This document shows positions 1 to 64,000 of a stretch of DNA of 64,000 nucleotides, piece after piece. Location: positions 9,148 through 73,147 of the forward strand of contig JAMPXW010000003.1 of the NCBI GenBank assembly GCA_023701005.1, given 5' to 3'. Positions within the stretch are counted from its first letter, which is position 1. Each line of letters begins with the position of its first letter. Under the pieces are notes generated by a model. That model was not told the DNA's origin and searched no databases. It worked only from the letters and a program-made list of their open reading frames with translations. This DNA comes from Burkholderiales bacterium (GTDB lineage: Bacteria > Patescibacteriota > Minisyncoccia > Phycocordibacterales > UBA9973). Position numbers and translations under genes: made by a program.

Positions 1-482
1 ATGGTGATGGAAGTTTTTCTGTAGACATGGGTTTGCCTATTTTTTCTCATACAGACTTTCCAAATAATTTTTTAGAACTAGAAAATTATTTATTTAATTT
101 TGTTTCCATGGGTAATCCCCACGCCGTGGCACAAATAAATAATTTAGAAGAAATAAATATAAAAACATTAGGCCCTAAAATAGAAAATAATAAAATTTTC
201 CCCAATAAAATAAATGTTGAATTTATAGAAAAAATTAATGATACTCATTTCAAAGTAAAAGTTTGGGAACGTGGATGCGGAGAGACACTTTCTTGTGGCA
301 CAGGAGCTTGTGCTATCTTTGCAATTTTAACCTCAAACCCTCCCGCTAGGCAAAACCTAGCGGAAACAAAAGAAATAACTTTAGAGTTTCCTGGAGGCAA
401 ATTATTCCTTTCAAAAAACGAAAAGGACCACGTTATTCTGCGTGGCCCCGCTACTTTCGTATTTAAAGGAGAAATAAATTAA
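1..482 (+). CDS. dapF: diaminopimelate epimerase, C-terminal part (5' end lies outside window)
   Basis: Reading frame open to window start; motifs GNPHAV and ERGCGETLSCGTGACA match DapF active-site region. Confidence 0.75.
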   Translation, partial: GDGSFSVDMGLPIFSHTDFPNNFLELENYLFNFVSMGNPHAVAQINNLEEINIKTLGPKIENNKIFPNKINVEFIEKINDTHFKVKVWERGCGETLSCGTGACAIFAILTSNPPARQNLAETKEITLEFPGGKLFLSKNEKDHVILRGPATFVFKGEIN

Positions 483-1561
483 ATAGTATTTCCTGTCTTA
501 ATAACATGATCAACTAATGTATGGGTATACCCCATTTCATTATCATACCATCCAAGCACTTTCACTAAGTTGCCACCCACAACTCTCGTCATTTCTAGGT
601 CTGCGATAGATGCATGAGATTCTCCAAGAATATCTGAAGAGACTAATGGCTCTTTTGTAACTGCAAACAATTTCTCCCATTTTTTATCTTTTGCAGCTTT
701 TTCTAAAATTTCATTCACTTCTTCTTTGGTAGTATTTTTCTTTGAAATAAAAGTAATATCCACTATCGATCCAGCTGGCACTGGCACTCTGATAGATATA
801 CCATCAAACATTCCTTTCAAATCTGGGAAGGCTTCTGTCACAGCTATGGCTGCACCAGTCGAACTCGGAACTATATTTTGTGCAGCAGCACGTCCTTCAC
901 GTAAATCCCCGCCTTGACTCGTCGGCGAGGCAGGTTTTTTGCTTGGCCCATCGACGAGGGCTTGTGAAGCAGTATATCCATGAACAGTATTCAAAATAGC
1001 TTTTTCTATTCCTAAAGATTCGTGCAATATAGAGATGAGTGGAGATGCGGCATTTGTAGTACAAGAAGCATTGGAAGTAATATCACAAGTTCCAAATTTA
1101 TCTTCATTTATTCCGAGTAATATTGTCTCTCCTTTCACACTATCATCTCCTCCCTTGGCAGGAGCAGATATGACAACTTTTTTAGCACCTTGATCAAGAT
1201 GAAATTTTGCTTTATCAAAAGAAGTAAATAATCCAGTAGACTCGACAACGACATCAATATCCAAATCTTTCCATGGAAGTTTTGTTGTATCTTTTTCCGA
1301 GAGAAATTTAATTTCTCGAGGTCCTTCCATAGCTTTAGCGGAAAAGGACGGGTAAATTAATAAATTTCCATTTTTAACTTCTACTTTATGTTCCCAATTT
1401 CTGTACACAGTATCATGACGCAACAAATAAGCGAGGCTTTCTATTGAACCAAGATCATTCACCGCAATTATTTCTAATTCTGGTCTCTCCCAAGCAATTT
1501 TTAAAAAAGCCCTACCTATTCTCCCAAAACCATTTATAGCTACTTTAGTTTTATTTTTCAT
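479..1561 (-). CDS. gap: glyceraldehyde-3-phosphate dehydrogenase
   Basis: INGFGRIGR Rossmann motif, SNASCTTN catalytic Cys motif, S-loop; carries an in-frame GC-rich insert (see repeat 906-938). Confidence 0.92.
   Translation of the reverse strand: MKNKTKVAINGFGRIGRAFLKIAWERPELEIIAVNDLGSIESLAYLLRHDTVYRNWEHKVEVKNGNLLIYPSFSAKAMEGPREIKFLSEKDTTKLPWKDLDIDVVVESTGLFTSFDKAKFHLDQGAKKVVISAPAKGGDDSVKGETILLGINEDKFGTCDITSNASCTTNAASPLISILHESLGIEKAILNTVHGYTASQALVDGPSKKPASPTSQGGDLREGRAAAQNIVPSSTGAAIAVTEAFPDLKGMFDGISIRVPVPAGSIVDITFISKKNTTKEEVNEILEKAAKDKKWEKLFAVTKEPLVSSDILGESHASIADLEMTRVVGGNLVKVLGWYDNEMGYTHTLVDHVIKTGNTI
906..938. repeat. GC-rich mini-element (family 1) inserted in-frame in gap; encodes PASPTSQGG
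   Basis: tccccgccttgactcgtcggcgaggcaggtttt; near-identical copy at 10203-10232; ~70% GC in an AT-rich genome. Confidence 0.6.
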
Positions 1562-1590
1562 ATTATTATTATAATGCTATTATATAAAAA

Positions 1591-4500
1591 ATGGAAGATA
1601 AAGAAATCAAATTTATACACCTTCACACTCACAGCCATTATTCCCTATTGGACGGTCTTTCCAAGCTAAAAGACCTAATAGATTTAGCAAAAAAAGACAA
1701 AGCAGGAGCTCTAGCCATCACAGATCATGGCAATATGTATGGTGCTATAGAATTTTATAAATTAGCAAAAAAAGAAGGTATCAAACCCATCATAGGAGTA
1801 GAAGCATACATCACAGCAGGTTCTAGAAAAGATAGAAATGTGGAATCAAACGGAGGTAAAAGATATTATCATTTGACTTTGCTAGCAAAAAATCTACAAG
1901 GTTACAAAAATTTAATACGGCTAGTCACTCTTTCAAACCTAGAAGGTTATTATTACAAACCAAGAATGGATAGAGAAATATTGAGAGAATATAGTGAAGG
2001 TGTCATAGCTATGTCTGGATGTCTCGGTGGAGAATTGTCACAAAGTATAGTAAATAAAGATTTAGAGAAATCAGAAAAAATAATAAAAGAACATCAGGAA
2101 ATTTTTGGTAAAGAAAATTATTTTATAGAAATTCAATGTCACCCTACAGTAGAAAATGACAAATATGTGAGAGACACATTGATAAGCCTAGCTAGAAAAT
2201 TTGATATCAAAATAGTAGCTACTCAAGATTCTCATTATCCATGTATCGACGATCACGAAGCTCATCACACTTTACTTCAAATCAACACTCAAGGAGATAG
2301 CAAAGAAGCTTCCAAATTTGAATTTTCTGAAGACAATTTTTCTCTAATAAATACAGAAGAAGCTTTAAAAGTTTTTAAAGATATACCTGAGGCTGTCGCA
2401 AATACTCAAATAGTAGCCGATATGTGTAATCTAGAATTAGAACTCGGCAGCTGGGTATTCCCAGATTTTAAAATAGAAGAAGGCAAAACATATGATGAGA
2501 AATTACGCGAGCTTACTTATGAAGGCTTCAACAAGCTTGGCATAGAACAAACAAAAGAAACCATAGAAAGAGTAGAATATGAACTTCAAATTATTTTCAA
2601 AAAAGGGTATTCGCCTTATTTCTTAGTTGTGGGTGATTTATTAAAATATGCAAAAGAAAATGGTATTTTAACGACGATTAGAGGATCTGTCGCAGGCTCT
2701 ATGGTCACTTATCTCGTTGGTATTACAAATGTAAATCCTATTGAATACAAACTCCCCTTCGAAAGATTTTTAAATCCATTTAGACCATCAGCTCCCGATA
2801 TAGATATGGATTATGCCGACAACAGACGGGACGAAATGATAGAGTATGCAAAAAGAAAATATGGTGAAGACAAAGTAGCCCAAATAGGAACTTTCGGAAC
2901 GATGATGGCTCGTGGTGCTGTGCGTGATGTCGCTCGAGCTTTAGGATATCCATACAACACAGGAGACAGAATTTCCAAAATGATACCGATGAGTTCTCAA
3001 GGTATGCCAATGACGATAGATCATGCGATGGAAATAGTTCCTGAATTAAAAGCTGCTTATAAAAGTGAAAAAGATACGAAGAAAATAATTGACCTAGCAA
3101 AGAAATTAGAAGGATGCGTCAGGCACATCTCTGTACATGCTGCTGGTGTCGTCATCGCACCCAAGCCTCTATATGAATACGCACCTACACAATTTGACCC
3201 AAAGGGTGGAAAGATAATCACTCAATACGACATGTACAGTATCGAAGATGCTGGATTATTAAAATTTGATTTCTTGGGAATTAGAAACTTAGCAATATTG
3301 GGAGATGCAATAAGTTTAGTTAAAAGATTTTATAATATAGATATAAATATAGAACGCATACCCCTAGATGACAAAAAAACTTTCGCTTTATTGGCGAGTG
3401 GGCAGACAGAAGGACTTTTCCAATTAAACGGAGCAGGCATGACAAGATATCTAAAAGAATTAAAACCGACTTCAATACATGACATCAATGCCATGGTGGC
3501 ACTCTATCGCCCAGGACCAATGGAATCAATCCCAGAATATATAAAACGTAAACACAATAGAAATCTCGTAAAATATTTAGATCCCAGAATGAAGAAATTC
3601 TTAGGTGAATCTTACGGCCTGATAGTTTATCAAGACGATCTTCTCTTTTGTGCTATAGAACTCGCTGGTTATAACTGGGAAGAAGCAGACAAATTCCGTA
3701 AAGCTGTCGGTAAAAAAATTCCAAAAGAAATGGCTGCTCAGAGAGAAAAATTTACAAAAGGAATAATCACAAATGGACAAACTCCGGAATTTGCAGAGAA
3801 GCTCTGGAAACTTTTTGAACCATTCCAAGCTTACGGTTTCAACAAAGCTCATGCAGCTAGTTATGGGCGTGTAGCCTATCAGACAGCATATATGAAAGCA
3901 AATTATCCTGTCGAATACATGACAGCCATTCTCACCGCTGAATCAGGAGATGTAGAAAAAATATCTGAAATTATCGACGAATGTAAACATATGAATATCC
4001 CCGTCCTCCCTCCAAATATAAATGAAAGTTTTGGTGGATTCACTGTGGTTTTAAATCAAAATGAAAACAACATACCTACTCCAGAAGACACAGCCAAAAA
4101 CGGCAAAATAAGATTTGGATTATATACTATCAAAAATTTAGGCACCGATATTTCGGACGTGATAATAAAAGAAAGAAAAACAAATGGTAATTTCAAATCT
4201 ATAACAGACTTCTTGGACAGAATAAAACACAAAAACTTAAATAAAAAATCAATGGAGGCTTTAATCAAATCCGGAAGCATGGATGAGTGGGGCGACAGAG
4301 GCGTCTTTCTTTCCAACTTAGAAGATATGCTCGCTTACAATAAAGAACTAGGAGTAAAAAATGAAAATCAAGTCTCTCTTTTTGGTGGCTTACCAGAATC
4401 AGACATGAATACATTTAAATTAAAAGAAGCAGAAAAAGCGACACAAGCAGAAAAATTATTGTGGGAAAAAGAATTGTTGGGGCTTTATATCTCAGGACAT

Positions 4501-4821
4501 CCATTGGATAGAATAAGAGATAAATTAGAAAGTCGAGAGATAAATATCAAAAAAATAAAAGAAGAATTAGGTAATGGCAGAGAAGTCACCATCGCGGGCA
4601 TAATAGAAACAGCAAGACAAGTGATAACAAAAAAGAATGAGAGAATGGCATTTCTAAAAATTTCAGATTTAACAGATTCAATAGAAATAGTAGCTTTCCC
4701 AGATATTTTTCAAAAATCCATAGATATCTTAATCCCAGAAAAATGTATAGCTTTCTCCGGCAAAGTTTCTCTTCGTAATGGCGAAAAAAGCATAATCATG
4801 GAAGCCGTAAAAGAAATATAG
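1591..4821 (+). CDS. dnaE: DNA polymerase III alpha subunit
   Basis: N-terminal PHP domain HLHTHSHYSLLDG, polymerase core motifs, 1076 aa. Confidence 0.9.
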   Translation: MEDKEIKFIHLHTHSHYSLLDGLSKLKDLIDLAKKDKAGALAITDHGNMYGAIEFYKLAKKEGIKPIIGVEAYITAGSRKDRNVESNGGKRYYHLTLLAKNLQGYKNLIRLVTLSNLEGYYYKPRMDREILREYSEGVIAMSGCLGGELSQSIVNKDLEKSEKIIKEHQEIFGKENYFIEIQCHPTVENDKYVRDTLISLARKFDIKIVATQDSHYPCIDDHEAHHTLLQINTQGDSKEASKFEFSEDNFSLINTEEALKVFKDIPEAVANTQIVADMCNLELELGSWVFPDFKIEEGKTYDEKLRELTYEGFNKLGIEQTKETIERVEYELQIIFKKGYSPYFLVVGDLLKYAKENGILTTIRGSVAGSMVTYLVGITNVNPIEYKLPFERFLNPFRPSAPDIDMDYADNRRDEMIEYAKRKYGEDKVAQIGTFGTMMARGAVRDVARALGYPYNTGDRISKMIPMSSQGMPMTIDHAMEIVPELKAAYKSEKDTKKIIDLAKKLEGCVRHISVHAAGVVIAPKPLYEYAPTQFDPKGGKIITQYDMYSIEDAGLLKFDFLGIRNLAILGDAISLVKRFYNIDINIERIPLDDKKTFALLASGQTEGLFQLNGAGMTRYLKELKPTSIHDINAMVALYRPGPMESIPEYIKRKHNRNLVKYLDPRMKKFLGESYGLIVYQDDLLFCAIELAGYNWEEADKFRKAVGKKIPKEMAAQREKFTKGIITNGQTPEFAEKLWKLFEPFQAYGFNKAHAASYGRVAYQTAYMKANYPVEYMTAILTAESGDVEKISEIIDECKHMNIPVLPPNINESFGGFTVVLNQNENNIPTPEDTAKNGKIRFGLYTIKNLGTDISDVIIKERKTNGNFKSITDFLDRIKHKNLNKKSMEALIKSGSMDEWGDRGVFLSNLEDMLAYNKELGVKNENQVSLFGGLPESDMNTFKLKEAEKATQAEKLLWEKELLGLYISGHPLDRIRDKLESREINIKKIKEELGNGREVTIAGIIETARQVITKKNERMAFLKISDLTDSIEIVAFPDIFQKSIDILIPEKCIAFSGKVSLRNGEKSIIMEAVKEI

Positions 4822-4836
4822 GCTGTGGATAACTAA

Positions 4837-4871
4837 ACAAGGGCGGTCCTTTATAAAAGGACCGCCCTTGT
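4837..4871. terminator. bidirectional rho-independent terminator between convergent dnaE and pth
   Basis: acaagggcggtcctt / tataa / aaggaccgcccttgt perfect 15-bp hairpin flanked by A/T runs. Confidence 0.65.
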
Positions 4872-4877
4872 CTAAAT

Positions 4878-5408
4878 TTAGTTATACAAACTCATTGCCT
4901 TATCTTTGCCTTCTATGAAAATCACTTCAATAGCTTCATTTACTTTCTTAGAAAGTTTTTTAAGTTCATTTAGTTCTTTATCTTTAAATTCACCAAGCAA
5001 GAATTTCAAAACATCTTTCTCCCCTTTTGGTTTCTTCAATTTGCCTCCTGGGGTCTCCGGAGAAATACCAATTCTTATTCTCACAAATTCTCTTGATTTT
5101 AATTTTTTGATTATTGATTCCAGTCCATTGTGTCCACCAGAAGATTTATCATAAGATATTTTCATTCTTCCTATTGGCAAATCAATATCATCATAAATAA
5201 CAATCAAATCTTTTAAATCTTTTTTTGATTTTATTAAAGGAGCAACAACTTTGCCAGAATTATTCATAAATTTGTCTGGATACACAAATTTAACTTTATC
5301 TTTTAAATCCAACTTCTTCTCCACCATACCAAGAACAATAAAACCAGTATTGTGTCTACTGTTTTCATACTCTTCGCCCGGATTTCCCAAACCAACGATT
5401 AATTTCAT
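4878..5408 (-). CDS. pth: peptidyl-tRNA hydrolase
   Basis: MKLIVGLGNPGEEY...HNTGF start chosen at conserved MKLIVGLGNPG; the six-frame ORF extends to 5450 but that extension is unlikely. Confidence 0.88.
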   Translation of the reverse strand: MKLIVGLGNPGEEYENSRHNTGFIVLGMVEKKLDLKDKVKFVYPDKFMNNSGKVVAPLIKSKKDLKDLIVIYDDIDLPIGRMKISYDKSSGGHNGLESIIKKLKSREFVRIRIGISPETPGGKLKKPKGEKDVLKFLLGEFKDKELNELKKLSKKVNEAIEVIFIEGKDKAMSLYN

Positions 5409-5436
5409 CCGAATATTATAACATAAAAAATAAATA

Positions 5437-5509
5437 CACCTCACCCCCAATCTGCTATTAAGCAGATTTTCCCCTCTCCTTAATAAGGAGAGGGGTTAGG
5501 GGTGAGGTG
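5437..5509. other. nested three-stem palindromic element in pth/lepB divergent spacer
   Basis: outer stem cacctcacccc/ggggtgaggtg enclosing hairpins atctgct-atta-agcagat and cccctctcctt-aat-aaggagagggg. Confidence 0.45.
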
Positions 5510-5605
5510 CTCCTACCTCAACAAGCGAATACTAGGTGGGGTTATATTTTATTCCACATCACAAATATTCATTGTGTCAAGGCTTTTTTGTGCTAAAATA
5601 AACAA

Positions 5606-6196
5606 ATGGAAGAACAAAATATACCTACACCCACAAAAGGTGCAGAGAAATTCAATAAAAAATCATTTTGGGAGCTAGTTCGTTTTGCTTTGTTTGCCTT
5701 AGCTGTAGTTATACCTGTCCGTATATTTATAGCTCAACCCTTCATAGTATCAGGGTCTTCTATGTTCCCTACTTTTGAAGATGGTCAATATTTGATAATC
5801 GATGAGATATCATACAGATTAAATGACCCAGAAAGAAATGATGTGGTAGTTTTTAAATATCCAAATGATCAAAAAAAATATTTTATAAAAAGAATAATCG
5901 GTTTACCTAACGAGACGGTAGACATAAGAGGGAAAGAAATAATAATCACAAATGAGACACACCCTGAAGGTCTTGTCTTAGATCAAAGCTACATACAAAA
6001 TCCATCTATTGATGATATACATTTCCAATTAAAAGATGGGGAATATTTTGTAATGGGAGACAATCGTAATGCCAGTTCTGATTCCAGATTTTGGGGAGCT
6101 GTATCAAAAGATCTTCTAATAGGAAAAGCTTTCGTGCGATTATTTCCAATTACTAAAGTAGGTATATTGCCAGGTGATTATAAAAAAGTCGAATAA
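5606..6196 (+). CDS. lepB: signal peptidase I
   Basis: GSSMFPTF catalytic Ser region, GDNRNASSDSRFWG box. Confidence 0.88.
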   Translation: MEEQNIPTPTKGAEKFNKKSFWELVRFALFALAVVIPVRIFIAQPFIVSGSSMFPTFEDGQYLIIDEISYRLNDPERNDVVVFKYPNDQKKYFIKRIIGLPNETVDIRGKEIIITNETHPEGLVLDQSYIQNPSIDDIHFQLKDGEYFVMGDNRNASSDSRFWGAVSKDLLIGKAFVRLFPITKVGILPGDYKKVE

Positions 6197-6212
6197 TTTA
6201 TTTTATCTAAAT

Positions 6213-7523
6213 ATGAAAAAAGTTAAGACAAACTCAAGTTCAAAAAATAATAAAAATCTAGCTTCTCCAAAAGGAATGCGAGATATAATAAATGAAGATT
6301 ATTATAGTTTCCAGGGATTTTTTGAAAAAGCACAAGAAGTCGCTGTTTATTATGGATTCAAACCCATCGAAACACCGATACTAGAAGATGAACAAGTTTT
6401 TGCTCGTGGAGTCGGAGAAGGTACTGACATTGTAGACAAAGAAATGTATAGCCTCAAGACAAAAGGCGGAGATCATCTAGCGTTAAGGCCAGAGCACACT
6501 GCTGGACTTATGAGAGCTTATGTAGAACACGGAATGCAGACACTCCCCCAGCCTGTCATGTTTTATAAATATGGTCCAAATTTTAGACACGACAATCCTC
6601 AACGTGGACGTTACCGTCAATTTTGGCAATTTGATATGGATAGTTTAGGAAGCGATAAAAGTATCATGGATGCTTTGATTATAAAAGTAGGAATGAGTAT
6701 ATTAGAAGAAGCAGGTGCACATAATCTTTCTATTGATATAAATTCAATCGGAGACAAAGAATGTAGAGGGGCTTATATAAAAGAACTCACAAACTATTAC
6801 AAAAAGCATTTAAATGTTTTACCAGCTGTAGATCGTGAACGATTAAAAACAAATCCTCTAAGAATATTGGATTCCAAAGATCCAAAGACAAAAGAAATAA
6901 ACGAAAACGCTCCAGATTCAATAAGCTTCCTCTGCCCTTCCTGTAAAAAACATTTCAAAGAAGTTTTAGAGTATTTAGAAGAAATGAATATCCCTTATAA
7001 TCTAAATAAGAATTTAGTCCGTGGTCTTTCATATTACACCAGAACTGTTTTTGAAGTTATTGAGGAAAATGGTGGTGAAGATGGGTCTCCTCTTACTATA
7101 GCAGGAGGTGGACGTTATGATTATTTAGCTCGCCAACTCGGAAGTAAAAAAGATGTTCCAGCTGTCGGCTTCTCTATTGGAGTAGATAGAATAGTAGATG
7201 CTCCTTGGTACAAAAAGCTCTCTCCTCGTATAATCAAAAAACCAAAAATATATTTCATTCAACTTGGCTCAGAAGCAAAACTAAAAAGCTTAAATATAAT
7301 AGAAATATTACGCAAAGCACATATACCGATAGCTCAATCATTGTCCAGAGATAGCTTAGGTTCTCAGCTTGCCATTGCAGAAAAATTAAATATTCCCTTC
7401 GCTATAATATTCGGAGTCAAAGAAGCGATAGAAGATTCTGTAATCGTTAGAGATATGTCCAATAGATCTCAAGAAACAGTCAAATTAAGTAAACTTTTAG
7501 AATATCTTAAAGAAATAAAATAA
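6213..7523 (+). CDS. hisS: histidyl-tRNA synthetase
   Basis: class II motifs, MRDII...RPEHTAG, GGGRYD; alternative upstream start at 6174 overlaps lepB. Confidence 0.88.
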   Translation: MKKVKTNSSSKNNKNLASPKGMRDIINEDYYSFQGFFEKAQEVAVYYGFKPIETPILEDEQVFARGVGEGTDIVDKEMYSLKTKGGDHLALRPEHTAGLMRAYVEHGMQTLPQPVMFYKYGPNFRHDNPQRGRYRQFWQFDMDSLGSDKSIMDALIIKVGMSILEEAGAHNLSIDINSIGDKECRGAYIKELTNYYKKHLNVLPAVDRERLKTNPLRILDSKDPKTKEINENAPDSISFLCPSCKKHFKEVLEYLEEMNIPYNLNKNLVRGLSYYTRTVFEVIEENGGEDGSPLTIAGGGRYDYLARQLGSKKDVPAVGFSIGVDRIVDAPWYKKLSPRIIKKPKIYFIQLGSEAKLKSLNIIEILRKAHIPIAQSLSRDSLGSQLAIAEKLNIPFAIIFGVKEAIEDSVIVRDMSNRSQETVKLSKLLEYLKEIK

Positions 7524-7550
7524 CTACGAGCTTAACGCCACAAAATTAAT

Positions 7551-8084
7551 ATGAAAAAGATAGTCCAAAAAGAAGATAGGGTTTTGCACAAAGATGCAAA
7601 AGAAATACCAGTAAAAGACATCACCACCCCTAAAATACAAAAAATACTAAAAGAGATGTCTCAAGCTCTTAAAAATCAAAGTGACGGTGTCGCTCTCGCC
7701 GCTCCTCAAATAGGATATTCCCTTTCAATATTTGTCGTATCTGGAAAAATATTTCATAAAGATTTCGTAAGAGGTATGCAAGAATTTGAAAAAATTCCTG
7801 AAAATGAAGTCCCTAAAGATTTAGTTTTTATAAATCCAAAAATTTCAAAACTTTCCAGAGAAAAAGAATGGCTACCAGAAGGATGCCTTTCCGTGAGATG
7901 GCTTTATGGAAAAGCTTTGAGATCCAAAAAAGCCATGGTGACAGCTTATGACGAAAAAGGTAAGAAATTTCAAAGAGGTGCTTCAGGACTATTAGCTCAG
8001 ATTTTCCAACATGAGACAGACCATCTAAAAGGTGTATTATTTATCGACCACGCCAAAGATATAAGGGAAGAACTACCTCAATAA
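7551..8084 (+). CDS. def: peptide deformylase
   Basis: GVALAAPQIG, EGCLS, QHETDHLKG metal-binding motifs. Confidence 0.9.
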   Translation: MKKIVQKEDRVLHKDAKEIPVKDITTPKIQKILKEMSQALKNQSDGVALAAPQIGYSLSIFVVSGKIFHKDFVRGMQEFEKIPENEVPKDLVFINPKISKLSREKEWLPEGCLSVRWLYGKALRSKKAMVTAYDEKGKKFQRGASGLLAQIFQHETDHLKGVLFIDHAKDIREELPQ

Positions 8085-8091
8085 AATAACT

Positions 8092-8994
8092 ATGGTAAAT
8101 AGCAAAAAAAATCTTAATTTTATTTTTTGGGGAACACCAGATGTAGCAAAAGAAACATTAGATATTTTAAAAGAAAATGGCTATTTGCCTTCACTCATTG
8201 TGACTTCCACAGACAAACCACAAGGTAGAAAAATGATATTAACTCCCCCTCCTGTAAAAGTTTGGGCAATAGAAAACAATATTCCATATATTCAACCAGA
8301 AATTTTGTCTGGCAAAGATTTGCTTTTAGCGGGTGTCTCGCAGGCTGACGAGCCGAGAGGCAGCGCTCCGTTAGTAAACGGAAACAGCGACCCGATAAAA
8401 GTAGAATCCTTGCCAGATTTATCTATCGTGGTAGCTTATGGGAAAATTATTCCTGAAGAAATTTTAAATATGCCAAAATTTGGTTCTATAAATATACATT
8501 ATTCTCTGCTACCTAAGTATCGTGGAGCATCACCAGTAGAAAGTGCTATTTTAAATGGTGATAAAGACACAGGTGTCACAATACAAAAAATGGAATACAA
8601 AATGGATACTGGTCCCATTATTTCCACAGAAAAAACAGAAATATTGCCTACAGAAAAAGCTTCCGAATTAAGAAAAAGATTAATTAAAATAGGAGGAGAT
8701 CATTTAGTAAAAACTTTACCAAAGATTTTAGACAACACCATAACTCTAACTCCACAAAAGGATGAAGATGCTACTTATTGCAAAAAAATAAAAAAAGAAG
8801 ATGGCTTGATAGATCTTAATGATGATGCACAAAAAAACTATAATAAATTTAGAGCTTATTCTACATGGCCTCGTTCTTTCTTCTTTTTAGGAGAAAAAAG
8901 AATTATCATCACAGACGCAATACTAGAAAATAATCTTTTCACTATTAAAAAGATCATCCCCGAAAGTGGTAAAGAAACTAGTTACACTAAATAA
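8092..8994 (+). CDS. fmt: methionyl-tRNA formyltransferase
   Basis: formyl transferase N domain (HYSLLPKYRGASP) and C domain; contains 66-nt GC-rich in-frame insert. Confidence 0.88.
   Translation: MVNSKKNLNFIFWGTPDVAKETLDILKENGYLPSLIVTSTDKPQGRKMILTPPPVKVWAIENNIPYIQPEILSGKDLLLAGVSQADEPRGSAPLVNGNSDPIKVESLPDLSIVVAYGKIIPEEILNMPKFGSINIHYSLLPKYRGASPVESAILNGDKDTGVTIQKMEYKMDTGPIISTEKTEILPTEKASELRKRLIKIGGDHLVKTLPKILDNTITLTPQKDEDATYCKKIKKEDGLIDLNDDAQKNYNKFRAYSTWPRSFFFLGEKRIIITDAILENNLFTIKKIIPESGKETSYTK
8329..8394. repeat. GC-rich in-frame insert (family 2) in fmt linker; encodes AGVSQADEPRGSAPLVNGNSDP
   Basis: ~60% GC; shares 17-nt core ggctgacgagccgaga plus tcg with intergenic site 56065-56084; absent from E. 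coli-type Fmt linker between QP and VVVAYG. Confidence 0.55.
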
Positions 8995-9015
8995 AAACAA
9001 AAAACCCCTTACAGC

Positions 9016-9047
9016 GAGTTTTTTGTCTGCAAGGGGTAATTTTAATT
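9016..9047. terminator. bidirectional terminator between fmt and sixA-like gene
   Basis: ccccttacag / loop / ctgcaagggg with T-runs on both strands. Confidence 0.6.
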
Positions 9048-9048
9048 A

Positions 9049-9486
9049 TTATTCCTCCACTCCATTTTCAATGTTAATAATTCTCATACATCCATAACCT
9101 ATTCTTTTATATCCAATATCAAAACCCTTAGTTTCTCCGTAGATGTTAGGGAAATCAGTCGTAAACTCAAAATGTGTAACTAATATTACAATATCACGAT
9201 CTGATTTATTTTCTATCATCTTTAGTATTTCTTCTACTTGTTTGGAGTTAAGTTCACCACCACTCGAGCGAAGTGCCTCAACTTCCTCAGTGTCACAGTT
9301 GAGATATCTTTCCAGGATTTCTTTGCTTTCTTTTGTACGTTCTGTAGGTGAGTAAAGAATAATAAAACTAAATTGAGAAAATTTATTTTTTAATTTTTCA
9401 CCCAATTCCTTTAACTGCTCCCTTCCTTCGTTTGTTAGCGAAATATCTACATAATCCCCATGGCGAATTAAAACTAGTTTTTTCAT
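9049..9486 (-). CDS. histidine phosphatase superfamily protein (SixA-like phosphohistidine phosphatase)
   Basis: LIRHGD catalytic RHG motif, SPTERTKES, VTHFE second His. Confidence 0.6.
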   Translation of the reverse strand: MKKLVLIRHGDYVDISLTNEGREQLKELGEKLKNKFSQFSFIILYSPTERTKESKEILERYLNCDTEEVEALRSSGGELNSKQVEEILKMIENKSDRDIVILVTHFEFTTDFPNIYGETKGFDIGYKRIGYGCMRIINIENGVEE

Positions 9487-9658
9487 TTTTTGTTCTCCTA
9501 ATTATTATTTATTGAGTTATTTCTGTCTCTAAAGAATTAGAAACAAAAATAACCCAACAAATCTAACTTAAGAAGTTAATGTCAAAAAACTATTATATTA
9601 CATATAATAGCACAGATATTAAAATCTGTAAATAGTAACGTAAATTAAATATTTTCTT

Positions 9659-10057
9659 TTAGTATTTAGAAGTAAAAGGATTTCGGTCAGAAAGTCCTTT
9701 TAGCATCTTTTTCACACTAGCTGCGCCTCTTCGAAACATCGTTTGTTTGCGATCTTTACTTCTTCTTATTTCTTCATAAAGCCTCTCTTTCACTTCATCG
9801 ACGGCTTGATAAATGTCTTCTTTGTCAGATCCATAATAAAACTTCTCGCCATTTATACTTATCAAACAATCTGCATGGAAAACATCTCCACTTTTATGAT
9901 GTTTAGTACTTTTTCCAACTTCAAAATTAGCTTTTATTTCTCCCCCACTCGTTTCAATATCAGAAAGTAATTTTTCTAAATTTGTCACTTTCTTTAAAAC
10001 ATATTCTGTTAAAGCTTCTGTAAGTTCAAAATTTTTACCTTGTAAATTTATATTCAT
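9659..10057 (-). CDS. hpf: ribosome hibernation promoting factor / ribosome-associated inhibitor (HPF/RaiA family)
   Basis: MNINLQGKNFELTEALTEYV N-terminus typical of sigma-54 modulation/HPF family plus C-terminal extension. Confidence 0.8.
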   Translation of the reverse strand: MNINLQGKNFELTEALTEYVLKKVTNLEKLLSDIETSGGEIKANFEVGKSTKHHKSGDVFHADCLISINGEKFYYGSDKEDIYQAVDEVKERLYEEIRRSKDRKQTMFRRGAASVKKMLKGLSDRNPFTSKY

Positions 10058-10096
10058 ATTTTTATATTAAAACTTATAATGTTAATAATAATCAAA

Positions 10097-12052
10097 CTAA
10101 TATTTAATACTATGCACTAAGGCCTTGAGAACAATATCGAATTCTATCGTAGCGACTCCGATAACTTTATCTCCTCCGCCATAATAAATATACAGCAGTT
10201 TATCCCCGCCTTGACTCGACGAGGCAGGTTTTACTATCATACCACAAGGAAAAACGACATTATTCACAATTCCTATTTTTTCATATTCCTCTTTTGGTTC
10301 AAATATAGGGTCAGAGCTTCTAGCGAGGACAATAGCCGGATCTTTCAAATCTAATAACAAAAATCCTGTTCTATAAGTATTATGACTTTTAGAAACCCCA
10401 TGATATAAAAGAAGCCAGCCGTATTTTGTCTTAAGTGGTGGAGCAGAGATACCTACTTTTGCACTATCCCAAGTGTTTATTCGGGGTCCTGCTATTCTAA
10501 TACATTTTTTTACCATCTCATGTTTAAAATCTAAAGTAGAAAGATAATCTCCACAAATTTCATTACCGACACGATGAATTATAAAATATCCAAGTGGAAA
10601 CTTTTCAGGAAATATACAAGCATCCTTATCATCTATCCCCTGCGGAGTGATAAGAAAAGGTTTTTCCCAATTCCATTTATTTGAAATAAAATCTTGTTCA
10701 GTAATAGATGATATGGCTACTCTAGGTGGAGAGATACTATCATAAGCTGTATAACATAAATAAATATTCTTCCCTATTTTTGTAAGCCTAGGATCTTCAC
10801 AGCCAGAATTAGAATTATTTACTTTTTTATTTTCAAAATCTTCTCTAGGTACATAAACGGGCATTTTTAATCTCTTATCTATTTTTGTACCATTTTTTGT
10901 CATAGCATAGCCCATAGTAGAAGTATTATCATTAGACATTGCCCTATATAAAATATGTATCTTCTTGTCCAACAAGATAGTGGCTGGATTAAAAGTAGCT
11001 AAAGATTCCCAAGCATTTTCTTTTTTAGGTGAAATAATTGGATTATTTTTAAATCTTTTCAAACTAAATTTCTCTTTATATTTAAAATGTATACTTTGAA
11101 TTAAGTCTTCGAGATTAACTTTCGCCAAACATACAGTAGCATCTGCTGCTCCATAATATAAATTTAAGGTTTTTTTATCGATGATAGCTCCAGTAGGAAA
11201 AACAATATTAGGAACATAGCCAGAAAGTTCATAATGTTCTAAAGGTACAAGTATCGGGCCTTCAGTCTTGCCAACAATCTTTCTAGGATTCTTCAAATCC
11301 AAAATTACTGTCTCAATACCAAATATTTTATCTAAATTACTAGAAGATGCAAAATAGTTCTGAATATGAGAATAAATAAATAGCCAACCATCTTTCGTCT
11401 TTATTGGAGGAGCACCCACTTCTATGTGGTCAGAAGGAAAACGCTTCAAATCGATAGCATAATCATCTACATTCTTTTCCCACTTATTCCAAAATTCTAC
11501 AGACCATAAATCTTCTATCCTATCTAACATCGCGAAGACAGTTTTTGATGGTGGAGAATCCGTATGATAAGAAAATACAACTACAATTTTCCCATTTATT
11601 CTCTCTGGGAAAAGGGCCATAGCTTTGGCATTAAAAGGTGTCACCAAATGTCTCTCTTTTATTTTGTTTAAATCATCTGAAACAGCTACCGCAACCTTGA
11701 TACCCTCTCTTGAAAAAGGATATTTTGAAAGTGCAGTATAAAAAGTATAAAATTTGCCTTCAAAAAATGTAACTCTAGGGTCTTCACAGCCAAATTTTTC
11801 CCAATCTTCTTTTGGTGTGATAAATGGTTTTCTATTTTTAAAGTTAATACCATCTTTACTCTCAGCGATCCCTATCACAGAATTTTGTCTAGGATTTTGC
11901 AAGACATCAACTGCAGATATCGCTCTGTAAAGTCCATATATTTTACCCTTATATTTAATTGGACAAAGATTAAAAGTAGCAAATTCTTCCCAGTAATGAT
12001 CTTCCTTTGGTATTAAGATTGGATTGTGTTCTGATCTTTTTACAACAAACAT
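10097..12052 (-). CDS. tandem-duplicated GH130-like glycosidase/phosphorylase (two beta-propeller repeats)
   Basis: two copies of NPIL..W(E)..ATFN(P)...YRA..., ...YYG(A/G)(A/G)D pattern (GH130/DUF377-like); carries family-1 GC-rich insert near C-terminus. Confidence 0.55.
   Translation of the reverse strand: MFVVKRSEHNPILIPKEDHYWEEFATFNLCPIKYKGKIYGLYRAISAVDVLQNPRQNSVIGIAESKDGINFKNRKPFITPKEDWEKFGCEDPRVTFFEGKFYTFYTALSKYPFSREGIKVAVAVSDDLNKIKERHLVTPFNAKAMALFPERINGKIVVVFSYHTDSPPSKTVFAMLDRIEDLWSVEFWNKWEKNVDDYAIDLKRFPSDHIEVGAPPIKTKDGWLFIYSHIQNYFASSSNLDKIFGIETVILDLKNPRKIVGKTEGPILVPLEHYELSGYVPNIVFPTGAIIDKKTLNLYYGAADATVCLAKVNLEDLIQSIHFKYKEKFSLKRFKNNPIISPKKENAWESLATFNPATILLDKKIHILYRAMSNDNTSTMGYAMTKNGTKIDKRLKMPVYVPREDFENKKVNNSNSGCEDPRLTKIGKNIYLCYTAYDSISPPRVAISSITEQDFISNKWNWEKPFLITPQGIDDKDACIFPEKFPLGYFIIHRVGNEICGDYLSTLDFKHEMVKKCIRIAGPRINTWDSAKVGISAPPLKTKYGWLLLYHGVSKSHNTYRTGFLLLDLKDPAIVLARSSDPIFEPKEEYEKIGIVNNVVFPCGMIVKPASSSQGGDKLLYIYYGGGDKVIGVATIEFDIVLKALVHSIKY
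10203..10232. repeat. GC-rich mini-element (family 1) copy, in-frame in GH130-like gene; encodes PASSSQGG
   Basis: tccccgccttgactcgacgaggcaggtttt, 30/33 identity to gap copy; the N-terminal repeat of the same protein lacks it. Confidence 0.6.
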
Positions 12053-12057
12053 AAATT

Positions 12058-13275
12058 TTATTCAAACTTAAATAATTTATTTTTTTCTAATTTTACAGAA
12101 TTATTTTTCACAATATCGTCCAATAAATCTGAAAGTTTAATAGAAGCGACACATACGACACTATCAGCCCCTCCATAATAAACAAAAAGTCTACCTTCTT
12201 TTACAACGGCACCACATGAATAAATAACACCTGATTTAAATCCTTCATTTTCATAATATTTATCTGGTTCTAAAATAGGACTTTGTGCACGATATAATAT
12301 TTTATTTGGATTTTTCAAATCTAAAATCATAGCACCTAGTTTATATCTATTTGGATCATTCTTATCCATAGCATGATACAAAACAAGCCATCCAAGATCA
12401 GTTTTTATTGGAGTAGGACCAACTCCTCTCACCCTATTGTCCCAAGAACTCTGCCAAGCTGGGGAAGAATTGTAATAACTTTTTATAAATTTTGAACCAT
12501 TAAACTCTGAAAAATCATCAATATAATCTATCAAAATTTCTGGAGAGATACTATGTAATATTGCAAATTTACCATTTATTTTTTCTGGAAATAAAACCCA
12601 GTTCTTATGAATTTCATTTGGAGGAGAAATCAAGATTGGTTTTTCCCAATTCCATTTTTTATTTTTAAAATCTTCTAATTTTATTGAAGTTAAGGCCATG
12701 CGCAAAGAACCCCATCCATCAAAAGCTGTATAAATAAGATAAACGGTATCGTCGATCAATGTAACTCGAGGATCTTCACAACCACCATTCCAACCACCAC
12801 CAGAAATATAATCTATAGGTTCAGTAGATTTTACAAATTTTACAGATTTTTGATAGATTGCATTTATTGGTCTTTCCATCAACCCATAACCATCCAAACT
12901 TGCTGCATATCCTAAGACAGACACATCATTGTCTCCAATAGCTCTGTATATAAGATGTATTTTTTGTCCATCAAAAAAAGCTGCTGGATTAAATGTGGCT
13001 TTTGATTCCCAAGAATACGGCCTTGGTTCTATTATTGGATTGTATTTAAATCTTTCGAGTTTTATTCCTTTTACAATCTTTGTTAATTTTTTAGAAATTT
13101 TTTTTATAACTTTCTTTTTTATTTTCTTTACAGGTTTTTTAACGATCTTTTTTGTTATTTTTTTTACTACTATTTTTTTACTTGTCGTTTTTTTTACAAC
13201 CTTTTTAATTGGTTTCTTCTTGGGGGCAACTTTTTTCTTTGGAATCTTCAATTTTTTCTTCAGTATCTTTACCAT
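12058..13275 (-). CDS. GH130-like glycosidase/phosphorylase with 70-aa Lys-rich (KKxx repeat) N-terminal tail
   Basis: YNPIIEPRPYSWESKATFNPAA...YYGGAD; N-terminus MVKILKKKLKIPKKKVAPKKKPIKK... Confidence 0.55.
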   Translation of the reverse strand: MVKILKKKLKIPKKKVAPKKKPIKKVVKKTTSKKIVVKKITKKIVKKPVKKIKKKVIKKISKKLTKIVKGIKLERFKYNPIIEPRPYSWESKATFNPAAFFDGQKIHLIYRAIGDNDVSVLGYAASLDGYGLMERPINAIYQKSVKFVKSTEPIDYISGGGWNGGCEDPRVTLIDDTVYLIYTAFDGWGSLRMALTSIKLEDFKNKKWNWEKPILISPPNEIHKNWVLFPEKINGKFAILHSISPEILIDYIDDFSEFNGSKFIKSYYNSSPAWQSSWDNRVRGVGPTPIKTDLGWLVLYHAMDKNDPNRYKLGAMILDLKNPNKILYRAQSPILEPDKYYENEGFKSGVIYSCGAVVKEGRLFVYYGGADSVVCVASIKLSDLLDDIVKNNSVKLEKNKLFKFE

Positions 13276-13290
13276 GTTATAGACATTATA

Positions 13291-13755
13291 CTACTTTTTT
13301 ATCTTCTTTGAATACTCCTTTAAAAGTTGCGAAGAGCTTCTTATTTTTCCACCCTTCCCAACATTAAAAACCATCTCTATACCTAATTTTTGACATATTT
13401 TATACTCTGCTTGAGGTAAATCATTGTCTTCCGGTTTTCTATCACCACCATTTGCAAATACGTGAGGTTTAATTTTTAATAACTCCTTACAAACACTAAT
13501 ATCCTTTGTATTTTTCTTATGACTAGATATCACAACTTCATCCACACATTCCAAAGCCTCTATGATCTCCCTGCGTTCATGGTGAGACATAAAAACAGGC
13601 TTACCTTTAACGTCAAACCAATTATCATTGTTTAAGATAACTATCAACTTATCTCCCAGTTTCTTTGCCTCCTGCATATAACGAATATGTCCAATATGCA
13701 AAGGATCAAACCCCCCACTAACTGCCACTATTTTTTGTTGTTTATTTTTTTTCAT
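13291..13755 (-). CDS. nucleotidyltransferase, HldE/RfaE domain II-like (ADP-heptose synthase / cytidylyltransferase family)
   Basis: VAVSGGFDPLHIGHIRYMQEAKKLGDKLIV ... ANGGD; start set at conserved MKKNKQQKIVAVSGGFD. Confidence 0.65.
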   Translation of the reverse strand: MKKNKQQKIVAVSGGFDPLHIGHIRYMQEAKKLGDKLIVILNNDNWFDVKGKPVFMSHHERREIIEALECVDEVVISSHKKNTKDISVCKELLKIKPHVFANGGDRKPEDNDLPQAEYKICQKLGIEMVFNVGKGGKIRSSSQLLKEYSKKIKK

Positions 13756-13759
13756 ATTT

Positions 13760-15466
13760 CTAATAAACTTCTTGTTGATAACATTTTTCACAATAAAGTA
13801 TTGGGGCATAATCCTCATTATAAACTGTCTCGACATCAATATTACATTTTCCACATTGTCTTTTAATAATTTTAAGCTTAGGACGTTTATTCATTCTTTT
13901 CCAATATCGAATATTAAAACAAACCCTAGGTAGTGGTAAGTCCATCTTGCGATAAAACTGTAATTCATTAGCGGTAATTCTAAAAGCTCCTGCAGATTCT
14001 AAATTATCTTTCTCCTCGCATTCTATCACTTCGTCAAGTATTGAATCATTAACCTCAGAAATAGTTTCTGGTAAGGTTCCCGACCTTAGTGTTATTTTAT
14101 AATTAATCTTTTCTTTATTTTTCCATTTATAATCCTTAAATAAAGCCTCTTCACGAGATAAAGCAAAATGATAATTAGCGATTGTCTCATTGTAAGCAAA
14201 ATCTGAAAATTCAACTGGAAAAAATTCACCAAAATAATATTTTATACCTCTCTTATCTACAAAAGGAACCTCCTTCATTTGCTTAATTATCTTTTCTTTT
14301 AGAATTTCATATTCTTCTTTTGAATATCTTTTATTTAAAATTGAATATTCTCCTTTTCTTAAACCAACACAACCAAAACAATTTCTAGCACCAGGGCAAG
14401 TATTACAATAATATAAATCAGTGGCTCCTGCCCAGCATTGATTACAAAAATATAATCTAGTTATATTTAAACCACAATTCACGGATTCATAAATTTGTTC
14501 AGCCTTATTTCCCCATTCATAATAATCCATACAATCTTCGGCCCCAAATACCATAAATAAATGTTTACCATCTTTTATTTCTATGCAATCGAAAGATTCT
14601 CGAACATTTTTACAATTTGAAAACCAATTACCAGAAACTTTTTCTGATTTTATGGTAGCCATACTTTTGATTGGAAACTTTTTTCGGAACACCTCAAAAT
14701 CTTTTTTCATTTTTTCTATTCCGGAATGTTTATTAAGGCTTAAATTTTTTAGTGTTTTAAAATATTCTTCTTTCGTATATTGTTTATTCCAAATACAATA
14801 CTGATTATTTACTAAATTTACACACGCGATACAATCTGAACAATTTCTACATGCATATAAAAAATAAGAATCTCGACAATCATTACTTTCCTGTCCAAAT
14901 TTTAGATTATAACAATTCTTAATATTTACACATTCATAACATATTTGTGAATCAAAAACCCATGAACAATCTATACAATTTTTAGAATATTTACCATTAT
15001 ATTCATACAAACAGTCTTCTGGATAAGTAGATCGAAATACCATAAAAGAATTCTTGGGACCAGTTACTCTATGAGTGTATGAGCTATTTATACTTTCCCC
15101 TTGTTTGACCAAAGACATTCTTGGTACTTTATTTTGAAGTTCAAAAAATTGCTCTAAAAATGGCCTCTCTTCATCAAAATCAATTCCATATTCATACGGG
15201 TCCCATTTGTCAGAATACCATTCATATGTTTCATACACAGGGAAAGATACATCAGATGGATACATACTAAAAATCTCTTTCCCAGTTAAATCACATTTCC
15301 TCTTATAAAGAACAACTTCGTTTGTCTGCGCAAATCTTCTCATCCTTCTACATCCTGGACAAAAAGTAGGTGGAGGAACTTTTATTTTCTCATAAAAATT
15401 AAAATCTTCTGGCTCTATAATAAAGTCTTGCTTGCAGTTTTGACAATTTCGAGTCTCTGTATTCAT
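13760..15466 (-). CDS. cysteine-rich protein of unknown function (zinc-ribbon-like termini, internal CxxC ladder repeats)
   Basis: ~45 Cys; N-term NCQNCK...FCPGCRRMRR, C-term QCGKCN...YCEKCY, internal CIDCSW..CYECVN..CRNCSDCIACVN; first gene of operon with 13291-13755 and GH130 genes. Confidence 0.5.
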   Translation of the reverse strand: MNTETRNCQNCKQDFIIEPEDFNFYEKIKVPPPTFCPGCRRMRRFAQTNEVVLYKRKCDLTGKEIFSMYPSDVSFPVYETYEWYSDKWDPYEYGIDFDEERPFLEQFFELQNKVPRMSLVKQGESINSSYTHRVTGPKNSFMVFRSTYPEDCLYEYNGKYSKNCIDCSWVFDSQICYECVNIKNCYNLKFGQESNDCRDSYFLYACRNCSDCIACVNLVNNQYCIWNKQYTKEEYFKTLKNLSLNKHSGIEKMKKDFEVFRKKFPIKSMATIKSEKVSGNWFSNCKNVRESFDCIEIKDGKHLFMVFGAEDCMDYYEWGNKAEQIYESVNCGLNITRLYFCNQCWAGATDLYYCNTCPGARNCFGCVGLRKGEYSILNKRYSKEEYEILKEKIIKQMKEVPFVDKRGIKYYFGEFFPVEFSDFAYNETIANYHFALSREEALFKDYKWKNKEKINYKITLRSGTLPETISEVNDSILDEVIECEEKDNLESAGAFRITANELQFYRKMDLPLPRVCFNIRYWKRMNKRPKLKIIKRQCGKCNIDVETVYNEDYAPILYCEKCYQQEVY

Positions 15467-15510
15467 GCTTAAATTATAAGCCTTTCATGAGATTAAAGCA
15501 AAAAATATAA

Positions 15511-15981
15511 ATGTCTGTTATAATTTATTTTATGTATATAATATATGCTTTGTTGGGTGCTATAATGGCTAGCCTTGGCACAATATTTGCCAAATTAGGA
15601 TTAAAAGGAGTAGACGCAAATATGCTCACAGCCATCCGTGGCATAGTGATGGCTCTCATAGTTTCTATCGCTGCACTATCATTAGGTAAATTGAATATAA
15701 CAGCCCTTTCTTCCCTTTCTGCAAAACAATGGATCTTTGTCATTTTGTCTGGATTGGGAGGAGCTTTGTCTTGGATTTTCTTTTATCAAGCACTATCTGT
15801 TGGCCCCACTGTCGCTGTGACAGTGATCGACAAATTGTCTATCACATTTACCGCTATTTTGGCTGTTGCCGTTTTGTCTGAAGGAATAACTTTACAAGCA
15901 AGTATTGGTTTAGCTTTCGTTGTATTAGGGACACTTCTCGTAGCTATCCCTTGGGAAAAAATTCAAAAACTTTTTTCCTAA
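15511..15981 (+). CDS. small EamA/DMT-family membrane protein (4 TM)
   Basis: hydrophobic 156 aa, EamA-like half-transporter pattern. Confidence 0.45.
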   Translation: MSVIIYFMYIIYALLGAIMASLGTIFAKLGLKGVDANMLTAIRGIVMALIVSIAALSLGKLNITALSSLSAKQWIFVILSGLGGALSWIFFYQALSVGPTVAVTVIDKLSITFTAILAVAVLSEGITLQASIGLAFVVLGTLLVAIPWEKIQKLFS

Positions 15982-16020
15982 AAAGAAGATACTATAAATC
16001 AATTTCTATCATCTTATATC

Positions 16021-16177
16021 AAAAAAAAACATAAAGATAATTTTTAGAATGCCTTGCGCAGAAGCTTAGAAAATAAAAATAGTATTCTATTTATTATTTT
16101 CTTGAGCGGCGAGCAGTTCGCTAGCGAAGCTTCGCTAGATAGATTGCATTATAAAAATTGATCTTTATGTTTTTTGA
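16021..16177. repeat. MITE-like element: ~16-bp terminal inverted repeats flanking GC-rich palindromic core
   Basis: aaaaaacataaagat (16024-16038) vs atctttatgtttttt (16161-16175); core contains perfect palindromes ttcgctagcgaa and tagcgaagcttcgcta; lies between convergent genes. Confidence 0.45.
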
Positions 16178-16182
16178 TTCTC

Positions 16183-16857
16183 TTATTTAATTAAGAAACT
16201 CATTGTGGAGACTAAACGTATCTTTTTATATTCAGGTGATCCTGGATCCTTTTCTGAAATATCAAACACTCCTTGATTACCACGATGTAAGCCACCCAAG
16301 CTAGACCCTGTTTCCCCAGCTATCTTTTGAGCAGTATCTTTTGCATTCTTGAGAGCTTCAGCCAACATTTCTGGCTTTATTGTATTTATGTCTGAAAATT
16401 CAAAAGAAACAGAATTTTGATTCATTACAATTCCATTCTTTATTAATACTAAAGTATCTTTTGAAACTGATTTTATCAAATCAACTTTTTTAGTATAAAC
16501 AGAAAGTTGGTTTGTAGAATTGTATCTAAACAATGCATCTTTGTAGGTATCTTGATATATATTTACTGGTGCGACATTTATTTCAGATTCTTCAAAACCT
16601 TTCTCTTTCAAGAAAGCTTTGATAGTAGCTATGTTTTTACCAATATCAGCATATAAAGAATCAACATTATTTGATTTAACTTCAAAATTGATTGACCAAA
16701 TAGCTGTATCAGCTTTTACTATTCTCTCAGACAAACCTTTGACCTCTACATAAGAACCTTGTTTTGAAAAGTTTTGTGCAGCAAGGAAAAATATTGCTGA
16801 AAAAACCAAAACACCTAAACCTATAACCCACACATTGTAATTTTTTGTATTTTCCAT
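16183..16857 (-). CDS. SIMPL/DUF541-like secreted or membrane-anchored protein
   Basis: N-terminal TM then beta-rich region; weak family resemblance only. Confidence 0.35.
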   Translation of the reverse strand: MENTKNYNVWVIGLGVLVFSAIFFLAAQNFSKQGSYVEVKGLSERIVKADTAIWSINFEVKSNNVDSLYADIGKNIATIKAFLKEKGFEESEINVAPVNIYQDTYKDALFRYNSTNQLSVYTKKVDLIKSVSKDTLVLIKNGIVMNQNSVSFEFSDINTIKPEMLAEALKNAKDTAQKIAGETGSSLGGLHRGNQGVFDISEKDPGSPEYKKIRLVSTMSFLIK

Positions 16858-16881
16858 AATTTATAAATTAAGCTAATAATA

Positions 16882-17325
16882 TTAATTTTTTTCTATATCT
16901 TTTTCTATTTCATCTAATCTTTTAGAAATCTCTTTCACTTCGTTCTTTATTTCTTTTAATGTACCGGTTTCTAATCTTACTTCTTCTTCTGTCTTTTCTG
17001 TCAATTTCTTTTCACCCTTAAGACCCGTCACTATCATTTCATTACCAATGAAACCAAAAACAAAAAGCCCTGTAGATAGAAGCAATATGCTTCCGATTAT
17101 TAATGAAAGTGGACCATCCCACCAAGGCAAAGCCCCCAAATCAACTGAGCCATTTACTTGATAAGAAAATATAACTTCTGTGAAGAAATCGGCTGTATGC
17201 CAAACTCCACGCCAAAATACGACTATTCCTATCCCACCAATAAAAGCATAAAGTATAGGATAGTGGCTCAATTTGCCTCTTATCTTATCTTCAAGTTTAT
17301 CAAAAAATCCATATATCGATCTCAT
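16882..17325 (-). CDS. hypothetical membrane protein with C-terminal coiled coil
   Basis: two TM segments, EKxxEE-rich tail. Confidence 0.4.
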   Translation of the reverse strand: MRSIYGFFDKLEDKIRGKLSHYPILYAFIGGIGIVVFWRGVWHTADFFTEVIFSYQVNGSVDLGALPWWDGPLSLIIGSILLLSTGLFVFGFIGNEMIVTGLKGEKKLTEKTEEEVRLETGTLKEIKNEVKEISKRLDEIEKDIEKN

Positions 17326-17332
17326 AAAAAAA

Positions 17333-17458
17333 TTATTTATGTTTCTTTTTTGCAGCCTTTTTAGCTAGTGTAAGCTTTTTGATTTCAAGTCTCTTTTTTG
17401 TTTTGCGAGAATGTCTTGATTTCTTTTTTGGGCCCAATGTTGTACTTCTTTTTGCCAT
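17333..17458 (-). CDS. unannotated 42-aa highly basic protein (possibly ribosomal, bL34/bL32-like)
   Basis: MAKRSTTLGPKKKSRHSRKTKKRLEIKKLTLAKKAAKKKHKK found by manual translation; below the 60-aa cutoff of the ORF track. Confidence 0.3.
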   Translation of the reverse strand: MAKRSTTLGPKKKSRHSRKTKKRLEIKKLTLAKKAAKKKHK

Positions 17459-17523
17459 ATAATTATTATTCTTTTATTATTAATAAGTATCTATACTATA
17501 CACCAAATTTAACAAAAATAATA

Positions 17524-17550
17524 GCCCCGAAAATAAATCCGGGGCATTTT
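17524..17550. terminator. hairpin terminator gccccg/ccggggc
   Basis: gccccgaaaataaatccggggc followed by T-run; sits just downstream of a 55-aa minus-strand ORF (17551-17718). Confidence 0.5.
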
Positions 17551-17718
17551 AAAACTATACTTTTACATATTCATTAATAGTATTTTCTTTAGCATTAAAA
17601 TATAAATACGCTATTAAAAAATTATTTACCCACAACTGGCAACCATCCTTCATGCTATCTTGTTGTTCCCAACCTTTTTCTAATAATTCTTTTCGAGATA
17701 TTTTATCTCCTTTTTTCA
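17551..17718 (-). CDS. hypothetical 55-aa protein
   Basis: MKKGDKISRKELLEKGWEQQDSMKDGCQLW...; preceded by GGAG-like RBS and followed by terminator. Confidence 0.25.
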
Positions 17719-17754
17719 TTATTCCCTCTTTATTTAGATTTGTTTAATAATTAA

Positions 17755-17994
17755 TTAATTCTGCACCTTTGAATAATGATTATACTCTTGTTTGTCGATA
17801 CTAAGACTACAAGAACATTCTCCTTTTTTTACTTTTACAAAAACAGAGTTTGTCAAAATAAGTTTATTATAAACAAAACAACCATCAGCTTTTTTCCCAC
17901 ATCTTGAAGAAGGAAAATTAAAAATCATTTCCTTTTGAGTAACCTCTGCAATAGTTGAAGTTATCATGGCGTTAACCTTTCTATTTATTGTCAA
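17755..17994 (-). CDS. hypothetical protein, 79 aa
   Basis: ORF only. Confidence 0.3.
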   Translation of the reverse strand: MTINRKVNAMITSTIAEVTQKEMIFNFPSSRCGKKADGCFVYNKLILTNSVFVKVKKGECSCSLSIDKQEYNHYSKVQN

Positions 17995-18086
17995 GGAAGT
18001 TAATTAATTAAACTAATTATACTCCTAAAAACAACAAGGCAAATAATGCCTTGTGGAGAACTTTTAAAATAAAAACTCAAATTAAA

Positions 18087-18115
18087 AAGCCGCCTTTAAT
18101 TAAAGGCGGCTTATA
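18087..18115. terminator. terminator aagccgccttt/aaaggcggctt
   Basis: 11-bp perfect stem immediately downstream of 18119-18670 gene. Confidence 0.6.
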
Positions 18116-18118
18116 ATT

Positions 18119-18670
18119 TCACAAACTCTCTTTGTATTCTTTTGCTACCAATCTGTCCATTTCTTCCGAGGATAACTCCAGATTTTCTGGGTTAAGCATT
18201 AATGTTGCTCTCAACATATCCATTTCAAAATCAGGCTGAGAAAAATCTTTCTCATCTTCTTCGTGGAAGTTAATTGCGACATTATTTTCATCAAAAGGTA
18301 AAAATTGAGTATACATCTGATGAACTTGAAGAATATGCTGAGTTTTGTCATTCAATATTTCCTTAAATGCTTCGTCGGTTAAAATTAAATGACAATAAAC
18401 GTGGTCTTCTTTGATTATCTCAACTATATAAACAATCAAAAGATCAGTCTCAGATTCTTCTTGGATAGTAAACAATGTTTCAATGGTCTTGTTTGGAAAA
18501 GCAAACCAATTATTTCCAGAATTATGGCTTTGCTTGGACTCATATATAGTAAATATATTTTTTAATCCAAAACCAGAACCATCACGATATTCTGCAATAG
18601 TTAATGATGGTTTCATTTCCAAAAGTCCATTTAGACTTTGTGCGATAAGATTCTTAATACTTGCTTTCAT
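18119..18670 (-). CDS. hypothetical protein, 183 aa
   Basis: ORF with terminator; no recognisable motif. Confidence 0.45.
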   Translation of the reverse strand: MKASIKNLIAQSLNGLLEMKPSLTIAEYRDGSGFGLKNIFTIYESKQSHNSGNNWFAFPNKTIETLFTIQEESETDLLIVYIVEIIKEDHVYCHLILTDEAFKEILNDKTQHILQVHQMYTQFLPFDENNVAINFHEEDEKDFSQPDFEMDMLRATLMLNPENLELSSEEMDRLVAKEYKESL

Positions 18671-18860
18671 TTTTTTGTTCCTTTTGTTGTTTTTTATTTT
18701 ATTGATTTATTACTATCTCCAACAAAAGGGACAAAAATAAACCAATAAAGTTAAAAACGGAACCTAATTTCAATGTTCTAAACTATATAAAGTATAGCAT
18801 ATTATAACATATTTGTCAATATCTTATAGACGAATTCAACAACTTTAATAAAAATTTTGA

Positions 18861-19052
18861 TTATTTATTCTTTTTTACTTCCCTCCTAAATAGAAAAATA
18901 CCAGCAACAAATAAAACAAAACCCAGTAGCTGTGCGCCTGGGCTATCATCGTATCCCCCGTATACAAACATAAATATTCCAAACAATACTGCCAATATGG
19001 AATATGTTATTTTAAATTTATTCATATATAAATAAAAATTATTTTTCGACAA
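18861..19052 (-). CDS. small membrane protein, 63 aa
   Basis: two hydrophobic helices. Confidence 0.35.
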   Translation of the reverse strand: MSKNNFYLYMNKFKITYSILAVLFGIFMFVYGGYDDSPGAQLLGFVLFVAGIFLFRREVKKNK

Positions 19053-19485
19053 TTTCTTTCAACTTAGAAATAAAAGCTTTTTCCCAAAACTTCATTGAAT
19101 AAGAACCCAAAAGTGGCTTAGCTATAAACCTTAATAGCTTGTTGTGAATATCAACACCATAAAAGTAACCAATCTTCGTTCCTTCATTTGTCTCCTCCAT
19201 TAAAAATTCTTCATGTCCAGATATGCCCAATTTTGAATTCTCATTATCAGAAATATATCCCCTTCCAGGAATAATTTCTGTCTTCATTTTAACTGGGAAA
19301 ACCATACCGAAAGATTTTGCTTTTGCATCAATTTCTAATTTATTACCATCTTTTTTAGTAATGACTAATGACTCTGCAACAGTCGGAAAATTTTTAGGCA
19401 TATTTTCAAAATCACTGATAATTTCAAAAACTTTACCCATGGGGGCTTTTATAAACCAAGAACCTTTTAGATTAATATGTTTCAT
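19039..19485 (-). CDS. SRPBCC (polyketide cyclase/START-like) domain protein
   Basis: 148 aa, pattern typical of Bet v1-like fold proteins; weak. Confidence 0.4.
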   Translation of the reverse strand: MKHINLKGSWFIKAPMGKVFEIISDFENMPKNFPTVAESLVITKKDGNKLEIDAKAKSFGMVFPVKMKTEIIPGRGYISDNENSKLGISGHEEFLMEETNEGTKIGYFYGVDIHNKLLRFIAKPLLGSYSMKFWEKAFISKLKEIVEK

Positions 19486-19489
19486 TGTT

Positions 19490-20170
19490 TTACATTAATC
19501 TTCTACCCTTACGACTAATTGTAATTTCTGTTATTTCTACCTGTTTCGGCAATCTTAATAAATAAAAAACTATACCAGCTACATCTTTTGTATCCATCCA
19601 CTCTGTTGGATCTTCTATTTTCTTTCCATAATCTTTTTCATGCATTTGTGTGTTCATACCACCACAGTGGACATATATCATTCTACTTTTTGTTTTTGAT
19701 AACTCTAATCCAAGATTGTAAGAACCACCCCTTAATCCATATTTAGTTGAAGTGTATGCTAGTTGGTCAACAAATCCAGCTTTCAAATCTGCTGTCGTTC
19801 CTATATTTAATATATCAGCCTCATTTTTTACAATGTTATCAAACAGAGAAGACAAAAAATATAATGGTGCAATAGTATTAATTTTAAATGCTTTCTCAAA
19901 TTTAGAGTATGAGATTTCATTTATCTTTTCCATAGCTACGATAGCGGCACAATTTATAATTGCATCAAAATCATTATATTTTTCTTTTATTGCTTTAACA
20001 GTATTATCAATGTCTTCTTGCTTAGATAAATCACAAGCTATATTAATGACACCTGATACATTACTAGGCGTTCTACTTACATTAATTACTTCTATTTTTT
20101 CATCAATACACAAGCCAGCAATCGATTTGCCAAGTCCGTCACTAGCTCCTAAAATAATCACTTTTTTCAT
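19490..20170 (-). CDS. short-chain dehydrogenase/reductase (SDR)
   Basis: ILGASDGLGKSIA glycine-rich NAD(P) motif, YTSTK catalytic YxxxK. Confidence 0.8.
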   Translation of the reverse strand: MKKVIILGASDGLGKSIAGLCIDEKIEVINVSRTPSNVSGVINIACDLSKQEDIDNTVKAIKEKYNDFDAIINCAAIVAMEKINEISYSKFEKAFKINTIAPLYFLSSLFDNIVKNEADILNIGTTADLKAGFVDQLAYTSTKYGLRGGSYNLGLELSKTKSRMIYVHCGGMNTQMHEKDYGKKIEDPTEWMDTKDVAGIVFYLLRLPKQVEITEITISRKGRRLM

Positions 20171-20186
20171 ATAATAAAATTATATC

Positions 20187-20276
20187 ATAGGTTCAAACTT
20201 GATTTGTAGTAAGAAAAAATACCTTTATTTTGTAAGGTTATTTTCGATGCTCCGAACTTGGGAGGATGTTTGAATT
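20187..20276 (+). repeat. structured ~100-nt repeat unit, copy 1 (taggttcaaacttg / acctt..aaggt hairpin / gattttcgatgctccgaacttgggagg)
   Basis: shares three-part architecture and ~75% identity with copies at 20899-21000 and 21871-21963. Confidence 0.5.
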
Positions 20277-20283
20277 AATATTA

Positions 20284-20898
20284 TTAAGAGATAAATTTAT
20301 CAGGATACTCACCTAATAATTCTAATGCGTTCAAATATCTACTTTCAAAAGTTTTCTTAACTTCAGGTAAAACTATTTTTCTTTCCCAATCTACTTTTAT
20401 TTTCTTTCTTATTTCTTCTCTAACCCATTCAATCCCCTCTTTGGGCTCATCACTAAAAAACCCTGGATAAAATTGACCGACAAAATGAGATGCTCCATCA
20501 GCTGTACTAACTATCTGTACTTCAATAACTTCTTGAGATATATCTATCTCATTTTTCATTTCCATTTTTTCCCAATATCTAAAAACTTTATCTATAAAAT
20601 CCTCTGCCAGACCAACACGCCTTAATGCTTCTATTCCTTTTTCTTTTGTTAATTTTCTTTCATTTTTTATATCTATTGGCTTTCCAAAATCATGGAACCA
20701 TACTAATGCGGTAACAACTTCTCTATCAGCTTCTTTGTATATATCACAAAGTTCCATTGCTATTCTTTCAACTATCAAAAGGTGGTCAGACACAAACCAT
20801 TCTCTGTATTCAAAATCTTTATTCTTGCAATTTTCTTTTACTATTTCTTTAAATTTGTTTAATTTATCTTCCATAATTTTATTATACACTAAAACCAT
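20284..20898 (-). CDS. HD-domain phosphohydrolase
   Basis: H...HD...D pattern: SDHLLIVERIAMEL ... ALVWFHDFGKP. Confidence 0.65.
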   Translation of the reverse strand: MVLVYNKIMEDKLNKFKEIVKENCKNKDFEYREWFVSDHLLIVERIAMELCDIYKEADREVVTALVWFHDFGKPIDIKNERKLTKEKGIEALRRVGLAEDFIDKVFRYWEKMEMKNEIDISQEVIEVQIVSTADGASHFVGQFYPGFFSDEPKEGIEWVREEIRKKIKVDWERKIVLPEVKKTFESRYLNALELLGEYPDKFIS

Positions 20899-21000
20899 TT
20901 AGGTCCGAACTTGGTGATATTTCCTAAGAAGGTAACAAAAAATCACCTTGTAAATAAAGGTGATTTTGCTGGCTCCGAACGTGGGAAGAAGTTCGGAAAG
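20899..21000 (+). repeat. structured repeat unit, copy 2
   Basis: ttaggtccgaacttgg...cctaag; caccttgtaaataaaggtg hairpin; gattttgctggctccgaacgtgggaagaagttcgg. Confidence 0.5.
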
Positions 21001-21492
21001 CTATTCTAGGGTGTAATTAAAAATTTTAATTGGTATTCCCTTCTTCTCTGCTTTGTTTATAGTATCTTGTGTTCCTTCACTTTTATTTACGTGAAAAGCG
21101 ACTAGTTCATCGGCATTTTCAATAATCTTTGTTATGCGGTTATAATAAGTTTCCTTATTTAATACATCTTCGTTTCCTTCTATCAAAGAACCTCTTTTTT
21201 TAACTTCTTTCAATTGCGACAAAAGAGCATCAGCTTGGTCTTTAGTTATTACGCCTTCTTGTGCTCTTTTGGAATAATGGTTTTCGTATGTTTCTAAAGT
21301 GGAAGGAATAATTATTTTCAATTTTCCATCTAATTCTAAAGTTCTTTCTGTGGCTATGTAGTCTACCCCCAAAGCTCCACCTGAAACAATCCCGTTTCCT
21401 GCTGAAATTATTTCATCAACGGTCTTTAATATGTCTTCTTTTATTTGAGAATTGGTTTTTCTCCAAGATCCTGCTACTGCAATCCATTTCAT
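21001..21492 (-). CDS. standalone DprA/SMF-like Rossmann (SLOG) domain protein
   Basis: IVSGGALGVDYIATERTL and YYNRITKIIENADELVAFHV..SEGTQDTINKAEKKGIPIKIF resemble DprA core (GxARGID / RNRII..VVEA..SGsLiTA). Confidence 0.5.
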   Translation of the reverse strand: MKWIAVAGSWRKTNSQIKEDILKTVDEIISAGNGIVSGGALGVDYIATERTLELDGKLKIIIPSTLETYENHYSKRAQEGVITKDQADALLSQLKEVKKRGSLIEGNEDVLNKETYYNRITKIIENADELVAFHVNKSEGTQDTINKAEKKGIPIKIFNYTLE

Positions 21493-21558
21493 AACTTAAT
21501 TATATGATATAATTTTAAATATGGAAGGAAACAAGCAAAATAATATAACTTTCATAGA

Positions 21559-21768
21559 ATGAAGAACTTAATTGAAAATAACACTTTTAATAAAATAGTT
21601 TTGGTTTCTGGTGATGGGGATTATAAAAAATTAGTATACTACCTAGTTGAAAAAAATAAATTTTGCAAAATATTGTTTCCTAATAAAAAATTTGCTTCAT
21701 CTTTATATGATTCACTTGGGTCAGAATACTTTGATAATTTAGAGAACTTAAAAACATACATAGCTTAA
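21559..21768 (+). pseudogene. NYN/LabA-like domain C-terminal fragment (likely remnant of a longer gene)
   Basis: IVLVSGDGDYKKLV...KFCKILFP matches the distal SGDGDF...G..V motif of NYN/LabA domains; N-terminal catalytic half is absent. Confidence 0.4.
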
Positions 21769-21870
21769 AAAAGAAAAGGGCTCCTAAGGCACTAACACCT
21801 TTCGGATCCCTTTTCATATTGATACCCATATTGTATTACAGTTGTCAGACAAAAGTCAAGTGTTTGTTTA

Positions 21871-21963
21871 CTTAGGTTCGAATGTCCTAAGTTCCTCTGA
21901 AAATTACCCTTATATTGCAAGGCTTAGATTTTGCTCGGGATGCTGAACAATGTTCGAACATTC
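21871..21963 (+). repeat. structured repeat unit, copy 3
   Basis: cttaggttcgaatgtcctaag; ccttatattgcaagg; gattttgctcgggatgctgaacaatgttcgaaca. Confidence 0.5.
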
Positions 21964-22259
21964 TTATATTCAAAATATAACAAAAATTATTTGCATGATC
22001 AATAAACAAAATGATATAATGTTACACGTTACCAAGCTGATCTGCATACGCGTCAGCCCATGGTAGATAGGATGCGATTTGCTACCCTTTCTCCATTGGT
22101 CATATGACCTAATTTATTGGTCAATGAAAGGTGCCAAGCATTTGCTGGCATTTCCCGGTCGATCTATATAATAAGGGGAAACCAGATTGTGAGGTGCGTA
22201 TGAGCGCACTTTTTTGTTGCGTTAACAATTATTAGTAATAGTTAATTAACAAAATTATC

Positions 22260-23441
22260 ATGAATAATACAATTAAAATTAGAAAGGTTTCCTCGTTTAG
22301 AAAGGTTTTTAGTTCTCCTCAAGGAAAAAGCAAGAATATCTACATAGCTATTCTTAATATAAAAGATTTACCGAAAGAGCTTGATGGTTGGTTGGCAATA
22401 AACCCAAGAGAGTCTACCCCTGTTTCTGGTGTAGCAAAAAAAATACAAGCTTCATTAATCGAACAACCTGAAGCTTTTATATTCAAAAACAGAGGATTAA
22501 CGGTAATGACAAAAAAAGTTAATTTTGAAACTCAGACAAATATAATTTCTCTAGAAATGTCTGATCCAAAAATACATGGATTACTTGATGGTGGACATAC
22601 TTACAAAGTAATACAAAATGAACTAAGCAACACAATTGATGGGAGAAAAGATTTAGAAAACGCTTATGTTCGAGTTGAGTTTCTTGAAGGTTTTGATGAC
22701 TTAAATGAAGTTGTTGATATAGTAGACGCAAGAAATAGATCGGCCCAAGTAAAAGAACAAAGCTTAGAGGAATTAAGAAGTCACTTTGAGTCAATAAAAA
22801 GTGTTTTGAAAGACCGACCATATGCGGACCGAGTTGCATATAAAGAAATTGAATTATTAGAAGATGGATCTAAAAAAGATATTGATGTAAAAGAAATCTT
22901 ATCCTATCTAGTATGTTTCGACAATGAAGCATTCACTGACAACAAGCACCCAATAGTTGCCTATTCTGGAAAAGCTACTGCACTAAAACACTACATAGAA
23001 AACAGAGATAGAATGTCTAAATATACGATATTGCTACCTAAGATACTTGAACTAGTAGATAAAATTAAACAAGATATACCTAAATCTTATAATGCTCAAG
23101 GTGGCAGATGGGGCGGTTTACAAGGAGTTATAACTGAAAAAGAAAGTAAAAGAAAAACTGAGCTACCTTTTATAGGCGGTGAGTCAGAATACCAAACGCC
23201 ATCAGGTTTTATCTACCCAATCCTTGCTTCGTTTAGATCTGTGGTTCGAATTGAACGAAATAAGGTATCCTGGAAAATCGATCCTGTGGAATTATTTGAA
23301 AAAGTAAAACCCATGCTAGCCGAAGCAATTGGTGAACAAGCAATTGAATTTAGAAATCCAAACAAACTCGGTAAAGACGGAGCAACTTGGAGATTATGCT
23401 ACGCTCTTGTGGCACTCGAAGTAGCGAAGTTGGGTTATTAA
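22260..23441 (+). CDS. defense-associated ParB-fold protein, DGQHR/DndB-like (positional analogue of Abi genes beside Type I R-M)
   Basis: INPRESTPVSGVAKKI then LLDGGHTYK (DGQHR-like motif) ~residue 110; own terminator at 23455-23488; the family assignment is tentative. Confidence 0.35.
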   Translation: MNNTIKIRKVSSFRKVFSSPQGKSKNIYIAILNIKDLPKELDGWLAINPRESTPVSGVAKKIQASLIEQPEAFIFKNRGLTVMTKKVNFETQTNIISLEMSDPKIHGLLDGGHTYKVIQNELSNTIDGRKDLENAYVRVEFLEGFDDLNEVVDIVDARNRSAQVKEQSLEELRSHFESIKSVLKDRPYADRVAYKEIELLEDGSKKDIDVKEILSYLVCFDNEAFTDNKHPIVAYSGKATALKHYIENRDRMSKYTILLPKILELVDKIKQDIPKSYNAQGGRWGGLQGVITEKESKRKTELPFIGGESEYQTPSGFIYPILASFRSVVRIERNKVSWKIDPVELFEKVKPMLAEAIGEQAIEFRNPNKLGKDGATWRLCYALVALEVAKLGY

Positions 23442-23454
23442 AAAAAATATTTTT

Positions 23455-23488
23455 CAGCACCTAGATAAAATAGGTGCTGTTTTTTTTA
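23455..23488 (+). terminator. rho-independent terminator after 22260-23441
   Basis: cagcaccta-gataaaa-taggtgctg followed by T8. Confidence 0.65.
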
Positions 23489-23540
23489 AAAAAAACAAAG
23501 TATGAAAATCTTATAAAAAATGCTAAAATGAAAAGTATCT

Positions 23541-25853
23541 ATGTCTAAAGATCAAGATAATCCAAATCGTGTAATTACAGAACAAGATGCTCGCATCGTA
23601 ATAAACAGAAAACTCCAAGAAGCTGGATGGTCTTTAGAAGGTCCGGAAAAAAATGTATTGACCGAGCAACACTCAGATGCAGGATTTATGGACTATCTCC
23701 TCTTAGATCGAAATGGTAGAAACCTAGCCCTAGTTGAAGCAAAAAAGGATTCCATAGATCCATACACTGCAAAGAACCAAGCGCGAGGATACGCAGAAGC
23801 AAATAACTGCAGATATGTATTCCTAGCGAACTCTGAACAATTATATTTCTGGGACTTAGAAGATGGTGATGCTACTCCCATCGAAAGGTTTATATCTCCA
23901 CAAGACTTACAACGCAGACATGATCTCAAGCTGTCACGCAAACCATTATCTTCAATTCCTCACAATATGGAGATCTGTGACAGACCATATCAAGTTAGCG
24001 CGTCAGACACCATTGCAAAACAATTCGACGAAGGTAAAAGATCTTTCCTTCTTGAGATGGCCACAGGTACAGGCAAAACAAGATTGTCTGCAGGGATAAT
24101 AGACCGCTTCTTAAAAGCACATCAAGCTGAAAGAGTTTTGTTTATTGTGGACCGAATAGAACTAGCTAAACAAACACTAGATGCCTTTCAAATAGCATTC
24201 AAAGACAACTATAGAGCTGTACGTTATAAACCCGGCCAGCATGCAGTATTCGGTGGTGCAAATATCGTAGTAGCGACAATACAAAGCTTAAACATCCACT
24301 TCAAAAAAGACTTCACCCCGGGTTATTTTGACTTAGTTATCAACGATGAAGCACATCGATCCATATACGGCGAATTACCACGCCAAGTTGTTGAATACTT
24401 CCAAGCGGTGCGTATAGGACTAACTGCTACTCCAAACGACTTTTTGAAAAATATAGACATAGAAAAACTACAAGATAGTAATCCCCTTAAACTTGAATAC
24501 AGGTTTGCTCGTGATACATACAAACACTTCGGCTGTGATATGAGTACGCCAACATTTAGATACACCATCCAAGATGGAGTAAAGGATGGCTTCCTCGTTG
24601 CTCCACGTATTGCTCGTATGGTATCAGTAATCACCAAAGAAGCTGTTTCAGAAGATGGATGGAATATAGAAATAGATGGCGAAGACTATACCTATCGTAT
24701 TTCTCAGTTAGAAAAAAAGGTTCTCATCCCAAAAAGAAACGAATTGATTTGTTTTCAATTTTTACAAAATGCATTAAAAACACCAGATGGAGCTATTGGT
24801 AAATCTGTATTCTTTGCAGTATCACAAAACCACGCCGTGGCTCTCGCTCGAGAATTAAACAGACTAACTCCTGAACACAATGGTAAATTCGCGGAGGTTA
24901 TAACTTCTCGTGTGCAAGGAGCTTCTGACCTGGCTAAGCAATTCAGAAAAGATGAAAACTTCTATCCTCGTATAGCGGTGAGTGTGGACATGCTAACTAC
25001 GGGTTTTGATTGTCCTGAAATTCTAAACATAGTACTCGCTCGTCCGATTGCTTCACCAACCACATACATTCAGATCAAAGGACGTGGTACTAGAAAGTAT
25101 ACCTTCCCAGACGGCACACCCAAAAAAGAATTCTTGGTGCATGACTTCTGTGAAGTGGTGAAGTATTTTGAAGAAGAATATGACTTCGAAGCACCGTTAC
25201 CTGTGACTGGTACTGGTGGCGGTGGCACAACACCACCCCCACCTCCTCCACCACCTGAAGAAGTAAAAACCTACGAAGGCACTGATGAAATAGTACTAAC
25301 AGAAATGATTCAAGTCGGTCCTGAGGGTGAAAAAGTAGACCGTCTTGTTTATATAACAAAATGGGAAAAGACTATCAGACAAATTATCAACGAAAACCCA
25401 ATCCTAGCTAAACAAGTAGAAGAAGGTTCTGAAGAAGAAATATCAGAATTCTTGCGTACAAATGTCTTCGACAAACCGACAGAATACTTCAACGAGAGAA
25501 ACCTTTCCCGTGCATATAGAGTGTTTGGGGATTTGATTGATTTTGTGAAAGCAGGTCTTGGTATGCAAAAACTTCCGACCCGAGAAGAGCAATTACTCGA
25601 ATTGGTAGAAAGCATCAGAACTGATCACGACCTAAACCTAGAACAAGTAAGGTTGTTAAAGATACTTGTAAGGCAATTGAGCCAAAGCCCTAAGCTCTTG
25701 GCCAAGTTTGAGGCCGGAGATTACTCTTTCCTCGACGAATCGCCTTTCTCTCAGTTTGGTGGTACAAGAATGTATATAGCTGGCTTTGATTCGAAAATTA
25801 GAGTAGTGTTTGATACCGTACGCTCAAGTCCGGCGTTAACAATAGTTGAATAA
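23541..25853 (+). CDS. hsdR: Type I restriction enzyme R subunit (short form, with poly-Pro linker)
   Basis: HSDR_N nuclease-like N-terminus (DYLLLDRNG..LVEAKK), helicase motifs EMATGTGKT, DEAH, LTATP, QIKGRGTR; GGGGTTPPPPPPPP linker at ~25200-25260; noticeably higher GC than surroundings. Confidence 0.85.
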   Translation: MSKDQDNPNRVITEQDARIVINRKLQEAGWSLEGPEKNVLTEQHSDAGFMDYLLLDRNGRNLALVEAKKDSIDPYTAKNQARGYAEANNCRYVFLANSEQLYFWDLEDGDATPIERFISPQDLQRRHDLKLSRKPLSSIPHNMEICDRPYQVSASDTIAKQFDEGKRSFLLEMATGTGKTRLSAGIIDRFLKAHQAERVLFIVDRIELAKQTLDAFQIAFKDNYRAVRYKPGQHAVFGGANIVVATIQSLNIHFKKDFTPGYFDLVINDEAHRSIYGELPRQVVEYFQAVRIGLTATPNDFLKNIDIEKLQDSNPLKLEYRFARDTYKHFGCDMSTPTFRYTIQDGVKDGFLVAPRIARMVSVITKEAVSEDGWNIEIDGEDYTYRISQLEKKVLIPKRNELICFQFLQNALKTPDGAIGKSVFFAVSQNHAVALARELNRLTPEHNGKFAEVITSRVQGASDLAKQFRKDENFYPRIAVSVDMLTTGFDCPEILNIVLARPIASPTTYIQIKGRGTRKYTFPDGTPKKEFLVHDFCEVVKYFEEEYDFEAPLPVTGTGGGGTTPPPPPPPPEEVKTYEGTDEIVLTEMIQVGPEGEKVDRLVYITKWEKTIRQIINENPILAKQVEEGSEEEISEFLRTNVFDKPTEYFNERNLSRAYRVFGDLIDFVKAGLGMQKLPTREEQLLELVESIRTDHDLNLEQVRLLKILVRQLSQSPKLLAKFEAGDYSFLDESPFSQFGGTRMYIAGFDSKIRVVFDTVRSSPALTIVE

Positions 25854-25856
25854 AAA

Positions 25857-27335
25857 ATGAAATTACAATTTACAAATTCAGACATAAAACAAAAAGTAGA
25901 TCGCATCATGTATGAGCTGTTTGCTGGTGGAGTAAACAACCCAATGACAGCCATCGAACAGATCAGCTATTTGATGTTTCTAAAATCCTTAACTGAATTT
26001 GATGAGCAACAAGAAAGAATTTCTAATCTATCTGGTAAAAAATACGAGAGTGTATTCAATGGAAAAATCAGCAAGTTCAGTTGGCGTGTAATTAGTCGAC
26101 TTTCTGGTGATGAGCTATATAACACACTAGCAGAAGTATTCGAACATTTACACGAACTTCCAAAACTTACAGCCACAGGAAAAACCCTATTCCGCCAAGC
26201 TCACTTAAAGATATACAATCGCCCTACCCTAAAATCAGTAGTGAGTATTATAGATGGAATGGACTACAACAATGCTGAAAAATACGACACAGATGTCAAA
26301 GGAGATATGTATGAATATCTCTTAAACAGAATAGCTGTGGCCGGTACAAACGGACAATTCAGGACTCCACGTCACATCATCAAGGCTATGGTTGAATTAA
26401 GTAAACCAAAACCATCAGATCTAATACTGGACCCGGCTTGTGGTACTGCTGGATTTTTGATTGAAGCATACAAACACATACTCAAAGAAAATACTTCAAA
26501 AGAAGAATTAGCTGAAGGAAATGAAAATGGTGACGAACTATCACCTGCACAACATGAATTCCTAAAAACAAAAGCTATCAATGGTTTTGACAACGATGCA
26601 GACATGATTAAAGTAGCGGTAATGAATTTATACCTTCATGATTTAGCTCAATCAAATGTAATAAACTTCGATCCACTAACTCTTCCAGAAGAAAAGAAAA
26701 AGAAATACGATTTGATACTCGCAAACCCTCCTTTCGCTGGTAATATAAACCCTGAAGCAATCCAAGAAGACATTGGATTAAGTACTACAAAAACAGAATT
26801 ACTATTCTTGAAATACATGTATGACCATCTAGCTGATGGTGGTAGATGCGCAGTGATTGTGCCTGAAGGAATCTTATTCGGGTCTACAGGCGCTCACAAA
26901 AAAATGCGTGAACTAATGATGGACACATGCAAAATAGATGCAGTAATCAGTCTTCCCTCTGGAGTATTCAAACCATATGCGGGAGTAAAAACTGCGATAA
27001 TCTTGTACACGAAAGGTGGTAAAACTGACAAGGTCTGGTTTTATGAAGTAGTTGGTGATGGATTTACTCTTGATGATAAAAGAAACCCAGACCCAAAGAA
27101 TGACAACCTAAAGGATTTATTCAAGGCTTTCGAAAAGAAAGAAGCTGGCCCGTATAGTTGGATAGTAAAAAGAGATGAAATAGTAGCTGAAGAATACAAC
27201 CTCACAGCATCACGATACAAACCTGCAAGCACTGAAGTCATAAACCACCGAGACCCTAAAGAGATCATTACAGAGGTAATGAAACTTGAAAAAGAAATAG
27301 TCGAGGGTCTTGAAAATCTAAAGAAAAAGATATGA
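25857..27335 (+). CDS. hsdM: Type I R-M N6-adenine DNA methyltransferase subunit
   Basis: HsdM N-domain, AdoMet motif DPACGTAGF, catalytic NPPF. Confidence 0.9.
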   Translation: MKLQFTNSDIKQKVDRIMYELFAGGVNNPMTAIEQISYLMFLKSLTEFDEQQERISNLSGKKYESVFNGKISKFSWRVISRLSGDELYNTLAEVFEHLHELPKLTATGKTLFRQAHLKIYNRPTLKSVVSIIDGMDYNNAEKYDTDVKGDMYEYLLNRIAVAGTNGQFRTPRHIIKAMVELSKPKPSDLILDPACGTAGFLIEAYKHILKENTSKEELAEGNENGDELSPAQHEFLKTKAINGFDNDADMIKVAVMNLYLHDLAQSNVINFDPLTLPEEKKKKYDLILANPPFAGNINPEAIQEDIGLSTTKTELLFLKYMYDHLADGGRCAVIVPEGILFGSTGAHKKMRELMMDTCKIDAVISLPSGVFKPYAGVKTAIILYTKGGKTDKVWFYEVVGDGFTLDDKRNPDPKNDNLKDLFKAFEKKEAGPYSWIVKRDEIVAEEYNLTASRYKPASTEVINHRDPKEIITEVMKLEKEIVEGLENLKKKI

Positions 27336-28423
27336 CATGGGAAACGATACAATTCGACAAAATAATTACTTCATATGGTGTTGGTAAAAATGGTCTATCT
27401 AAAAAAGATTGGAGTGAAGATGACAAATATCCAGTAATAGGACAAGGCGCTGATTTCATAGAAGGTTGGACAAACAGAGAAGATTTGGTAATTAATCCTG
27501 ATTCTGAGGGTTTAGTTATTTATGGTGGACACACACGAAGAGCAAAATATATAACTACACCTTTTGTGCCCGGTCCTAATGTGAAAATACTAAAAACACC
27601 TCCTGAGATAAAACCTAGATTTTTATTCTACTTTCTTAATTCTGCAGAAATACCAAATAAAGGGTATGCGGATCACTTTCCTCTTGTAAAAAGAATTAAA
27701 GTACCTATACCTTCCATAAAAGAGCAAGAAAGAATTGTAGCTCTTCTTGAGCAAGCTGAGGAATTAAAAAACAAAAGAGCTGAGGCAGATCAAAAAATGG
27801 AAGAACTAGTCCCTGCATTATTTAATGATATGTTCGGGAATTTGTCACAATGGCCAAAAATCAAACTCAGAGATATAGCAATTGTTAAAATAGGCCCCTT
27901 TGGGACACAATTACATAAACATGATTACATAGAAAATGGCACCCCCATTGTTAACCCTACTCATATAGTTGAAGGTAAAATAATTGTAAATCAATCATTT
28001 ACTATCAGTGAAGAAAAGACCAAAGAAATTAATCAGTATATTATGCATACCGGAGATATCGTGCTAGCAAGAAGGGGTGAAATGGGAAGATCTGCGATAG
28101 TCTCTGAAAAAGAAGATGGCTACTTGTGCGGTACAGGTAGTTTGTTTATAACTCCAACTAACCAAATTAATCCATATTTTCTAAACACAATTTTTTCTTC
28201 AATTCAAATGAAAAAAACATTAGAGGAAAATGCTCGTGGCGTGACAATGAAAAACTTAAATATCAATATCGTTGAAAATATATGTATTTCAAACCCACCC
28301 ATAGAATTACAAAACCAATACGAGAGAACTATTAAAGAACTTATGTTCTTAAAACATAAACAAGAAGAATCGGTCAATAAATTAAAAGAACTATTTACGG
28401 CTATTCTAACAAAAAGCATATGA
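27332..28423 (+). CDS. hsdS: Type I R-M specificity subunit (two target-recognition domains)
   Basis: two TRD halves separated by conserved coiled region (EQERIVALLEQAEELK); start overlaps hsdM stop (ATGA). Confidence 0.85.
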   Translation: MTWETIQFDKIITSYGVGKNGLSKKDWSEDDKYPVIGQGADFIEGWTNREDLVINPDSEGLVIYGGHTRRAKYITTPFVPGPNVKILKTPPEIKPRFLFYFLNSAEIPNKGYADHFPLVKRIKVPIPSIKEQERIVALLEQAEELKNKRAEADQKMEELVPALFNDMFGNLSQWPKIKLRDIAIVKIGPFGTQLHKHDYIENGTPIVNPTHIVEGKIIVNQSFTISEEKTKEINQYIMHTGDIVLARRGEMGRSAIVSEKEDGYLCGTGSLFITPTNQINPYFLNTIFSSIQMKKTLEENARGVTMKNLNINIVENICISNPPIELQNQYERTIKELMFLKHKQEESVNKLKELFTAILTKSI

Positions 28424-30102
28424 CAAGACAGAAACCTATAAAAGAAATAATGCCGTGGAGCAAAGATGAGCTAGAAAAACTATTACTCAAAGTAATAGAC
28501 CTTGGTGTAGAGACAGCTAAAATTGATTTCAAGCTCGAAATTGAAACAAACACTCCTGAGCAAAAATCAGAACTATTAAAAGATATTTGTGCAATTTCAA
28601 ATACTTATGACCTAAATTATGATGATTATGGTTTTCTTATATATGGAGTAAAATCAAAATCTATTATTGGTATCTCTACAACGGAAGAAAATACTGACAA
28701 TTTTCAAAATCACATAGAGCAATTACTCAAAAACAACATCACTCCTACTCCACAAATACAGATTGTTTCTTTTGAAACCGAAGACAATAAAAAATGGGGT
28801 GTAATTGTTATACCACCAGACAACAATAAACCTCACATGTTCTTTAAGGATTTCTCTTGTCCAACAAATCCAAGCAAAAACAGAAAAAAGGGCGAATGGT
28901 TTGTAAGACATGGTTCTACTACCGACCCTGCTTCAGCAGAAGATCTCTCAATCATTAACCAAAAACAAATTGAAATAACCTTAGAGCCACTAAAAGAGAG
29001 TATTAAGAATTTACAAGCTCGTGTTCTAAAAACTGAAGAGCAGTACAACAGCGCCCTATTTAAGCTAATAGAAACTGCACTAAAAAATACTACTCAAAAT
29101 AGAAATGCGCCTGAAGTAGAAAAAACTGAAATTGCATCTGATATTGAAGAAGTAGTTTCAGTTGATTTGGCAAGTCGATTCAAAAGTAAATTACTTACAC
29201 CTAAAGATAAGTTATCCGAAGAACTTATCTCGGAGGCAATTAAAATAAGAGAATACATAGATGGAGCAAATACAGGGCTAACTTGGATACCTCAATTAAA
29301 TAATTCGGAAGACAATAAAAAGATCGTAGAAAACTTAGAAGAAAAGATAAAACCATTTATTGATTCTGTGGCCATGATCGTATTAAAGGACGAAAAAAAT
29401 ATCTATAAAGAATCACTAATAAAAGCTATAAAAATTCTTTGCAAATCAATAGATGCCCCAAGTGGCACTCAGTATAATAGAATAGGACAAGGTATTAGAT
29501 ACTATCCATTATACCTACTCTTATATGTGATTTTTATTTGCGGGGTGGTTTCAAATAAAGGATCGTTACTAAAAGATATACTGAATCTTCAAATAAAACA
29601 TCCACGAACTAAAAATACCTCACCTATTACAGATGTTTATTTCTTCGCCTATGAAGGAAAAGCTTTAGTAAACGATGCTTATAAACAAAGGTGGTGTGAG
29701 CCAATTGCGCAAAGAATACGACAATTTATAAGTGACAATATCGGTGAACATATTACAGAAATGTCTGAGGCGGAGTATTTTTTCAAAGGAGAATTTGTTC
29801 TATCACTAAGTAATATCAATAAGGCGATGAGTGATGGCGAACAAGTAGAACACAGAATTCCACTAGGTGGACTTTATCTACATTTATATGAATGCAACGA
29901 ACCAATAACCGATTTAATAACAGAATTACCCGATTGGCTAGATAAATTATATGATCATCCACTAAACGAAATTCTAGACATGTTTGATAAAAATGCAACA
30001 AAAATGTCTGGCCAGGGTTGTTTTGCAACAGGTACTCATGGTCTTAAAACCAGAGAATTATATGACCTCGCGTTAAGCTCTAGAGCTAAAAAGACTCGAT
30101 AA
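28420..30102 (+). CDS. AlbA_2/Schlafen-like (COG2865-type N-domain) protein with coiled-coil middle and uncharacterised 230-aa C-terminal domain
   Basis: N-term ETAKIDFK...ICAISNTYD..GFLIYGV...WFVRHGSTTDPASAEDL matches AlbA_2 signature (E..LEFK / AlANt.GG / yvRvGsst..A..ee); ATGA overlap with hsdS stop. Confidence 0.6.
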   Translation: MTRQKPIKEIMPWSKDELEKLLLKVIDLGVETAKIDFKLEIETNTPEQKSELLKDICAISNTYDLNYDDYGFLIYGVKSKSIIGISTTEENTDNFQNHIEQLLKNNITPTPQIQIVSFETEDNKKWGVIVIPPDNNKPHMFFKDFSCPTNPSKNRKKGEWFVRHGSTTDPASAEDLSIINQKQIEITLEPLKESIKNLQARVLKTEEQYNSALFKLIETALKNTTQNRNAPEVEKTEIASDIEEVVSVDLASRFKSKLLTPKDKLSEELISEAIKIREYIDGANTGLTWIPQLNNSEDNKKIVENLEEKIKPFIDSVAMIVLKDEKNIYKESLIKAIKILCKSIDAPSGTQYNRIGQGIRYYPLYLLLYVIFICGVVSNKGSLLKDILNLQIKHPRTKNTSPITDVYFFAYEGKALVNDAYKQRWCEPIAQRIRQFISDNIGEHITEMSEAEYFFKGEFVLSLSNINKAMSDGEQVEHRIPLGGLYLHLYECNEPITDLITELPDWLDKLYDHPLNEILDMFDKNATKMSGQGCFATGTHGLKTRELYDLALSSRAKKTR

Positions 30103-30342
30103 AAACCAAGGAAAATGGTAAAATGAATTTACCATAATTTATGGTGACAAAACCTAAACCAGAGCAATCTGGCATGGTTCAAATATCCCACGCGAATAGA
30201 AACGGCCACATAAGCCGACATTCATTCGCGTGGGTCCACAATCGAAAGGTTGTGGGATAGTTCCGAAAGGAGCTGTCGTCGTGTCTTGTGTGGCCATTTG
30301 TGTTAAACAAGCCGACTATTATCAACTAAAACCCACGCGAAA
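30103..30342 (+). other. GC-rich highly structured leader/ncRNA candidate with mutually exclusive pairings
   Basis: cccacgcgaa at 30187 and again at 30329 just before the ATG, complementary ttcgcgtggg at ~30231; hairpins atggtaaa/tttaccat/atggt, ccaga-gcaa-tctgg, cccacaa-tcgaaagg-ttgtggg. Confidence 0.45.
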
Positions 30343-31212
30343 ATGAAAACTAAATATAACAAAGGATTTATTCCTATCATAGCGATAGTGATACTTGGAA
30401 TGCTTGTTGTCGCCGGAGGCACAACGGCTTTGATAAGTAGTAAAAAAGAAAATGTAAATAAAATTGCACCCGAAGATAAGAGTGTCCTAAAAAACGAAGA
30501 GGTGTCTTCAAACAAAAACACAGAAGTAAAGACAGAAAAAACGAATATCTCTGAGACAGAAAAACAAGTAAAAATTGAAACAAAAACTCCTCTGGTAGAT
30601 ACAGAAGAAAATGTAAAAACAAAACTAGTAGATACAACAAAAGAACAACCGGCAGAGATACCACAGGAAGTAAAAACTGGACATCTAGGAATAAAATTGA
30701 TCAATGAATTTTTACAAATTCCTACCTTAGACAACCTGAAAGCATTCTGTACTAAAGCAAAAAACGTAGATGGTATATCAGAAAAGAAAGTAATGAATCA
30801 GGACAAAACTGCATATGTGATACAAAAAAATTCTCTCTATGATGAAGTAAAAATATGCAAAACAGCTCTAAATGAATACCAAGGAAGCGAATGGTATAAA
30901 TGGACTTCTTATAAAGAAGATTACTTAATCAAACTAGTAGACCCTAGTGAACCAGACAGCATTAGATCTAAAAAATTGGATTACAACGAAAAGATGTTGT
31001 TAATGAAAGAATATAATTTATTTGCATATGATCCCTCTTCTGCAAGATTTGAAGATGTATCCAACTATTTGAAACCAAACGTGGTGATGGAAAAGATAAT
31101 AGAAATTGATCAAAGCAAAAGAAATAGTATAACATCGAGGATGTATCTAAATTCATTTTTAATACCCGAGAAAGAAATGGTCAAACTCAAAGAAAGACTA
31201 ATAAAACAATAG
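30343..31212 (+). CDS. hypothetical secreted/membrane-anchored protein (N-terminal TM, Lys/Glu-rich linker)
   Basis: signal-anchor FIPIIAIVILGMLVVAGG then low-complexity region. Confidence 0.5.
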   Translation: MKTKYNKGFIPIIAIVILGMLVVAGGTTALISSKKENVNKIAPEDKSVLKNEEVSSNKNTEVKTEKTNISETEKQVKIETKTPLVDTEENVKTKLVDTTKEQPAEIPQEVKTGHLGIKLINEFLQIPTLDNLKAFCTKAKNVDGISEKKVMNQDKTAYVIQKNSLYDEVKICKTALNEYQGSEWYKWTSYKEDYLIKLVDPSEPDSIRSKKLDYNEKMLLMKEYNLFAYDPSSARFEDVSNYLKPNVVMEKIIEIDQSKRNSITSRMYLNSFLIPEKEMVKLKERLIKQ

Positions 31213-31261
31213 ACGCAATTGAAAAAACAAAGAATTCAAAAAATGTCTCAAAATAAACCCT

Positions 31262-31801
31262 TTATAAATAAGGTTGCAAGTCTCTGCAATTTGACCTATC
31301 CAAAAGATTACTAGGGAGACGTGTAGTTATCCAATCAGAATTAGAAAGTAGTAATAACTTCCAAACCCAAGCAGATTCAAAAAACAATCTGGTCCTATCC
31401 TTCCAAGATAATTCAGGGTTAGCATAACAACTAAAACCATCTTCATTTATAAATAAAGTATTATAGGAAGTTATAGCTTTGTATGCTTCTTCCATAAAAC
31501 AAGAAGACAACTTAATCCCTCCACGCTTCTCTAAATCCTTAGCTAAAGCTTCTAAAACAGCATTCAATCGTCCATCCTGTATCCATCTTTTATACCTTCT
31601 ATGACATGTTTGAAAAGACGGAAAACCCTCGCCTTTAGGTAAGCGCCTCCAAGAACCACCTAGCTGAATCACATACAAAATACTATTAAGCACATCTCTA
31701 TCAGAAGTTCTTTTTCTTCCTCTGGTTTCCAAAGAATTACGCTTAATAAGCGGTTCTACTAAAGCCCATTGTTTATCTGTTAACTTAAATGGCAAGATCA
31801 T
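31262..31801 (-). mobile_element. IS5-family (IS427/ISL2 group) transposase remnant, N-terminal DUF4096-type domain only
   Basis: LTDKQWALVEPLI..RGRKRTSDRDVLNSILYVIQLGGSWRRLP...YKRWIQDGRLN matches IS5-family N-terminus; DDE region degenerate/absent, 179 aa. Confidence 0.65.
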
Positions 31802-31838
31802 ATATTAATTATAAAATAAATTGATATAATTAAAATGT

Positions 31839-32525
31839 ATGGAAACTAAAGGCGATAAAAATGTGCTAGCGCACATAGCTGATGTGATATTAAAATCGAA
31901 AGTAAAAGACAATAATCAATACTCTGGAATCAAGTATGAGTCTCTTCCGTTTGCAAAAGAAGAAGCTAGAGAAGGACTCAAGGAATTAGCAAGAAACAAG
32001 TACATAGAAATAGAAAAAGATTATGATACATACTTACACGAAGAACCAATACACGACCCATTCCCTATAAATAACCACCCCTCAAAAACAATCTATACAA
32101 TACCGGCCGGAGCATTAGTAAAAATAAAGAATGAAAAAGAACTAAAAAAACTAGCTTCGACTAAATCATTTATAAATCCAAATATCAAAGATTTGAAAAA
32201 AGATGAGAGTACTGGAGATTTTTATTTGAAAGAAGATAAGTTAGAAATGGGACACGAAACCACACATTACACTCTCTTAGAGTTATTCTACGAAAAAGCT
32301 ACTGATGGAGTTATCACACAAGACTCCGCTCTAGAATTTTTTAATGAAAGAAAAATCAAAGTCGGTGGCAAAAAGATAACAAAAGAAAATATAAATAAAA
32401 CAATAAATAACTATACCGCTTCTCTACTAAGATTCGCAAAAATTAAAGGAAAAAGATTCACAAGCTCACCAATAAAAAAAGTGAAAAAAGGCAAATATGT
32501 AATCGGCTGGAAATTCTCTAAATAA
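31839..32525 (+). CDS. hypothetical protein, 228 aa
   Basis: ORF only. Confidence 0.45.
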   Translation: METKGDKNVLAHIADVILKSKVKDNNQYSGIKYESLPFAKEEAREGLKELARNKYIEIEKDYDTYLHEEPIHDPFPINNHPSKTIYTIPAGALVKIKNEKELKKLASTKSFINPNIKDLKKDESTGDFYLKEDKLEMGHETTHYTLLELFYEKATDGVITQDSALEFFNERKIKVGGKKITKENINKTINNYTASLLRFAKIKGKRFTSSPIKKVKKGKYVIGWKFSK

Positions 32526-32664
32526 TATAATACTTACATTTTACTTATGGATAACCTCAATTGAGGTTATTTTTACATTGCAAACAAAGACTATTTTCTA
32601 AATATAAGTAAAACTAATCAATTCTAAGCTAAAAAAGAAATTCATAGAATAAATATACACAACG

Positions 32665-32727
32665 CCAAGGCGATCAAAGTAGTTGTGTAAGTCCATCCCT
32701 TGATCCAATCGCCTTGGTCAAGGGATG
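32665..32727 (+). promoter_or_regulatory. leader with two mutually exclusive hairpins (attenuator-like)
   Basis: stem A ccaaggcgat/atcgccttgg; stem B catcccttgatc/ggtcaagggatg whose loop contains the 3' arm of A; B abuts start codon region of 32725-32949. Confidence 0.35.
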
Positions 32728-32949
32728 TATTTATTTATGAAGTTCAGCACAGAACAATTAAACAGACTAAGAACAATCATGGAAAAAGATTATGGGGTTC
32801 TTATGAATGACTCTCAGTTAGAAAAATTCGCATCATCTATAGTACGTTTAGCAAATGTATCTCTAAAAGCTTTGACTGAAGAGAACGACACAGAGTCGCT
32901 CCCTTCAGTGAGGGCTAATGTGTCCTCAATAGCAAATACCAGCACTTAA
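32725..32949 (+). CDS. hypothetical small protein (74 aa; alternative start 32737)
   Basis: ORF only. Confidence 0.35.
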   Translation: MYLFMKFSTEQLNRLRTIMEKDYGVLMNDSQLEKFASSIVRLANVSLKALTEENDTESLPSVRANVSSIANTST

Positions 32950-33326
32950 GTGCCTTTTCAAGCCCTGGGCGCACCTATGTGGGGCTTGTAAAAATAAAAT
33001 AGACATAGGATTGGTTTCGTGATCCCGCGATTAAGGGATGAGGGGTGTCACAAGGAAACCAAACCACTGATTGCGGTGTAGCTTAAAAGACCCTAACGCA
33101 ATCAAGTTCACCACCAGTACATTATTATGAGCTGTGTTGGATAGATGGGTCCAAGTAACCTCCGAGATAAAACGGAAAAAGGTACGGCGACCCCCTAAGG
33201 TTCTAAAACCGTGGGGGTTTGGGGGCTATTGGATTCGGGAAAGGTGTCTTTACTAGACTTCTTGAGAAAAATCCAATACCCTTGTGTTTGCATAAATTAT
33301 TAGAAATTAATAACAAAAAAAATAAA
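32950..33326 (+). other. GC-rich structured non-coding region upstream of serine recombinase (ncRNA or recombination-site candidate)
   Basis: hairpins caagccc...gggcttg, tggtttc...gaaacca, gattgcg...cgcaatc, attggatt...aatccaat; competing ccccc/ggggg segments; markedly GC-richer than genome. Confidence 0.4.
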
Positions 33327-35036
33327 ATGGAAAAAGAACAACAAAAATTAAACAAATACTTTATTTATTGCAGAAAGTCTACAGACAGCGAAGATAGACA
33401 AATACAATCATTATCAGATCAAATTAGGATATTACAAGAAATGGCAGAAAAGAAAGGTTTAATGATAGTAGAAACCTTACAAGAAGCTAAATCTGCTAAA
33501 GCACCCGGTAGGCCAGTATTCACGAAAATGATTGAGAGAATTAGTAAAGGTGAAGCCAATGGAATAATCACATGGAAATTAAATCGATTAGCGCGTAATC
33601 CTATAGATGGTGGAACTATCAGCTGGCTACTCCAACAAGGAGTGATTAAAGAAATCCTCACCCCGGAAAAAAGCCACTATCCAAATGATAATGCATTAAT
33701 CATGTCAGTAGAATTAGGTATCGCAAATCAATTCATTAGAGACTTAAGTAGTGATGCTAAGCGTGGTATAAAAACAAGAGCAACACAAAAAGGTTACCCA
33801 AATGGAGTTGCTCCTATAGGATACTTAAATGATCTTGTGAAAGCCAAAGGAGATCGTGGCTGGAAAGTAGACGAAGAAAGATTTCCAATAATAAAACAAA
33901 TACTAAAAATGTTTGCCACGGGTAAATACTCAGTGAGACAAATGACTAGTATTGCTAACGAAGAAATGGGATTGAGAACCTTTATAAGGAAAAAACAAGG
34001 TGGAAAGAAAATCGTTGTATCTTACATGGATGTGATATTAAAAAATCCAGTATATGCCGGCTTCTTCTTTCTCAATACAGATAATAGTAGGCATGAAGTA
34101 AACAAAGAAATTCCAAGAATGATCTCTGAAGAAACATATTGGAAAATACAAAAAATTCTTGGAAACAGAGGACGCCCTAGGCCTCACAAAAATATAAAAG
34201 CTTTCGCTTATACAGGTCTCACCAAATGCGGTGGCTGTGGTGGCTCTGTGACGGCTGAAGAAAAATACCAATTAATATGTTCCAGTTGTAAGCATAAATT
34301 CGCCTATGCAAGTAAAAACGAATGCCCCAAATGCAAAACAAAGATAAAAGACATGGAAGATCCTACTTACTTACACTATACCTACTATCACTGCACAAAA
34401 AAGAAAAGAGAACTAAAATGCAAAGAAAGATCAGTGGTGGATACAAAAATCGATGAGACGCTGGCAGACTACTATAAAAAAAACTTAAAAATATCAGCCG
34501 ACTTGTCTAAGTGGTGCATAGAAAATCTACGAGTAATTGAGAAAGAAGAAAAGCAAAATGATTACGAGATAAAAGCGTCTTTACAGAAAACCCTGACATC
34601 AAAAGAAAAAGAGCTTTCAGAACTAGCACTGATGCGCGCCAGAGGGCTTTTGGACGATGAAAGCTTCATTACAGCACAAAATACAATAAAGGAAGATATT
34701 AGCGCCCTTAAGCGAAAATTGAGCGAATTTGAGCATCTTGATCCAGAAAAAGCAGAAAGGATTTACCAAGCATTCGACCTATCGCAAGGCATAGACGAAA
34801 TTATCAGAAATGGCACGCCTGAAGAGAAAAAATCAGTATTATTGGAAATTGGTTCGAACCTAACTCTAAAAGACAAAACAATCAATGTTTATAACAGCGA
34901 ATTGTATTCTGCAATAATAAATGGACTACATTTAGCAAAGTCTGAAATTGAGTGGTTCGAACCTGAAAATTATCAAGCAGAACAAGAACAAAACGCCTCT
35001 TTCGAGGCGCTTCGTTCAACCATGCTCCGGGGGTAG
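33327..35036 (+). CDS. large serine recombinase (integrase type: resolvase catalytic domain + recombinase domain + zinc ribbon + coiled coil)
   Basis: YCRKSTDSEDRQ..SLSDQ catalytic Ser region, LNRLAR, CGGCGGS...CSSCKH...CPKCKT zinc ribbon; start set at MEKEQQ (ORF track start 33219 overlaps a conserved hairpin); stop overlaps tRNA-Asn 3' end. Confidence 0.8.
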   Translation: MEKEQQKLNKYFIYCRKSTDSEDRQIQSLSDQIRILQEMAEKKGLMIVETLQEAKSAKAPGRPVFTKMIERISKGEANGIITWKLNRLARNPIDGGTISWLLQQGVIKEILTPEKSHYPNDNALIMSVELGIANQFIRDLSSDAKRGIKTRATQKGYPNGVAPIGYLNDLVKAKGDRGWKVDEERFPIIKQILKMFATGKYSVRQMTSIANEEMGLRTFIRKKQGGKKIVVSYMDVILKNPVYAGFFFLNTDNSRHEVNKEIPRMISEETYWKIQKILGNRGRPRPHKNIKAFAYTGLTKCGGCGGSVTAEEKYQLICSSCKHKFAYASKNECPKCKTKIKDMEDPTYLHYTYYHCTKKKRELKCKERSVVDTKIDETLADYYKKNLKISADLSKWCIENLRVIEKEEKQNDYEIKASLQKTLTSKEKELSELALMRARGLLDDESFITAQNTIKEDISALKRKLSEFEHLDPEKAERIYQAFDLSQGIDEIIRNGTPEEKKSVLLEIGSNLTLKDKTINVYNSELYSAIINGLHLAKSEIEWFEPENYQAEQEQNASFEALRSTMLRG

Positions 35037-35062
35037 GGATCGAACCTACGACCAATCGCTTA

Positions 35063-35631
35063 CACTTTATCTCCTATTACTAGAAGTGTGGACTATATCA
35101 TCTCCATGTTCATAAAATTTATGAATTTAGAAGCAAGGCGCTTCGCGCTCTAACATAAATTAGAGAGCTACTCCATAAATGGATAGTCTCTACACCTTCC
35201 TCAATTTAAAATTGAGGCTTGGCTCGGGATTACCCCATAAGGGCTTCCCCGAATTCACCTTGTTTTTCAACCTAAGTTTTCTTAGGAAGCTGCGTAATAC
35301 CGTCATGTATTTCCATATGACAATTTGCACACAAGAGAACACATTTATCAATTTCTTTTTTGATACGTTCCCATGACCTAGTTAACCCCCTAGAAGAAAG
35401 ATCAAAATCTTTTTCTTTTGGATTTAAGTGATGAAAACTTAATGATCTCTGGCATTTATTATAGCCACACACAATACACTTACCGCCTTTATAGTCTCTA
35501 GCCATTTCACGAAGCTTTTTTCTTCTTCTTGTAACAGCCATTACCATATATTCTCTACGGTCGGCATATGTTCGTTTTTCTACTCGTTTCTTTTTGGTAT
35601 ACACAAGTAGATTATACCACAAACATCCGAC
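35063..35631 (-). mobile_element. group I intron within tRNA anticodon loop
   Basis: 5' exon ends in U, intron ends in G; P7 pairing agacta...tagtc and P8-like hairpin tccatttatgga downstream of ORF. Confidence 0.65.
35272..35622 (-). CDS. HNH homing endonuclease encoded in the tRNA intron
   Basis: CIVCGYNKCQRSLSFHHLNPKEKD...LLCANCHMEIH HNH motif; non-ATG (TTG) start in track. Confidence 0.7.
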   Translation of the reverse strand: MWYNLLVYTKKKRVEKRTYADRREYMVMAVTRRRKKLREMARDYKGGKCIVCGYNKCQRSLSFHHLNPKEKDFDLSSRGLTRSWERIKKEIDKCVLLCANCHMEIHDGITQLPKKT

Positions 35632-35832
35632 ACAGGCGACCGCTCTACCGCTGAGCTACCCCGGAATATTTTATTTTCAATTCTTCTTTTAAATACCATA
35701 ATTTCCACCAAACTATCTACCTATAAGTAGATAAGCCCCGGAATATTATTCAATTAAAAGAACTTTTTATATCTTAACAGAAAATAACTAAAAAACAAGA
35801 TGGCTTTTCGTTTTAGTGTATAATTAAATACA

Positions 35833-36537
35833 ATGGATTATCAATATTTTTATATAGTTTGGACTTTAATATTTTTCGCCATTTGGATGGCTCTTTTTTT
35901 ATATCGCAAAGATTTAAGACATGAAATATCAGTCATAAGTTTTGGTTCTGGGTTCGGAGGGATATTCAGTCAGGCTACTCACATAGAAGACTGGTGGAAT
36001 CCTTTAAGACTAACTCAAACACCCATAGGAATTGAAGATTTTTTAATAGGATTTTCTATTGGAGGAATATGTTCTGTTGTATATGCAATATTGTTTAACC
36101 TAAAAGTCGAACCAAATAATTTTTATTTTACAAAAAATGGTAAAAACGATCGCTTGCTAGGTAATATTTTTTTACTTTCTTTTATTCTCTTATTCTTTTG
36201 GATGTTTTATATACTCAATATTAGTTCATCATATTCTGTATTGATATCATATTTGCTAGGAATATCTGTAATGCTTTTCTTCCGCAGGGATTTAATACAA
36301 AATTCTTTAATAAGTGGACTCATCACTCTCATGTTAGGGTCTCTCATTTATTACTTCCTAATGCTCTTATTCCCAGGATTCATAAATAAATTCTGGTATC
36401 TACCTCAAGTTTGGTATTCTAAAACATTTTTTGATATACCATTAGGAGAATATATCTGGTATTTTCTGACTGGAGCATTCATAGGTCCATTGTATAAATT
36501 TGTCAGAAATAAAAAGACAGTAAGAATAACACCTTAA
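35833..36537 (+). CDS. integral membrane protein (possible lycopene-cyclase-domain family)
   Basis: 7 predicted TM; PIGIEDFLIGF and IPLGEYIWYF resemble the hPhEE motif of lycopene cyclase domains; weak. Confidence 0.35.
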   Translation: MDYQYFYIVWTLIFFAIWMALFLYRKDLRHEISVISFGSGFGGIFSQATHIEDWWNPLRLTQTPIGIEDFLIGFSIGGICSVVYAILFNLKVEPNNFYFTKNGKNDRLLGNIFLLSFILLFFWMFYILNISSSYSVLISYLLGISVMLFFRRDLIQNSLISGLITLMLGSLIYYFLMLLFPGFINKFWYLPQVWYSKTFFDIPLGEYIWYFLTGAFIGPLYKFVRNKKTVRITP

Positions 36538-37172
36538 TCACGAGTGGGTGGTCTAAAGAATATATTTTCTAACATTCCTTGACTATTTCCTTTCAAAACC
36601 CTAATAGCGTATTTTTTACCTTTCTTAAAACATTTATCTAAAATCTTTTTGTTTTCAAAAGTTCTTATATCTCCACTATAAAAAGCCCCCATGACTTTAG
36701 CTCCAAAATAAAGAAAAAGTGCCCTCAACCAAAAAGCAGGAAAAGCAAAAAACAAAATATGCTCAGCCCAGTTTGGGGTGCCTCCAGAGACTAAAAAATA
36801 AGTTTTTAAATTGTGAAGCTTACCTACGGGCTGACCAAATTTATTTCTTTGTGTTAAATCAAGGGCAATAAACCTAATCCTGTCTATAAAATTCTTCAAA
36901 TGTGCAGGCACAGAAAAATTATAAGTGGGTGTGGCTATGACTAAACCTGAGATGTCATTTGCTATCTTGCTAACCAATTTTTTGAAATCTTTCTCCCCTT
37001 CTTCTGGGTCTTTACTATTTTCAAAACGATAACTATTTATATGAACATCTTCGAGATAAATCTTTTCTACTTCGATACCAGAAACTTCTCTCATTCCCAA
37101 AATAAAAGAATCCAACATAGTGTCAGAATTCCTTCCACGAGATGGCGAACAAGAAATAGCAAGTATTTTCAT
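36534..37172 (-). CDS. NAD(P)H-dependent FMN reductase / flavodoxin-like fold protein
   Basis: MKILAISCSPSRGRNS...ATPTYNFSVPAHLKNFIDR; ORF extends to 37190 with alternative start. Confidence 0.7.
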   Translation of the reverse strand: MKILAISCSPSRGRNSDTMLDSFILGMREVSGIEVEKIYLEDVHINSYRFENSKDPEEGEKDFKKLVSKIANDISGLVIATPTYNFSVPAHLKNFIDRIRFIALDLTQRNKFGQPVGKLHNLKTYFLVSGGTPNWAEHILFFAFPAFWLRALFLYFGAKVMGAFYSGDIRTFENKKILDKCFKKGKKYAIRVLKGNSQGMLENIFFRPPTRD

Positions 37173-37211
37173 ATCTTTATAATACAACAAATAGATTAAT
37201 TTTTCCTATAT

Positions 37212-37745
37212 TTAAGATTCTTTTTCTTCTTTGAGTTCTAGATTGATATCAAATTTTATTTCTTCTGATACAACAACTCCCCCTTTTTCAAGAGAAGCAT
37301 TCCAATTAAGACCAAAATCTTTGCGATTCAAAGAACCATTTATTTCAAAAGCCATCACATTGCCGCCATACATATCTACCATCTTCCCGTTGAACACAGC
37401 CTCAAAAATAACTTCCTTCGTCACTCCACGCATAGTCAAATCTCCAACAACTACATAATTATTATCATTTTTATTTTTTACACTTTTAGATTTGAAAGAT
37501 ATTAAGGGAAACGAAGAAGCATCAAAAAAATCAGCAGATTTCAAATGTTCATCCCTCATTTGATTGTTAGTATTTACAGTGGCCGCTTCTGCTGAAAAAG
37601 AAATCTCTGCTTTTTCAAAATTATCTTCTGGTAATACAACACTTCCTTCAAAATTACTAAAATTACCTTTTACTGTTGAGATCATCAGATGTTTGACCTT
37701 GAATCCAACTTCAGAATGCATTTTATCTATAGTCCATTTACTCAT
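37212..37745 (-). CDS. YceI-like polyisoprenoid-binding protein
   Basis: WTIDKMHSEVGFKVKHLMISTVKGNF YceI family N-terminus; ORF track start at 37760. Confidence 0.7.
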   Translation of the reverse strand: MSKWTIDKMHSEVGFKVKHLMISTVKGNFSNFEGSVVLPEDNFEKAEISFSAEAATVNTNNQMRDEHLKSADFFDASSFPLISFKSKSVKNKNDNNYVVVGDLTMRGVTKEVIFEAVFNGKMVDMYGGNVMAFEINGSLNRKDFGLNWNASLEKGGVVVSEEIKFDINLELKEEKES

Positions 37746-37840
37746 ATATTTTTTATTCATATTAATTATAATAAACTCATCTTAGACTATCTACTTTACT
37801 TTGTAAAGGACTTTACAAGTTAAAGCACAAATGCTACACT

Positions 37841-38146
37841 TTGTCCATGAAAAACAAACTTCATAATAATTGCCCTGTAGGAAGGGTCGCTTCTCTTCTC
37901 TCTGATACTTGGACCATGCTCATCATTCGAGATCTATTAAAAAAAGAGATGCGCTTTTCTGATTTAGAAAGATCTTTAGAAGGCATCAGCACTCGCACTC
38001 TAATAAAAAAAATAAAATGCCTAGAAAGTGAAGGCATCGTAGAAAAAGAAGACATGCATTATGTCATAACAAAAAGAGGAAAGAAATTAAAGAAAATAAT
38101 AGATGCTATGTCGGAATACGGCAAGACTTTACCTGCTTTAAAATAA
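37841..38146 (+). CDS. HxlR-family winged-helix transcriptional regulator
   Basis: CPVGRVASLLSDTWTMLIIRDL...RFSDLERSLEGISTRTLIKKIKCLESEGIV; divergent from yceI/FMN reductase pair. Confidence 0.8.
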   Translation: MSMKNKLHNNCPVGRVASLLSDTWTMLIIRDLLKKEMRFSDLERSLEGISTRTLIKKIKCLESEGIVEKEDMHYVITKRGKKLKKIIDAMSEYGKTLPALK

Positions 38147-38194
38147 TTTTCTAATAAATGCTAAAAACCTTCTTTTTTGATAGAATAAATAAAT

Positions 38195-38779
38195 ATGAAA
38201 AAACATCTAGAAAAATTTGTATTATTCTTACATAAGAAATATAAGATAACTCCAGACATATTAACCTACATAAGAATATTTTCTGCACCGTGGATTGCTC
38301 TACTCATTTCAAAAGTTCTTTCTGGTAAAAGTCTAAGTCTGTCTATAATCACAATAGTTATTTATATTCTTGTAGTATCTACCGACTTATTGGATGGCAT
38401 ACTAGCTCGCGCCATATCAAAAACAAATGAGCATGATCATGCTCATGGAGGAATGCTCGATAGAATAGCAGACAAAATACTCATCATCACCTTACTCATT
38501 CCTTTTGGTTTAAATCTTTTTACTTTTCTAATCATCTTGGCTGAATCGATACTTCTCTTCCATGTCTTATTTGCTCCAAGTGAAGAAAAACAAGCACACA
38601 AAGCTGGCAAAATAAAAATGATTCTTCAAACTATACTCATACCAATATTAATATTGAATACAACCATTAACATAGCTCCAGAAATGTTGGTCTATATTTA
38701 TATCATAATCACGATCATCGCTTCTTTTGTATCAGTATATTCACACTACTCACATTACTTTTATATAAAAAATGACTAA
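38195..38779 (+). CDS. pgsA: CDP-alcohol phosphatidyltransferase (PgsA-like)
   Basis: DLLDGILARAISK...HGGMLDRIADK = D(x)2DG(x)2AR...G(x)3D(x)3D motif. Confidence 0.75.
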   Translation: MKKHLEKFVLFLHKKYKITPDILTYIRIFSAPWIALLISKVLSGKSLSLSIITIVIYILVVSTDLLDGILARAISKTNEHDHAHGGMLDRIADKILIITLLIPFGLNLFTFLIILAESILLFHVLFAPSEEKQAHKAGKIKMILQTILIPILILNTTINIAPEMLVYIYIIITIIASFVSVYSHYSHYFYIKND

Positions 38780-39749
38780 CTCTATAGCTTTCAATATTTG
38801 TAGCTTATTTAGAATATGCAAAAAAACTAAAATGCCTGGCACAATAGCAAGCTTTGTAGCTTTAATATTTTCTTTTCTCTCTTATTACTTTTTCAACAAA
38901 ACAATATATATCGTTTTGTTCTTCTTTATTTTATTCTTAAGCTTTTGGGCAATAAAAAAAGTACAAGAAAAAAATGGTGTATCAGACCATCAATGGATAG
39001 GAATAGATGAATGGATAGGAATGTGGATTGCAAATATGTTTTTATTTGAATTCACTTTCAATCTTACCCAAGCAATTATTTTTTCTATAGTCGCTTTCAT
39101 TATTTTTAGAATAATAGATATCTTTAAATTTATCCCTCCCCTCCAAACAATAAATAATGAAAAAAATCAGAATGCTTTCAATGTTATCTTCGATGACTTT
39201 ATCGGAGGAATATATACATACTTTTTTATGCTATTAATTTTAGGTATTTATGATCTAAATTATCTTTATGCTTCATTCATATTGCTTTTACCAGCAATGA
39301 TAGCAAATATGACACCGGTATTATTGAAAATAAACTTTTTGAATAAATCAATAAATGAAGAAGTTTTTGGTAAAAATAAGACTTGGCGTGGATTCATAGG
39401 AGCTATAATCGTCGGAACATTTTCTTACTTTTTATTAGTTAAATATAATTTAATAGAATCCGTAGATAACCTGACTTTCATACTTTTAATCGGATTTTTA
39501 TTTAGTTTTGGAGCTATTGGTGGAGATTTAATAAAATCATATTTCAAAAGAAAAATCGGTATAAAAGCAGGAGAAAGTTTTACCCCATGGGACCAAATCG
39601 ATTATGTTTTAGGTATCATATTACTAACTTATTTCATTTACCAATATTCATTCAGCCAAATAATCTTCTTACTCATATTGGGCGGAAGTATAAGTGCATT
39701 AACTCATAGGTTGGGGTTTTTAATTAAAATGACTAAAAATAAACAATAG
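38772..39749 (+). CDS. fusion protein: phosphatidylglycerophosphatase A (PgpA) domain + CarS/DUF46-like CDP-alcohol synthase membrane domain
   Basis: N-half MPGTIASFVALIF...WIGIDEWIGMWIA (PgpA PGT and DE motifs); C-half KTWRGFIGAIIVG...GGDLIKSYFKRKIGIKAGESF resembles CarS/CdsA-type cytidylyltransferase C-terminus. Confidence 0.5.
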   Translation: MTNSIAFNICSLFRICKKTKMPGTIASFVALIFSFLSYYFFNKTIYIVLFFFILFLSFWAIKKVQEKNGVSDHQWIGIDEWIGMWIANMFLFEFTFNLTQAIIFSIVAFIIFRIIDIFKFIPPLQTINNEKNQNAFNVIFDDFIGGIYTYFFMLLILGIYDLNYLYASFILLLPAMIANMTPVLLKINFLNKSINEEVFGKNKTWRGFIGAIIVGTFSYFLLVKYNLIESVDNLTFILLIGFLFSFGAIGGDLIKSYFKRKIGIKAGESFTPWDQIDYVLGIILLTYFIYQYSFSQIIFLLILGGSISALTHRLGFLIKMTKNKQ

Positions 39750-39754
39750 CTCGT

Positions 39755-40828
39755 TTATTTCGTAATCATATCTGTAAATTTATTGAATACTTTTATAGCA
39801 TTCTCAAAAGTGTTAAAACAAAAATCATAAAATAAATCTAGCAAATGAGTATTTCTCATCTTTGGAGAATATGTGACTGAATCTTTCTTCCAATTGTCTG
39901 CAACTAAGGAAAGTTCTTTAATCAATTCTTCATCTGTAAAAAATATTCCTGATTCAATATTCAAATCAAAAGAAATAATATCAATATTTTGTGAACCCAA
40001 TATTCCCTCTTCATCATCCACCAACATCATCTTGCTGTGTATCATCTCTTTAGTTAAGAAAAATTTGATATCATGCTTATAAAGCTTCTGCATATAGAAA
40101 TAATTTGGTACATTTGCTATCTTGGGATGATCAGCCATCTCCGGCATTATTATTTCTACATTCACTCCTCTTTTGGCTGCTTTCTTCAAAGATTTTATAA
40201 GCCATCGGTTTGGCATAAAATAAGGAGTGACAATCAAAATCTTATTTTTCGCCATATCTATTTTGTCGCGATAATATTTACTAAGTCTAAAAGAATTCCT
40301 CAAAGGAGAATGTTCGAAAAACCAAACCTTCCCTTTTGATGTGCGAAATTCCTTTTCATATTTTAAAACTAAGTGATCTTTACCTCCACAATATTTATAA
40401 AGTTTAGCAAAAGATTTGATAACATATTTAACAACTTTCCCTTCTATTCTTATCTGAAGATCATCCCATTTTTTATAAAATTTAGTTATATTTATTCCAC
40501 CTACATAAGCAATCTTTTCATCTATCACAAGAATCTTTCTATGTGTGTGGCGAAATAAAGTTTTAAAAAATAAAATCTCTACACCTGCATCTCTCAACTT
40601 TTTAATAGAATTTTCAGTAAATTCTGCACTTCCAAAAGAATCCATAACTAATTTGATAGATACTCCAGATAATGCCTTCTTTTGCAAAATTTCGATGAAA
40701 TCATGACTTTCTTCTGTATTATCAACAAAAGTATACATTTCAAAGAAAATAGAGCTCTTGGCCCTATTTATAGCTTGCAACATAGCGTCCCAAGCCTTTT
40801 CTGTCTTTGTATATATCTTGTAACGCAT
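39755..40828 (-). CDS. cls: phospholipase D-family cardiolipin synthase-like protein
   Basis: two HKD motifs: HRKILVIDEKIAYVGGINI and HSKMMLVDDEEGILGSQNID. Confidence 0.8.
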   Translation of the reverse strand: MRYKIYTKTEKAWDAMLQAINRAKSSIFFEMYTFVDNTEESHDFIEILQKKALSGVSIKLVMDSFGSAEFTENSIKKLRDAGVEILFFKTLFRHTHRKILVIDEKIAYVGGINITKFYKKWDDLQIRIEGKVVKYVIKSFAKLYKYCGGKDHLVLKYEKEFRTSKGKVWFFEHSPLRNSFRLSKYYRDKIDMAKNKILIVTPYFMPNRWLIKSLKKAAKRGVNVEIIMPEMADHPKIANVPNYFYMQKLYKHDIKFFLTKEMIHSKMMLVDDEEGILGSQNIDIISFDLNIESGIFFTDEELIKELSLVADNWKKDSVTYSPKMRNTHLLDLFYDFCFNTFENAIKVFNKFTDMITK

Positions 40829-40918
40829 ATAGATCTATATTATACCTTTTACTAGATTTTGTTCAAAACAGCAAATTTGCATTTTAAAAAAAATAATATA
40901 GAATATTCTATATTGGTT

Positions 40919-40992
40919 GGGCCCTTAGCTCATCTGGCTAGAGCGCCTCATTTGCAATGAGGAGGTGGCAGGTTCGAGTCCTGTAGGGTCCA
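40919..40992 (+). tRNA. tRNA-Ala(UGC)
   Basis: cloverleaf: GGGCCCT acceptor (G3:U70), D-arm GCTC/GAGC, anticodon stem CCTCA/TGAGG loop TTTGCAA, T-loop TTCGAGT, discriminator A; no encoded CCA. Confidence 0.85.
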
Positions 40993-41003
40993 CGCGTAAA
41001 AAA

Positions 41004-41030
41004 AGAGTTCCACAAAGTGGGACTCTTTTT
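41004..41030 (+). terminator. terminator after tRNA-Ala
   Basis: agagttccac-aaa-gtgggactct + T5. Confidence 0.65.
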
Positions 41031-41151
41031 GCGTGAACCCTAAGTAAGCAAACTGCTTTGCTTACGTCAGGACGAGAAAAGCTTTTTGTTATAAATTGGG
41101 ATTTAATAATCCTAATTTATCTAAAAGGTATACTGGTCATGTAATGACCGA

Positions 41152-41169
41152 GATTCCTGTAGGGTCCAC
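41152..41169 (+). repeat. direct repeat of tRNA-Ala 3' end (gattcctgtagggtccac vs gagtcctgtagggtccac at 40976-40993)
   Basis: 17/18 identity, 160 nt downstream of the tRNA. Confidence 0.55.
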
Positions 41170-41179
41170 AAAAAGAAAA

Positions 41180-41211
41180 AGCGTGAATAATTTTATTTTC
41201 ACGCTTTTTTA
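41180..41211. terminator. bidirectional terminator agcgtgaa/ttcacgct
   Basis: 8-bp stem with A/T runs on both sides; downstream of minus-strand sigma factor gene. Confidence 0.55.
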
Positions 41212-41258
41212 TTTTAATAAAAATGCAAATTTAAAGAGGCAGTTTTCTGCCTCTTTTC

Positions 41259-41900
41259 TTAATTATAACTAGACAACTTTAACTTTAATTTATTAAGAAT
41301 ACGCGAATGAAGTTGGGAAACCCTAGAGATTGTTATACTCAGAACTTGAGCAATATCTTTGTAGTTCAGACATTCATAATAATACAAAGAAAGTACTGTT
41401 CTTTCTCTTTCGTCCAATTCTTTAATTAACTCCAGCATTCTCTTTTTTAACTCTTTTTTCTCTAAAATTAAATCTGGTTTTAAAGAAGAAAAATCCTCTA
41501 AAACTTGATAGAGTTGCAAACCATCAGGATCACCAACCTCAACTGAATGGTTAAGAGAAAAATTAGATGTTGGAAATATTGTCGTTGCATATACATCAAA
41601 TTCTTCTTGCTTAGGAAAATATTTACGAATATTATCAAGTATTTCACCTCTAATTCTTTGAATGGCATAAGTTTCAAACTTTGTGCCATGGTCTGGGTCA
41701 AATCTATCAACCGCTTCACTTAAACCCTCAATTCCAAACTGAAAATAATCTTGTCTTTCTAATAAAACAGTAGGAATCAAATTTGCTTTATTAATTATAT
41801 AATGGACCAAATTCTGATACCGCAAAATTATTTCCTTTTTTAATTTAGGGGTTGGATTCTTTTTATAAGAAGCCCAAAGCTCTTGATTAATGGTGTCCAT
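41259..41900 (-). CDS. RNA polymerase sigma factor, sigma-70 family (group 3, FliA/SigD-like)
   Basis: region 2 FETYAIQRIRGEI, region 4 ERERTVLSLYYYECLNYKDIAQVLSITISRVSQLHSRILNKLK; start set at MDTINQ (ORF track extends to 42029). Confidence 0.75.
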   Translation of the reverse strand: MDTINQELWASYKKNPTPKLKKEIILRYQNLVHYIINKANLIPTVLLERQDYFQFGIEGLSEAVDRFDPDHGTKFETYAIQRIRGEILDNIRKYFPKQEEFDVYATTIFPTSNFSLNHSVEVGDPDGLQLYQVLEDFSSLKPDLILEKKELKKRMLELIKELDERERTVLSLYYYECLNYKDIAQVLSITISRVSQLHSRILNKLKLKLSSYN

Positions 41901-42104
41901 TTTAATACTCCTTTTGGCTGGTTTTTGTATTTTTTTTATAAATTTACTAAATATATCTGATATAAATATAACATACAAAAGCTGTTTAGTCAAAACAAAA
42001 GCCCACCTTGCGGTGGGCTTTTGCGGCACTTATGTTGTTTACGATAAATGTAAGTTTTACCTCACACTCACAAAAAGAGTATAGCATACTTGAAATAAAA
42101 AAGC

Positions 42105-42435
42105 AAGTCTGGTAAGATAATACCGGTCCTGTATTGAATAGTTGCGCTCCGGCCTCGGCTGGAGTGAGGAAAGTCCGAACACATAGTCTCGGCTTAGGCC
42201 TTAGACAAGCGTAGTGGGTAACGCCCATCGGGAGCAATCCCAGAGTTGAGAACAGTGACGAACCGATTTAGTTCGGGTGAAACGGCAAAATACTTACGTG
42301 TGTGCAAGATCGTGTTCTGCGAAGCTTCATGCGAAGCAGAAAGAATCGCTTGAGCCCGAGCGTAAGCGAGGGCCTAGACAAATAACTATTGCCTTTATTG
42401 GTACAGAATTCGGCTTATAGATACAAGGCTCACAT
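42105..42435 (+). ncRNA. rnpB: RNase P RNA, bacterial type A
   Basis: GAGGAAAGUCCGAAC (P4 5' strand), GGGUAACGCC, GGGUGAAACGG, GCUUGAGCC, ACAGAAUUCGGCUUA (P4 3' strand) in canonical order; ends approximate (+/-20 nt). Confidence 0.85.
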
Positions 42436-42438
42436 ATG

Positions 42439-42470
42439 AAAAATCCTCTCGCAAGAGAGGATTTTTCTAT
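42439..42470. terminator. bidirectional terminator after rnpB / nrdJ
   Basis: aaaaatcctctc-gcaa-gagaggattttt. Confidence 0.7.
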
Positions 42471-42483
42471 TTTAAATTAACAT

Positions 42484-44850
42484 TTATTCTTTAGCTCCAT
42501 CTACCTTATCTTTCTTCCCTTCTTCTGCTAATATATCGTCGATAGAACAAACTCCTGAGACACAAGCAAACTCTTTGGCTCCTACAGTATTGTCTTCTTG
42601 CTCGTAATAAACAAGTTTAGAAAAATCAATATGTTTTATTTCTTTCATTCTATTTGCATATTCTTCTTTTGAAATCTCTTCATAAGGAGCGAGCTGATAA
42701 ACATGCTCTGAACGAGGAAGGAAAGAAAGTCCTCCTACTATATCCCAATTTTCATAAATAAAGTTCGCAACTTTTATCCATTCATCTTCTCCGACATAAA
42801 TAGTGACTGAAGGATTGTGTTCAATATAATTTATTTTTAATCTCTTCCATTCATTCAACAAATCAATTGCTGATACTTGGTCGCGAGTCACAGCTCCTTC
42901 TGGGGCTTTTATCGGAAATTCAACAACAGCAACTGTAGAATTTGCAGTAGAATATCCAACTTCAGCTTTGAAAGGCACGCCTTGATCTTTTATCAATTGG
43001 AAAAGAGGATCGTTGGTAGAAATACGAACACGTCTAATATAATATTTTGCATACCATGGATGCATTCCTGATCCGACATAAAGAAGTTGTCCTGAATTAC
43101 CATGAGGCTTGATAGTGGTTATGCATGTAGAACTATTTATACCAAACTTTTTTGCAAATTCTTTATTTACTTTTATTGATTCTTCTCTAAGATCTGACAA
43201 AACTTTATCTGTTCTTATAGTTTTATTGTCGTAATATCCAGTAATAGAAACTCCAAGCAAAGCTTCTTCATCACAATTATTTTTCCATTCTTTAGATAAA
43301 TAACCGAAGTTGGTCAAAGTAGCTTGATAAGTACCTAATATAGTAGAAAGTCTAACTTTCCTCTTCAAATCAGCTACAGTGTCTCTAGGACGCACTACAA
43401 TAGATGTAAGATTACAGAATTGTTTAGAGCGTAGTGTAATCTCTCCACACGGATTTGAACCAGGTAAATCTACAATCGTATTTTGATCATCTATTATTCC
43501 AGCTTTCTTCCAATTGTCTATTCGACGTTTTGGAAGCTGAGTCATAAGACCACCTCTATTGAAGATACCTCTCTCTCCTGTGCCTGATTTGATCAATTCT
43601 ATCCATTCATTCAAAAATTCTGAAGCTGAAGGTTTTTGATTATATACAGCAGAATTATTTGCCATACTACGCTGACCATTGTCTACCCAAAATTGTCCTT
43701 GTTTAGACTTACGCATTGATTCATCATCAATATCTGACAAAGAGATAAGGGCACTACGACGTACACCACCCGCAACGACGATCAGACCAATCTGGCAAAC
43801 GATATCATGAAGATCTAAGTTTGTAAGACGTTTACCTTGTCTAGCTAAGATTTTCTTTTTTGTAAAATTAATCAAATCGATAAGTGGTTGCGGACCTGAA
43901 GCTCTTCCTCCAGCTACTTTCAACCTTGCTCCTGATGGACGAATTTTACTGAAATCAAAATCTACATCATAACCATCCGCCCAAGCTTTACATCCCAACA
44001 CATATGCATCCGCCCAACCTTCTTTGCTATCAGCTACTACATGAGTAGCAAGCTTCTTGCCTGTTTGTCTTTTTATTTGTGGAAACTTTTGAACTGTCTC
44101 TGATTCAACAGAAAAACCCAACCCTGCTCCACACATAAGTATATACATTATCTCTCCCAAATCTTGCCAAGCTGAAGGTGCTACGTAAGAACAATTGTAA
44201 GCCCACACATTCGTCTTGTCACAAGCTTCACCTGCAGACCAAAGCAATCGCATTGATGGACAAACTTCTTGTTTTAAAATTGCTTCTCTAACATCTGAGT
44301 AATCTTTCGTAGACATTTTGTTGCCAAGATTTTTCTTCATGTAGGCCATAAAACGGTCAATCGTCTCTATCCATGTTTCTCTTCTTCCTAAACCATCTTG
44401 CCATTTTGAATATGTTCTATAAAAAATAAATTCTTCATATGAACTAACAAAGTAAGAACTTGAATCATCAAAGACTTTTTTACTCTCTGTTGGTATTATG
44501 CCTACTTCTTTTCTCAATTCTGCTCTTTTTGATCTATATAAAATATAAGATTTAGCAGTGGTATGGTATCCCATATCCATTAAAAGAGCTTCAACTAAAT
44601 CTTGTATCATTTCTACTGTTGGAGTGAAATTTTTATCAGTGCTTTTAGATTTTATTTGAATTAATTTATAAAAAACTTTTGTTGCAACATCTTTCGCTTC
44701 TTTTTTCTCTCCTTCTTTCGTCTCAATAAAAGCTTTATATACAGCATCCGCTATCTTATTTATATTGAAAGGAATAATTTCTCCTTCACGATTACGAACA
44801 TTTTTAATCTTGTTTAATTCTTTTTTGCCCAAAATAAAATCTTTTTCCAT
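42484..44850 (-). CDS. nrdJ: ribonucleotide reductase large chain with N-terminal ATP-cone (class II NrdJ-like; class I NrdA not excluded)
   Basis: ATP-cone GEIIPFNINKIADAV, active site NPCGEITL, C-terminal CVSGVC pair; no adjacent small subunit gene. Confidence 0.65.
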   Translation of the reverse strand: MEKDFILGKKELNKIKNVRNREGEIIPFNINKIADAVYKAFIETKEGEKKEAKDVATKVFYKLIQIKSKSTDKNFTPTVEMIQDLVEALLMDMGYHTTAKSYILYRSKRAELRKEVGIIPTESKKVFDDSSSYFVSSYEEFIFYRTYSKWQDGLGRRETWIETIDRFMAYMKKNLGNKMSTKDYSDVREAILKQEVCPSMRLLWSAGEACDKTNVWAYNCSYVAPSAWQDLGEIMYILMCGAGLGFSVESETVQKFPQIKRQTGKKLATHVVADSKEGWADAYVLGCKAWADGYDVDFDFSKIRPSGARLKVAGGRASGPQPLIDLINFTKKKILARQGKRLTNLDLHDIVCQIGLIVVAGGVRRSALISLSDIDDESMRKSKQGQFWVDNGQRSMANNSAVYNQKPSASEFLNEWIELIKSGTGERGIFNRGGLMTQLPKRRIDNWKKAGIIDDQNTIVDLPGSNPCGEITLRSKQFCNLTSIVVRPRDTVADLKRKVRLSTILGTYQATLTNFGYLSKEWKNNCDEEALLGVSITGYYDNKTIRTDKVLSDLREESIKVNKEFAKKFGINSSTCITTIKPHGNSGQLLYVGSGMHPWYAKYYIRRVRISTNDPLFQLIKDQGVPFKAEVGYSTANSTVAVVEFPIKAPEGAVTRDQVSAIDLLNEWKRLKINYIEHNPSVTIYVGEDEWIKVANFIYENWDIVGGLSFLPRSEHVYQLAPYEEISKEEYANRMKEIKHIDFSKLVYYEQEDNTVGAKEFACVSGVCSIDDILAEEGKKDKVDGAKE

Positions 44851-44970
44851 AGCATGATTATACACAACTTCTGATAGATAAAACTAGTGGAAAACAGACA
44901 AAAATCTCACAAAAAAACAGTTAAAAATAACTGTAAATAGCATTCCTCTTAGAGGCTGAAATGGCAAGCT

Positions 44971-45456
44971 TTAAGAGGCCAAAAATTTCACAAAATCTCC
45001 GACTTTTAAATTATTCTTTTCAGAAAACAAGCTATTAACTTCCAAAACATACCTGGCTTTCTTATTTGGGAAAAATGTTTCTGGGTATGATTCTGGTGTC
45101 GCATTTTCTTTAATATAAACAACTCGAAAATCTTCATCAATCCAAATTATATCAATAGCAAAATTCATATCTTTCATCCAAAAAGGATATTCATCAGAAT
45201 AATTAAAAACAAAAAGTAATCCCTCGTCTTTTTTTAATTCTTTTCTACCAGAAAGACCTTTCTCCCATCTGTCTGGAGTAGAAGCTGTCTCTACTTTCAG
45301 AGTTTCTCCCGCAATTTTTACATATTTTATAGTATTTACATCATTTCTCGTTGTCCAAGTTTTATTTGGAGACGCAAAAAAGAATATTGTAACAATAAAT
45401 GTCACAACTATCACAAAATAAAAGAGATTTTTATTTATGTTCTCCATTCCATCCAA
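44971..45456 (-). CDS. DUF192 (COG1430) secreted protein
   Basis: GLLFVFNYSDEYPFWMKDMNFAIDIIWID matches DUF192 core. Confidence 0.6.
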   Translation of the reverse strand: MDGMENINKNLFYFVIVVTFIVTIFFFASPNKTWTTRNDVNTIKYVKIAGETLKVETASTPDRWEKGLSGRKELKKDEGLLFVFNYSDEYPFWMKDMNFAIDIIWIDEDFRVVYIKENATPESYPETFFPNKKARYVLEVNSLFSEKNNLKVGDFVKFLAS

Positions 45457-46837
45457 AAAGTTTCCCTATTTCTTCTGCTGTTTGTCTCTTGCGAGATAAT
45501 TTGACTGCACCATTTTGACAAACGACGAGTGCTGGTTTGGAAAGTAAACAATGATTGTTACCTAAAGTATATTGATATGAACCTGTATCAAAAGCTACCA
45601 AATATAAATCTGTCATCTCTTCTGTAAATTTTGGAAGTAAAACATAATTACCCGAAGAAGTGTATCTATCATCAGAATCACAGGTAGAACCTGCAAGCCA
45701 AACTTTTTGCAAACGGCGAGCATTCAAATGATTGGCTGTGACAAAATGCCATTTGTGATGCACAGGAGACCATGTATCTGTAAGATGAGAAATAAAACTA
45801 CCATCAATAAAATACCATTTCGTGTCTGCTTTTTTAAAAATAGCTTTTTCTCCTAATATCTTAAAAATCGTTATCTGAGATGGAGCGGTAAAATAACTTC
45901 CCCATTCACAAACGAGGTTGGGATGTTTTACTCCGAGCTTATCACTTTCTTTCTTTGCCACCTTTATCATTTGATTAACTAAATTCTTAACTGAAATTAG
46001 TTTCTTTCTTTTTTCATAAGGCACAGCCATACCTCCACCGAAATTTATAGTATCCAAATTTGGATTATGTTGTTTTAATTTTGCATAAAGTTCTATCGCC
46101 CTCTTTAAAGGTTTTATAAAGCCTTCTATCTTCTCATTCTGTGTAGAAATATGATAATGCAGCATAGAAAGATTTCTAACCTTGCCTATCTTCGCCAATT
46201 CATCTTCATCAAAACCAAAATGGTTATATTTCTTATCCCAATGCGCATCAACTTTCAAATCAAGATTTACCCTCAAGCCTACTTCACCTTTAAATTTCTT
46301 GAGTCTTTCCAGTTCACCACTATTTTCTATTATAGGAATAATTAACAAACCCTTGCCTCGAAGCTCTTCGATAAGACTTATGTATTGATCTGTCTTAGGA
46401 CCGTTACAAGTGACTCTAATTTTGCGATTAAATTTATCTTGCTCCAACATCTTTTTAACCAAAGAAAGCTCATTGGCTGAAGAAACCTCAATATGAGCTC
46501 CTTCTGCAATAGCAGGCAAAACAAATTCACGACTCTGATTTGATTTCATCACATAATGGTAATAAAATTTACCTTTGTAATTTAAAATCTTTATATAAGC
46601 ATTAAAAAGTTCTATAAGATCTCGTACTCTGTTCTCAAGAATAAACGGGAAAAATACTTCGGTCACTGTTCCGTATCTTTTTACTATATCCATTATGTTG
46701 TATTGATAGTACCCTTCCTTAACTACCAATTCTCCATTTGCATTTACATCAAAATATTGGGTATTGAATTCATCTTCGCCGAGTTTCCAAAATTTCTTCA
46801 AATTCTTGCTCTGTTTTTTTGTTTTTTTGTTCGCCAT
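45431..46837 (-). CDS. PLP-dependent decarboxylase, Orn/DAP/Arg decarboxylase family (arginine decarboxylase-like)
   Basis: PLP-Lys motif YVMKSNQS, glycine loop INFGGGMAVPY, EWGSYFTAPS. Confidence 0.6.
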   Translation of the reverse strand: MANKKTKKQSKNLKKFWKLGEDEFNTQYFDVNANGELVVKEGYYQYNIMDIVKRYGTVTEVFFPFILENRVRDLIELFNAYIKILNYKGKFYYHYVMKSNQSREFVLPAIAEGAHIEVSSANELSLVKKMLEQDKFNRKIRVTCNGPKTDQYISLIEELRGKGLLIIPIIENSGELERLKKFKGEVGLRVNLDLKVDAHWDKKYNHFGFDEDELAKIGKVRNLSMLHYHISTQNEKIEGFIKPLKRAIELYAKLKQHNPNLDTINFGGGMAVPYEKRKKLISVKNLVNQMIKVAKKESDKLGVKHPNLVCEWGSYFTAPSQITIFKILGEKAIFKKADTKWYFIDGSFISHLTDTWSPVHHKWHFVTANHLNARRLQKVWLAGSTCDSDDRYTSSGNYVLLPKFTEEMTDLYLVAFDTGSYQYTLGNNHCLLSKPALVVCQNGAVKLSRKRQTAEEIGKLFGWNGEHK

Positions 46838-46880
46838 TTAATTGAAAATAATTATACCAGTTTCTCTAGAAAATGCAAAG

Positions 46881-46911
46881 AAAATAAAAATGGCGACTTT
46901 TTACAGTCGCC
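46881..46911 (-). terminator. terminator ggcgact/agtcgcc downstream of 46924-47370
   Basis: 7-bp GC stem, T-run on minus strand. Confidence 0.5.
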
Positions 46912-46923
46912 TATTCCCAAAGA

Positions 46924-47370
46924 TTAATCTCTGTTTAATTTTAAACCTTCATCGTTATGATAAGGCCTCACTTTTTCGAGCTCTTCTTCTCTCGCTATCT
47001 TAAAACAAAGATAGCTAAAATAAAAAACATACAAAAATAGCAAAACAACACCAACGACTTTAAAGTTTTGATAAGACAATATTTCATTCATGAAATAAAT
47101 ATTTCTTTCATTGAACATCATGAATATTCCTATAAAAATTGTAACAACAGAAATTATTCTGGAATGTTCAAACTTCTTTATTCCTATCAAAACAACAAAT
47201 GATAAAAATATAGAAAAACCTGTCATCAAAACCAATGTTACTAATTCTGCCTTAAAATCATTTACAAACATAGTTATAATTAATATAACTGTCGCAAATA
47301 TCATAAAAAAAGCAACAGCATTAAACATTAGTTGAATAAAAAAAGTTTTGTCTCTTTTAAAATGTTCCAT
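46924..47370 (-). CDS. hypothetical membrane protein (4 TM)
   Basis: hydrophobicity only. Confidence 0.4.
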   Translation of the reverse strand: MEHFKRDKTFFIQLMFNAVAFFMIFATVILIITMFVNDFKAELVTLVLMTGFSIFLSFVVLIGIKKFEHSRIISVVTIFIGIFMMFNERNIYFMNEILSYQNFKVVGVVLLFLYVFYFSYLCFKIAREEELEKVRPYHNDEGLKLNRD

Positions 47371-47467
47371 TTACGCCTCCCTGGCTTTTATGTTGTGATT
47401 TTTAGTAAATTATTTAAGAACTTATTTTTATATAAAATACATCCAAAAGCATCTTTTGTCAAATAAA

Positions 47468-48658
47468 TTAAACAATATATTTACTTAAAAATTCTTTTTT
47501 ATATTCAAAGAAATTATCGTCTAAAATAGACTGACGAATGTTATCTACAAGGTGAACTATAAAATATAAATTATGAATTGAAGCTAAGGTGCCTGCCAGC
47601 ATTTCTTTCCCATGAAAAAGATGTGCTATATATGCTTTTGTATAATTCTGACAAGAATAGCATCCACAATCTTTTTCTATTGGAGAATAATCATCTCTAA
47701 ATTTCTTATTTGTAATACTTATCTTGCCTCTATTAGTGTAAATCGTTCCATTTCTTCCAAGACGTGTAGGTAAAACACAATCAAAAAGATCTATTCCATT
47801 TTCTATTCCCATAAAAAGATCTTCTGGCTCCCCTATACCGAGTAAGTGACGGGGCTTTTCTTCTGGCAAAATTTCATTCACCCATTTTACAGCCGAAGAC
47901 ATATCTTCTTTGGCAAAAGATCCACCTATACCAAATCCATCAAAATCCATAGAAGAAATAACTTTAGCACTTTCTTGTCTTAATTTTTTCTCACGTCCCC
48001 CTTGTACTATTCCAAACAATGCCTGACCTCCTCCTAATTTTAAATGTTCAACTAGACTTCTTTCTGCCCAACGATGTGTACGTTCTAAAGCTTCTTCTTG
48101 ATACTTTATATCTTCCGTGGGACTCGTACATTCATCAAAAGCAAAAATAATATCCGCCCCTAAATTGTGTTGTATCTCTATCGATTTCTCAGGAGTAATA
48201 TAATGTATGCTTCCATCTAAATGTGATTTAAAAGAAACACCATCATTCCCTATCTTGGCCAATCTAGGAGCATCATTGTCATCAAAACGTTCTGGAATCA
48301 TTAAAGATGGATCTGTTATTTTTGTTATTTTAGAAATATCTTTTCCATAAGCAGCTCCTAAAGAAAAAACTTGAAAACCACCAGAGTCTGTCATGGTAGG
48401 ACCTTTCCAATTCATAAATTTACCAATACCTCCTGCATCGCGGACTATCTCATCTCCTGGCTGTAAAAATAAATGATAAGTATTGCCTAACACAACTTGC
48501 GTACCAGCATCTTTCACTTGTTCTGGATTTAATGATTTGACTGTAGCTTTCGTTCCGACAGCCACAAAAGAAGGAGTCTTTATTTCTCCATGAGGTGTTT
48601 TTAAAATCCCAGCACGTCCAAGACTATTCTTTAATTTTTTTTCAATTTTAAATTCCAT
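47468..48658 (-). CDS. tgt: queuine tRNA-ribosyltransferase
   Basis: GNTYHL, DSGGFQ, zinc site CGCYSCQNY..H. Confidence 0.9.
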   Translation of the reverse strand: MEFKIEKKLKNSLGRAGILKTPHGEIKTPSFVAVGTKATVKSLNPEQVKDAGTQVVLGNTYHLFLQPGDEIVRDAGGIGKFMNWKGPTMTDSGGFQVFSLGAAYGKDISKITKITDPSLMIPERFDDNDAPRLAKIGNDGVSFKSHLDGSIHYITPEKSIEIQHNLGADIIFAFDECTSPTEDIKYQEEALERTHRWAERSLVEHLKLGGGQALFGIVQGGREKKLRQESAKVISSMDFDGFGIGGSFAKEDMSSAVKWVNEILPEEKPRHLLGIGEPEDLFMGIENGIDLFDCVLPTRLGRNGTIYTNRGKISITNKKFRDDYSPIEKDCGCYSCQNYTKAYIAHLFHGKEMLAGTLASIHNLYFIVHLVDNIRQSILDDNFFEYKKEFLSKYIV

Positions 48659-48661
48659 TAT

Positions 48662-49483
48662 TTATTTTTCTACCTGCACAAATTTCAATTCAAAAATATT
48701 TATTGGACTTATGAGTAATGCTTTTTGAAAAGAATCTCTCGGATCAGAAATGATTGTCTCTACTGTGCCTATCACATGTGATGTTATCCCTGGCAAAACA
48801 ACCTCTGTCCCGTTTTGTAAAACAAAATCTCTAGGTAAAATCATTTCAAAATTTCCTCCACCTCTACCTACGACTTGCATAAAAGTATCTCCGCCTAGGC
48901 TCGTGCTAGTCGAGACTGGACTACCAGAAACAACAACTTCTGTCTTTTCTCCTGGGTTAGAGTATAAAACTACTTTTGAAGATCTAGGATACACCTCTTT
49001 TATATAACCAACAGGGGTATCACCTAATACTAAAACTTTTTGTCCTTCCACCACTCCATCTTTTGTTCCAATATCTATGATCAATGTATCATAAGGTGAT
49101 TGATTTGGCTTAGATAAAATACTACCTAAAATTAAATTTTTATTTTCTTGTTTACGATTAAGAATTTCTTTTATTTTTAAATTTTCGTCTGAAAGAGTAT
49201 CATAATTTGTCATTCTCGCATTATTCTCATCTAATTTTAATTTTAGACTTTCATTTTCTGCTACCAATGCTTTTTTAGATTTTAAATAAGGACCAAAATT
49301 AGAAATCTTCATACTAAAATTATTTCCTAAAGAAATAACTGGTCTAAAAATTATATTAGAAACATATGATAAACCATCAAAAACTCCATTTTTTAAAAAA
49401 ATTAGAATAAACAAAACTACAACAAAAATTGAATATTTTAACCATCTATTTCTTTTTATTTTTCTATCTAGGAGGTAATTCAT
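48662..49483 (-). CDS. mreC: rod shape-determining protein MreC
   Basis: N-terminal TM, coiled coil, C-terminal beta domain; directly downstream of mreB. Confidence 0.7.
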   Translation of the reverse strand: MNYLLDRKIKRNRWLKYSIFVVVLFILIFLKNGVFDGLSYVSNIIFRPVISLGNNFSMKISNFGPYLKSKKALVAENESLKLKLDENNARMTNYDTLSDENLKIKEILNRKQENKNLILGSILSKPNQSPYDTLIIDIGTKDGVVEGQKVLVLGDTPVGYIKEVYPRSSKVVLYSNPGEKTEVVVSGSPVSTSTSLGGDTFMQVVGRGGGNFEMILPRDFVLQNGTEVVLPGITSHVIGTVETIISDPRDSFQKALLISPINIFELKFVQVEK

Positions 49484-50531
49484 CTTGATTCCCTATTAAA
49501 ACTTCTTTGAAAGATTCAATATCATCTAAAACAACTCCAGTACCTCGAGCCACAGCAGAAAGAGGATCTTCTACTACATAGACAGGCATTTTCAAAACAG
49601 TTTGTAAAAGTTCTCCTAACCCTGGCAAAAGAGCTCCACCGCCAGACAATGTTATTCCTCTGTGCATTATGTCAGACAAAATCTCAGGAGGTGTCGTTTC
49701 CAAAACATCTTTTACGCCTTCTACTAGCTCTTTTACAGACTGAGCTAGGGCTTCACGAATATCAGAATCAGTGACGACAACTTCACGAGGAAGACCAGTC
49801 AACAGATCACGCCCACGAACTTCTGTCTCCATGTATTCTCCTGGCAAAACAGAACCTATGACCATCTTTACCATCTCAGCTGTAGTCTCTCCGATAAGAA
49901 TTTTGAATTCATCACGCATGTAAGTAATGATGTCATTGTTGAATCTATCTCCAGCAATTTTAAGATTTTTTGATTTTACAATTCCACCAAGAGAAATAAC
50001 TGCAATATCAGTCGTCCCTCCACCTATGTCTATAATCATAGAACCAACTGGATCTTTAATAGGAAGCCTCACACCTATGGCTGCAGCCATAGGCTCTTCT
50101 ATTAAAAATACTTCTCTAGCCCCAGCTGAACGTGCTGCATCATACACAGCCCTCGTCTCCACATTTGTGGTACCAGAAGGCACTCCGACGATCACACGAG
50201 GTCTGGTAAATTTCTTCGACATTTTATTTGCTTTATTTATAAGATAAGAAAGCATTTCTTCTGTCACTTCAAAATCTGAGACCACCCCATCTACAAGAGG
50301 ACGTACTGCTTTGATATGTCCCGGAGTTCTTCCAAGCATTTCCTTTGCTTTTTCACCAACTGCAAGAATTTGATTTGTCTTTATATTTACAGCGACGACT
50401 GATGGCTCATTTATTACTATTCCATGTCCTTTCAAATAAACTAAAGTATTAGAAGTACCTAAATCTATTCCAATATCATTGGAAACTAATTCATAAAATC
50501 TTTCAATCATTTTACTTGGAGTTCTAGGCAT
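49464..50531 (-). CDS. mreB: rod shape-determining protein MreB (actin homologue)
   Basis: DLGTSNTLVY phosphate-1, IDIGGGTTD phosphate-2, adenosine motif. Confidence 0.92.
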   Translation of the reverse strand: MPRTPSKMIERFYELVSNDIGIDLGTSNTLVYLKGHGIVINEPSVVAVNIKTNQILAVGEKAKEMLGRTPGHIKAVRPLVDGVVSDFEVTEEMLSYLINKANKMSKKFTRPRVIVGVPSGTTNVETRAVYDAARSAGAREVFLIEEPMAAAIGVRLPIKDPVGSMIIDIGGGTTDIAVISLGGIVKSKNLKIAGDRFNNDIITYMRDEFKILIGETTAEMVKMVIGSVLPGEYMETEVRGRDLLTGLPREVVVTDSDIREALAQSVKELVEGVKDVLETTPPEILSDIMHRGITLSGGGALLPGLGELLQTVLKMPVYVVEDPLSAVARGTGVVLDDIESFKEVLIGNQDELPPR

Positions 50532-51783
50532 TTGATTTTAATAAAATTAATAATTCATCCAAAGAAATAACTTTACCTTTCTCTTCATTTCTCTTTTTTA
50601 TTTCAATCCCATTTTCTTTCATACTTCTAGAAGAAACTACAGCTCTGTAAGGCATACCTAAAAGATCAGCATCTGCAAATTTTTCACCAGGAGAAACTCC
50701 AATTCTATCATCAAAAATAACTTCTATTTTATTTTTCAATAAAGATTCATAAACTTTTTCTGCTTCATTCTTCACATTTTCATCATCTCCTAGTAAAAGC
50801 AAATGAACTTTATAAGGAGCTATAGATTCTGGCCAAATTATACCTTTGTCGTCTGCCAGAGCTTCCACAACTGTTCCCATCAACCTACCAAGCCCAATAC
50901 CATAACTACCCATTATTACTAGCCTATCTTCCCCATTTTCATTTTTGTATTTCAAGTCAAAAGGTTCAGAAAATTTAGTACCTAATGAAAAAATATTACC
51001 AACTTCAACTGCTTTTTGTTCAACCAAATTTTCTCTTTTTAAATTTAATGATTCTAATACTTCATCGTTCAAAACTTCCTTATTTACAGCAATTCCAGAA
51101 TTCTCATCTAAATAAATAGTATCTTCCCCAACAGAACTCACTGTCTGAAATTCATGAGAGAATTTTGAAAAACTTCCTCCTGTCGCAAAAGTAAGATAAG
51201 TCAAATGTCCAATGCCAGCTCTTTTAAAAATATTCTGATAAGCCATTTTAGCTTTTTCATAAAATTCGTTATGTTCCTTTTCGTCTTTAGAAAAAGAATA
51301 AAGAGCTTTCCAATAAAATTCTCTGCCACGCATAATTCCAGACTTACTTCTAACCTCGTTTCTAAAAATTTCTTTAAAATCATAAGGATAAACTGGTAAG
51401 TCTTTATAAGAACTTATGTATTGTTTTAAAATATTTGAATAAGCTTCTTCGTTAGTAAACGACAAGCCTATCTCTCCTCCACTTTTTAATTTTGTTTTAA
51501 ACCAAACATCAACTACTTCATCATCCCAGCGATTTGATTTTTCCCATATTTCCTTATTCTGAAAAACTGTAGTCTTCATTTCTTGACCACCAATAGCATC
51601 CATCTCTTCGCGAATTATATTTTCTATCTTTTCTATAACACGCAAACCAAGAGGCAGAAAGCTATATACCCCTGCCATCTCTTTATAAATAAATCCTCCA
51701 CGAATAAGAAGCTCAGCATTTTTTGATACTTCGTCTGAAGGAGCTTCCTTTTTTGTTCTAGTGAAAAGTTTAGATTGTCTCAT
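50524..51783 (-). CDS. proS: prolyl-tRNA synthetase (short form without editing insertion)
   Basis: class II motifs, GVYSFLPLGLRV, FRNEVRSKSGIMRGREF, anticodon-binding C-domain. Confidence 0.8.
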   Translation of the reverse strand: MRQSKLFTRTKKEAPSDEVSKNAELLIRGGFIYKEMAGVYSFLPLGLRVIEKIENIIREEMDAIGGQEMKTTVFQNKEIWEKSNRWDDEVVDVWFKTKLKSGGEIGLSFTNEEAYSNILKQYISSYKDLPVYPYDFKEIFRNEVRSKSGIMRGREFYWKALYSFSKDEKEHNEFYEKAKMAYQNIFKRAGIGHLTYLTFATGGSFSKFSHEFQTVSSVGEDTIYLDENSGIAVNKEVLNDEVLESLNLKRENLVEQKAVEVGNIFSLGTKFSEPFDLKYKNENGEDRLVIMGSYGIGLGRLMGTVVEALADDKGIIWPESIAPYKVHLLLLGDDENVKNEAEKVYESLLKNKIEVIFDDRIGVSPGEKFADADLLGMPYRAVVSSRSMKENGIEIKKRNEEKGKVISLDELLILLKSNA

Positions 51784-51866
51784 CCCCCCATATTACCCGA
51801 AAAAACTCTTTTTTGCAAAATTTTATAGCATTTGCAAAAGTGTCCATATTCTGCTAGAATAATCTC

Positions 51867-52592
51867 ATGCAAAAAGTAAAAAATGATAATATAAATAGTA
51901 ATATAAGCGTAGAAAAGATGTTCGAAGCAGGAGCACACTACGGCTATGGCAAACAAAGAAGACACCCTTCTGTTTCTTCTTATATATACGCCACAAAAAA
52001 CAATAGTGATATTATAGACCTAGAAAAATCAAGTGTTATGTTAGAAGAAGCAATGGAGTTTGCAAAAGACCTAGGATCTAGAAACAAGACCATTTTATTC
52101 GTTGGAACAAAACCAGAAGCGAGAGAAGTCATGAAAAATGCTGCGTTGAGTTTAAATATGCCATACGTAGATACTCGTTGGATAGGTGGAACTTTAAGTA
52201 ATTTCATAGAAATAAAGAAAAGAATAGCTGAATTAGAAAAATACAACAAAGAAAGCGTAGATGGAGGTTTAGATAAATATACAAAGAAAGAAAGAGTCGT
52301 TATGGCAAAGAAAATGGAAAAACTTTCAAAATATTACACTGGTTTAATAGGTTTGAAGAAAACTCCAGATGCTTTGTTTATAATCGATTCCAAGGGTGAA
52401 CACATCGCAGCCACAGAAGCTAAAAAGTCTGACGTTCCTGTAATAGCATTAGCAAATTCTGATTCAAACATAAAAAGCATCGACTACCCTATCGTCGGCA
52501 ATGATTCTGGTATCCCATCTATTAAATTTTTCACTAATGCTATAGTTAGTGCTTATAAAGGAGGCCAAATGTCTCTACCTAATAATAAATAA
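51867..52592 (+). CDS. rpsB: 30S ribosomal protein S2
   Basis: MFEAGAHYGYGKQRRHP, FIIDSKGEHIAATEAKK. Confidence 0.9.
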   Translation: MQKVKNDNINSNISVEKMFEAGAHYGYGKQRRHPSVSSYIYATKNNSDIIDLEKSSVMLEEAMEFAKDLGSRNKTILFVGTKPEAREVMKNAALSLNMPYVDTRWIGGTLSNFIEIKKRIAELEKYNKESVDGGLDKYTKKERVVMAKKMEKLSKYYTGLIGLKKTPDALFIIDSKGEHIAATEAKKSDVPVIALANSDSNIKSIDYPIVGNDSGIPSIKFFTNAIVSAYKGGQMSLPNNK

Positions 52593-52596
52593 AAAT

Positions 52597-53376
52597 ATGT
52601 CTCAAGAAATAACTACTAAGTTGATAAAGGAACTTAGAGATGCTACCGGCATCTCTGTTATGCAATGTAAAAATGCTCTAGAAGAAGCACAAGGAGATAC
52701 AGAAAAAGCTTTAGCTATATTAAAAAAGATTAGTTCTGACATAGCATTAAAGAAATCCAGCAGAGAGGTAAAAGATGGAAGAGTCTGTGTAAAATCAGGA
52801 AATAATAAAAGTGTTCTAGTAGCTTTACATTGCGAAACTGATTTCGTCTCCAAAAACGAAGATTTCGTAAATTTACTCACAAATCTAACCGAAAAAGCTT
52901 TTGCTAACGGTATAGATAAAATGAAAGAAGAAGCAAAAGAATTAATTGACCTTATAATCCAAAAAACTGGTGAAAACATAGAACTTGGAGAAGCATACGA
53001 AGTAAATGGATCTGTATTAGGAAACTATATACATAACAACAAATCTGCTGTCATCGTGTCTCTAGAGGGCGGAAATGAAGAATTAGCACGTGATATAGCA
53101 ATGCATATAACAGCAATGAAACCAGAATATATCTTTAAAGAAGATATTACTGAAGAAACTAAAAAGATAATGACAGAAATATTCGAAAAGGAAGTTGCAA
53201 ATATAGACAAACCAGAAGACATAAAGAAAAAAATGCTAGAAGGCAAAATAAATACTTATTTTAAAGAAAAAACACTACTTGACCAAGTATTTATAAAAGA
53301 CGGCAACGAAACAATAAATAGTTTGTTAAATAAAAACAAAGCACAAATAAAAGAAGTAAAACGTTATTCAATATAA
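52597..53376 (+). CDS. tsf: elongation factor Ts
   Basis: UBA-like N-term LIKELRDATGISVMQCKNALEEAQGD; start set at MSQEITTK. Confidence 0.88.
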   Translation: MSQEITTKLIKELRDATGISVMQCKNALEEAQGDTEKALAILKKISSDIALKKSSREVKDGRVCVKSGNNKSVLVALHCETDFVSKNEDFVNLLTNLTEKAFANGIDKMKEEAKELIDLIIQKTGENIELGEAYEVNGSVLGNYIHNNKSAVIVSLEGGNEELARDIAMHITAMKPEYIFKEDITEETKKIMTEIFEKEVANIDKPEDIKKKMLEGKINTYFKEKTLLDQVFIKDGNETINSLLNKNKAQIKEVKRYSI

Positions 53377-53382
53377 TAATAT

Positions 53383-53802
53383 ATGTATACGCCTTTAATT
53401 TTTTTCTTTATATCTCTAGCGGGTATCGTCATAATGATATGGCGAGAGCTAGTACTTGTCAGAAACGGTACAATAATTAAAGCACAACACTATTCTCATC
53501 CTTTTGTTTTAGATTTAGAAAAAATAAAATACCTAACATATAAAAATTTAAAGAGATTTAGTTATATAGCACTCTTTGTAACACTCAGATTCTTTATCAA
53601 ATCTTCTAATTTCTTAAAAACAAAAGGAAAGATAACGTTGGAAAAGTTAGCAACAAAAATAAGAAAAAGTAAATTAGGAAGAAAAAGTGAAGCATTAGAA
53701 AAGAAAGAAGTTTCTAAATATCTGAGAGTCATATCAGAATATAGACAAAAGATAAGACAAATGAAACACAGAATAAAAGAAGAAGAAGGAATAGAAGAAT
53801 AG
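53383..53802 (+). CDS. hypothetical membrane-anchored Lys-rich protein
   Basis: ORF only. Confidence 0.4.
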   Translation: MYTPLIFFFISLAGIVIMIWRELVLVRNGTIIKAQHYSHPFVLDLEKIKYLTYKNLKRFSYIALFVTLRFFIKSSNFLKTKGKITLEKLATKIRKSKLGRKSEALEKKEVSKYLRVISEYRQKIRQMKHRIKEEEGIEE

Positions 53803-53842
53803 TTGAAAAAATAAAATAAAATTGGTAGTATGTGATGAGTAA

Positions 53843-53915
53843 GCCGCCTTAGCTCAGTTGGTAGAGCAACGCTTTTGTAAAGCGAAGGTCCTCAGTTCAA
53901 ATCTGAGAGGCGGCT
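53843..53915 (+). tRNA. tRNA-Thr(UGU)
   Basis: GCCGCCT acceptor/AGGCGGC, D-arm GCTC-AGTTGGTA-GAGC, anticodon loop TTTGTAA, T-loop TTCAAAT; parallels E. coli tRNA-Thr. Confidence 0.85.
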
Positions 53916-53926
53916 CAAAAACAATA

Positions 53927-53955
53927 AAAGCCTACGTAAAACGTAGGCTTTTATT
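53927..53955 (+). terminator. terminator after tRNA-Thr
   Basis: aagcctacg-taaaa-cgtaggctt + T-run. Confidence 0.65.
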
Positions 53956-53968
53956 ATAAATACTCTAT

Positions 53969-54667
53969 TTATTTCTTTATAGTGGTTGTTTCTTTTTCAG
54001 GTTTTACTTCTTGTAATTTAAAAGATTCTTTCACCTTAGATTCAAGCTCTTCTACTCCATGGAACCCTGTCATCACTTCTTCGTCGATTACCAAAGCAGG
54101 AAGCTTCGTATCTTCTATTTTATATATTTTGAGCATTGATTTAACAGCAGACAAATCAATACTATAATCAAAAGAATATACCCTAAGTTCTGGATATTTG
54201 TCTCTTAGAGAAGAAAGAGCAAGTCCTTCCCTTTCACATTCACTACAATTCTCTGCTGTGGTATAAAAATACAAAATAAATGCTGCTTTTTTACCACAAC
54301 GAGCTGATATCTTTTTAGATAACAAATAATCTTTTATTTGCAAAAGAGAATAATATTTTTTCAAATACAAAACTGTATCTGTCATTCCTAGATTTTCTTG
54401 TCCCCATTCCAATTTCTTTGCAAGTTCTCCAAGCTCTCCAGAAAGAACGGAATCAGAAATATTCTTACAAGAAAGTTCTGAAAGTAAAGAAAATTGTGTC
54501 TCTGAAGATAAAATATCTATAGATATTTTATCTTGAATTAATTTTAATTGATCTACTTTTTTATTACTAAAATAATTACTAATATAAGAAGCACTTAAAA
54601 ATATACCTGCTGTAAACAAAAAAACTATTAAATACTTTTTCCAATCTATGTGATGATTTTGTTCCAT
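53969..54667 (-). CDS. membrane-anchored protein with thioredoxin-like CxxC (CSEC) region
   Basis: N-terminal TM; AAFILYFYTTAENCSECERE; weak fold inference. Confidence 0.35.
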   Translation of the reverse strand: MEQNHHIDWKKYLIVFLFTAGIFLSASYISNYFSNKKVDQLKLIQDKISIDILSSETQFSLLSELSCKNISDSVLSGELGELAKKLEWGQENLGMTDTVLYLKKYYSLLQIKDYLLSKKISARCGKKAAFILYFYTTAENCSECEREGLALSSLRDKYPELRVYSFDYSIDLSAVKSMLKIYKIEDTKLPALVIDEEVMTGFHGVEELESKVKESFKLQEVKPEKETTTIKK

Positions 54668-54717
54668 TTTTTTAATCTAATTTTAACTTTATAAGCTTTA
54701 TAACTTTCTACTATTAA

Positions 54718-55962
54718 TTATCTCCAAGCTGGTTTCCTCGACAAAAGAGTGTTGTACACTGCTTTCAAAAGCCAAAAAGGTCCTATAACACTAAAAATAA
54801 CAAGGAAATATATTATATTAAAAGAAAATTTCCATTTTCCATCTATCATTTTCTTTCCTAAGATTATAGAAAATATAATCATGACAAACAACAACATTGA
54901 TATAAAAGACAGTGACTGAGTATTTATAAAAAAGGGATCTAGAAAGTCAGAGTTAAAATTAAAATTAAAACCTATGGTCTTGTATTCTATAAACTTAGAT
55001 AATAAGAAATTACCAAGATTATATATCATCTTTCCAAAAAGATAACTAGCAGCAAAAACAGAAAGCACGCCAGACGGAACTGTAAAAACAGAAAAATTAC
55101 CATACTTTTTTCTAAAAAGAATATTTCTGTAGTCAATAGTATTATTTATAAAACCATAAATCCAGCGAAGCCTTTGTTTATAAAGTTTTATTACTGTAGG
55201 TGGTGTACCAGTATAAACATAAGCATCATTACATTGTTCTATTTTGTAATGATTCTTCTGCATTCTGTAAGCTATCTCCATATCTTCTGTATTGTGAGCA
55301 TGACGATATGGCCCCAAGTCATCAAATACTTTCTTTCTAAATATGGTCAAAGGCCCAGGGGTCACATGTATTCCACCCACCAATCCAAGCATTTTCTTAA
55401 TATAAACAGACATCTCATATTCTATTTCTTGAGCATGTTGAATCATATTTTTTGAATTTACTGCAACAATAGAAGGAGCTACAGCCATAATGCTCGAATC
55501 TTTTTCAAAATAACTCATTATTCTTATTAATGACTCTTTGTCTGCCACCGAATCAGCATCAAGGCAACCGACAAAATCTGTCTCTATGTGTTCAAGCCCT
55601 AAATTTAAAGCAGTGTGTTTACCTCCATTTTCTTTATGAAAAATCTTTACATTAGAAAATTCAGAAAATTTTTGAATAGCCTCCCATGTCTTATCAGTCG
55701 AACCATCATCAATCAAAAATATTTTTAATTTATCTTTCGGATAATTTAAACTAAGAAGTGATTGCACTGTCTTGTCGATAGTCTTTTCTTCATTCCAAGA
55801 AGGTACTATCACTGTGACTTTTGGATAGTCTTTTAATTCGATAGGACCATTCCTAACAACTATTTTCTTTCTATTTTCAAAGAAAGTAATCAAAAAAAAT
55901 ACCTGCACGTATACAGACAAAAACGTCAAACTATAGAAGACTATTTCAGAAAATGAAGTCAT
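54718..55962 (-). CDS. processive family-2 glycosyltransferase (PgaC/IcaA/cellulose-synthase-like) with C-terminal TM helices
   Basis: VTVIVPSWNEE..., DDGSTD, DADS, QRLRW (QxxRW) motifs. Confidence 0.75.
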   Translation of the reverse strand: MTSFSEIVFYSLTFLSVYVQVFFLITFFENRKKIVVRNGPIELKDYPKVTVIVPSWNEEKTIDKTVQSLLSLNYPKDKLKIFLIDDGSTDKTWEAIQKFSEFSNVKIFHKENGGKHTALNLGLEHIETDFVGCLDADSVADKESLIRIMSYFEKDSSIMAVAPSIVAVNSKNMIQHAQEIEYEMSVYIKKMLGLVGGIHVTPGPLTIFRKKVFDDLGPYRHAHNTEDMEIAYRMQKNHYKIEQCNDAYVYTGTPPTVIKLYKQRLRWIYGFINNTIDYRNILFRKKYGNFSVFTVPSGVLSVFAASYLFGKMIYNLGNFLLSKFIEYKTIGFNFNFNSDFLDPFFINTQSLSFISMLLFVMIIFSIILGKKMIDGKWKFSFNIIYFLVIFSVIGPFWLLKAVYNTLLSRKPAWR

Positions 55963-56064
55963 ATTTATCTATATAATATAACATTTTTTAAGAAAAAAGC
56001 AACAAAAAAATACAAATTAGTGCTTTCTAATAAAAAAACCTAAAAAGAAAGTTTTTAAGGGGTT

Positions 56065-56084
56065 TCGAGGCTGACGAGCCGAGA
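56065..56084. repeat. intergenic copy of GC-rich family-2 core (tcgaggctgacgagccgaga)
   Basis: 20-nt match to fmt insert core at 8341-8360. Confidence 0.5.
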
Positions 56085-56165
56085 ATTTCAGGATTTTTTA
56101 AGCTTCAAAAAATCCGTACCGACAAAAACTTTGCTTTTTAGGTTTTTAAATTATTATATTTAAAA

Positions 56166-56468
56166 CTACATAGTCCCCTCTGTCTTTGGAGCTTCTGTTG
56201 CTCCACATGGAGTACATACTCCGTCGGCAGAACATTTTTGACACTTACAATCAAAGATAGCCATAACAGCAGCTACGCCTACCAATAGATAGACAACAGC
56301 CTCAAGCACTGGGATAGAACTTAATAACATATTAACAATATTGTATCCACCTTCTACTCCCAAAAGCATACCTAAGCCGACTAAACCCCAATTTACACCA
56401 CCAATGATCACTAATACTTTTACGATCATAGCTAGCGTGCAAACACCCTTTTTACAACAATTAATCAT
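56166..56468 (-). CDS. DUF378-family small membrane protein with Cys-rich C-terminal tail
   Basis: IIGGVNWGLVGL core of DUF378; tail CKCQKCSADGVCTPCG. Confidence 0.5.
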   Translation of the reverse strand: MINCCKKGVCTLAMIVKVLVIIGGVNWGLVGLGMLLGVEGGYNIVNMLLSSIPVLEAVVYLLVGVAAVMAIFDCKCQKCSADGVCTPCGATEAPKTEGTM

Positions 56469-56555
56469 AATACTAAATAATTATTTTATAATATTTCCAC
56501 CAAAACGACGATCTAAGTGGACTTAAATAATACAATATAATTATAGCATATTTAT

Positions 56556-57818
56556 TTAATCAAAATAGTTTTTTAATCTTGCTATCTTTTCGTGCTGACG
56601 AAGCTTTTCATGCACTTTCGCTTCGATCTGACGAATACGCTCACGAGTGACACCAAACTTTTCTCCAACATTTTCTAATGTATGCTGAATACCATCAACC
56701 AAACCGTATCTCATCTCTAATATTTGCCTTTCTTTATCACTAAGCTCATTTAAAACTTCACGAATCTGGTCAGACAATATTCTCCTTGAGGATTCTTGAT
56801 CAGGTCGTAATATCTTATCATCTGGAATAAAGTTTTCTAATGTTGATTTATCATCATCGTCCCCTACTGGTTGTTCCAAAGAAATAGTTTCCTGGCTTAT
56901 ATTCTCAATAACATGAATCTTCTCTACAGGGATACCCATTTCTGTAGCTATCTCTTCTGCTAGTGGCTCTCTACCTAAATCTTGAGATAACCTTCTGTAA
57001 GTTTGTTTGTATTTAGAAATAGTTTCAACCATGTGTACTGGAATACGAATAGTCCTACTCTGATCTGCCAAAGCTCTGGTGATAGACTGACGAATCCACC
57101 AAGTCGCATAAGTAGAAAATTTATAACCTTTAGTCCAATCAAATTTTTCTACGGCTTTAAATAAACCCAAGTTACCTTCTTGTATCAAATCAAGCAAGCT
57201 TAAGTTTGCACTTCTTCCTACATACTTTTTGGCGATAGACACAACCAAACGTAAGTTTGCACGAGCTAATAAATTTTTTGCTTCCGGATCTCCTAACTCT
57301 ATTCTTTTTGCCAAATCCTTTTCATCGCCGGCATGGATAAGAGAGTATTGTCCTATTTCTTTCAAATACATTTGGATAGAATCATGAATTGTCCCTTTGT
57401 TTAAGTCCTTATCATTCAAATCGTTATCCAAATTGAGAAGATTCCCCCCTTCCAAGACATCTATACCTGCAACTGCAAATTTCTCGTAAAGTTCATCTAA
57501 AAAGAAAATATTATTTTCAATATCTGGAAAAGTTTTCAATATCTCATCATAAGTTATAAATCCTCTTTTTTTACCTTTTTCTATTAATTCATTTGAAAGT
57601 TTTGCAAAACCTTCTGCCTTTTTTTCAGAAGCTGTCATTTTCTTTACAGTCTTTTCTTTTACTATTTTCTTTACAACTTTCTTTGTTACTTTAGCTTTTT
57701 TTACTACCTTTTTTGCTTTCTTTATAATCTTTTTAACAACTTTCGCTTTCTTTACTGTTTTTTTTACTTTAGATTTTAAAACTTTTTTAACCACTTTTTT
57801 ATTTTTTATTTTTTTCAT
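56556..57818 (-). CDS. rpoD: RNA polymerase sigma factor RpoD with Lys-rich KKxx-repeat N-terminal extension
   Basis: regions 1.2-4: [43 protein letters not shown]...[23 protein letters not shown]. Confidence 0.9.
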
Positions 57819-57865
57819 ATATAAAATATCTAACTTTATAAACTTAATCACTTTATAACTTTTCA

Positions 57866-59611
57866 CTAATTCTTACGACCATTTTTAATTTCTTGTATTT
57901 TTTTATTTATATCATTTATATCTTTTAAAACTTTATTTGATGCAACTGAATCTTTTTTCATTTCTGAAATTTGTAATTCTTTCATTTTTTTGAAAAGTTC
58001 TTCTTTCAAAGATTCTTCTTTGAAATTAATTAACAATTCTTTTGCATCTTTTTCTAAGGTAAGCCCATCTCCATAAAAAACTTCTGCTTCAAAAATCAAA
58101 TCTTCTTTATTATCATTCATTTTCTGTATAAATTCTTCTTTTTTTGTATCTAAAATAGATAATAATTCCTTTTCAATATCGTCCACATCAATTATTTTTT
58201 CCGAGAGACTCTTCTGCCAAAGAATTATACCCATCAGCCTTCTTTCTATGTAATCTTTTCTAAAAACTTTATTTTCTTCATTTTTTGCTTTCTCAATTTC
58301 TTGTTTTTCTATTTTGGAATCTTTTTCTATTTTTAATAAATCTTCTTTCAAGGCACTTTCTTCTATTCCCGTCTTTGAATTAATAAGTTTTATAAAATTA
58401 GCTTTCTCAATAGCACTTTCTATAACATCAACATAAGGAAGAACTTTCTCTTTTATTTCTCTTCCTGCTTTTCTAGAGTCCTCTTTATAATTAAACAAAA
58501 CTCTATTTAAGAGAAATTCTATTACATGCTTTGATTCACGTATAGCTGTACGCCAAGCATCTATGCCATTCTTTGATATCAAATCTGCCGGGTCTACACC
58601 TAAAGGCATAGAAACGACTTTCACGTCCATATCAAAAGATAAAGCTATCTTGGCTGCTCTAGATGATGCATTAAAACCAGCCTTGTCTGCGTCAAAAGCC
58701 AAAACTATGTTTGAAGACAATCTACGCAACAAACCTAAATTTGAAACAACATTCTCTTTTGAAATAGTAGAATCAGACAACGCCGTTCCTGAAGTAGCTA
58801 CTGTATTTCTAAAACCTGCCTGATGAGATAAAACTAAATCCATCTGGCCTTCTACTAAAATAGAAAAATTATTCTTTCGAATTGATTCCTTTGCTTTATC
58901 TAAACCATACAAAACTGCTGATTTATTAAAGATAGGTGTGTCTGGACTATTTAAATACTTAGCTGATTTTCCATCGTCTTCAAAAATTCTACCTGAAAAA
59001 GCTATAATACGCCCACTCGAATCGGAAATCGGAAACATTATTCTGCCTCTGAATCTATCATAAAATCCCTTCTCAGTCTTTTTTGCTAATCCAGCTTTTT
59101 CTATTTCTAAATCCGTAAAACCTTTACTCTGAAGAAATGTCAAAAGCAATCTCCAATCATTTTTAACAAACCCAATTCTAAAATCTTTTATAGATTTATC
59201 ATTTAAACCACGTGATTTTAAATATGCTAAAGCTTTTTCTTCTTTTTCTAAATTCTTTTCATAAAATTTAGTTGCCTCCTCCATTGCTCTATACAATCTT
59301 TCTTTCTCTCCTTCTTTTTCTTTATTGAAATGAGCTAAAGAAACTCCTGCTTTTTCTGCCAAAACTTTCAACGCACCTTTAAAATCTAATCCCTCAAATT
59401 CTTCAATAAACGTAAAAATATCTCCTTTTGCTCCACAGCCGAAACAGTAATAACTGTTTCGATCTGGGGATACAAAAAAGGATGGTGTTTTTTCATTATG
59501 AAAAGGACACCTAGCTCTAAAGTTAGTACCTGCTCGATCTAGCTTTATATAAGAAGAGACTATTTCTTCAATTGAAAGCCTCTCCTTAATCTGTTCTACG
59601 GGAGAGTTCAT
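57866..59611 (-). CDS. dnaG: DNA primase
   Basis: CHC2 zinc finger [11 protein letters not shown]...CFGCGAKGD, Toprim domain. Confidence 0.9.
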
Positions 59612-59616
59612 ATCTT

Positions 59617-62600
59617 TTATTCTTCTTCTGGTACAGAAACGTTATTTTTAAATCCAGTTCCTGCTGGAATCAAACGTCCTATAATAACATTTTCCTTCAA
59701 TCCTCTTAGAGAGTCAACTCCTCCTTTGACTGCATTTTCTATCAAAACACGATTTGTATTTTGGAATGATGCAGCAGAAAGCCAACTCTTTGTACGTAGA
59801 GAAACTTCTGTAATACCTAGAACAATTGTTTCTGCTTTTGCTTCAGTTTGATTTATCTTAGCTACTCTGTTATTTTCTTCGATGAATGCTGTATTTTCTA
59901 CTATATCTCCTACTGAGAAATTAGTCTCACCAGCATCTTTAATCTTTCTTCGTGAGAACATTTGTCTGATAATTATTTCAGTATGTTTTCTAGAAATAGA
60001 AGCACTCTGAAGTTCATAAACTTTATTTATTTCTCGAATGATATATTCTTCGACAGATTCTTTCGTGCCATATTTGTAGATCTCAGCAATATCAGCGGAA
60101 CCGTCTGTTAGAAGCTCCCCTTTCTTAACTTTCTGACCAACTTTTACTATTGGAGTTCTGCGGAATGGTACTAAATATTCCATCTCATTTGCTTTGCCGT
60201 CTGCCTTGCTGTCGGAAAGTACTTTAATTATCTTTTCTTTTCCATCTTTATCTTTTATCTCAAAGACTTCCCCATCTGTGTGAGAAATGATTGCAGGATT
60301 CTTAGGAATTCTTTTTTCAAAAATTTCTTCAATACGAGGCAAACCTGTAGTGATGTCTGTACCTGCGACACCTCCAGCATGGAATGTACGAAGTGTAAGC
60401 TGAGTACCAGGCTCACCGATAGCTTGAGCTGCGATGATACCTACTGCTTCACCAAGATCCACAAGATGATTTCTTCCAAGGTCTAATCCGTAACACATTT
60501 GACAAATACCATGAGCTGTGCGACATGTGAGCGGGGAACGTACATAAACTTCTTCAAAACCCATGCCTTCTATATTGTAAGCTTCTTCTTTTGTGACCAA
60601 GAAACCTTTTTTGTATACAACTTTTCCATCTTTATCTTTCAAATCAGCTGCCAAAACTCTTCCACGAATATTTTTAGAAAGAGGAATTTCTATTCCAGAA
60701 ATATTTTCTCTTGTCACAATCTTTCCATCTTTTGTTCCACAATCTTCTTCGGTAATAACGACATCTTGTGCAACATCTACCAATCTACGAGTCAAATACC
60801 CTGCCTTAGCTGTGTTTAAAGCCGTATCTGAGGCTCCTTTACGAGCACCGTGAGTAATGACGAAATATTCGATTGGAGACAAACCTTCTTGGTAAGAAGG
60901 TATAATTGGAAATTCCAATGTTTTACCTTGGTTGTTTTGAATAAGACCTTTCATACCAGTCATCTGAATAAGTGATGTCATAGTACCTCTAGCACCAGAC
61001 ATGAAAAGATCATAAGTAGATCCATTCTTATCAAGAGTCTTAGGAAGAACTTTTTCTAATTCTTTCTTTGCGTAAGTCCATATCTCAATAATCTTTTGGT
61101 ATCTTTCTTCTTCTGAAAGTAAACCTTCATTCCATTCTGCAATAATTTTTGATTCCTGTTTTCTTCCTTCTTCAATTATTTTAGCTTTTTCTGGAGGAAC
61201 TTTGACGTTGTCAAAACCCCATGTCGTACCAGAAAATGTAGAATATTTGAAACCAAAACTTTTTATCTTGTCCAAAATAGGAGGAGTGTTGTCTACTCCG
61301 TAATGCATGATGAGCTCGTCTACTAGAGATGATAATCTCTTTTGATTCATTTCATCGCTCACATAAGAAAAATCATTTGGCAAAATACTATTGAATAATA
61401 ATTTACCAACAGAAGTTTCAAAAATTCCACCATCAAATTTTCTGTATTTATGTGTATCTGTAGCTAAAACTTTTATTTTTGCTCGGAGAGATACTACTCC
61501 ATATTCATACGCAGTGATAGCTGTATTTGGGCTTGAGAAGTATTTACCTTCTCCTATTTCTCCATCGACAGACTTTGTCATCCAATATGAACCAAGAACA
61601 ATATCTTTACTTGGATGCACGATAGGGTCACCATTTTGAGGTTTAAGCAAGTTTTTATTTGCAGCCATTAATTCTCTAGCTTCGTACTGAGCTTCTTCAA
61701 GCAATGGTACATAGACAGCCATCTGGTCTCCGTCGAAGTCTGCGTTGAAAGCCTGACATACGAGTGGGTGCACTTGAATAGCATTACCTTCTATAAGAAT
61801 AGGATTGAAAGCTTGAATACCTAGACGGTGAAGTGTAGGCGCACGGTTCAATAATACATATTTACCTTGAATAACTTCTTCGAGCATAGCCCAAACTTCT
61901 GGAGTACGCTCTTCTATCAATTTATTCGCACCACGGATATTGAATGCCAATTCTGCTTGTAATATTTTAGAAATAACAAATGGTCTGAAAAGTTCCAAAG
62001 CCATATGTTTTGGCAAACCACATTGATTGAGTTTCAATTCTGGCCCGACAACGATAACAGAACGTCCAGAATAATCTACACGTTTACCCAAAAGATTTTG
62101 TCTGAACAAACCTTGCTTAGATTTCAAATTATCAGACAAAGATTTAAGTGGACGCTTTTGAGATTGACTCATAGCCGCACTATCATTTTGTTTTGCTATT
62201 GAGTTATCTATAAGAGCATCTACAGCTTCTTGAATAATTCTTTTTTCATTTCTTAAAATTACATCCGGAGCATTTATCTCTTTTAATTTCTTTAAGCGAT
62301 TATTTCTATTTATTACACGACGATACAAATCGTTTAGGTCTGAAGTAGCATGTCTGCCTCCATCGAGAGCAACCATGGGACGCAAAACTGGAGGGATGAC
62401 GGGGATAACAGTCAAAAACATCCATTCAGGCCTGATGTTTGCATACATCATAGCTCTTATCAAAGAAAGTCTCTTTTGTAATTTTTCTTTTTCTATGACA
62501 CTTGCCTTTTCAAGCATCTTTTCAGTGTGAGCTTTTAATTTGTTCAAATCCAAATTTTTGAATATAGAATAAATAGCTTCAGCACCTATGTTGGCTTCAA

Positions 62601-63225
62601 AACAAGTACCATATTTTAGAGAATAATGATGGAATGAAATCTCATTCAAAACTTTACCTTCATATATTTCTAAAATTTCCTTTTTTGTACTAGAAAATAG
62701 ATTCTTTAATTTCTCTCTAGTTTCATCATCAGCTGAATTTTTTAATTTAGCTTTATATTCTTTTTCTAGACCTTGAACAATATTTTCTTTTTCTTCTTCA
62801 TGAACTTTAGTGATTATATAACCAGCAAAATAAATTACCTTTTCAAGATCTGAAACAGAAATATTCAAAAGTATACTCATTCTTGATGGTACTCCTCTCA
62901 AAAACCAAATATGTGCTACTGGTGTAGAGAGTTCTATGTGGCCCATTCTTTCTCGTCTCACGATAGAACGAGTGACTTCCACTCCACATTTTTCACAGAT
63001 AATATCTTTGTAACGAATACGGCGGTATTTCCCACAATAACATTCATAGTCCTTTTCTGGACCGAAAATTTTCTCATCAAAAAGACCTCCACGTTCAGAT
63101 CTACCTGTTCGGTAATTTATCGTCTCTGGTTTTGTGACTTCTCCATAAGACCATTCTTTTATTTGCTCAGGTGATGCGAGCTTGAGCGAAATGTGATCAA
63201 AATCTGTTTTATTTAATGTTTTCAT
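59617..63225 (-). CDS. rpoC: DNA-directed RNA polymerase subunit beta'
   Basis: [11 protein letters not shown] catalytic motif, zinc-binding CxxC x n, 1202 aa. Confidence 0.95.
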
Positions 63226-64000
63226 TGTATTTTTTTAGGTTAACATCTAACGCAAGTCCTCGTAAATAATTGAGCAAAACATTGAATGATGCTGGAGAAT
63301 TTGGCGGTTTAATGGTTTCGTTTTTGATAATAGAATCGAATGTCTGTGAACGACCCAAGATATCATCAGACTTAATTGTAAGCATTTCTCTTAATGTATA
63401 AGCTGCTCCATAACCTTCCAAAGCCCAGACTTCCATTTCTCCAAATCTTTGTCCTCCGCCTTGAGCTTTACCTCCCAAAGGTTGCTGGGTGATGAGTGAG
63501 TAAGGCCCAATAGAACGCATATGTATCTTGTCTTCTACCATATGGTGGAGTTTCAACATATACATATAACCTACTGCCACGTCTTGATCAAAAGCTTCAC
63601 CTGTACGTCCATCAAAAAGTTTTAATTTACCATTTTCTGGCAAACCAGCTTTCTTTAATTCTTCTTTAACTTCATCATGAGTGACTCCCAAAAATGGAGG
63701 AACTATCGCTTGATAACCTAAAGTATTTGCTGCCATACCAAGATGTATTTCTAAGATCTGTCCCAAGTTCATACGTGAAGGAACACCGAGTGGTGAAAGT
63801 ATTATATCTATTGGTGTGCCATCTGCTGTATAAGGCATATCTTCTTCTGGAAGAATTCTTGATATAACACCCTTGTTTCCATGACGTCCTGAGAGTTTAT
63901 CTCCAACAGAAATATTTCTAACTTGAGCAACTTCAATAACAATTTTCTTTATTATTCCAGCTTCCAAAGTATGTCCTAAATCTCTAGAGAATATTTTGAC
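63209..64000 (-). CDS. rpoB: DNA-directed RNA polymerase subunit beta, C-terminal part (N-terminus beyond window end)
   Basis: [22 protein letters not shown]; ORF open to window end. Confidence 0.9.

Follow-up and report, generated by a model that had tools for sequence, protein, structure and literature searches.

An ultra-short GC-rich insert in the gap gene of a patescibacterial genome, best explained as a non-autonomous insertion element

Near one end of the DNA analysed here (a stretch of 64 kb, called the window below), the gap gene encoding glyceraldehyde-3-phosphate dehydrogenase (GAPDH) carries a short block of GC-rich DNA in frame (Table 1). An earlier note on this sequence had claimed such an insert in the part of gap that encodes the S-loop, and it was found at that place, with an exact extent of 9 codons (908-934) and a GC content of 74% against about 30-36% in the surrounding window. 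On the coding strand the nine codons stand between AAA AAA and GAT TTA, and the protein reads KK-PASPTSQGG-DLREGRAAAQNIVP. These boundaries are exact because the empty site is preserved in an orthologue (L058); the target before insertion was AAA^GAT, composed of AAA at 935-937 and the GAT codon that follows the insert. An AlphaFold2 model of the window's GAPDH had a mean pLDDT of 56.7, too low for placing the insert, and the position was therefore taken from a sequence alignment to the solved structure 1HDG, which puts it in the S-loop between K192 and D193 of Thermotoga maritima numbering, in agreement with the note. The junction peptide predicted from the reading frame to span the insert is ...GPSKKPASPTSQGGDLR.

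Table 1. Positions of the mini-element copies and their host genes in the window (^, point of insertion).
Feature	Position	Strand	Description
Host gene 1, type I GAPDH (gap)	479..1561	-	Gp_dh_N + Gp_dh_C domains
Asp codon GAT immediately 3' of the gap insert	905..907	-	empty site in L058, AAG AAA^GAT
Mini-element in gap	908..934	-	27 nt, CCTGCCTCGCCGACGAGTCAAGGCGGG, 74% GC, in frame, encodes PASPTSQGG
Host gene 2, two-domain GH130 (beta-1,4-mannooligosaccharide phosphorylase-like)	10097..12052	-	PF04041, E = 1.5e-91
Mini-element in GH130 gene	10205..10228	-	24 nt, CCTGCCTCGTCGAGTCAAGGCGGG, in frame, encodes PASSSQGG; 40.7 bits
mreC host gene	48662-49483	-	PF04085 MreC
Decayed copy in mreC	48890..48919	-	30 nt, CCAGTCTCGACTAGCACGAGCCTAGGCGGA, in frame, encodes PVSTSTSLGG; 36.1 bits

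A second copy had been noted near 10203-10232 in an unrelated gene. It lies in a GH130 gene, and the two sites align base for base, with 9 + 14 identical arm bases and a difference confined to the centre (1 versus 4 nt). The GH130 insert (K-PASSSQGG-D) is located near the C-terminus, between VFPCGMIVK and DKLLYIYYGGGD. At the equivalent place the first domain, which is paralogous, lacks an insert, and this gap in the aligned domain, the sole basis for the assignment, suggests that the insert lies in a loop. A search with 15-mers gave two exact matches where 0.2 would be expected even with three mismatches allowed. Scanning the window with a covariance model, in which the gap copy scored 45.8 bits (E = 1e-12), gave three copies in 64 kb and none further above noise. 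The third, a decayed copy in mreC, was included in the training alignment of the model and its score is for this reason not independent; independent support came from the 15-mer search and from a search for decayed copies.

Comparison with orthologues demonstrated that both intact copies are insertions. The closest gap orthologue (P0003/L058; 94% identical in amino acids, 90% in nucleotides) reads AAG AAA^GAT TTA without interruption, and a GH130 orthologue (L061) lacks exactly the eight codons and reads K^DKLLY. No target-site duplication was present at these two sites, the two with a known empty allele, and the junctions were base-exact in all cases examined, with no donor flank carried along. 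Entry of the element into DNA is thus precise and without target-site duplication. Most of the 120 nearest GAPDHs are insert-free proteins of 340-342 amino acids; seven have the insert, dispersed in the tree, each with an insert-free nearest neighbour. Every refuting test that the note had set spoke for an insertion. An ancestral loop encoded by AT-rich codons, which would have spoken against an insertion, was not seen, as the nine loci whose S-loop inserts were read at the DNA level are all GC-rich with CCTGC...GGCGGG ends. That the insert is a protein loop of ancestral or convergent origin, or an artefact of assembly, is extremely improbable: beyond the compatibility of the peptide with a loop nothing favours it, and it is opposed by near-identical GC-rich DNA in unrelated genes and phyla, by empty sites in the closest relatives and by clean in-frame junctions in independent assemblies from many projects. 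This explanation is refuted by the empty gap and GH130 sites and by the insert-free nearest neighbours of the GAPDHs.

The inserts are also much younger than the genes that carry them. The inserts are 93-100% identical between GAPDH genes that have reached saturation at third codon positions (identity 0.4-0.6), in the vicinity of the insert as well as in the rest of the gene. At least five different alleles occupy the same GAPDH bond, namely one 24-nt form, two 27-nt forms, a PARPGSAGG form and a 36-nt form, PARTADGVQSGG, and this bond was entered at least five separate times by different variants. Flank identity around the GAPDH inserts was not elevated and gave no sign of conversion tracts; spread by homologous recombination of gene segments was rejected on this ground. 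The same data bear on the possibility that copies are pasted without a dedicated enzyme, by template-switching during repair or replication or by gene conversion, with another copy or imported DNA as donor and A-rich or GA microhomology at the junctions. Similar flanks at many sites (AAA...GAT), the lack of a target-site duplication, the variable length of the centre, partial copies in one locus (L154) and the low copy number would all be consistent with such pasting. However, base-exact junctions free of donor flank, an identical bond struck at least five times by different variants and flanks without elevated identity are difficult to reconcile with it, and we consider it quite unlikely.

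The base unit is 24 nt, CCTGCCTCGCCGAGTCAAGGCGGG, from which 27- and 30-nt derivatives differ by 3 or 6 extra central bases; broader relatives have only the ends CCTGCC...GGCGGG in common, and other sequences with these ends numbered 30 in 1.25 Mb of loci versus 1 in shuffled sequence. Centres vary in length by 1-9 nt between constant arms. Head-to-tail tandem arrays with a period of exactly 24 nt were seen in L142 and L154, the latter including the partial copies. The ends form an imperfect 6-nt inverted repeat only (CCTGCC/GGCGGG). Constant arms with a variable junction could be explained by excision of a larger transposon or intron that left its ends, CCTGCCTCG and CGAGTCAAGGCGGG, imprecisely joined. 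Yet arms separated by a long interior were not found in 1.25 Mb of loci, exact 24-nt tandem arrays are not expected from footprints, and essential host genes could not have carried a full-length element, all of which makes a footprint very unlikely.

The preferred target is purine^GA(T/A), typically AAA^GAT, i.e. Lys^Asp/Glu in protein. The base at position -1 is a purine in 86% of copies versus 51% in the background, Lys is enriched 3.7-fold upstream and Asp/Glu about 5-fold downstream, and GAT as the downstream codon is enriched 7.8-fold (83 copies), a value partly forced by the search pattern, as are the conservation of the arms and the G at +1. One compensatory pair, U3-A24 changed to A3-U24 in three variants, supports a hairpin, and an alternative outer stem is broken in the same three variants. 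The interiors of the main subfamily fold no better than shuffled ones, so that the hairpin rests on short stems and the single covarying pair.

The copies that survive within genes are almost exclusively in the sense orientation, in codon phase 0 and divisible by three in length. About 80% of copies lie within open reading frames (ORFs). Among 114 unique copies, 92 combine all three properties and encode PAS(P)x0-2SQGG, 79 of them in ORFs of 150 or more amino acids and 13 in shorter ones; the exceptions are three antisense copies in long ORFs and two sense copies in phase 2. All ten copies with lengths that are not multiples of three are outside genes, and none of the ten is flanked by a split ORF. 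A signal for ribosomal bypass or frameshifting was rejected, given that in-frame stops and split ORFs are absent and that multiples of three are universal in genes. An orientation set by the direction of replication was rejected as well, because truly non-coding copies show little bias (about 9 co-oriented and 6 anti-oriented). The element would be transcribed and translated, as its open frame suggests, adding a coil rich in Pro, Ala, Ser and Gly (PASPSQGG) to a surface loop, which would account for its persistence in essential proteins of genomes that have hardly any intergenic space. Two sources could underlie the bias in frame and orientation. Purifying selection may act against the other frames, of which four are open and yield peptides rich in Arg, Cys and Leu while the sixth contains a stop, and the target motif may itself be commonest in the sense orientation and phase 0; of the AAR^GA sites within genes of the window, 42% already have this orientation and phase.

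The earlier note had proposed a repeat of this genome. That it recurs was confirmed, but it is not specific to the window's genome, its scale had been underestimated, and the same GAPDH bond was re-entered. Further copies with identical arms were found at 56 loci in 45 species-representative genome assemblies and in 95 metagenome stretches, across the major lineages of Patescibacteria and a few other phyla. The host genes include rpoB, rpoC, gyrA, ligA, topA, uvrB, leuS, eno, atpA and RNase J. Most 8-kb loci have one copy only, further copies number about 13 per Mb, and decayed copies were detected by the decayed-copy search and the covariance model. With so low a copy number, identical arms across phyla are hard to explain without frequent horizontal input or a constraint at the DNA level. 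Carriage by phages was rejected, with no match in 2.9 million viral contigs.

A constraint of the latter kind would apply if the element were a functional module of nucleic acid, a protein-binding or regulatory RNA or DNA hairpin kept by selection on DNA or RNA while the peptide is merely tolerated. This would be consistent with arms that stay invariant between lineages in which the synonymous sites of the host genes are saturated, with the overwhelmingly sense orientation of coding copies and with copies inside conserved non-coding RNAs. Such hosts are the rplJ leader of a group of related Paceibacteria-like genomes, a cobalamin riboswitch (L006) and a 23S-5S spacer (L103), these two recognised by Rfam, and a repeated 120-nt unit (DHGX01). 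On the other hand, orthologues of essential genes that are 90-94% identical differ in having or lacking the element, some copies have decayed, non-coding copies are of mixed orientation, and no Rfam family matches, the Rfam search having found nothing that overlaps the element in the window or in the non-coding host loci. A distant rplJ leader (L108) has an unrelated AT-rich hairpin at the same place, indicating that the leader needs a helix there and not the sequence of the element. We regard such a module as improbable. The L10 leader was likewise rejected as the origin of the family, since its copies come from closely related genomes (L10 proteins 75-84% identical) and the L108 hairpin is different; they look like one old insertion retained as a helix. 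A master copy in rRNA or another structural RNA was rejected because no examined exact match lies within an rRNA gene.

Taken together, the data are best explained by a family of ultra-short, non-autonomous insertion elements, and we think it likely that these are translated, trans-mobilised, REP/RPE-like mini-elements filtered by selection on the encoded peptide. Movement would be catalysed in trans by an enzyme recognising the small hairpin UGCCUCG(C)...(G)CGAGUCA together with the CC / AGGCGGG tails. Each insertion would leave a fresh G^GA target at its 3' border, and the tandem arrays would be accounted for in this way. The enzyme might, speculatively, be a single-strand transposase of the IS200/RAYT-like Y1 (HUH) class. 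A Y1_Tnp/RAYT-like gene adjoins gap in L060 and has homologues in L044 and L018, with a RAYT profile match of 30.6 bits, far below the curated cutoff of 80 bits; the window has no Y1 homologue. No cognate hairpins, REPs or copies of the element flank the L060 gene, the one locus that could be judged. A homing cassette is a more specific and rather unlikely version of events, in which an invariant 24-nt hairpin is written repeatedly into AAA^GA-type sites, including the same bond of an essential gene, by a conserved putative enzyme that Patescibacteria and co-resident WOR-3, Omnitrophota and Bacteroidota have in common or pass to one another.

The earlier note had likened the insert to Rickettsia palindromic elements (RPEs), and had regarded it as undescribed for this kind of genome. 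RPEs are palindromic, lie in frame in unrelated housekeeping genes and are translated as an extra peptide compatible with folding; they measure about 150 bp, fall into ten families and occur in Rickettsia alone, R. conorii having 44 copies (PMC10969869). The resemblance holds for behaviour, namely in-frame insertion into loops of unrelated conserved housekeeping proteins with the peptide retained (translation being deduced from the frame). It fails for membership, since RPEs are of about 150 bp and Rickettsia-specific (PMC10969869): the present element, of 24-36 nt, falls outside the RPE size range (about 100-150 bp) and is set apart by its range, being GC-rich in an AT-rich host and low-copy, with identical arms across many phylum-level lineages. 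In the papers searched, by exact sequence and by concept, no description of it was found.

Among other short repeats, the small dispersed repeats (SDRs) of heterocyst-forming cyanobacteria are reportedly mobile units of about 21-27 nt with hairpin potential that occur within genes and adjoin or nest within one another (described by Elhai et al. in 2008, Genome Res 18:1484). The 24-nt unit, the intragenic location and the tandem or clustered copies are similar, with weak support for a hairpin in our element, but SDRs are high-copy per genome and belong to other taxa and sequences, whereas the present element is low-copy with a very wide host range. REP/REPIN sequences are GC-rich imperfect palindromes of 20-40 nt, non-autonomous and thought to move as single-strand hairpins (PMC3116915, PMC3733652), with a GTAG or CGTC tetranucleotide as a tag at one palindrome end (PMC3733652). 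The element shares with REPs a palindrome-like GC-rich non-autonomous unit, and a RAYT-like Y1 gene occurs in relatives. Its consensus has neither GTAG nor CGTC on either strand, and it is mostly intragenic, low-copy and cross-phylum, whereas REPs are extragenic, abundant and restricted to one species or clade.

The 'byp' elements of Magnusiomyces, said to be comparable short GC-rich mobile DNA (Lang et al., PNAS, 2014), are skipped by the ribosome, and mitochondrial GC clusters duplicate a short target. In yeast these clusters are short GC-rich palindromic mobile DNA in very AT-rich genomes, coding regions included (PMC4478555). Both systems are organellar, and the present element differs further by the lack of a target duplication; its strict multiples of three and open frame argue for ordinary translation, unlike byps. 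MITEs measure some 100-400 bp; they have clear terminal inverted repeats, duplicate their target and derive from a parent insertion sequence. Intragenic ones, such as QMITE of Coxiella, are non-autonomous and can fuse in frame with host ORFs (PMC5896051, PMC10969869). The present element has neither clear terminal inverted repeats nor a target duplication, and no parent insertion sequence with the same ends was found in 1.25 Mb of loci, which held no separated arms. DNA uptake sequences (DUS/USS) occur about once per kb and accumulate by point mutation rather than insertion; the element has three copies in 64 kb, and the two intact ones are clean insertions relative to orthologues. In type III toxin-antitoxin loci, a tandem array of short repeats immediately precedes the gene for a ToxN-like endoribonuclease, and this origin of the L142 array was rejected, as the downstream gene encodes peptidyl-tRNA hydrolase (pth).

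Its presence in many essential genes of distantly related uncultured bacteria makes this look like one of the smallest mobile DNA elements. If confirmed, a unit of 24 nt, mainly inside essential genes, would be among the smallest mobile elements known, and would show a way for selfish DNA to survive in streamlined genomes that have hardly any DNA between genes. Its copies reveal where RpoB, RpoC, GyrA, GAPDH, enolase and other proteins naturally tolerate an insertion; the element can also mislead marker-gene alignments and phylogenies, and offers a short, defined substrate for biochemical tests. The invariant sequence across phylum-level lineages and the repeated entry into the gap bond point either to a conserved insertion machinery or to an intense horizontal flow of DNA among uncultured groundwater bacteria. 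The homing cassette, if true, would represent a new minimal mechanism of insertion, and its copies would naturally mark the passage of DNA between episymbionts and neighbouring organisms.

The gap gene of the window, which has a GC content of ~30-36%, reads on the minus strand GGG CCA AGC AAA AAA [CCT GCC TCG CCG ACG AGT CAA GGC GGG] GAT TTA CGT, which encodes VDGPSKK-PASPTSQGG-DLREGRAAAQNIVP, with PASPTSQGG from the bracketed insert. The earlier note described a GC-rich element in frame in the GAPDH S-loop, which proved right in every detail, and the near-identical DNA that it placed in an unrelated gene at 10203-10232 was found in a two-domain GH130 gene (Table). A covariance model based on the family found these two copies, a third in mreC and no other in the window, the mreC copy having belonged to the training set. 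The right-arm 15-mer had two exact matches in the window, against 0.2 expected with up to three mismatches.

Alignment of Gap orthologues and mapping onto a GAPDH structure, both proposed in the earlier note, were carried out. Most of the 120 closest GAPDHs are 340-342 aa long and lack the insert segment. The closest, P0003 from locus L058, is 94% identical in amino acids and 90% in nucleotides to the window gap and has an empty site, AGT AAG AAA^GAT TTA CGT. Since this site is uninterrupted, exactly 27 nt were gained between AAA and GAT in the window; zero bases were duplicated or lost, and the flanks make the boundaries unambiguous. Alignment to the solved Thermotoga maritima enzyme (1HDG) puts the insert in the S-loop, with K192 before it and D193 after it. 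GH130 likewise gained its segment cleanly between K and D (AAA^GAT), the orthologue in L061 having FPCGMVLK^DKLLYIYYGG and the window FPCGMIVK-PASSSQGG-DKLLYIYYGG. Judged from these alignments, both segments are insertions and not old loops.

The same bond was hit repeatedly. An S-loop insert is present in 7/120 of the nearest GAPDHs, always between KK and D, and the seven are dispersed in the gene tree, the nearest neighbour of each being insert-free. At least five DNA forms occupy this KK^D bond: the 24-mer, 27-mers with the centre CCGACG or CCGTCG, CCTGCCCGCCCGGGTTCGGCAGGCGGG (PARPGSAGG) and a 36-nt hairpin, CCTGCCCGAACGGCTGACGGCGTTCAGTCGGGCGGG, encoding PARTADGVQSGG. A second GAPDH site, APAK^GG, is filled in L050, L054 and P0097, and the LeuRS site DEQVI^DG.CERC holds four different variants. 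Between insert-bearing gap pairs the insert is 93-100% identical, whereas third-codon-position identity is 0.4-0.6, and the element is therefore far younger than its host genes unless its DNA is directly constrained. Arrival on recombined gene segments was excluded, as third-position identity is equally low near the insert and elsewhere.

Among 83 coding copies, the -1 base was a purine in 86% (background 51%) and the upstream codon was Lys 3.7x as often as expected; the downstream codon was enriched 7.8-fold for GAT and 4.6-fold for GAA, the +1 G being forced by the search pattern for most copies. That G is native in both empty sites (gap and GH130), and in some copies the next base is C or T instead. 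Insertion is precise, without duplication, site-preferring, recent and recurrent.

The earlier note also proposed a search for further copies. Scanning 185,579 genomes, one per species, with the pattern CCTGCCTCG-N0-9-GAGTCAAGGCGGGG gave 56 loci in 45 assemblies; JGI/ENA metagenomes added 95 stretches, and a viral collection gave 0 matches. By record label the hosts are Saccharibacteria, Paceibacterota (among them Nomura-, Giovannoni-, Staskawicz-, Moran-, Buchanan- and Nealsonbacteria), Levy- and Gottesmanbacteria, Howlettbacteria, Omnitrophota, Bacteroidota, WOR-3 (five loci within one MAG) and 'Gammaproteobacteria' (two records, L024 and L045). The Burkholderiales label of the window is probably a binning or naming/taxonomy error, because its gene content and nearest GAPDH homologues, which bear Nomurabacteria, Paceibacterota and Patescibacteria names, are of Patescibacteria type (Nomurabacteria/Paceibacterota-like). 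A single NCBI record named 'Burkholderiales bacterium' carries the identical GAPDH (P0001). L024 and L045 share their LeuRS context with the Gottesmanbacteria locus L028 and are likely a similar case. Judged by eye from translations, the contigs of Bacteroidota and Omnitrophota carry apparent genes for an RND efflux pump and for purine synthesis (purF and purD). Such genes are usually absent from CPR bacteria, and some, at least, of the hosts outside the CPR therefore look genuine.

Pooling all sources gave 114 unique copies. Seventy-nine were of 3n length in sense phase 0 of an ORF of at least 150 aa, and 13 were likewise placed in a shorter or truncated ORF; three were antisense to a long ORF (PRLDSARQ), two were in sense phase 2 (NLPRQ..VKAG), and the remaining 17 had a short or no ORF or other configurations. 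In phase 0 the element encodes PAS[P/S/T]-x0-2-SQGG, and the next residue is mostly D, E or G. Pfam confirmed ten hosts (UvrB, topoisomerase I, LeuRS, RpoB, enolase, ATP synthase alpha, NAD-dependent DNA ligase, GyrA, RNase J and RpoC), and TsaD, RecG, a histidine kinase, an HtrA-like protease and a class A penicillin-binding protein were recognized by eye. Copies with a length not divisible by three were all in non-coding DNA (10/10), and none (0/10) had broken-gene halves on both sides. This removes the circularity of calling a copy coding by its open frame, and argues that within genes the element would be read through by the ribosome, not spliced or bypassed.

The purine-rich target explains part of the frame bias, ~2.5-fold against the at least 5-fold observed; AAR^GA sites in window genes are 42% sense phase 0 and only 23% antisense. 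The rest is best explained by the nature of the peptides: those read in phase 0 consist of Pro, Ala, Ser, Gln and Gly, those of the other four open frames are Arg-, Cys- or Leu-rich, and the sixth frame has a stop codon. In genes, the element is kept almost only where it is harmlessly translatable. Truly non-coding copies were ~9 co-oriented and 6 anti-oriented with neighbouring genes, so orientation is not obviously set by replication direction.

Copies in rplJ leaders probably go back to a single old insertion that was retained as a helix of the RNA, because the genomes concerned have L10 proteins with 75-84% identity; in the distant leader L108 an AT-rich hairpin takes the corresponding place. 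The repeated unit of DHGX01000001 consists of an AT hairpin, the element, CGAGCGAAACAAACA and a small hairpin, and had no Rfam match.

Element copies and other features (L-numbers, loci from other genomes)
Feature	Locus	Position	Strand	Description
gap copy	window	908-934	minus	27 nt, 74% GC; gap gene 479-1561
GH130 copy, CCTGCCTCGTCGAGTCAAGGCGGG	window	10205-10228	minus	24 nt; K-PASSSQGG-D
mreC copy, CCAGTCTCGACTAGCACGAGCCTAGGCGGA	window	48890-48919	minus	decayed, 30 nt; PVSTSTSLGG
Array	L142	4209-4376		seven 24-nt units, in spacer between LytR-family gene and pth
Array	L154	~958-1130		several full and partial units inside 591-aa ORF; PASPSQGG repeats
rplJ leader	L013 (also L036, L040, L041, L121)	4101-4130 (L013)		element helix in conserved leader, then terminator, rplJ-rplL
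Copy	L006	2246-2274	minus	inside cobalamin riboswitch aptamer call (RF00174)
Copy	L103	153-184	minus	23S-5S rRNA spacer
Copy	L037			terminator loop
DHGX01000001 unit	L038, L051, L056	~18.5, 24.1, 33.0 kb		~120 nt, conserved, non-coding, three repeats within 15 kb
Extra ORFs	L060	5476-7201		three, between gap and dapF
dapF hairpin, CCGCTAGG-CAAAA-CCTAGCGG	window	338-366	plus	GC-rich, perfect 8-bp stem; PPARQNLAE
fmt block, TCGCAGGCTGACGAGCCGAGA	window	8347-8367	plus	21 nt, GC-rich; SQADEPR; fmt 8092-8994
Structured non-coding region	window	56028-56153	both	29-nt inverted arms
LOOT RNA	window	30151-30277	plus	Rfam
Group I intron	window	35070-35359	minus	Rfam
GC-rich segments	window	~35002-35054, 35622-35667		beside group I intron
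Class A RNase P RNA	window	42126-42433	plus	Rfam

The commonest form is the 24-mer CCTGCCTCGCCGAGTCAAGGCGGG (23/55 GTDB copies), which the search pattern, ending in one more G, matched as a 25-mer; in the forms of 27 and 30 nt, 3 or 6 extra, highly variable bases lie at the centre. The head-to-tail arrays set the unit at exactly 24 nt. Insertion at G^GA would remake the motif at the element's own 3' edge (GGG^GA), a simple route to such arrays. Two short, mutually exclusive pairings can form. In the hairpin UGCCUCG(C)...(G)CGAGUCA 93% of cells are paired, and three variants share a single compensatory change, A-U in place of U-A; in these three the outer stem CCUGCC/GGCGGG is broken. The evidence is weak, because the arms were fixed by the way the copies were found. 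The main-subfamily interior gave no stability gain over shuffled interiors, and several sister subfamilies have long, good hairpins. Sequences with the same ends and other interiors were ~30x commoner in 1.25 Mb of loci than in shuffled DNA, in both orientations, so the family is broader than the window's subfamily. A MiaB-like radical SAM ORF in L072 contains two different members, PASPLTSQGG of the main subfamily and ASPPAGRAGA, the latter from CCTGCCCGTCCGGCAGGCGGG on the opposite strand.

The element is probably moved in trans, in the form of a small hairpin, and an IS200/RAYT-like Y1 transposase is a speculative candidate for the enzyme. Transposases of this type work on hairpins of single-stranded DNA, which they insert beside short motifs without duplication, as established for IS608 and REP-RAYT (PMC3116915). 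One of the extra ORFs of L060, where the window has gap and dapF adjacent, encodes a 219-aa Y1_Tnp protein whose best NCBIfam match, REP-associated tyrosine transposase, scores far under the curated cutoff; L044 and L018 also have homologues. No elements flank the L060 gene, the one locus that could be judged, and the window has no Y1_Tnp gene. The low copy number, with arms invariant across phyla, leaves room for a hairpin kept for a function of its own or for templated insertion without an enzyme.

Other features were noted in the window. The fmt block falls within an extra, lineage-specific stretch of the protein; it is identical in the window and L061 despite diverged flanks and may belong to a second in-frame mini-element family. 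The structured region, also present in L036, L150, L081 and L135, contains GGGGTTTCGAGGCTGACGAGCCGAGAA, which is related to the fmt block; in L036 and L150 the reverse complement of this motif directly precedes rplJ. The region had no match in Rfam (best E = 0.44). The dapF hairpin may be an in-frame insert of a different family, because the DapF of L060 has three codons fewer there. From the GC-rich segments beside the group I intron we suspect a tRNA-like sequence adjoining it. Neither the intron nor the LOOT or RNase P RNA is connected with the element.

In size the element resembles the small dispersed repeats reportedly described in cyanobacteria by Elhai et al. in 2008 (cited in PMC3116915). 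The likeness to Rickettsia palindromic elements (RPEs) suggested in the earlier note holds for behaviour; RPEs, however, are ~150 bp and confined to the genus Rickettsia (PMC10969869), whereas the element has 24-36 nt and is not so restricted. It is like REPs in composition and form but lacks their GTAG/CGTC tag, extragenic habit and abundance (PMC3733652), and, like yeast mitochondrial GC clusters, it is GC-rich DNA entering an AT-rich genome (PMC4478555). At least one defining feature of every family tested is missing. In keeping with the earlier view that such an element was undescribed for this kind of genome, literature searches by exact sequence, peptide and concept in CPR/Patescibacteria found no description. 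We rate the element among the in-frame selfish mini-palindromes, where it is unusual in measuring 24 nt, in staying invariant across phyla and in repeatedly using identical sites in essential genes.

Follow-up and report, generated by a model that had tools for sequence, protein, structure and literature searches.

The extra loop of a Paceibacteria methionyl-tRNA formyltransferase is probably encoded by a dispersed palindromic repeat that folds on itself and is inserted in frame

The DNA analysed here, a stretch of 64 kb referred to as the window, contains an fmt gene (methionyl-tRNA formyltransferase) whose homologues possess the PF00551 and PF02911 domains and whose product, Fmt, matches solved Fmt structures (Table 1). 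The first-pass annotation had reported an in-frame insert of approximately 22 extra residues at 8329-8394, and the sequence, the open reading frame (ORF) and the alignment to solved structures all agree with it; we place the extra codons, in frame with the ORF, at 8330-8394. Query residues 77-106 stand opposite just 8 residues in that alignment, and thus about 22 residues are extra. The linker measures 129 nt in the window fmt compared to 39-63 nt in relatives which have no insert, and the GC content reaches its maximum at the insert (0.66 over 50 nt, compared to 0.33 for the 64 kb as a whole). The site had been described as inter-domain, but it is actually located within the N-terminal catalytic domain of Fmt, between the 'IQP' and 'VVAYG' strands. 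The peptide across the insert is ...LLLAGVSQADEPR..., and the core of the insert codes for Fmt residues ~80-101. In an AlphaFold2 model (mean pLDDT 81.8) these residues have pLDDT values below 50, while the rest of the model is confident, and the insert is thus predicted to be a disordered loop.

In the predicted fold the insert forms the core of a three-way junction (stems P1, P2 and P3), which is carried by two outer P1 arms pairing with each other. The 3' arm includes the conserved PD of the PDLxxVVAYG motif. The fold of the fmt copy has an energy of -31.1 kcal/mol (z = -2.76), and with a covariance model made from fmt inserts, which was also used to find further copies, it scores 67.1 bits (E = 3e-15).

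Table 1. Positions of the fmt host gene and of the three repeat copies in the 64-kb window
Feature	Position	Strand	Basis and details
fmt ORF (methionyl-tRNA formyltransferase), host of the element	8092..8994	+	ORF list, 300 aa
fmt copy, outer P1, 5' arm TCTGGCAAAGATTTGCTTTTAG	8308..8329	+	Locus-specific; consists of fmt codons
fmt copy, three-way-junction core (66-nt insert of the first-pass annotation)	8330..8394	+	Fold, covariance model, pair counts
fmt core, inner P1	8330-8334 paired with 8390-8394	+	
fmt core, P2	8335-8361	+	GUCUC-GCA-GGCU-GACG-AGCC-GA-GAGGC
fmt core, P3	8364-8389	+	CGC-UCCGUU-AGUA-AACGGA-AACA-GCG
fmt copy, outer P1, 3' arm ATAAAAGTAGAATCCTTGCCAGA	8395..8417	+	Codes for ...IKVESLPD; predicted fold and orthologue arms
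Intergenic copy of the S2 subfamily	56028..56153	+	Inverted repeat, fold, covariance model
S2 copy, P1 arms	56028-56056 and 56125-56153	+	
S2 copy, core	56057-56124	+	P2 = UUC-GA-GGCU-GACG-AGCC-GA-GAA
S2 copy, P3	Within 56057-56124		GGAUUUUUU-AAGCUUC-AAAAAAUCC
Third family copy, diverged, intergenic	16024..16175	+	Inverted repeat, fold, alignment

Three copies of the family were found in the window. The recurrence of the insert core in a non-coding spacer, claimed earlier, was confirmed: the 16-mer GGCTGACGAGCCGAGA has two exact occurrences, 8343-8358 and 56069-56084, both on the + strand, when 0.06 matches are expected by chance, and two matches were seen in 0 of 100 shuffles. The second occurrence belongs to the S2 copy, whose predicted fold has an energy of -39.9 kcal/mol (z = -5.2; covariance model 58.2 bits) and which is antisense to both of its neighbours, a DUF378 gene (56166-56468, - strand) and a GT2 glycosyltransferase gene (54718-55962, - strand). 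The 32-nt string of its P3 and junction has exact matches in at least 120 metagenome contigs and none in viral contigs, and a phage origin of the repeat was rejected on the latter ground. Many of the S2 contigs derive from the Hainich groundwater wells. The third copy, absent from the first-pass annotation, sits between convergent ORFs (15511-15981, +, and 16183-16857, -) and folds with -50.9 kcal/mol (z = -6.35). It has an AT-rich hairpin of about 45 nt in place of the P2 tip, a variant also present in L107, L102 and L131, and it can be aligned with the copies L003:19200 and L068:1041 and with the fmt copies. A likeness to the GC island at 822-974 (GAPDH, 'family 1') had been suggested as well, but this island gave no covariance-model match even with filters off and folded no better than its shuffles (z = -0.4 and -1.1), and it was excluded from the family. 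Apart from RNase P RNA, LOOT RNA, a group I intron and tRNAs, none of which lies at the copies, a gathering-threshold Rfam scan of the window reported nothing; ARAGORN found no tRNA near the group I intron (34800-35800).

The fmt insert belongs to a large repeat family of Paceibacteria/Nomurabacteria. The covariance model found 53 solid copies in 1.37 Mb surrounding fmt in 80 related genomes; in metagenome contigs totalling 660 kb the count was 126 (~26 extra copies per 660 kb). Many copies are intergenic. Others lie in frame, within intact ORFs, in seven housekeeping genes (fmt, def, rsmE, tsaD, mnmA, uvrD and a class-I aminoacyl-tRNA synthetase, aaRS), where they fall in loops of the encoded proteins; these coding copies take either orientation and use different reading frames. 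This bears out the earlier suggestion of dispersed mini-elements in both coding and non-coding DNA, although the description of them as GC-rich applies to subtype A (57-70 % GC) and not to the other subtypes (35-50 %). Several subtypes can share a genome: L077/L089 has at least five copies of three subtypes, namely one reverse-oriented type A, two type D only 1 nt apart and S2 copies, and the core of the def copy in L064 is nearly identical to that of the window fmt copy. A chance likeness between a GC-rich coding linker and an intergenic hairpin might be argued from there being just two exact 16-mers in 64 kb. However, the similarity between the fmt and S2 copies spans the entire three-way junction, only 0.06 matches are expected and there are hundreds more copies, and this reading, with a probability close to nil, is already refuted. 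We found no earlier description in the literature of such a repeat in Paceibacteria, ultra-small members of the Candidate Phyla Radiation (CPR).

The repeated unit is a core of 66-80 nt folding as a three-way junction, in which P2 runs from a stem through a tandem G·A loop and a short GC stem to a GACG loop, and P3 is a variable, covarying hairpin. Each core invariably caps an inverted repeat of 15-35 bp, the sequence of which is specific to the locus. In the A2 and A5 alignments 88.8 and 91.1 % of the paired cells, respectively, were pairable, compared to 34-64 % in slid controls, and compensatory changes were observed in 20 of 26 pairs in A2 and in all 26 in A5. A K-turn or K-loop was considered for P2 and set aside, the tandem G·A loop of S2 copies being a symmetric 2x2 loop without the 3-nt bulge. 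A hammerhead or other ribozyme was rejected: although CUGACGAG resembles the core of a hammerhead, it could not be fitted to any stem II/GAAA arrangement, and Rfam 15 gave no relevant match up to E = 10 at both window sites or up to E = 0.1 at six further loci.

The coding copies are compatible with translation. All 58 parsed fmt linkers are in frame, divisible by 3 in length and without stops, and the same holds for every coding copy examined, in either orientation and including linkers of 39-132 nt and nested insertions. To judge from these reading frames, the insert is probably translated through and not removed. Removal or skipping during expression, either as a mini-intron excised from the P1 hairpin or by translational bypass, would suit a GC-rich structured insert at the tip of a long helix in an AT-rich genome; GC-rich 'byp' bypass inserts exist in some yeast mitochondria, and CPR bacteria have unusual insertions in their rRNA genes. 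We nevertheless regard it as very improbable, because an excised or bypassed element would escape the frame and stop constraint which all coding copies and deletion derivatives obey. In addition, no ribozyme or intron family matched at either window site, and were the entire hairpin taken out, the remaining linker would be shorter than that of every relative lacking the insert.

The earlier annotation had reasoned that a linker of ordinary codon usage shared by all Fmt orthologues would speak against a mobile element. Many Fmt orthologues do have an insert at the same site, yet it is the nucleotides that are kept, while the peptides are mutually unrelated (SQADEPRGSA, GRSDGDGQRKFSAENF and, from the reverse strand, SLSVPTGTALPLGSSACETP) and some inserts are reversed. 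Identity between carriers of type D is 93 % over the element, compared to 36 % at four-fold third codon positions in the flanks. Conservation thus acts on the nucleic-acid fold and not on the peptide. These observations bear directly on the reading of the 22 residues as an adaptive, lineage-specific loop for recognition of tRNA or a partner, with the match at 56069 being incidental. Fmt enzymes do bind tRNA through surface loops, e.g. loop 1 of E. coli Fmt, and the insert occupies one fixed position in many relatives. An adaptive loop is, however, contradicted already by the unrelated peptides, by the occurrence of the same DNA between genes and in six further genes, by the predicted disorder and by its absence or remnant state in many relatives, and we give it very little credence.

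Carriers and non-carriers of the insert are intermixed on the Fmt tree, which was used qualitatively only, as it is a star-like, single-protein neighbour-joining tree; dating of gains and losses was given up for the same reason. In-frame deletion derivatives of the fmt element are found in L016, L039, L074, L012 and L064. The fmt copy is old, patchy in distribution and decaying via in-frame deletions, which speaks for its being dispensable there. S2 copies are kept at orthologous intergenic sites across genomes, among them the 3' end of ftsZ and the spacer separating pth from lepB; P3 and the junctions are invariant, and P1 and P2 change compensatorily in place. Such a pattern resembles a functional element under purifying selection more than selfish DNA in decay, and it weighs against the reading favoured below. 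Concerted evolution as the sole cause of core conservation was rejected: differing P2 variants are found together in one genome, and within-genome homogenisation is therefore at most partial.

The outer P1 arms are locus-specific in 119 S2 copies and all coding copies, and in fmt orthologues they diverge in sequence yet remain complementary; in the fmt genes of L003 and L077 the segment between them is inverted. Occupied and empty rsmE sites were compared. The 3' arm is original coding sequence ((Y/F)SCILE...), present also in the empty sites. On the 5' side the arm is new and repeats that sequence in inverted form, and the outermost pairs replace host codons on the opposite side. No pre-existing hairpin was found in the empty rsmE sites, and a ready-made hairpin as landing site in coding DNA was thus rejected. 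For intergenic copies a pre-existing hairpin is possible: relatives have other hairpins, one of them a plain terminator, at the site orthologous to that of the window S2 copy, and the position therefore seems to require a hairpin. Template switching is a documented route to both the creation and the maintenance of hairpins (PMC8794818).

Within the arms the two strands are not equivalent. For 117 S2 copies the P1 arms contain G·T wobbles and A·C mismatches at 87:14, in every gene context; for coding copies the ratio is 53:10, and the + strand was the better folder in 12 of 13 further copies. As the excess is found whatever the orientation of the neighbouring genes, one particular strand is probably the relevant folded form, which could be single-stranded DNA bound by a putative enzyme, or a transcript.

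The signs of a classical transposon are absent. Target-site duplications, for which the first-pass annotation had proposed a test, do not appear, the direct repeats in the flanks being no longer than in shuffled pairings. No terminal repeats are common to all copies (119 S2 copies and all coding copies), and among 231 flanking ORFs no mobilising gene, recurrent transposase or parent insertion sequence, and no adjoining RAYT, HUH or integrase gene, was found; the flanks consist of ordinary housekeeping genes. The hallmarks are lacking because the outer arms are not common to the copies, and a classical transposon was rejected. Six inverted back-to-back doublets of copies were observed. Movement of the element is inferred rather than observed, as no recent insertion polymorphism was caught.

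A terminator or a small-RNA gene was likewise rejected, the orientation, T-run and promoter tests being negative or weak. Relative to the nearest gene 3' end 52 copies are opposite and 31 in the same direction, 27 copies have no adjacent gene 3' end (divergent genes or otherwise), and between co-directional genes the corresponding numbers are 33 opposite and 15 same; orientation is only weakly tied to transcription. T-runs were not enriched after P1 (3.07 compared to 2.93 T over the first 8 nt), the copies showed no promoter signal tied to one strand, and a consensus terminator scan returned nothing at the window site.

Such results weigh on another explanation, that the repeat is a structured module used by the host, as RNA or single-stranded DNA, and kept by selection. 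One possible role is that of a cap, protein-binding or nucleating, on long hairpins of AT-rich sequence that would serve in termination, transcript stabilisation, processing or attenuation; coding copies, e.g. in the def-fmt operon, would then be intragenic regulatory hairpins. In its favour the core is invariant where synonymous sites of the genomes are saturated, the S2 copies persist with compensatory change in P1 and P2, relatives place other hairpins at the window S2 site and G·U wobbles are far commoner than A·C mismatches; furthermore, the tandem G·A and GACG loops are kept as mismatches, which homogenisation of the palindrome should erase. Against it, besides the weak link to transcription, the lack of T-run, promoter and terminator signals and the lack of an Rfam family, the wobble strand is usually not the one transcribed by read-through from neighbours, coding copies lie in both orientations in unrelated genes, and fmt copies have been lost or partly deleted in many lineages. 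Taken together, we consider a host module rather unlikely, though it deserves serious attention.

We favour, with a probability of roughly 0.6, the explanation that the insert represents one copy, placed in frame, of a self-folding palindromic repeat which is dispersed in Paceibacteria genomes and similar in kind to the Rickettsia palindromic elements (RPE). The element would spread or persist as DNA, and coding copies would survive only as in-frame, stop-free insertions in permissive surface loops, where they would be translated to a disordered loop useless to Fmt. The long inverted repeat may be made in place by template switching (palindromisation), in which one flank would be reverse-copied to the other side and the arms thereafter held complementary. 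More tentatively, the repeat might represent a new class of structured CPR element, a three-way junction of which one folded strand is selected and which builds its own inverted repeat. Selection would then act irrespective of the orientation of the element to genes, the inverted repeat would be built from target-site DNA without terminal repeats or target duplications, and the element would stay for a long time in essential proteins as well as between genes. There would then have to be an undescribed enzyme, specific to single strands, that mobilises or maintains the element, or else a multi-copy functional RNA of Patescibacteria that is likewise undescribed.

These data extend to the Candidate Phyla Radiation the phenomenon of selfish palindromes inside proteins, for which Rickettsia has until now provided the best documentation, and the hosts are core enzymes of translation and RNA modification (Fmt, Def, RsmE, TsaD, MnmA and an aaRS). 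Such insertions explain why CPR proteins vary in length and have puzzling loops of low complexity, with consequences for annotation, alignment, phylogeny and structure prediction. They also provide a natural system in which hairpins have apparently been made and enlarged in place in coding DNA, and thus material for the template-switching model. A putative binding partner, an enzyme or a host factor, is suggested by the invariant core, by the conserved tandem G·A motif and by the bias of the wobbles to one strand, and it could be found by phylogenetic profiling and metatranscriptomics.

Several known systems share features with the Paceibacteria repeat. Bacterial MITEs (Correia, ERIC, BOX, RUP) are defined by terminal inverted repeats common to all copies and by target-site duplications; our repeat is likewise small, non-coding, structured, present in many copies and sometimes located within transcripts or ORFs, but it has neither of the defining features, nor was a parent insertion sequence seen. 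In contrast to SPRITE-type and other intrinsic terminators, it has no U-tract excess and no consistent placement after gene 3' ends. REPs are simple extragenic hairpins of 20-40 nt with a terminal GTAG or CGTC tag, associated with RAYT transposases. As in REP/REPIN, the ends of IS200/IS605 and integron attC sites, structure is conserved over sequence, mismatched bases are kept and the G·T excess over A·C suggests one folded strand, and back-to-back doublets and long persistence at sites are further likenesses to these elements, which act as folded single-stranded DNA (see also PMC3733652). The Paceibacteria repeat differs from a REP in being a three-way junction, in having GACG in a loop and in having copies within genes.

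Yeast GC clusters, sponge RHE and algal palindromic repeats belong to AT-rich mitochondrial genomes, are thus organellar and mostly simple hairpins, and to our knowledge have not been reported with locus-specific long stems. The likeness lies in GC-rich hairpins invading a compact AT-rich genome, coding regions included (see also PMC2800124 and PMC4524435). Template switching differs from an element family in being a mutational mechanism, by which the origin of the conserved core is not explained; as in template-switch hairpins (PMC8794818), however, a reverse-copied flank gives a perfect stem and both arms change in one event. It thereby fits the comparison of occupied and empty rsmE sites and speaks for palindromisation in place.

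The RPE differ from our repeat in being about 100-150 bp long with a conserved peptide, while the unit in Paceibacteria is a 66-80 nt three-way junction whose peptides vary by frame and orientation, whose long stem is locus-specific and whose core is conserved at orthologous sites. We know of no sequence relationship between the two, and the host phylum is another one. With peptides and phylum thus different, and the RPE compared by description, the repeat is best called an analogue and not a member of the RPE. RPE are dispersed hairpin repeats found both between genes and in frame in unrelated housekeeping genes, where they add a peptide tolerated by the protein fold, in a reduced, AT-rich host genome (PMC10969869). 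The Paceibacteria repeat resembles them in this respect, being short, dispersed, hairpin-forming, multi-copy and carried in frame by housekeeping genes.

The extra segment in fmt is real and was correctly spotted in the first-pass annotation: an in-frame insert does occupy 8329-8394, and its GC content reaches 0.66 in an AT-rich window of 33 % GC. Fmt residues 77-106 stand opposite 8 residues in solved Fmt structures, and the AlphaFold2 model of the window protein is confident throughout except at residues 78-101 (pLDDT <50). The site falls within the N-terminal catalytic domain, and not between domains as had been proposed. The core does recur, the 16-mer GGCTGACGAGCCGAGA being found exactly at 8343 and 56069 against a chance expectation of 0.06 matches. 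The window Fmt (P0001) matches a MAG protein with 100 % identity, labelled 'Burkholderiales bacterium' in NCBI, and its closest named relatives are from Nomurabacteria and Paceibacterota. As all close Fmt relatives belong to these two groups, the label probably stems from an error of binning or taxonomy; the window comes from a Paceibacteria/Nomurabacteria-type CPR genome.

Most of 120 aligned Fmt homologues have extra residues at the insert site, about 8 being without an insert, and the peptides are mutually unrelated (SQADEPRGSA, SIAQADEPSIA, GRSDGDGQRKFSAENFRGEQN, SLSVPTGTALPLGSSACETPAKS). When the segment from 'QP' to 'VVAYG' was excised from the fmt DNA of 80 GTDB genomes, every parsed linker (39-132 nt) was a multiple of three in length, in frame and devoid of stops. 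The long linkers are homologous as DNA and fall into subtypes A-D; at two loci from related genomes (L003 and L077; L-numbers denote such loci or metagenome contigs) subtype A is reverse-complemented at the same position with the frame kept. Among carriers of type D the flanking Fmt protein is 72 % identical, and the element is 93 % identical compared to 36 % at the four-fold third codon positions, which are saturated. These comparisons indicate that the fmt insert is conserved as nucleic acid rather than as protein.

Both window sites, in fmt and at 56028-56153, are predicted to form a three-way junction capping a long stem, P1, which extends 15-35 bp into the flanking DNA. P2 consists, in order, of a basal stem, an internal loop, a 2-5 bp GC stem and a GACG loop. 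Its internal loop is tandem G·A in copies of S2, an intergenic subfamily, and GCA/GA in the copy in fmt. P3 is a hairpin with a variable stem (CCGUU/AACGG, GUGCC/GGCAC, AUUUUCC/GGAAAAU). In a 24-sequence alignment, on which the structure was drawn by hand, 88.8 % of cells were paired (slid controls 34-50 %), with double changes at 20 of 26 pairs. The corresponding values for 126 copies were 91.1 % (controls 44-64 %) and covariation at 26/26 pairs, in an alignment fitted to the covariance model and thus biased towards the structure. No Rfam family matched the window sites or the further loci searched. At one fixed position in P2, directly following CCGA, GC-rich palindromes are nested in a def copy (L055) and an S2 copy (L140). 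L124 and L184 have an additional hairpin between P2 and P3. An extended outer stem that includes an internal loop, (GAATTACG)AAACTCGTYGARGC ... GCCGAGWAAGAGTTT(CGTAATTC), is conserved in a subgroup of copies (L082, L089, L084, L096, L109, L110, L114, L125, L143, L175, L198, L068:1041 and L003:19200), which suggests a larger conserved structure surrounding the junction in some lineages.

A covariance model built from fmt inserts (R1) gave 53 solid matches in 1.37 Mb, 34 of them in fmt and three in rsmE; its matches include S2, of which the window copy at 56028-56153 is a member. In def the element was present at seven loci, six matched by R1 (L005, L024, L044, L055, L064, L072) and one, L036, a variant visible only in the Def alignment. 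The def copies encode RGVSQA(G/D)EPRGSA...DSDP, and the L064 def core is near-identical to that of the window fmt. An exact 32-nt string from the S2 P3/junction occurs in at least 120 metagenome contigs and in no viral contigs. In 660 kb of the former, 126 copies were found by covariance model, 25 of them not S2, including intergenic subtypes B and D and coding copies in class-I aaRS, uvrD and mnmA (all antisense) and tsaD (sense). A single genome (L077/L089) combines an A copy, reversed, in fmt with S2 copies and with two D copies that are identical but for 1 nt. The suspected repeat family is thus large and dispersed, in coding and intergenic DNA alike. The AT-rich-hairpin variant of the third window copy recurs at L003:19200, L107:1087, L102:4913 and L131:3856.

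All copies are flanked by inverted repeats, the sequence of which differs from locus to locus, even inside one genome. Target-site duplications, suggested as a test in the first-pass annotation, were not found in the flanks of the copies, and there was no recurrent transposase among 231 flanking ORFs (ftsZ, pth, lepB, trxB, grpE, efp, map, miaA and similar). Filled rsmE sites have 60 extra nt compared to empty ones. The 3' arm of P1 is here ancestral coding sequence ((Y/F)SCILE(N/D)xS), found in empty sites too, the inner 5' arm was newly copied from this sequence in inverted form, and in the outermost pairs the original 5'-side 'GGE' codons are reverse-copied over 3'-side host codons. The palindrome therefore seems to have been made and enlarged in place, as would fit replication template switching, which yields in-place palindromes of such kind (PMC8794818). 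Arms at orthologous sites in def and fmt vary among genomes yet remain complementary. Inversion between the outer arms accounts for both orientations in fmt, and also the opposite orientations at orthologous intergenic sites (L015 + compared to L064 and L008 -; L013 + compared to L040 -).

On a weakly resolved Fmt tree, element subtypes are interspersed with basal linkers and with unrelated palindromes. In-frame remnants consist of the P1 arms only (L016), the 5' arm and first core bases (L039, L074) or the 3' half (L012 and L064 fmt), and the element appears dispensable in fmt. Other palindrome families ('RSDL...KRSDL', TTCCCC...GGGGAA, CCTCCCCCTTAATAAGGGGGAGG) occupy the same fmt and def loops, which points to permissive loops filtering the survivors; sequence-specific targeting fits less well. 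The RSDL family (AGGTCGGACCT...AGGTCCGACCT) is found in both def (~9588-9698) and fmt (10190-10300) of L012, and in L030 def. Palindrome CCTCCCCCTTAATAAGGGGGAGG, in frame in the fmt linkers of L045 and L072, is very close to the window hairpin TCCCCTCTCCTTAATAAGGAGAGGGG, and a PLLNKERG peptide in L037 def is related to it; together these look like a second palindrome family in the same loops. The EF-P of L084, encoded beside an S2 copy, contains a low-complexity insert, PSTSSGQGPSTTAMAGQVGSG, typical of those that GC-rich palindromes make, which again suggests that such inserts are frequent in these proteomes.

We place a selfish or neutral DNA repeat ahead of the other readings, since coding copies are found irrespective of orientation and frame and those in fmt decay freely. 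It is possible that the element is a multi-copy host-functional RNA module: the S2 core is unchanged across genomes with saturated synonymous sites, S2 is retained at orthologous sites with compensatory P1 and P2 changes, the mismatches of the tandem G·A loop always escape 'repair', and G·T wobbles are in excess of A·C mismatches, by 87:14 in the arms of S2 and by 53:10 among coding copies. However, the folded strand usually differs from that transcribed by the neighbouring genes: of the copies between co-directional genes 33 are opposed and 15 aligned, and with respect to the closest gene 3' end 52 are opposed and 31 aligned (for 27 copies no such end lies nearby). Neither a T-run excess after the element nor a one-sided promoter signal was found. 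The G·T:A·C bias is the same for co-oriented (10:2), opposed (16:3), convergent (26:4) and divergent (13:1) genes, which argues that one particular strand is the folded strand under selection. Alternatively, the element may act as folded single-stranded DNA kept by a putative enzyme; no partner enzyme was found among the flanking genes.

At the site orthologous to the window S2 copy, relatives bear long-stem elements of other types, or else a plain terminator, and the window retains the 3' arm of an older L201-type hairpin beside S2 (about 56000-56025, minus-strand reading). The differing hairpins therefore suggest that hairpin modules are exchanged at such sites.

Coordinates of features in the window and at related loci
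Feature	Position	Strand	Remarks
GC-rich stretch	880-960, within GAPDH ORF 479-1561	minus	~12 extra residues (KPASPTSQGGDL) in conserved GAPDH segment
GC-rich hairpin TCCCCTCTCCTTAATAAGGAGAGGGG	5470-5542		intergenic; then two more hairpins (z = -2.8)
def	7551-8084		immediately 5' of fmt
fmt	8092-8994		300-codon ORF, immediately 3' of def
Third window copy	16024-16175		between convergent ORFs; 22-nt inverted-repeat arms; ~45-nt AT-rich hairpin replaces P2 tip
GC-rich run	25179-25282, within ORF 23541-25853		Gly/Pro-rich stretch GGTGGCGGTGGC...CCACCTCCTCCACCACC; unrelated to element
LOOT RNA	30151-30277		71.3 bits
Group I intron	35070-35359	minus	Rfam 65.5 bits
ORF	35272-35622	minus	overlaps group I intron
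Bacterial RNase P RNA	42126-42433		109.9 bits; several helices shorter than model's
Other elements	L201:1310-1474, L204/L205:1338-1501, L206:1348-1501		S2-orthologous site; inverted repeats of ~25-30 bp, structured cores of other types
Plain terminator hairpin	L202, L203		S2-orthologous site
Nested perfect palindrome	L055:9551-9668		def copy; CCCGCCCGCC...GGCGGGCGGG; in frame
Nested perfect palindrome	L140:5125-5223		S2 copy; CCTGCCTGCCGGCAGGCAGG

The supposed likeness of the fmt insert to a GC island at 822-974 in GAPDH ('family 1') was not upheld: the GAPDH stretch at 880-960, presumably the one meant, is undetected by the element model and not significantly structured, and it may represent a remnant or an insert of another kind. 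GC-rich tRNA-half-like stretches (34983-35066 and 35612-35673) flank the group I intron, around which ARAGORN called no tRNA.

Rickettsia palindromic elements are closest in behaviour (PMC10969869), but the CPR element is not a member. The shared terminal repeats and target-site duplications that define MITEs are both absent from it, and it departs from terminator-like repeats in placement and orientation. An intron or bypass element was rejected, as the reading frame is kept in every coding copy. No earlier description of such elements in CPR bacteria was found in the literature searched, the coverage of which was incomplete; provisionally, the element is new to these bacteria and its behaviour of an already known kind. 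Two properties merit follow-up: the construction of stems in situ, locus by locus, and a one-strand wobble bias independent of gene orientation. In REP/RAYT systems, IS200/IS605 ends and integron attC sites, structure is conserved over sequence on one strand, and the CPR element has this logic in common with them.

Follow-up and report, generated by a model that had tools for sequence, protein, structure and literature searches.

A short insert in a tandem GH130 gene

The window, which is the whole stretch of 64,000 nucleotides that was analysed, contains on its minus strand a gene (10,097 to 12,052) for a protein of 651 amino acids with two GH130 (beta-1,2-mannoside phosphorylase-like) domains. 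The question raised by this locus is the origin of a short GC-rich segment within the second of these domains. The plus strand reads atCCCCGCCTTGACTCGACGAGGCAGGtttt at positions 10,203 to 10,232, of which 10,205 to 10,228 form the element proper. On the coding strand, this is the 24-nucleotide family-1 mini-hairpin element CCTGCCTCGTCGAGTCAAGGCGGG, which lies in frame and is translated as PASSSQGG (residues 609–616, P609 to G616). Its left flank is AAA, the codon of Lys608 (10,229 to 10,231, minus strand), and its right flank is GAT, the codon of Asp617 (10,202 to 10,204, minus strand). The domain family, Pfam PF04041, was assigned on an identical Logan protein, and the matches in the PDB are 9fj8 and 7fip. 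The AlphaFold model of the host has a mean pLDDT of 93.5, and values below 50 are confined to the segment 612–616. The insert is modelled as a disordered loop joining two strands of a confident propeller, at the turn of the last beta-hairpin of the C-terminal domain. Solved GH130 structures, when aligned, show an 8-residue gap at the insert, and orthologues are mostly 643 amino acids long (n = 120).

The protein and its neighbour provide an internal comparison. The N-terminal domain (…AIIDKKTLNLYYGAAD) is devoid of the eight residues, as is the single-domain GH130 paralogue encoded at 12,058 to 13,275 on the minus strand (…AVVKEGRLFVYYGGAD; PF04041), which serves as an internal control; both absences had been described in an earlier note on this DNA and were confirmed by comparison. 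The nearest orthologue (L121) has 94% protein identity, 91.9% DNA identity and the same gene neighbours. Its site reads ATA GTA AAA|GAT AAG, against AAA[24 nt]GAT in the window, with zero bases duplicated or lost. Because this syntenic orthologue carries an empty AAA|GAT, the window copy is a clean insertion of 24 nucleotides without target duplication. The site holds no insert of any kind in 110 of the 120 orthologues. The proposal of the earlier note, that a repeated GC-rich element was inserted in frame into the GH130 gene, is thus borne out by the empty site, by the insert-free orthologues and by recurrence elsewhere. Judged from these alleles, the insertion is recent and postdates the split from a relative 92% identical in DNA.

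A second copy, of 27 nucleotides, lies at 908 to 934 on the minus strand (CCTGCCTCGCCGACGAGTCAAGGCGGG) and is translated as PASPTSQGG. This copy, already named in the earlier note, is real, and it is placed inside the gap ORF (479 to 1,561, minus strand), which encodes a type I GAPDH of 360 amino acids that is annotated as hypothetical by NCBI. The copy falls in the S-loop region between the flanks AAA and GAT. The empty site of an orthologue (L127) reads AAG AAA|GAT TTA, against AAA[27 nt]GAT in the window, and target duplication is again absent. This site is insert-free in 112 of 120 orthologues, and the copy forms an alignment gap against PDB 1hdg. When the AAA…GAT flanks are included, the GH130 and gap copies have a common prefix of 12 nucleotides and a common suffix of 17, which gives 29 identities in 30 aligned bases and one 3-nucleotide indel, so that the copies are one base and one such indel apart. 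The near-identity reported earlier therefore stands, and the count given for it, 30 of 33 nucleotides, was off by one, because the common parts are these 12 and 17 nucleotides. The 24-nucleotide pattern, with at most three mismatches allowed, gave 0 matches in 100 dinucleotide shuffles; a chance origin of the window copies is thereby excluded. Only 62 frames of 24 nucleotides in the window contain at least 17 G+C, merging into 15 islands, two of which are the GH130 and gap elements. The GC-rich island at 8,329 to 8,372 (fmt) was considered as a further copy and rejected; it is no clear family member, and the region around it is variable.

A dispersed family of mini-hairpins

The repeat proposed from the window does recur widely. 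A scan for the exact pattern finds at least 123 copies in at least 119 species genomes, with sharp ends and unrelated flanks, where about 0.7 matches are expected by chance (own calculation, uniform base composition). The corresponding scan of metagenomes gives at least 125 matches in at least 120 contigs. Such exact-match scans detect well-conserved copies only, so that the search itself accounts in part for the identity of copies in different phyla. Among the matches listed, most belong to Patescibacteria, in many classes. One copy lies in the rpoC gene of a bacterium of WOR-3/FCB type; the RpoC of this genome clusters with those of Zixibacteria, GN15, KSB1 and Gemmatimonadota and not with those of Patescibacteria. 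This scale of the family (Patescibacteria and at least one other lineage), as well as the re-use of the same site in other lineages, was beyond the reach of the earlier note. Some genomes contain several copies, and at some copies the contig ends (L019, L113). A published description of the element was not found in full-text literature searches, which included the exact DNA and peptide strings. The segment 10,205 to 10,228 is almost certainly the insertion of a member of this dispersed repeat family.

The superfamily has the termini CCTGCC…GGCGGG, and its members are 18–39 nucleotides long, mostly 24–30, and GC-rich in AT-rich genomes. Family 1 has the form CCTGCC-TCG(C)-loop-(G)CGA-GTCAA-GGCGGG, with usual lengths of 24, 27 or 30 nucleotides. 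The members fold as nested hairpins, in which the outer stem CCTGCC/GGCGGG is fixed and the inner stem carries a variable loop and is accompanied by an AGTCA bulge; the predicted hairpin of the GH130 element has a free energy of -12.2 kcal/mol. Inner stems vary yet pair (CGC/GCG, GAACG/CGTTC, CGAGA/TCTCG, TTG/CAA), and the CTGAC loop and AGTCA bulge recur. In the fetched loci, CCTGCC…GGCGGG pairs number 151, against 0–15 for controls with scrambled ends (10 to 75 times commoner). Copies adjoin in tandem without a spacer and are also nested within other GC-rich elements.

Reading frames and translation

Copies of the element within genes are filtered by length and frame. In the genome set, 95 of 122 copies (about 78%) lie in stop-free spans of at least 120 amino acids and 27 outside such spans, a count which leaves out the window's own Logan contig (L001). 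The length is a multiple of 3 in all 95 in-ORF copies, and the seven copies with other lengths are all outside long stop-free spans (Fisher p = 1.3e-5). The frames of the in-ORF copies are S0 (57), A2 (17), S1 (12), A0 (5) and S2 (4), and A1, which contains TGA, is not represented at all. In the metagenome set A1 is likewise absent (count 0), and 41 of the 45 copies within ORFs have a length divisible by 3, a contrast that alone is not significant (p = 0.14). The orientation relative to the host gene is sense in 73 copies and antisense in 22, and the commonest frame encodes the Pro/Ala/Ser/Gly-rich peptide PAS…SQGG.

A conserved housekeeping family was recognised by Pfam in 19 of the 20 host ORFs scanned, and one (L100) has no match. 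The host families are RecG, BipA, the Val-, Ile-, Ala-, Pro- and Phe-tRNA synthetases, MurC, TsaD and ribosomal protein S2, and further trigger factor, UvrB, TopA, RpoC and ATP synthase a. Since the copies stand in frame, the stop frame is unused and the in-ORF lengths are multiples of 3, the best reading is that the element is translated together with the host gene and not removed from the mRNA. The copies now visible are probably those tolerated by selection, namely those with a length divisible by 3, a stop-free frame and a place in a flexible surface loop.

Target sites, their re-use and candidate mobilising genes

The flanking positions show a purine at -1 in 99 of 119 copies and a pyrimidine at +1 in 96 of 119; beyond these two preferences, no conserved target motif, including a left-flank 4-5-mer, was found. 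The flanks AAA|GAT of the window copies, or AAA|GAC, also enclose variant elements in four other loci (L122, L124, L125, L126). The in-frame hexamer AAAGAT occurs about 4 to 8 times per gene and only one or two of these sites are occupied. Because most of them stay unoccupied, AAA|GAT alone is insufficient to define the target.

At one and the same codon boundary, GH130 and gap orthologues of scattered lineages hold differing CCTGCC…GGCGGG variants, and most orthologues, the nearest included, are empty. Three boundaries are re-used in this manner, one in each GH130 domain (N and C) and one in the GAPDH S-loop, and degenerate copies are also present there (AATGCC…GGCGGA; SAHSGS; FIRSDK). Such re-use of the AAA|GAT boundary is not accounted for by simple random transposition.

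When the 1,522 ORFs in the 119 loci (about 8 kb each) were clustered all against all, neither a linked transposase nor a recurrent non-housekeeping cluster emerged, RAYT included, although this is a weak test for mobilisation in trans. IS200/IS605 elements typically show replication-strand bias. Here, 12 of 27 non-coding copies follow the local GC skew, which gives no support for a strand bias in a test that is itself weak. The 948 kb of loci gave only variants, nested copies and solo ends, and no longer autonomous element with the same two ends. The viral contigs of IMG/VR gave 0 matches, and a BLAST search with the 30-mer consensus found no match in 72,556 plasmids and 50,697 phages. Nothing relevant was found in Rfam, either in the gathering scan of the window or in an E-value scan of 10,150 to 10,290 (best McaS, E = 0.58).

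Comparison with known systems

In Rickettsia palindromic elements, the repeat is a palindrome that sits in frame within conserved genes of unrelated kinds and is translated with them; R. conorii has 44 such insertions (PMC10969869). The present copies resemble them in their in-frame position in conserved ORFs and in their translation at tolerated places. In contrast to the Rickettsia elements, which measure about 100–150 bp, are restricted to Rickettsia and have another sequence, the present unit has 18–39 nucleotides, is found in many classes of Patescibacteria as well as at least one other lineage, and can be tandem or nested. Short GC-rich mobile hairpins of AT-rich genomes are also known as mitochondrial GC clusters or hairpin elements, such as yeast GC42/M-class, byps, sponge RHE and the Allomyces double-hairpin (PMC4478555; PMC2800124). 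The common features are conserved stems, variable loops, single or tandem arrangement, merging and nesting, and no known dedicated enzyme. However, the mitochondrial clusters are organellar, mostly intergenic and at least 30–60 nucleotides long, whereas the present copies are bacterial, 78% intragenic and translated. Yeast GC42 has an AG target duplication, which is missing here, and byps are bypassed by the ribosome, so that their length need not be a multiple of 3, unlike that of the translated in-ORF copies.

Among bacterial repeats, REP/REPIN sequences, mobilised by the Y1 HUH enzyme RAYT, are likewise imperfect GC-rich palindromes of 20–40 nucleotides, present in multiple copies, sometimes clustered and free of target duplication. 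REPs are recognised as folded single strands and reach many copies per genome. They are extragenic, and one of their ends bears a GTAG or CGTC tetranucleotide (PMC3733652). The present element is instead mainly intragenic, and its ends, CCTG…/…CGGG, have no GTAG/CGTC tag. With MITEs and PATEs it shares the short length, the non-autonomous nature, the multiple copies, the inverted-repeat ends and the possible in-frame fusion with host ORFs. Unlike MITEs, which have at least 50 bp, a target duplication and the ends of a parent IS, it is 18–39 nucleotides long, makes no duplication and has no longer same-ended counterpart in the 948 kb. It also differs from PATEs, which have both IS200/IS605 ends and a fixed target of 4–5 nucleotides 5′ of the insertion; no such left-flank motif is conserved here. 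A CRISPR repeat was rejected, as the copies are single or directly abutting, against the regular spacing with unique spacers of about 30 nucleotides. The resemblance of the 3′ sequence GCGGGGATAAAC to a type I-E repeat end was rejected as well, because its ATAAAC part is host flank and is missing from the gap copy.

Origin of the family

The family probably is, or was, mobile selfish DNA which is translated in place. Movement is deduced purely from the presence and absence of copies, and the selfish character is likewise inferred. The element would be a non-autonomous hairpin, moved or copied in trans by a putative enzyme that recognises the folded strand. At AAA|GAT it would have entered between two adjacent nucleotides without target-site duplication, and horizontal transfer may have carried it through the Patescibacteria and to at least one further lineage. 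It is doubtful, and a matter of speculation, whether the enzyme belongs to the HUH/Y1 single-strand transposases of the REP/RAYT or IS200/IS605 kind. Such transposases insert and excise precisely, without target duplication, and because of these properties theirs would be the most plausible known chemistry. A tentative further reading, somewhat less likely than not, is that the copies represent an undescribed class of ultra-small (18–39 nucleotides), structure-defined mobile DNA, with precise insertion and excision free of target duplication, preference for or re-use of sites such as AAA|GA in loop-coding DNA, cross-phylum spread, seeding of surface loops in essential proteins of ultra-small bacteria, and an enzyme or mechanism as yet connected with no known element type.

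If confirmed, the family would rank with the smallest known mobile or repeated elements and would be the first shown to pepper essential genes of Patescibacteria (GAPDH, RpoC, tRNA synthetases, ribosomal protein S2) with in-frame inserts. It would constitute a DNA-level source of lineage-specific loop insertions in the essential proteins of this group, a marker for DNA that passes horizontally between ultra-small bacteria and other phyla, and a practical cause of contig breaks and of 'hypothetical protein' calls. The copying of a 24-nucleotide hairpin is here a tractable system, as public metagenomes should hold hundreds of filled and empty pairs.

A different, unlikely origin is copying by recombination or template switching, in which the sequence of one copy replaces a hairpin that is already resident, or one that has degenerated, or is written over a favourable AAA|GA site. 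Gene conversion, template switching during replication, or transfer of parts of an allele from one related strain to another would be the route, with concerted evolution and re-use of sites as the predicted outcome. The differing variants and degenerate copies at the same codon boundaries of scattered orthologues agree with this, as does the failure to find a target duplication, a target motif or a linked transposase; yeast mitochondrial GC clusters are also thought to use more than cut-and-paste (PMC4478555). However, the 6-nucleotide termini are too short for RecA-type recombination, and de novo insertion is required, because most of the roughly 250 copies lie in unrelated genes with unrelated flanks. 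The identity across phyla would demand a dedicated spreading mechanism anyway. It is improbable that the hairpin is useful to the host as RNA or DNA, for example by stabilising mRNA, by forming an RNase or pause site, by binding a protein or by signalling recombination, and is selected rather than tolerated. Such a function would explain why the stem, the T·G position and the AGTCA bulge are strongly conserved, why the written strand folds better than its complement (U·G becomes C·A) and why 77% of the ORF copies are in sense orientation. Against it stand the 22 antisense copies among the 95 in ORFs, the 27 copies outside long ORFs, and the coexistence of filled and empty orthologues whose DNA is 92% identical; the host genes are functionally unrelated, decayed copies are present and an Rfam match is absent.

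Selection of the peptide PAS…SQGG itself, as a portable flexible loop or modification site, is very improbable. The frame S0 is used by 57 of 95 copies and places a Pro/Ala/Ser/Gly-rich peptide in surface loops, but tolerance alone predicts this bias. Moreover, the peptides encoded in the four other frames in use are unrelated to it (LPRRVKAG, CLAESRR, PALTRRGR, RLDSARQ), identical DNA is found in non-coding copies, and conservation acts at the nucleotide level, including synonymous positions. It is barely credible that the segment is an artefact of sequencing or assembly, or is removed before translation as a mini-intron or by translational bypass. Nothing specific speaks for an artefact, beyond the fact that short GC-rich hairpins can break assemblies and that some copies are at the contig ends mentioned above. 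An intron, intein or bypassed segment was rejected on the in-frame position, the unused stop frame and the 95 of 95 in-ORF lengths that are multiples of 3, as well as on the eight residues, too short for an intein, and the lack of an Rfam match. A sequencing adaptor was rejected in view of the varying lengths, the in-frame copies and the many projects. The filled GH130 allele is found also in a separate Logan assembly (run SRR23907158), possibly from the window's own source sample, and the MAGs and metagenomes that carry family members bear many different project and accession prefixes, unrelated to one another.

Insertion of a GC-rich element in two host genes

The window is AT-rich, with a G+C content of 28–40% in 2-kb bins, and only 62 of its 24-nt frames contain at least 17 G+C, merging into 15 islands. 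One island, at 10204–10228 on the reverse strand, reads CCTGCCTCGTCGAGTCAAGGCGGG and lies in frame in the ORF 10097–12052(−), whose product of 651 aa has two GH130 domains. It encodes PASSSQGG, residues 609–616, flanked by Lys608 (AAA) and Asp617 (GAT). Another, at 908–934 on the same strand, reads CCTGCCTCGCCGACGAGTCAAGGCGGG and lies inside gap (GAPDH; ORF 479–1561), encoding PASPTSQGG, here too between AAA and GAT. Counting these flanks, the two copies have a 12-nt prefix and a 17-nt suffix in common; a single base and a 3-nt indel separate them. The 24-nt pattern, with up to 3 mismatches, occurred in none of 100 shuffles, and the repeated GC-rich element which the earlier note had described in the GH130 gene is confirmed.

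The same note had regarded the eight residues as an insertion. Comparison bears out their absence from the N-terminal domain and from the single-domain paralogue at 12058–13275, and the closest orthologue has an empty site. Among the best 120 GH130 orthologues, most are 643 aa long (651 minus 8). The closest of them, P0001 (94% protein identity), lies in the same gene order as in the window: GH130 paralogue, GH130 gene, then the gene of an S30AE-family ribosome-associated protein. The two genes are 91.9% identical in DNA over 1,932 nt, and the 24 nt are the only alignment gap. The empty site reads ATA GTA AAA/GAT AAG CTG and the filled one ATA GTA AAA(CCTGCC…GGCGGG)GAT AAA CTG, with no bases duplicated and none lost at the junctions. 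By this sequence comparison, the 24 nt are a recent insertion. The filled allele is also present in a separate assembly of the Logan collection (run SRR23907158).

In gap, the insert is absent from 112 of 120 orthologues. The site is empty in the orthologue of locus L127 (90% protein identity; AAG AAA/GAT TTA) and in P0122 (87%). Alignments to known structures open gaps exactly at the inserts, for GH130 against PDB 9fj8 (…CGNAVK--------DDTIYVYYGGAD) and for GAPDH against PDB 1hdg (…LPHK--------DLRRARAA). The AlphaFold model of the GH130 protein (96 orthologues in the alignment) has a mean pLDDT of 93.5, and its lone segment with pLDDT below 50 is 612–616, in the loop joining strands 600–609 and 618–626. 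The equivalent N-domain hairpin is a tight two-residue turn.

Architecture of the hairpin

The element is a nested hairpin. In the outer stem, CCTGCC pairs with GGCGGG with one T·G position, and therefore the strand as written folds better than its complement. The inner stem, in which CTCG(C) pairs with (G)CGAG, encloses a variable loop, often CTGAC in 30-mers, CCNA in 27-mers and almost none in 24-mers, and is followed by a 3′ bulge, (A)GTCA(A). Relatives keep the ends, loop and bulge, and their inner stem is altered with pairing preserved. Examples are CCTGCC-C-GAACG-GCTGACGG-CGTTC-AGTCG-GGCGGG (locus L129), CCTGCC-CGAGA-TGA-TCTCG-TTCA-GGCGGG (L126) and a metagenome variant in which TTG/CAA replaces TCG/CGA. 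The minimal 18-nt form (L122/L124) is CCTGCCCGCGCAGGCGGG, with the peptide PARAGG. A 15-nt relative, CCTGCCTCGGGCGGG, occurs twice in locus L030, both times with the left flank ggccag. Judged by these two short forms, the sequences suggest a minimal core of the outer stem alone.

Pairs of CCTGCC…GGCGGG at most 36 nt apart number 151 in 948 kb of fetched loci, against 0–15 for controls with scrambled ends. Copies may directly adjoin in tandem (L013, L099, L154, L212) or be nested in other GC-rich repeats (L073, L029, L058, L016). The enclosing repeat, found also in L003/L007, has ends like CCCGCTTCG…CGAGGCGAG; the composite insert of L003/L007 is conserved in position within recG of two Moranbacteria species. 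The nested composites point to several interacting families of mini-elements. A purine (G or A) precedes the element in 99 of 119 listed copies and a pyrimidine (C or T) follows it in 96 of 119, a bias partly due to the tandem and nested contexts.

Distribution across lineages

A search over one genome per species (185,579 species) with the pattern CCTGCCTCG-N0-9-GAGTCAAGGCGGG matched at least 119 stretches, where about 0.7 would be expected by chance under uniform base composition. With the Logan contig of the window itself counted in, the listed matches contain 123 copies, mostly of 24 nt (59), 30 nt (44) and 27 nt (13), with a few of 23, 26, 28, 29 and 31 nt. Similarity among copies ends exactly at CCTGCC… and …GGCGGG, the flanks are unrelated, and median G+C in the host loci is 39%. 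A scan of metagenome contigs with the looser pattern CCTGCC-N6-24-AGTCAAGGCGGG gave at least 125 matches in at least 120 contigs, and 67 of the 125 listed fit the strict pattern. Such exact-match scans detect only well-conserved copies, and the counts are lower bounds. No member of the family was found in the IMG/VR viral contigs, phage records and plasmids searched.

Among the listed genomes, labels within Patescibacteria are of many lineages, including Saccharibacteria, Paceibacterota, Nomura-, Moran-, Levyi-, Curtiss-, Davies-, Gottesman-, Giovannoni-, Wildermuth-, Kaiser-, Harrison-, Ryan-, Specht-, Kuenen-, Falkow-, Buchanan- and Howlettbacteria; others are WOR-3, Omnitrophota, Bacteroidota and 'Gammaproteobacteria'. 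These MAG labels are as deposited and may be wrong, and for this reason one non-CPR case was tested directly, on one contig of a MAG with at least six copies. Its copy (L079) lies inside an rpoC ORF, and the best named relatives of this RpoC are Zixibacteria, GN15, KSB1, Latescibacteria and Gemmatimonadota, not Patescibacteria. For this case, protein relationships indicate that the cross-phylum distribution is real.

The window itself carries a doubtful label. A GAPDH identical to that of the window, encoded on a contig of 75,896 nt, has the NCBI entry 'MAG: hypothetical protein NDI62_02935 [Burkholderiales bacterium]'; the inserts may be the reason it was left unnamed. The orthologues of the window's GAPDH and GH130 proteins are from Paceibacterota and Nomurabacteria (85–94% identity), and the contig is probably mis-binned or mislabelled.

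Copies within genes and re-use of sites

With a stop-free span of at least 120 aa as a proxy for a gene and the window's own contig left out, 95 of the 122 listed genome copies lie in such spans, and all 95 have lengths divisible by three. Copies of other lengths all lie outside (7 of 7; Fisher p = 1.3e-5). Five of the six frames are in use: sense frame S0 in 57 copies (PASPSQGG), S1 in 12 (LPRRVKAG) and S2 in 4 (CLAESRR), antisense frame A2 in 17 (RLDSARQ) and A0 in 5 (PALTRRGR). Frame A1, which contains TGA and gives no peptide, has none. In the metagenome set A1 is again empty and the length is divisible by three in 41 of 45 copies inside ORFs, a contrast not significant by itself (p = 0.14). 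A Pfam scan of 20 host ORFs found a conserved housekeeping family in 19 and no match in that of L100. The families include RecG, ComM-type Mg-chelatase, ATP synthase a, BipA, Val-, Ile-, Ala-, Pro- and Phe-tRNA synthetases, MurC, MurI, TsaD, pseudouridine synthase, Pol I 5′-3′ exonuclease, UvrB, topoisomerase I, RpoC, trigger factor and ribosomal protein S2. Frames and lengths together indicate that in-gene copies are translated and filtered by selection. The pattern fits DNA landing anywhere and surviving only where its peptide is harmless, and speaks against splicing, bypassing and selection for the peptide. Certain insertions occur in two species with site and flanks identical (L003/L007 in recG; L048/L083), and therefore copies can be vertically inherited for a time.

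The Lys-Asp (K/D) sites are occupied repeatedly. Other GH130 orthologues carry PARAGG, PARRGG, PARTGG, PAGAGR, SAHSGS or PARPHDSSGAGG at the C-domain boundary, and LARRGG, NARAGG, SARGGG, FIRSDK, STRPGDHSDG, PARDESRSGG or PARNAFSIVDAGG at the structurally equivalent N-domain one. In DNA, the inserts prove to be CCTGCC…GGCGGG elements with lengths of 18, 30 and 39 nt, some of them decayed, always with AAA on one side and GAT or GAC on the other. Filled alleles are scattered among empty ones in a neighbour-joining tree of the GH130 orthologues. The GAPDH site behaves alike (PASPTSQGG, PASPSSQGG, PARPGSAGG, PARTADGVQSGG, PARPGDHSGG), and a fourth site, in L130, is AAA/GGA. In-frame AAAGAT occurs about 4–8 times per gene with only the K/D sites occupied, and flanks across the family are not AAA/GA. 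The re-use may reflect a weakly preferred target together with strong selection that keeps copies in tolerant loops. New copies may instead overwrite old ones, or an old insertion may have undergone precise loss on many occasions.

Possible mechanism of mobility

The element inserts precisely without target duplication, keeps a folded architecture in which the inner stems change in a compensatory manner, is multi-copy across lineages with tandem and nested growth, and is present or absent among close relatives. Because of these properties and its translation, we infer from comparative data a selfish, non-autonomous element, which would be recognised in folded single-stranded form and copied or moved in trans. 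To our knowledge, HUH/Y1 enzymes (RAYT with REP, TnpA of IS200/IS605) offer the only known chemistry naturally giving precise, TSD-free insertion and excision of small hairpins. An enzyme of this type is a tentative and rather unlikely candidate here, because no fixed target oligonucleotide was found in the flanks of the listed genome copies, no replication-strand bias among the copies tested and no linked gene in the loci around copies. There is a substantial chance that the mechanism is new.

Among known systems, Rickettsia palindromic elements are likewise in frame and translated (PMC10969869), and mitochondrial GC clusters or hairpin elements likewise form GC-rich hairpins against an AT-rich background, vary in their loops and occur in tandem or merged (PMC4478555, PMC2800124). 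The element differs from REP, which is defined by extragenic location and a GTAG/CGTC tag, and from MITEs, defined by target duplication, IS-derived ends and at least 50 bp. PATE, CRISPR and introns or inteins were rejected on their defining tests. A full-text literature search, exact nucleotide and peptide strings included, covering few subscription-journal papers, returned no description of the element.

Other features of the window

A second gap insert of about 10 aa, at 1318–1359(−), has YPSFSAKAME in place of DGKK and is absent in most GAPDH orthologues. P0122 has the insert too, and there the DNA forms a clearer hairpin (TCCTTCGCTGAAGCTACGGAAGGA); the + strand of the window at 1323–1352 reads CCTTCC…GGACGGG. 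The insert may have arisen from a hairpin element of another family that has since decayed. The GC-rich island at 8329–8372(+), GCGGGTGTCTCGCAGGCTGACGAGCCGAGAGGCAGCGCTCCG, encodes GVSQADEPRGSAP in the variable linker of methionyl-tRNA formyltransferase (fmt) and folds at −23.4 kcal/mol (z = −1.75), and the fmt orthologue of L122 has a different sequence at this position. It may represent another family of GC-rich elements, but is no clear CCTGCC…GGCGGG member.

A split tRNA, probably tRNA-His (GUG), lies at 35030–35664(−), with a group I intron of about 590 nt in the anticodon loop. Its parts are the acceptor UCCGGGG/CCCCGGA, the D arm GCTCAGCGGTAGAGC and the anticodon stem GTCGC/GCGAT. Rfam RF00028 matches inside it at 35070–35359, an HNH-like motif (…CVCGYNKCQ…HHLNP…CANCHMEIHDG) is encoded by an ORF within the intron, and ARAGORN made no call of the tRNA at 35030–35664. 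A LOOT RNA lies at 30151–30277(+) (RF03000, 71.3 bits), and a bacterial RNase P class A RNA at 42126–42433(+) scores 109.9 bits, near the gathering score of 100.
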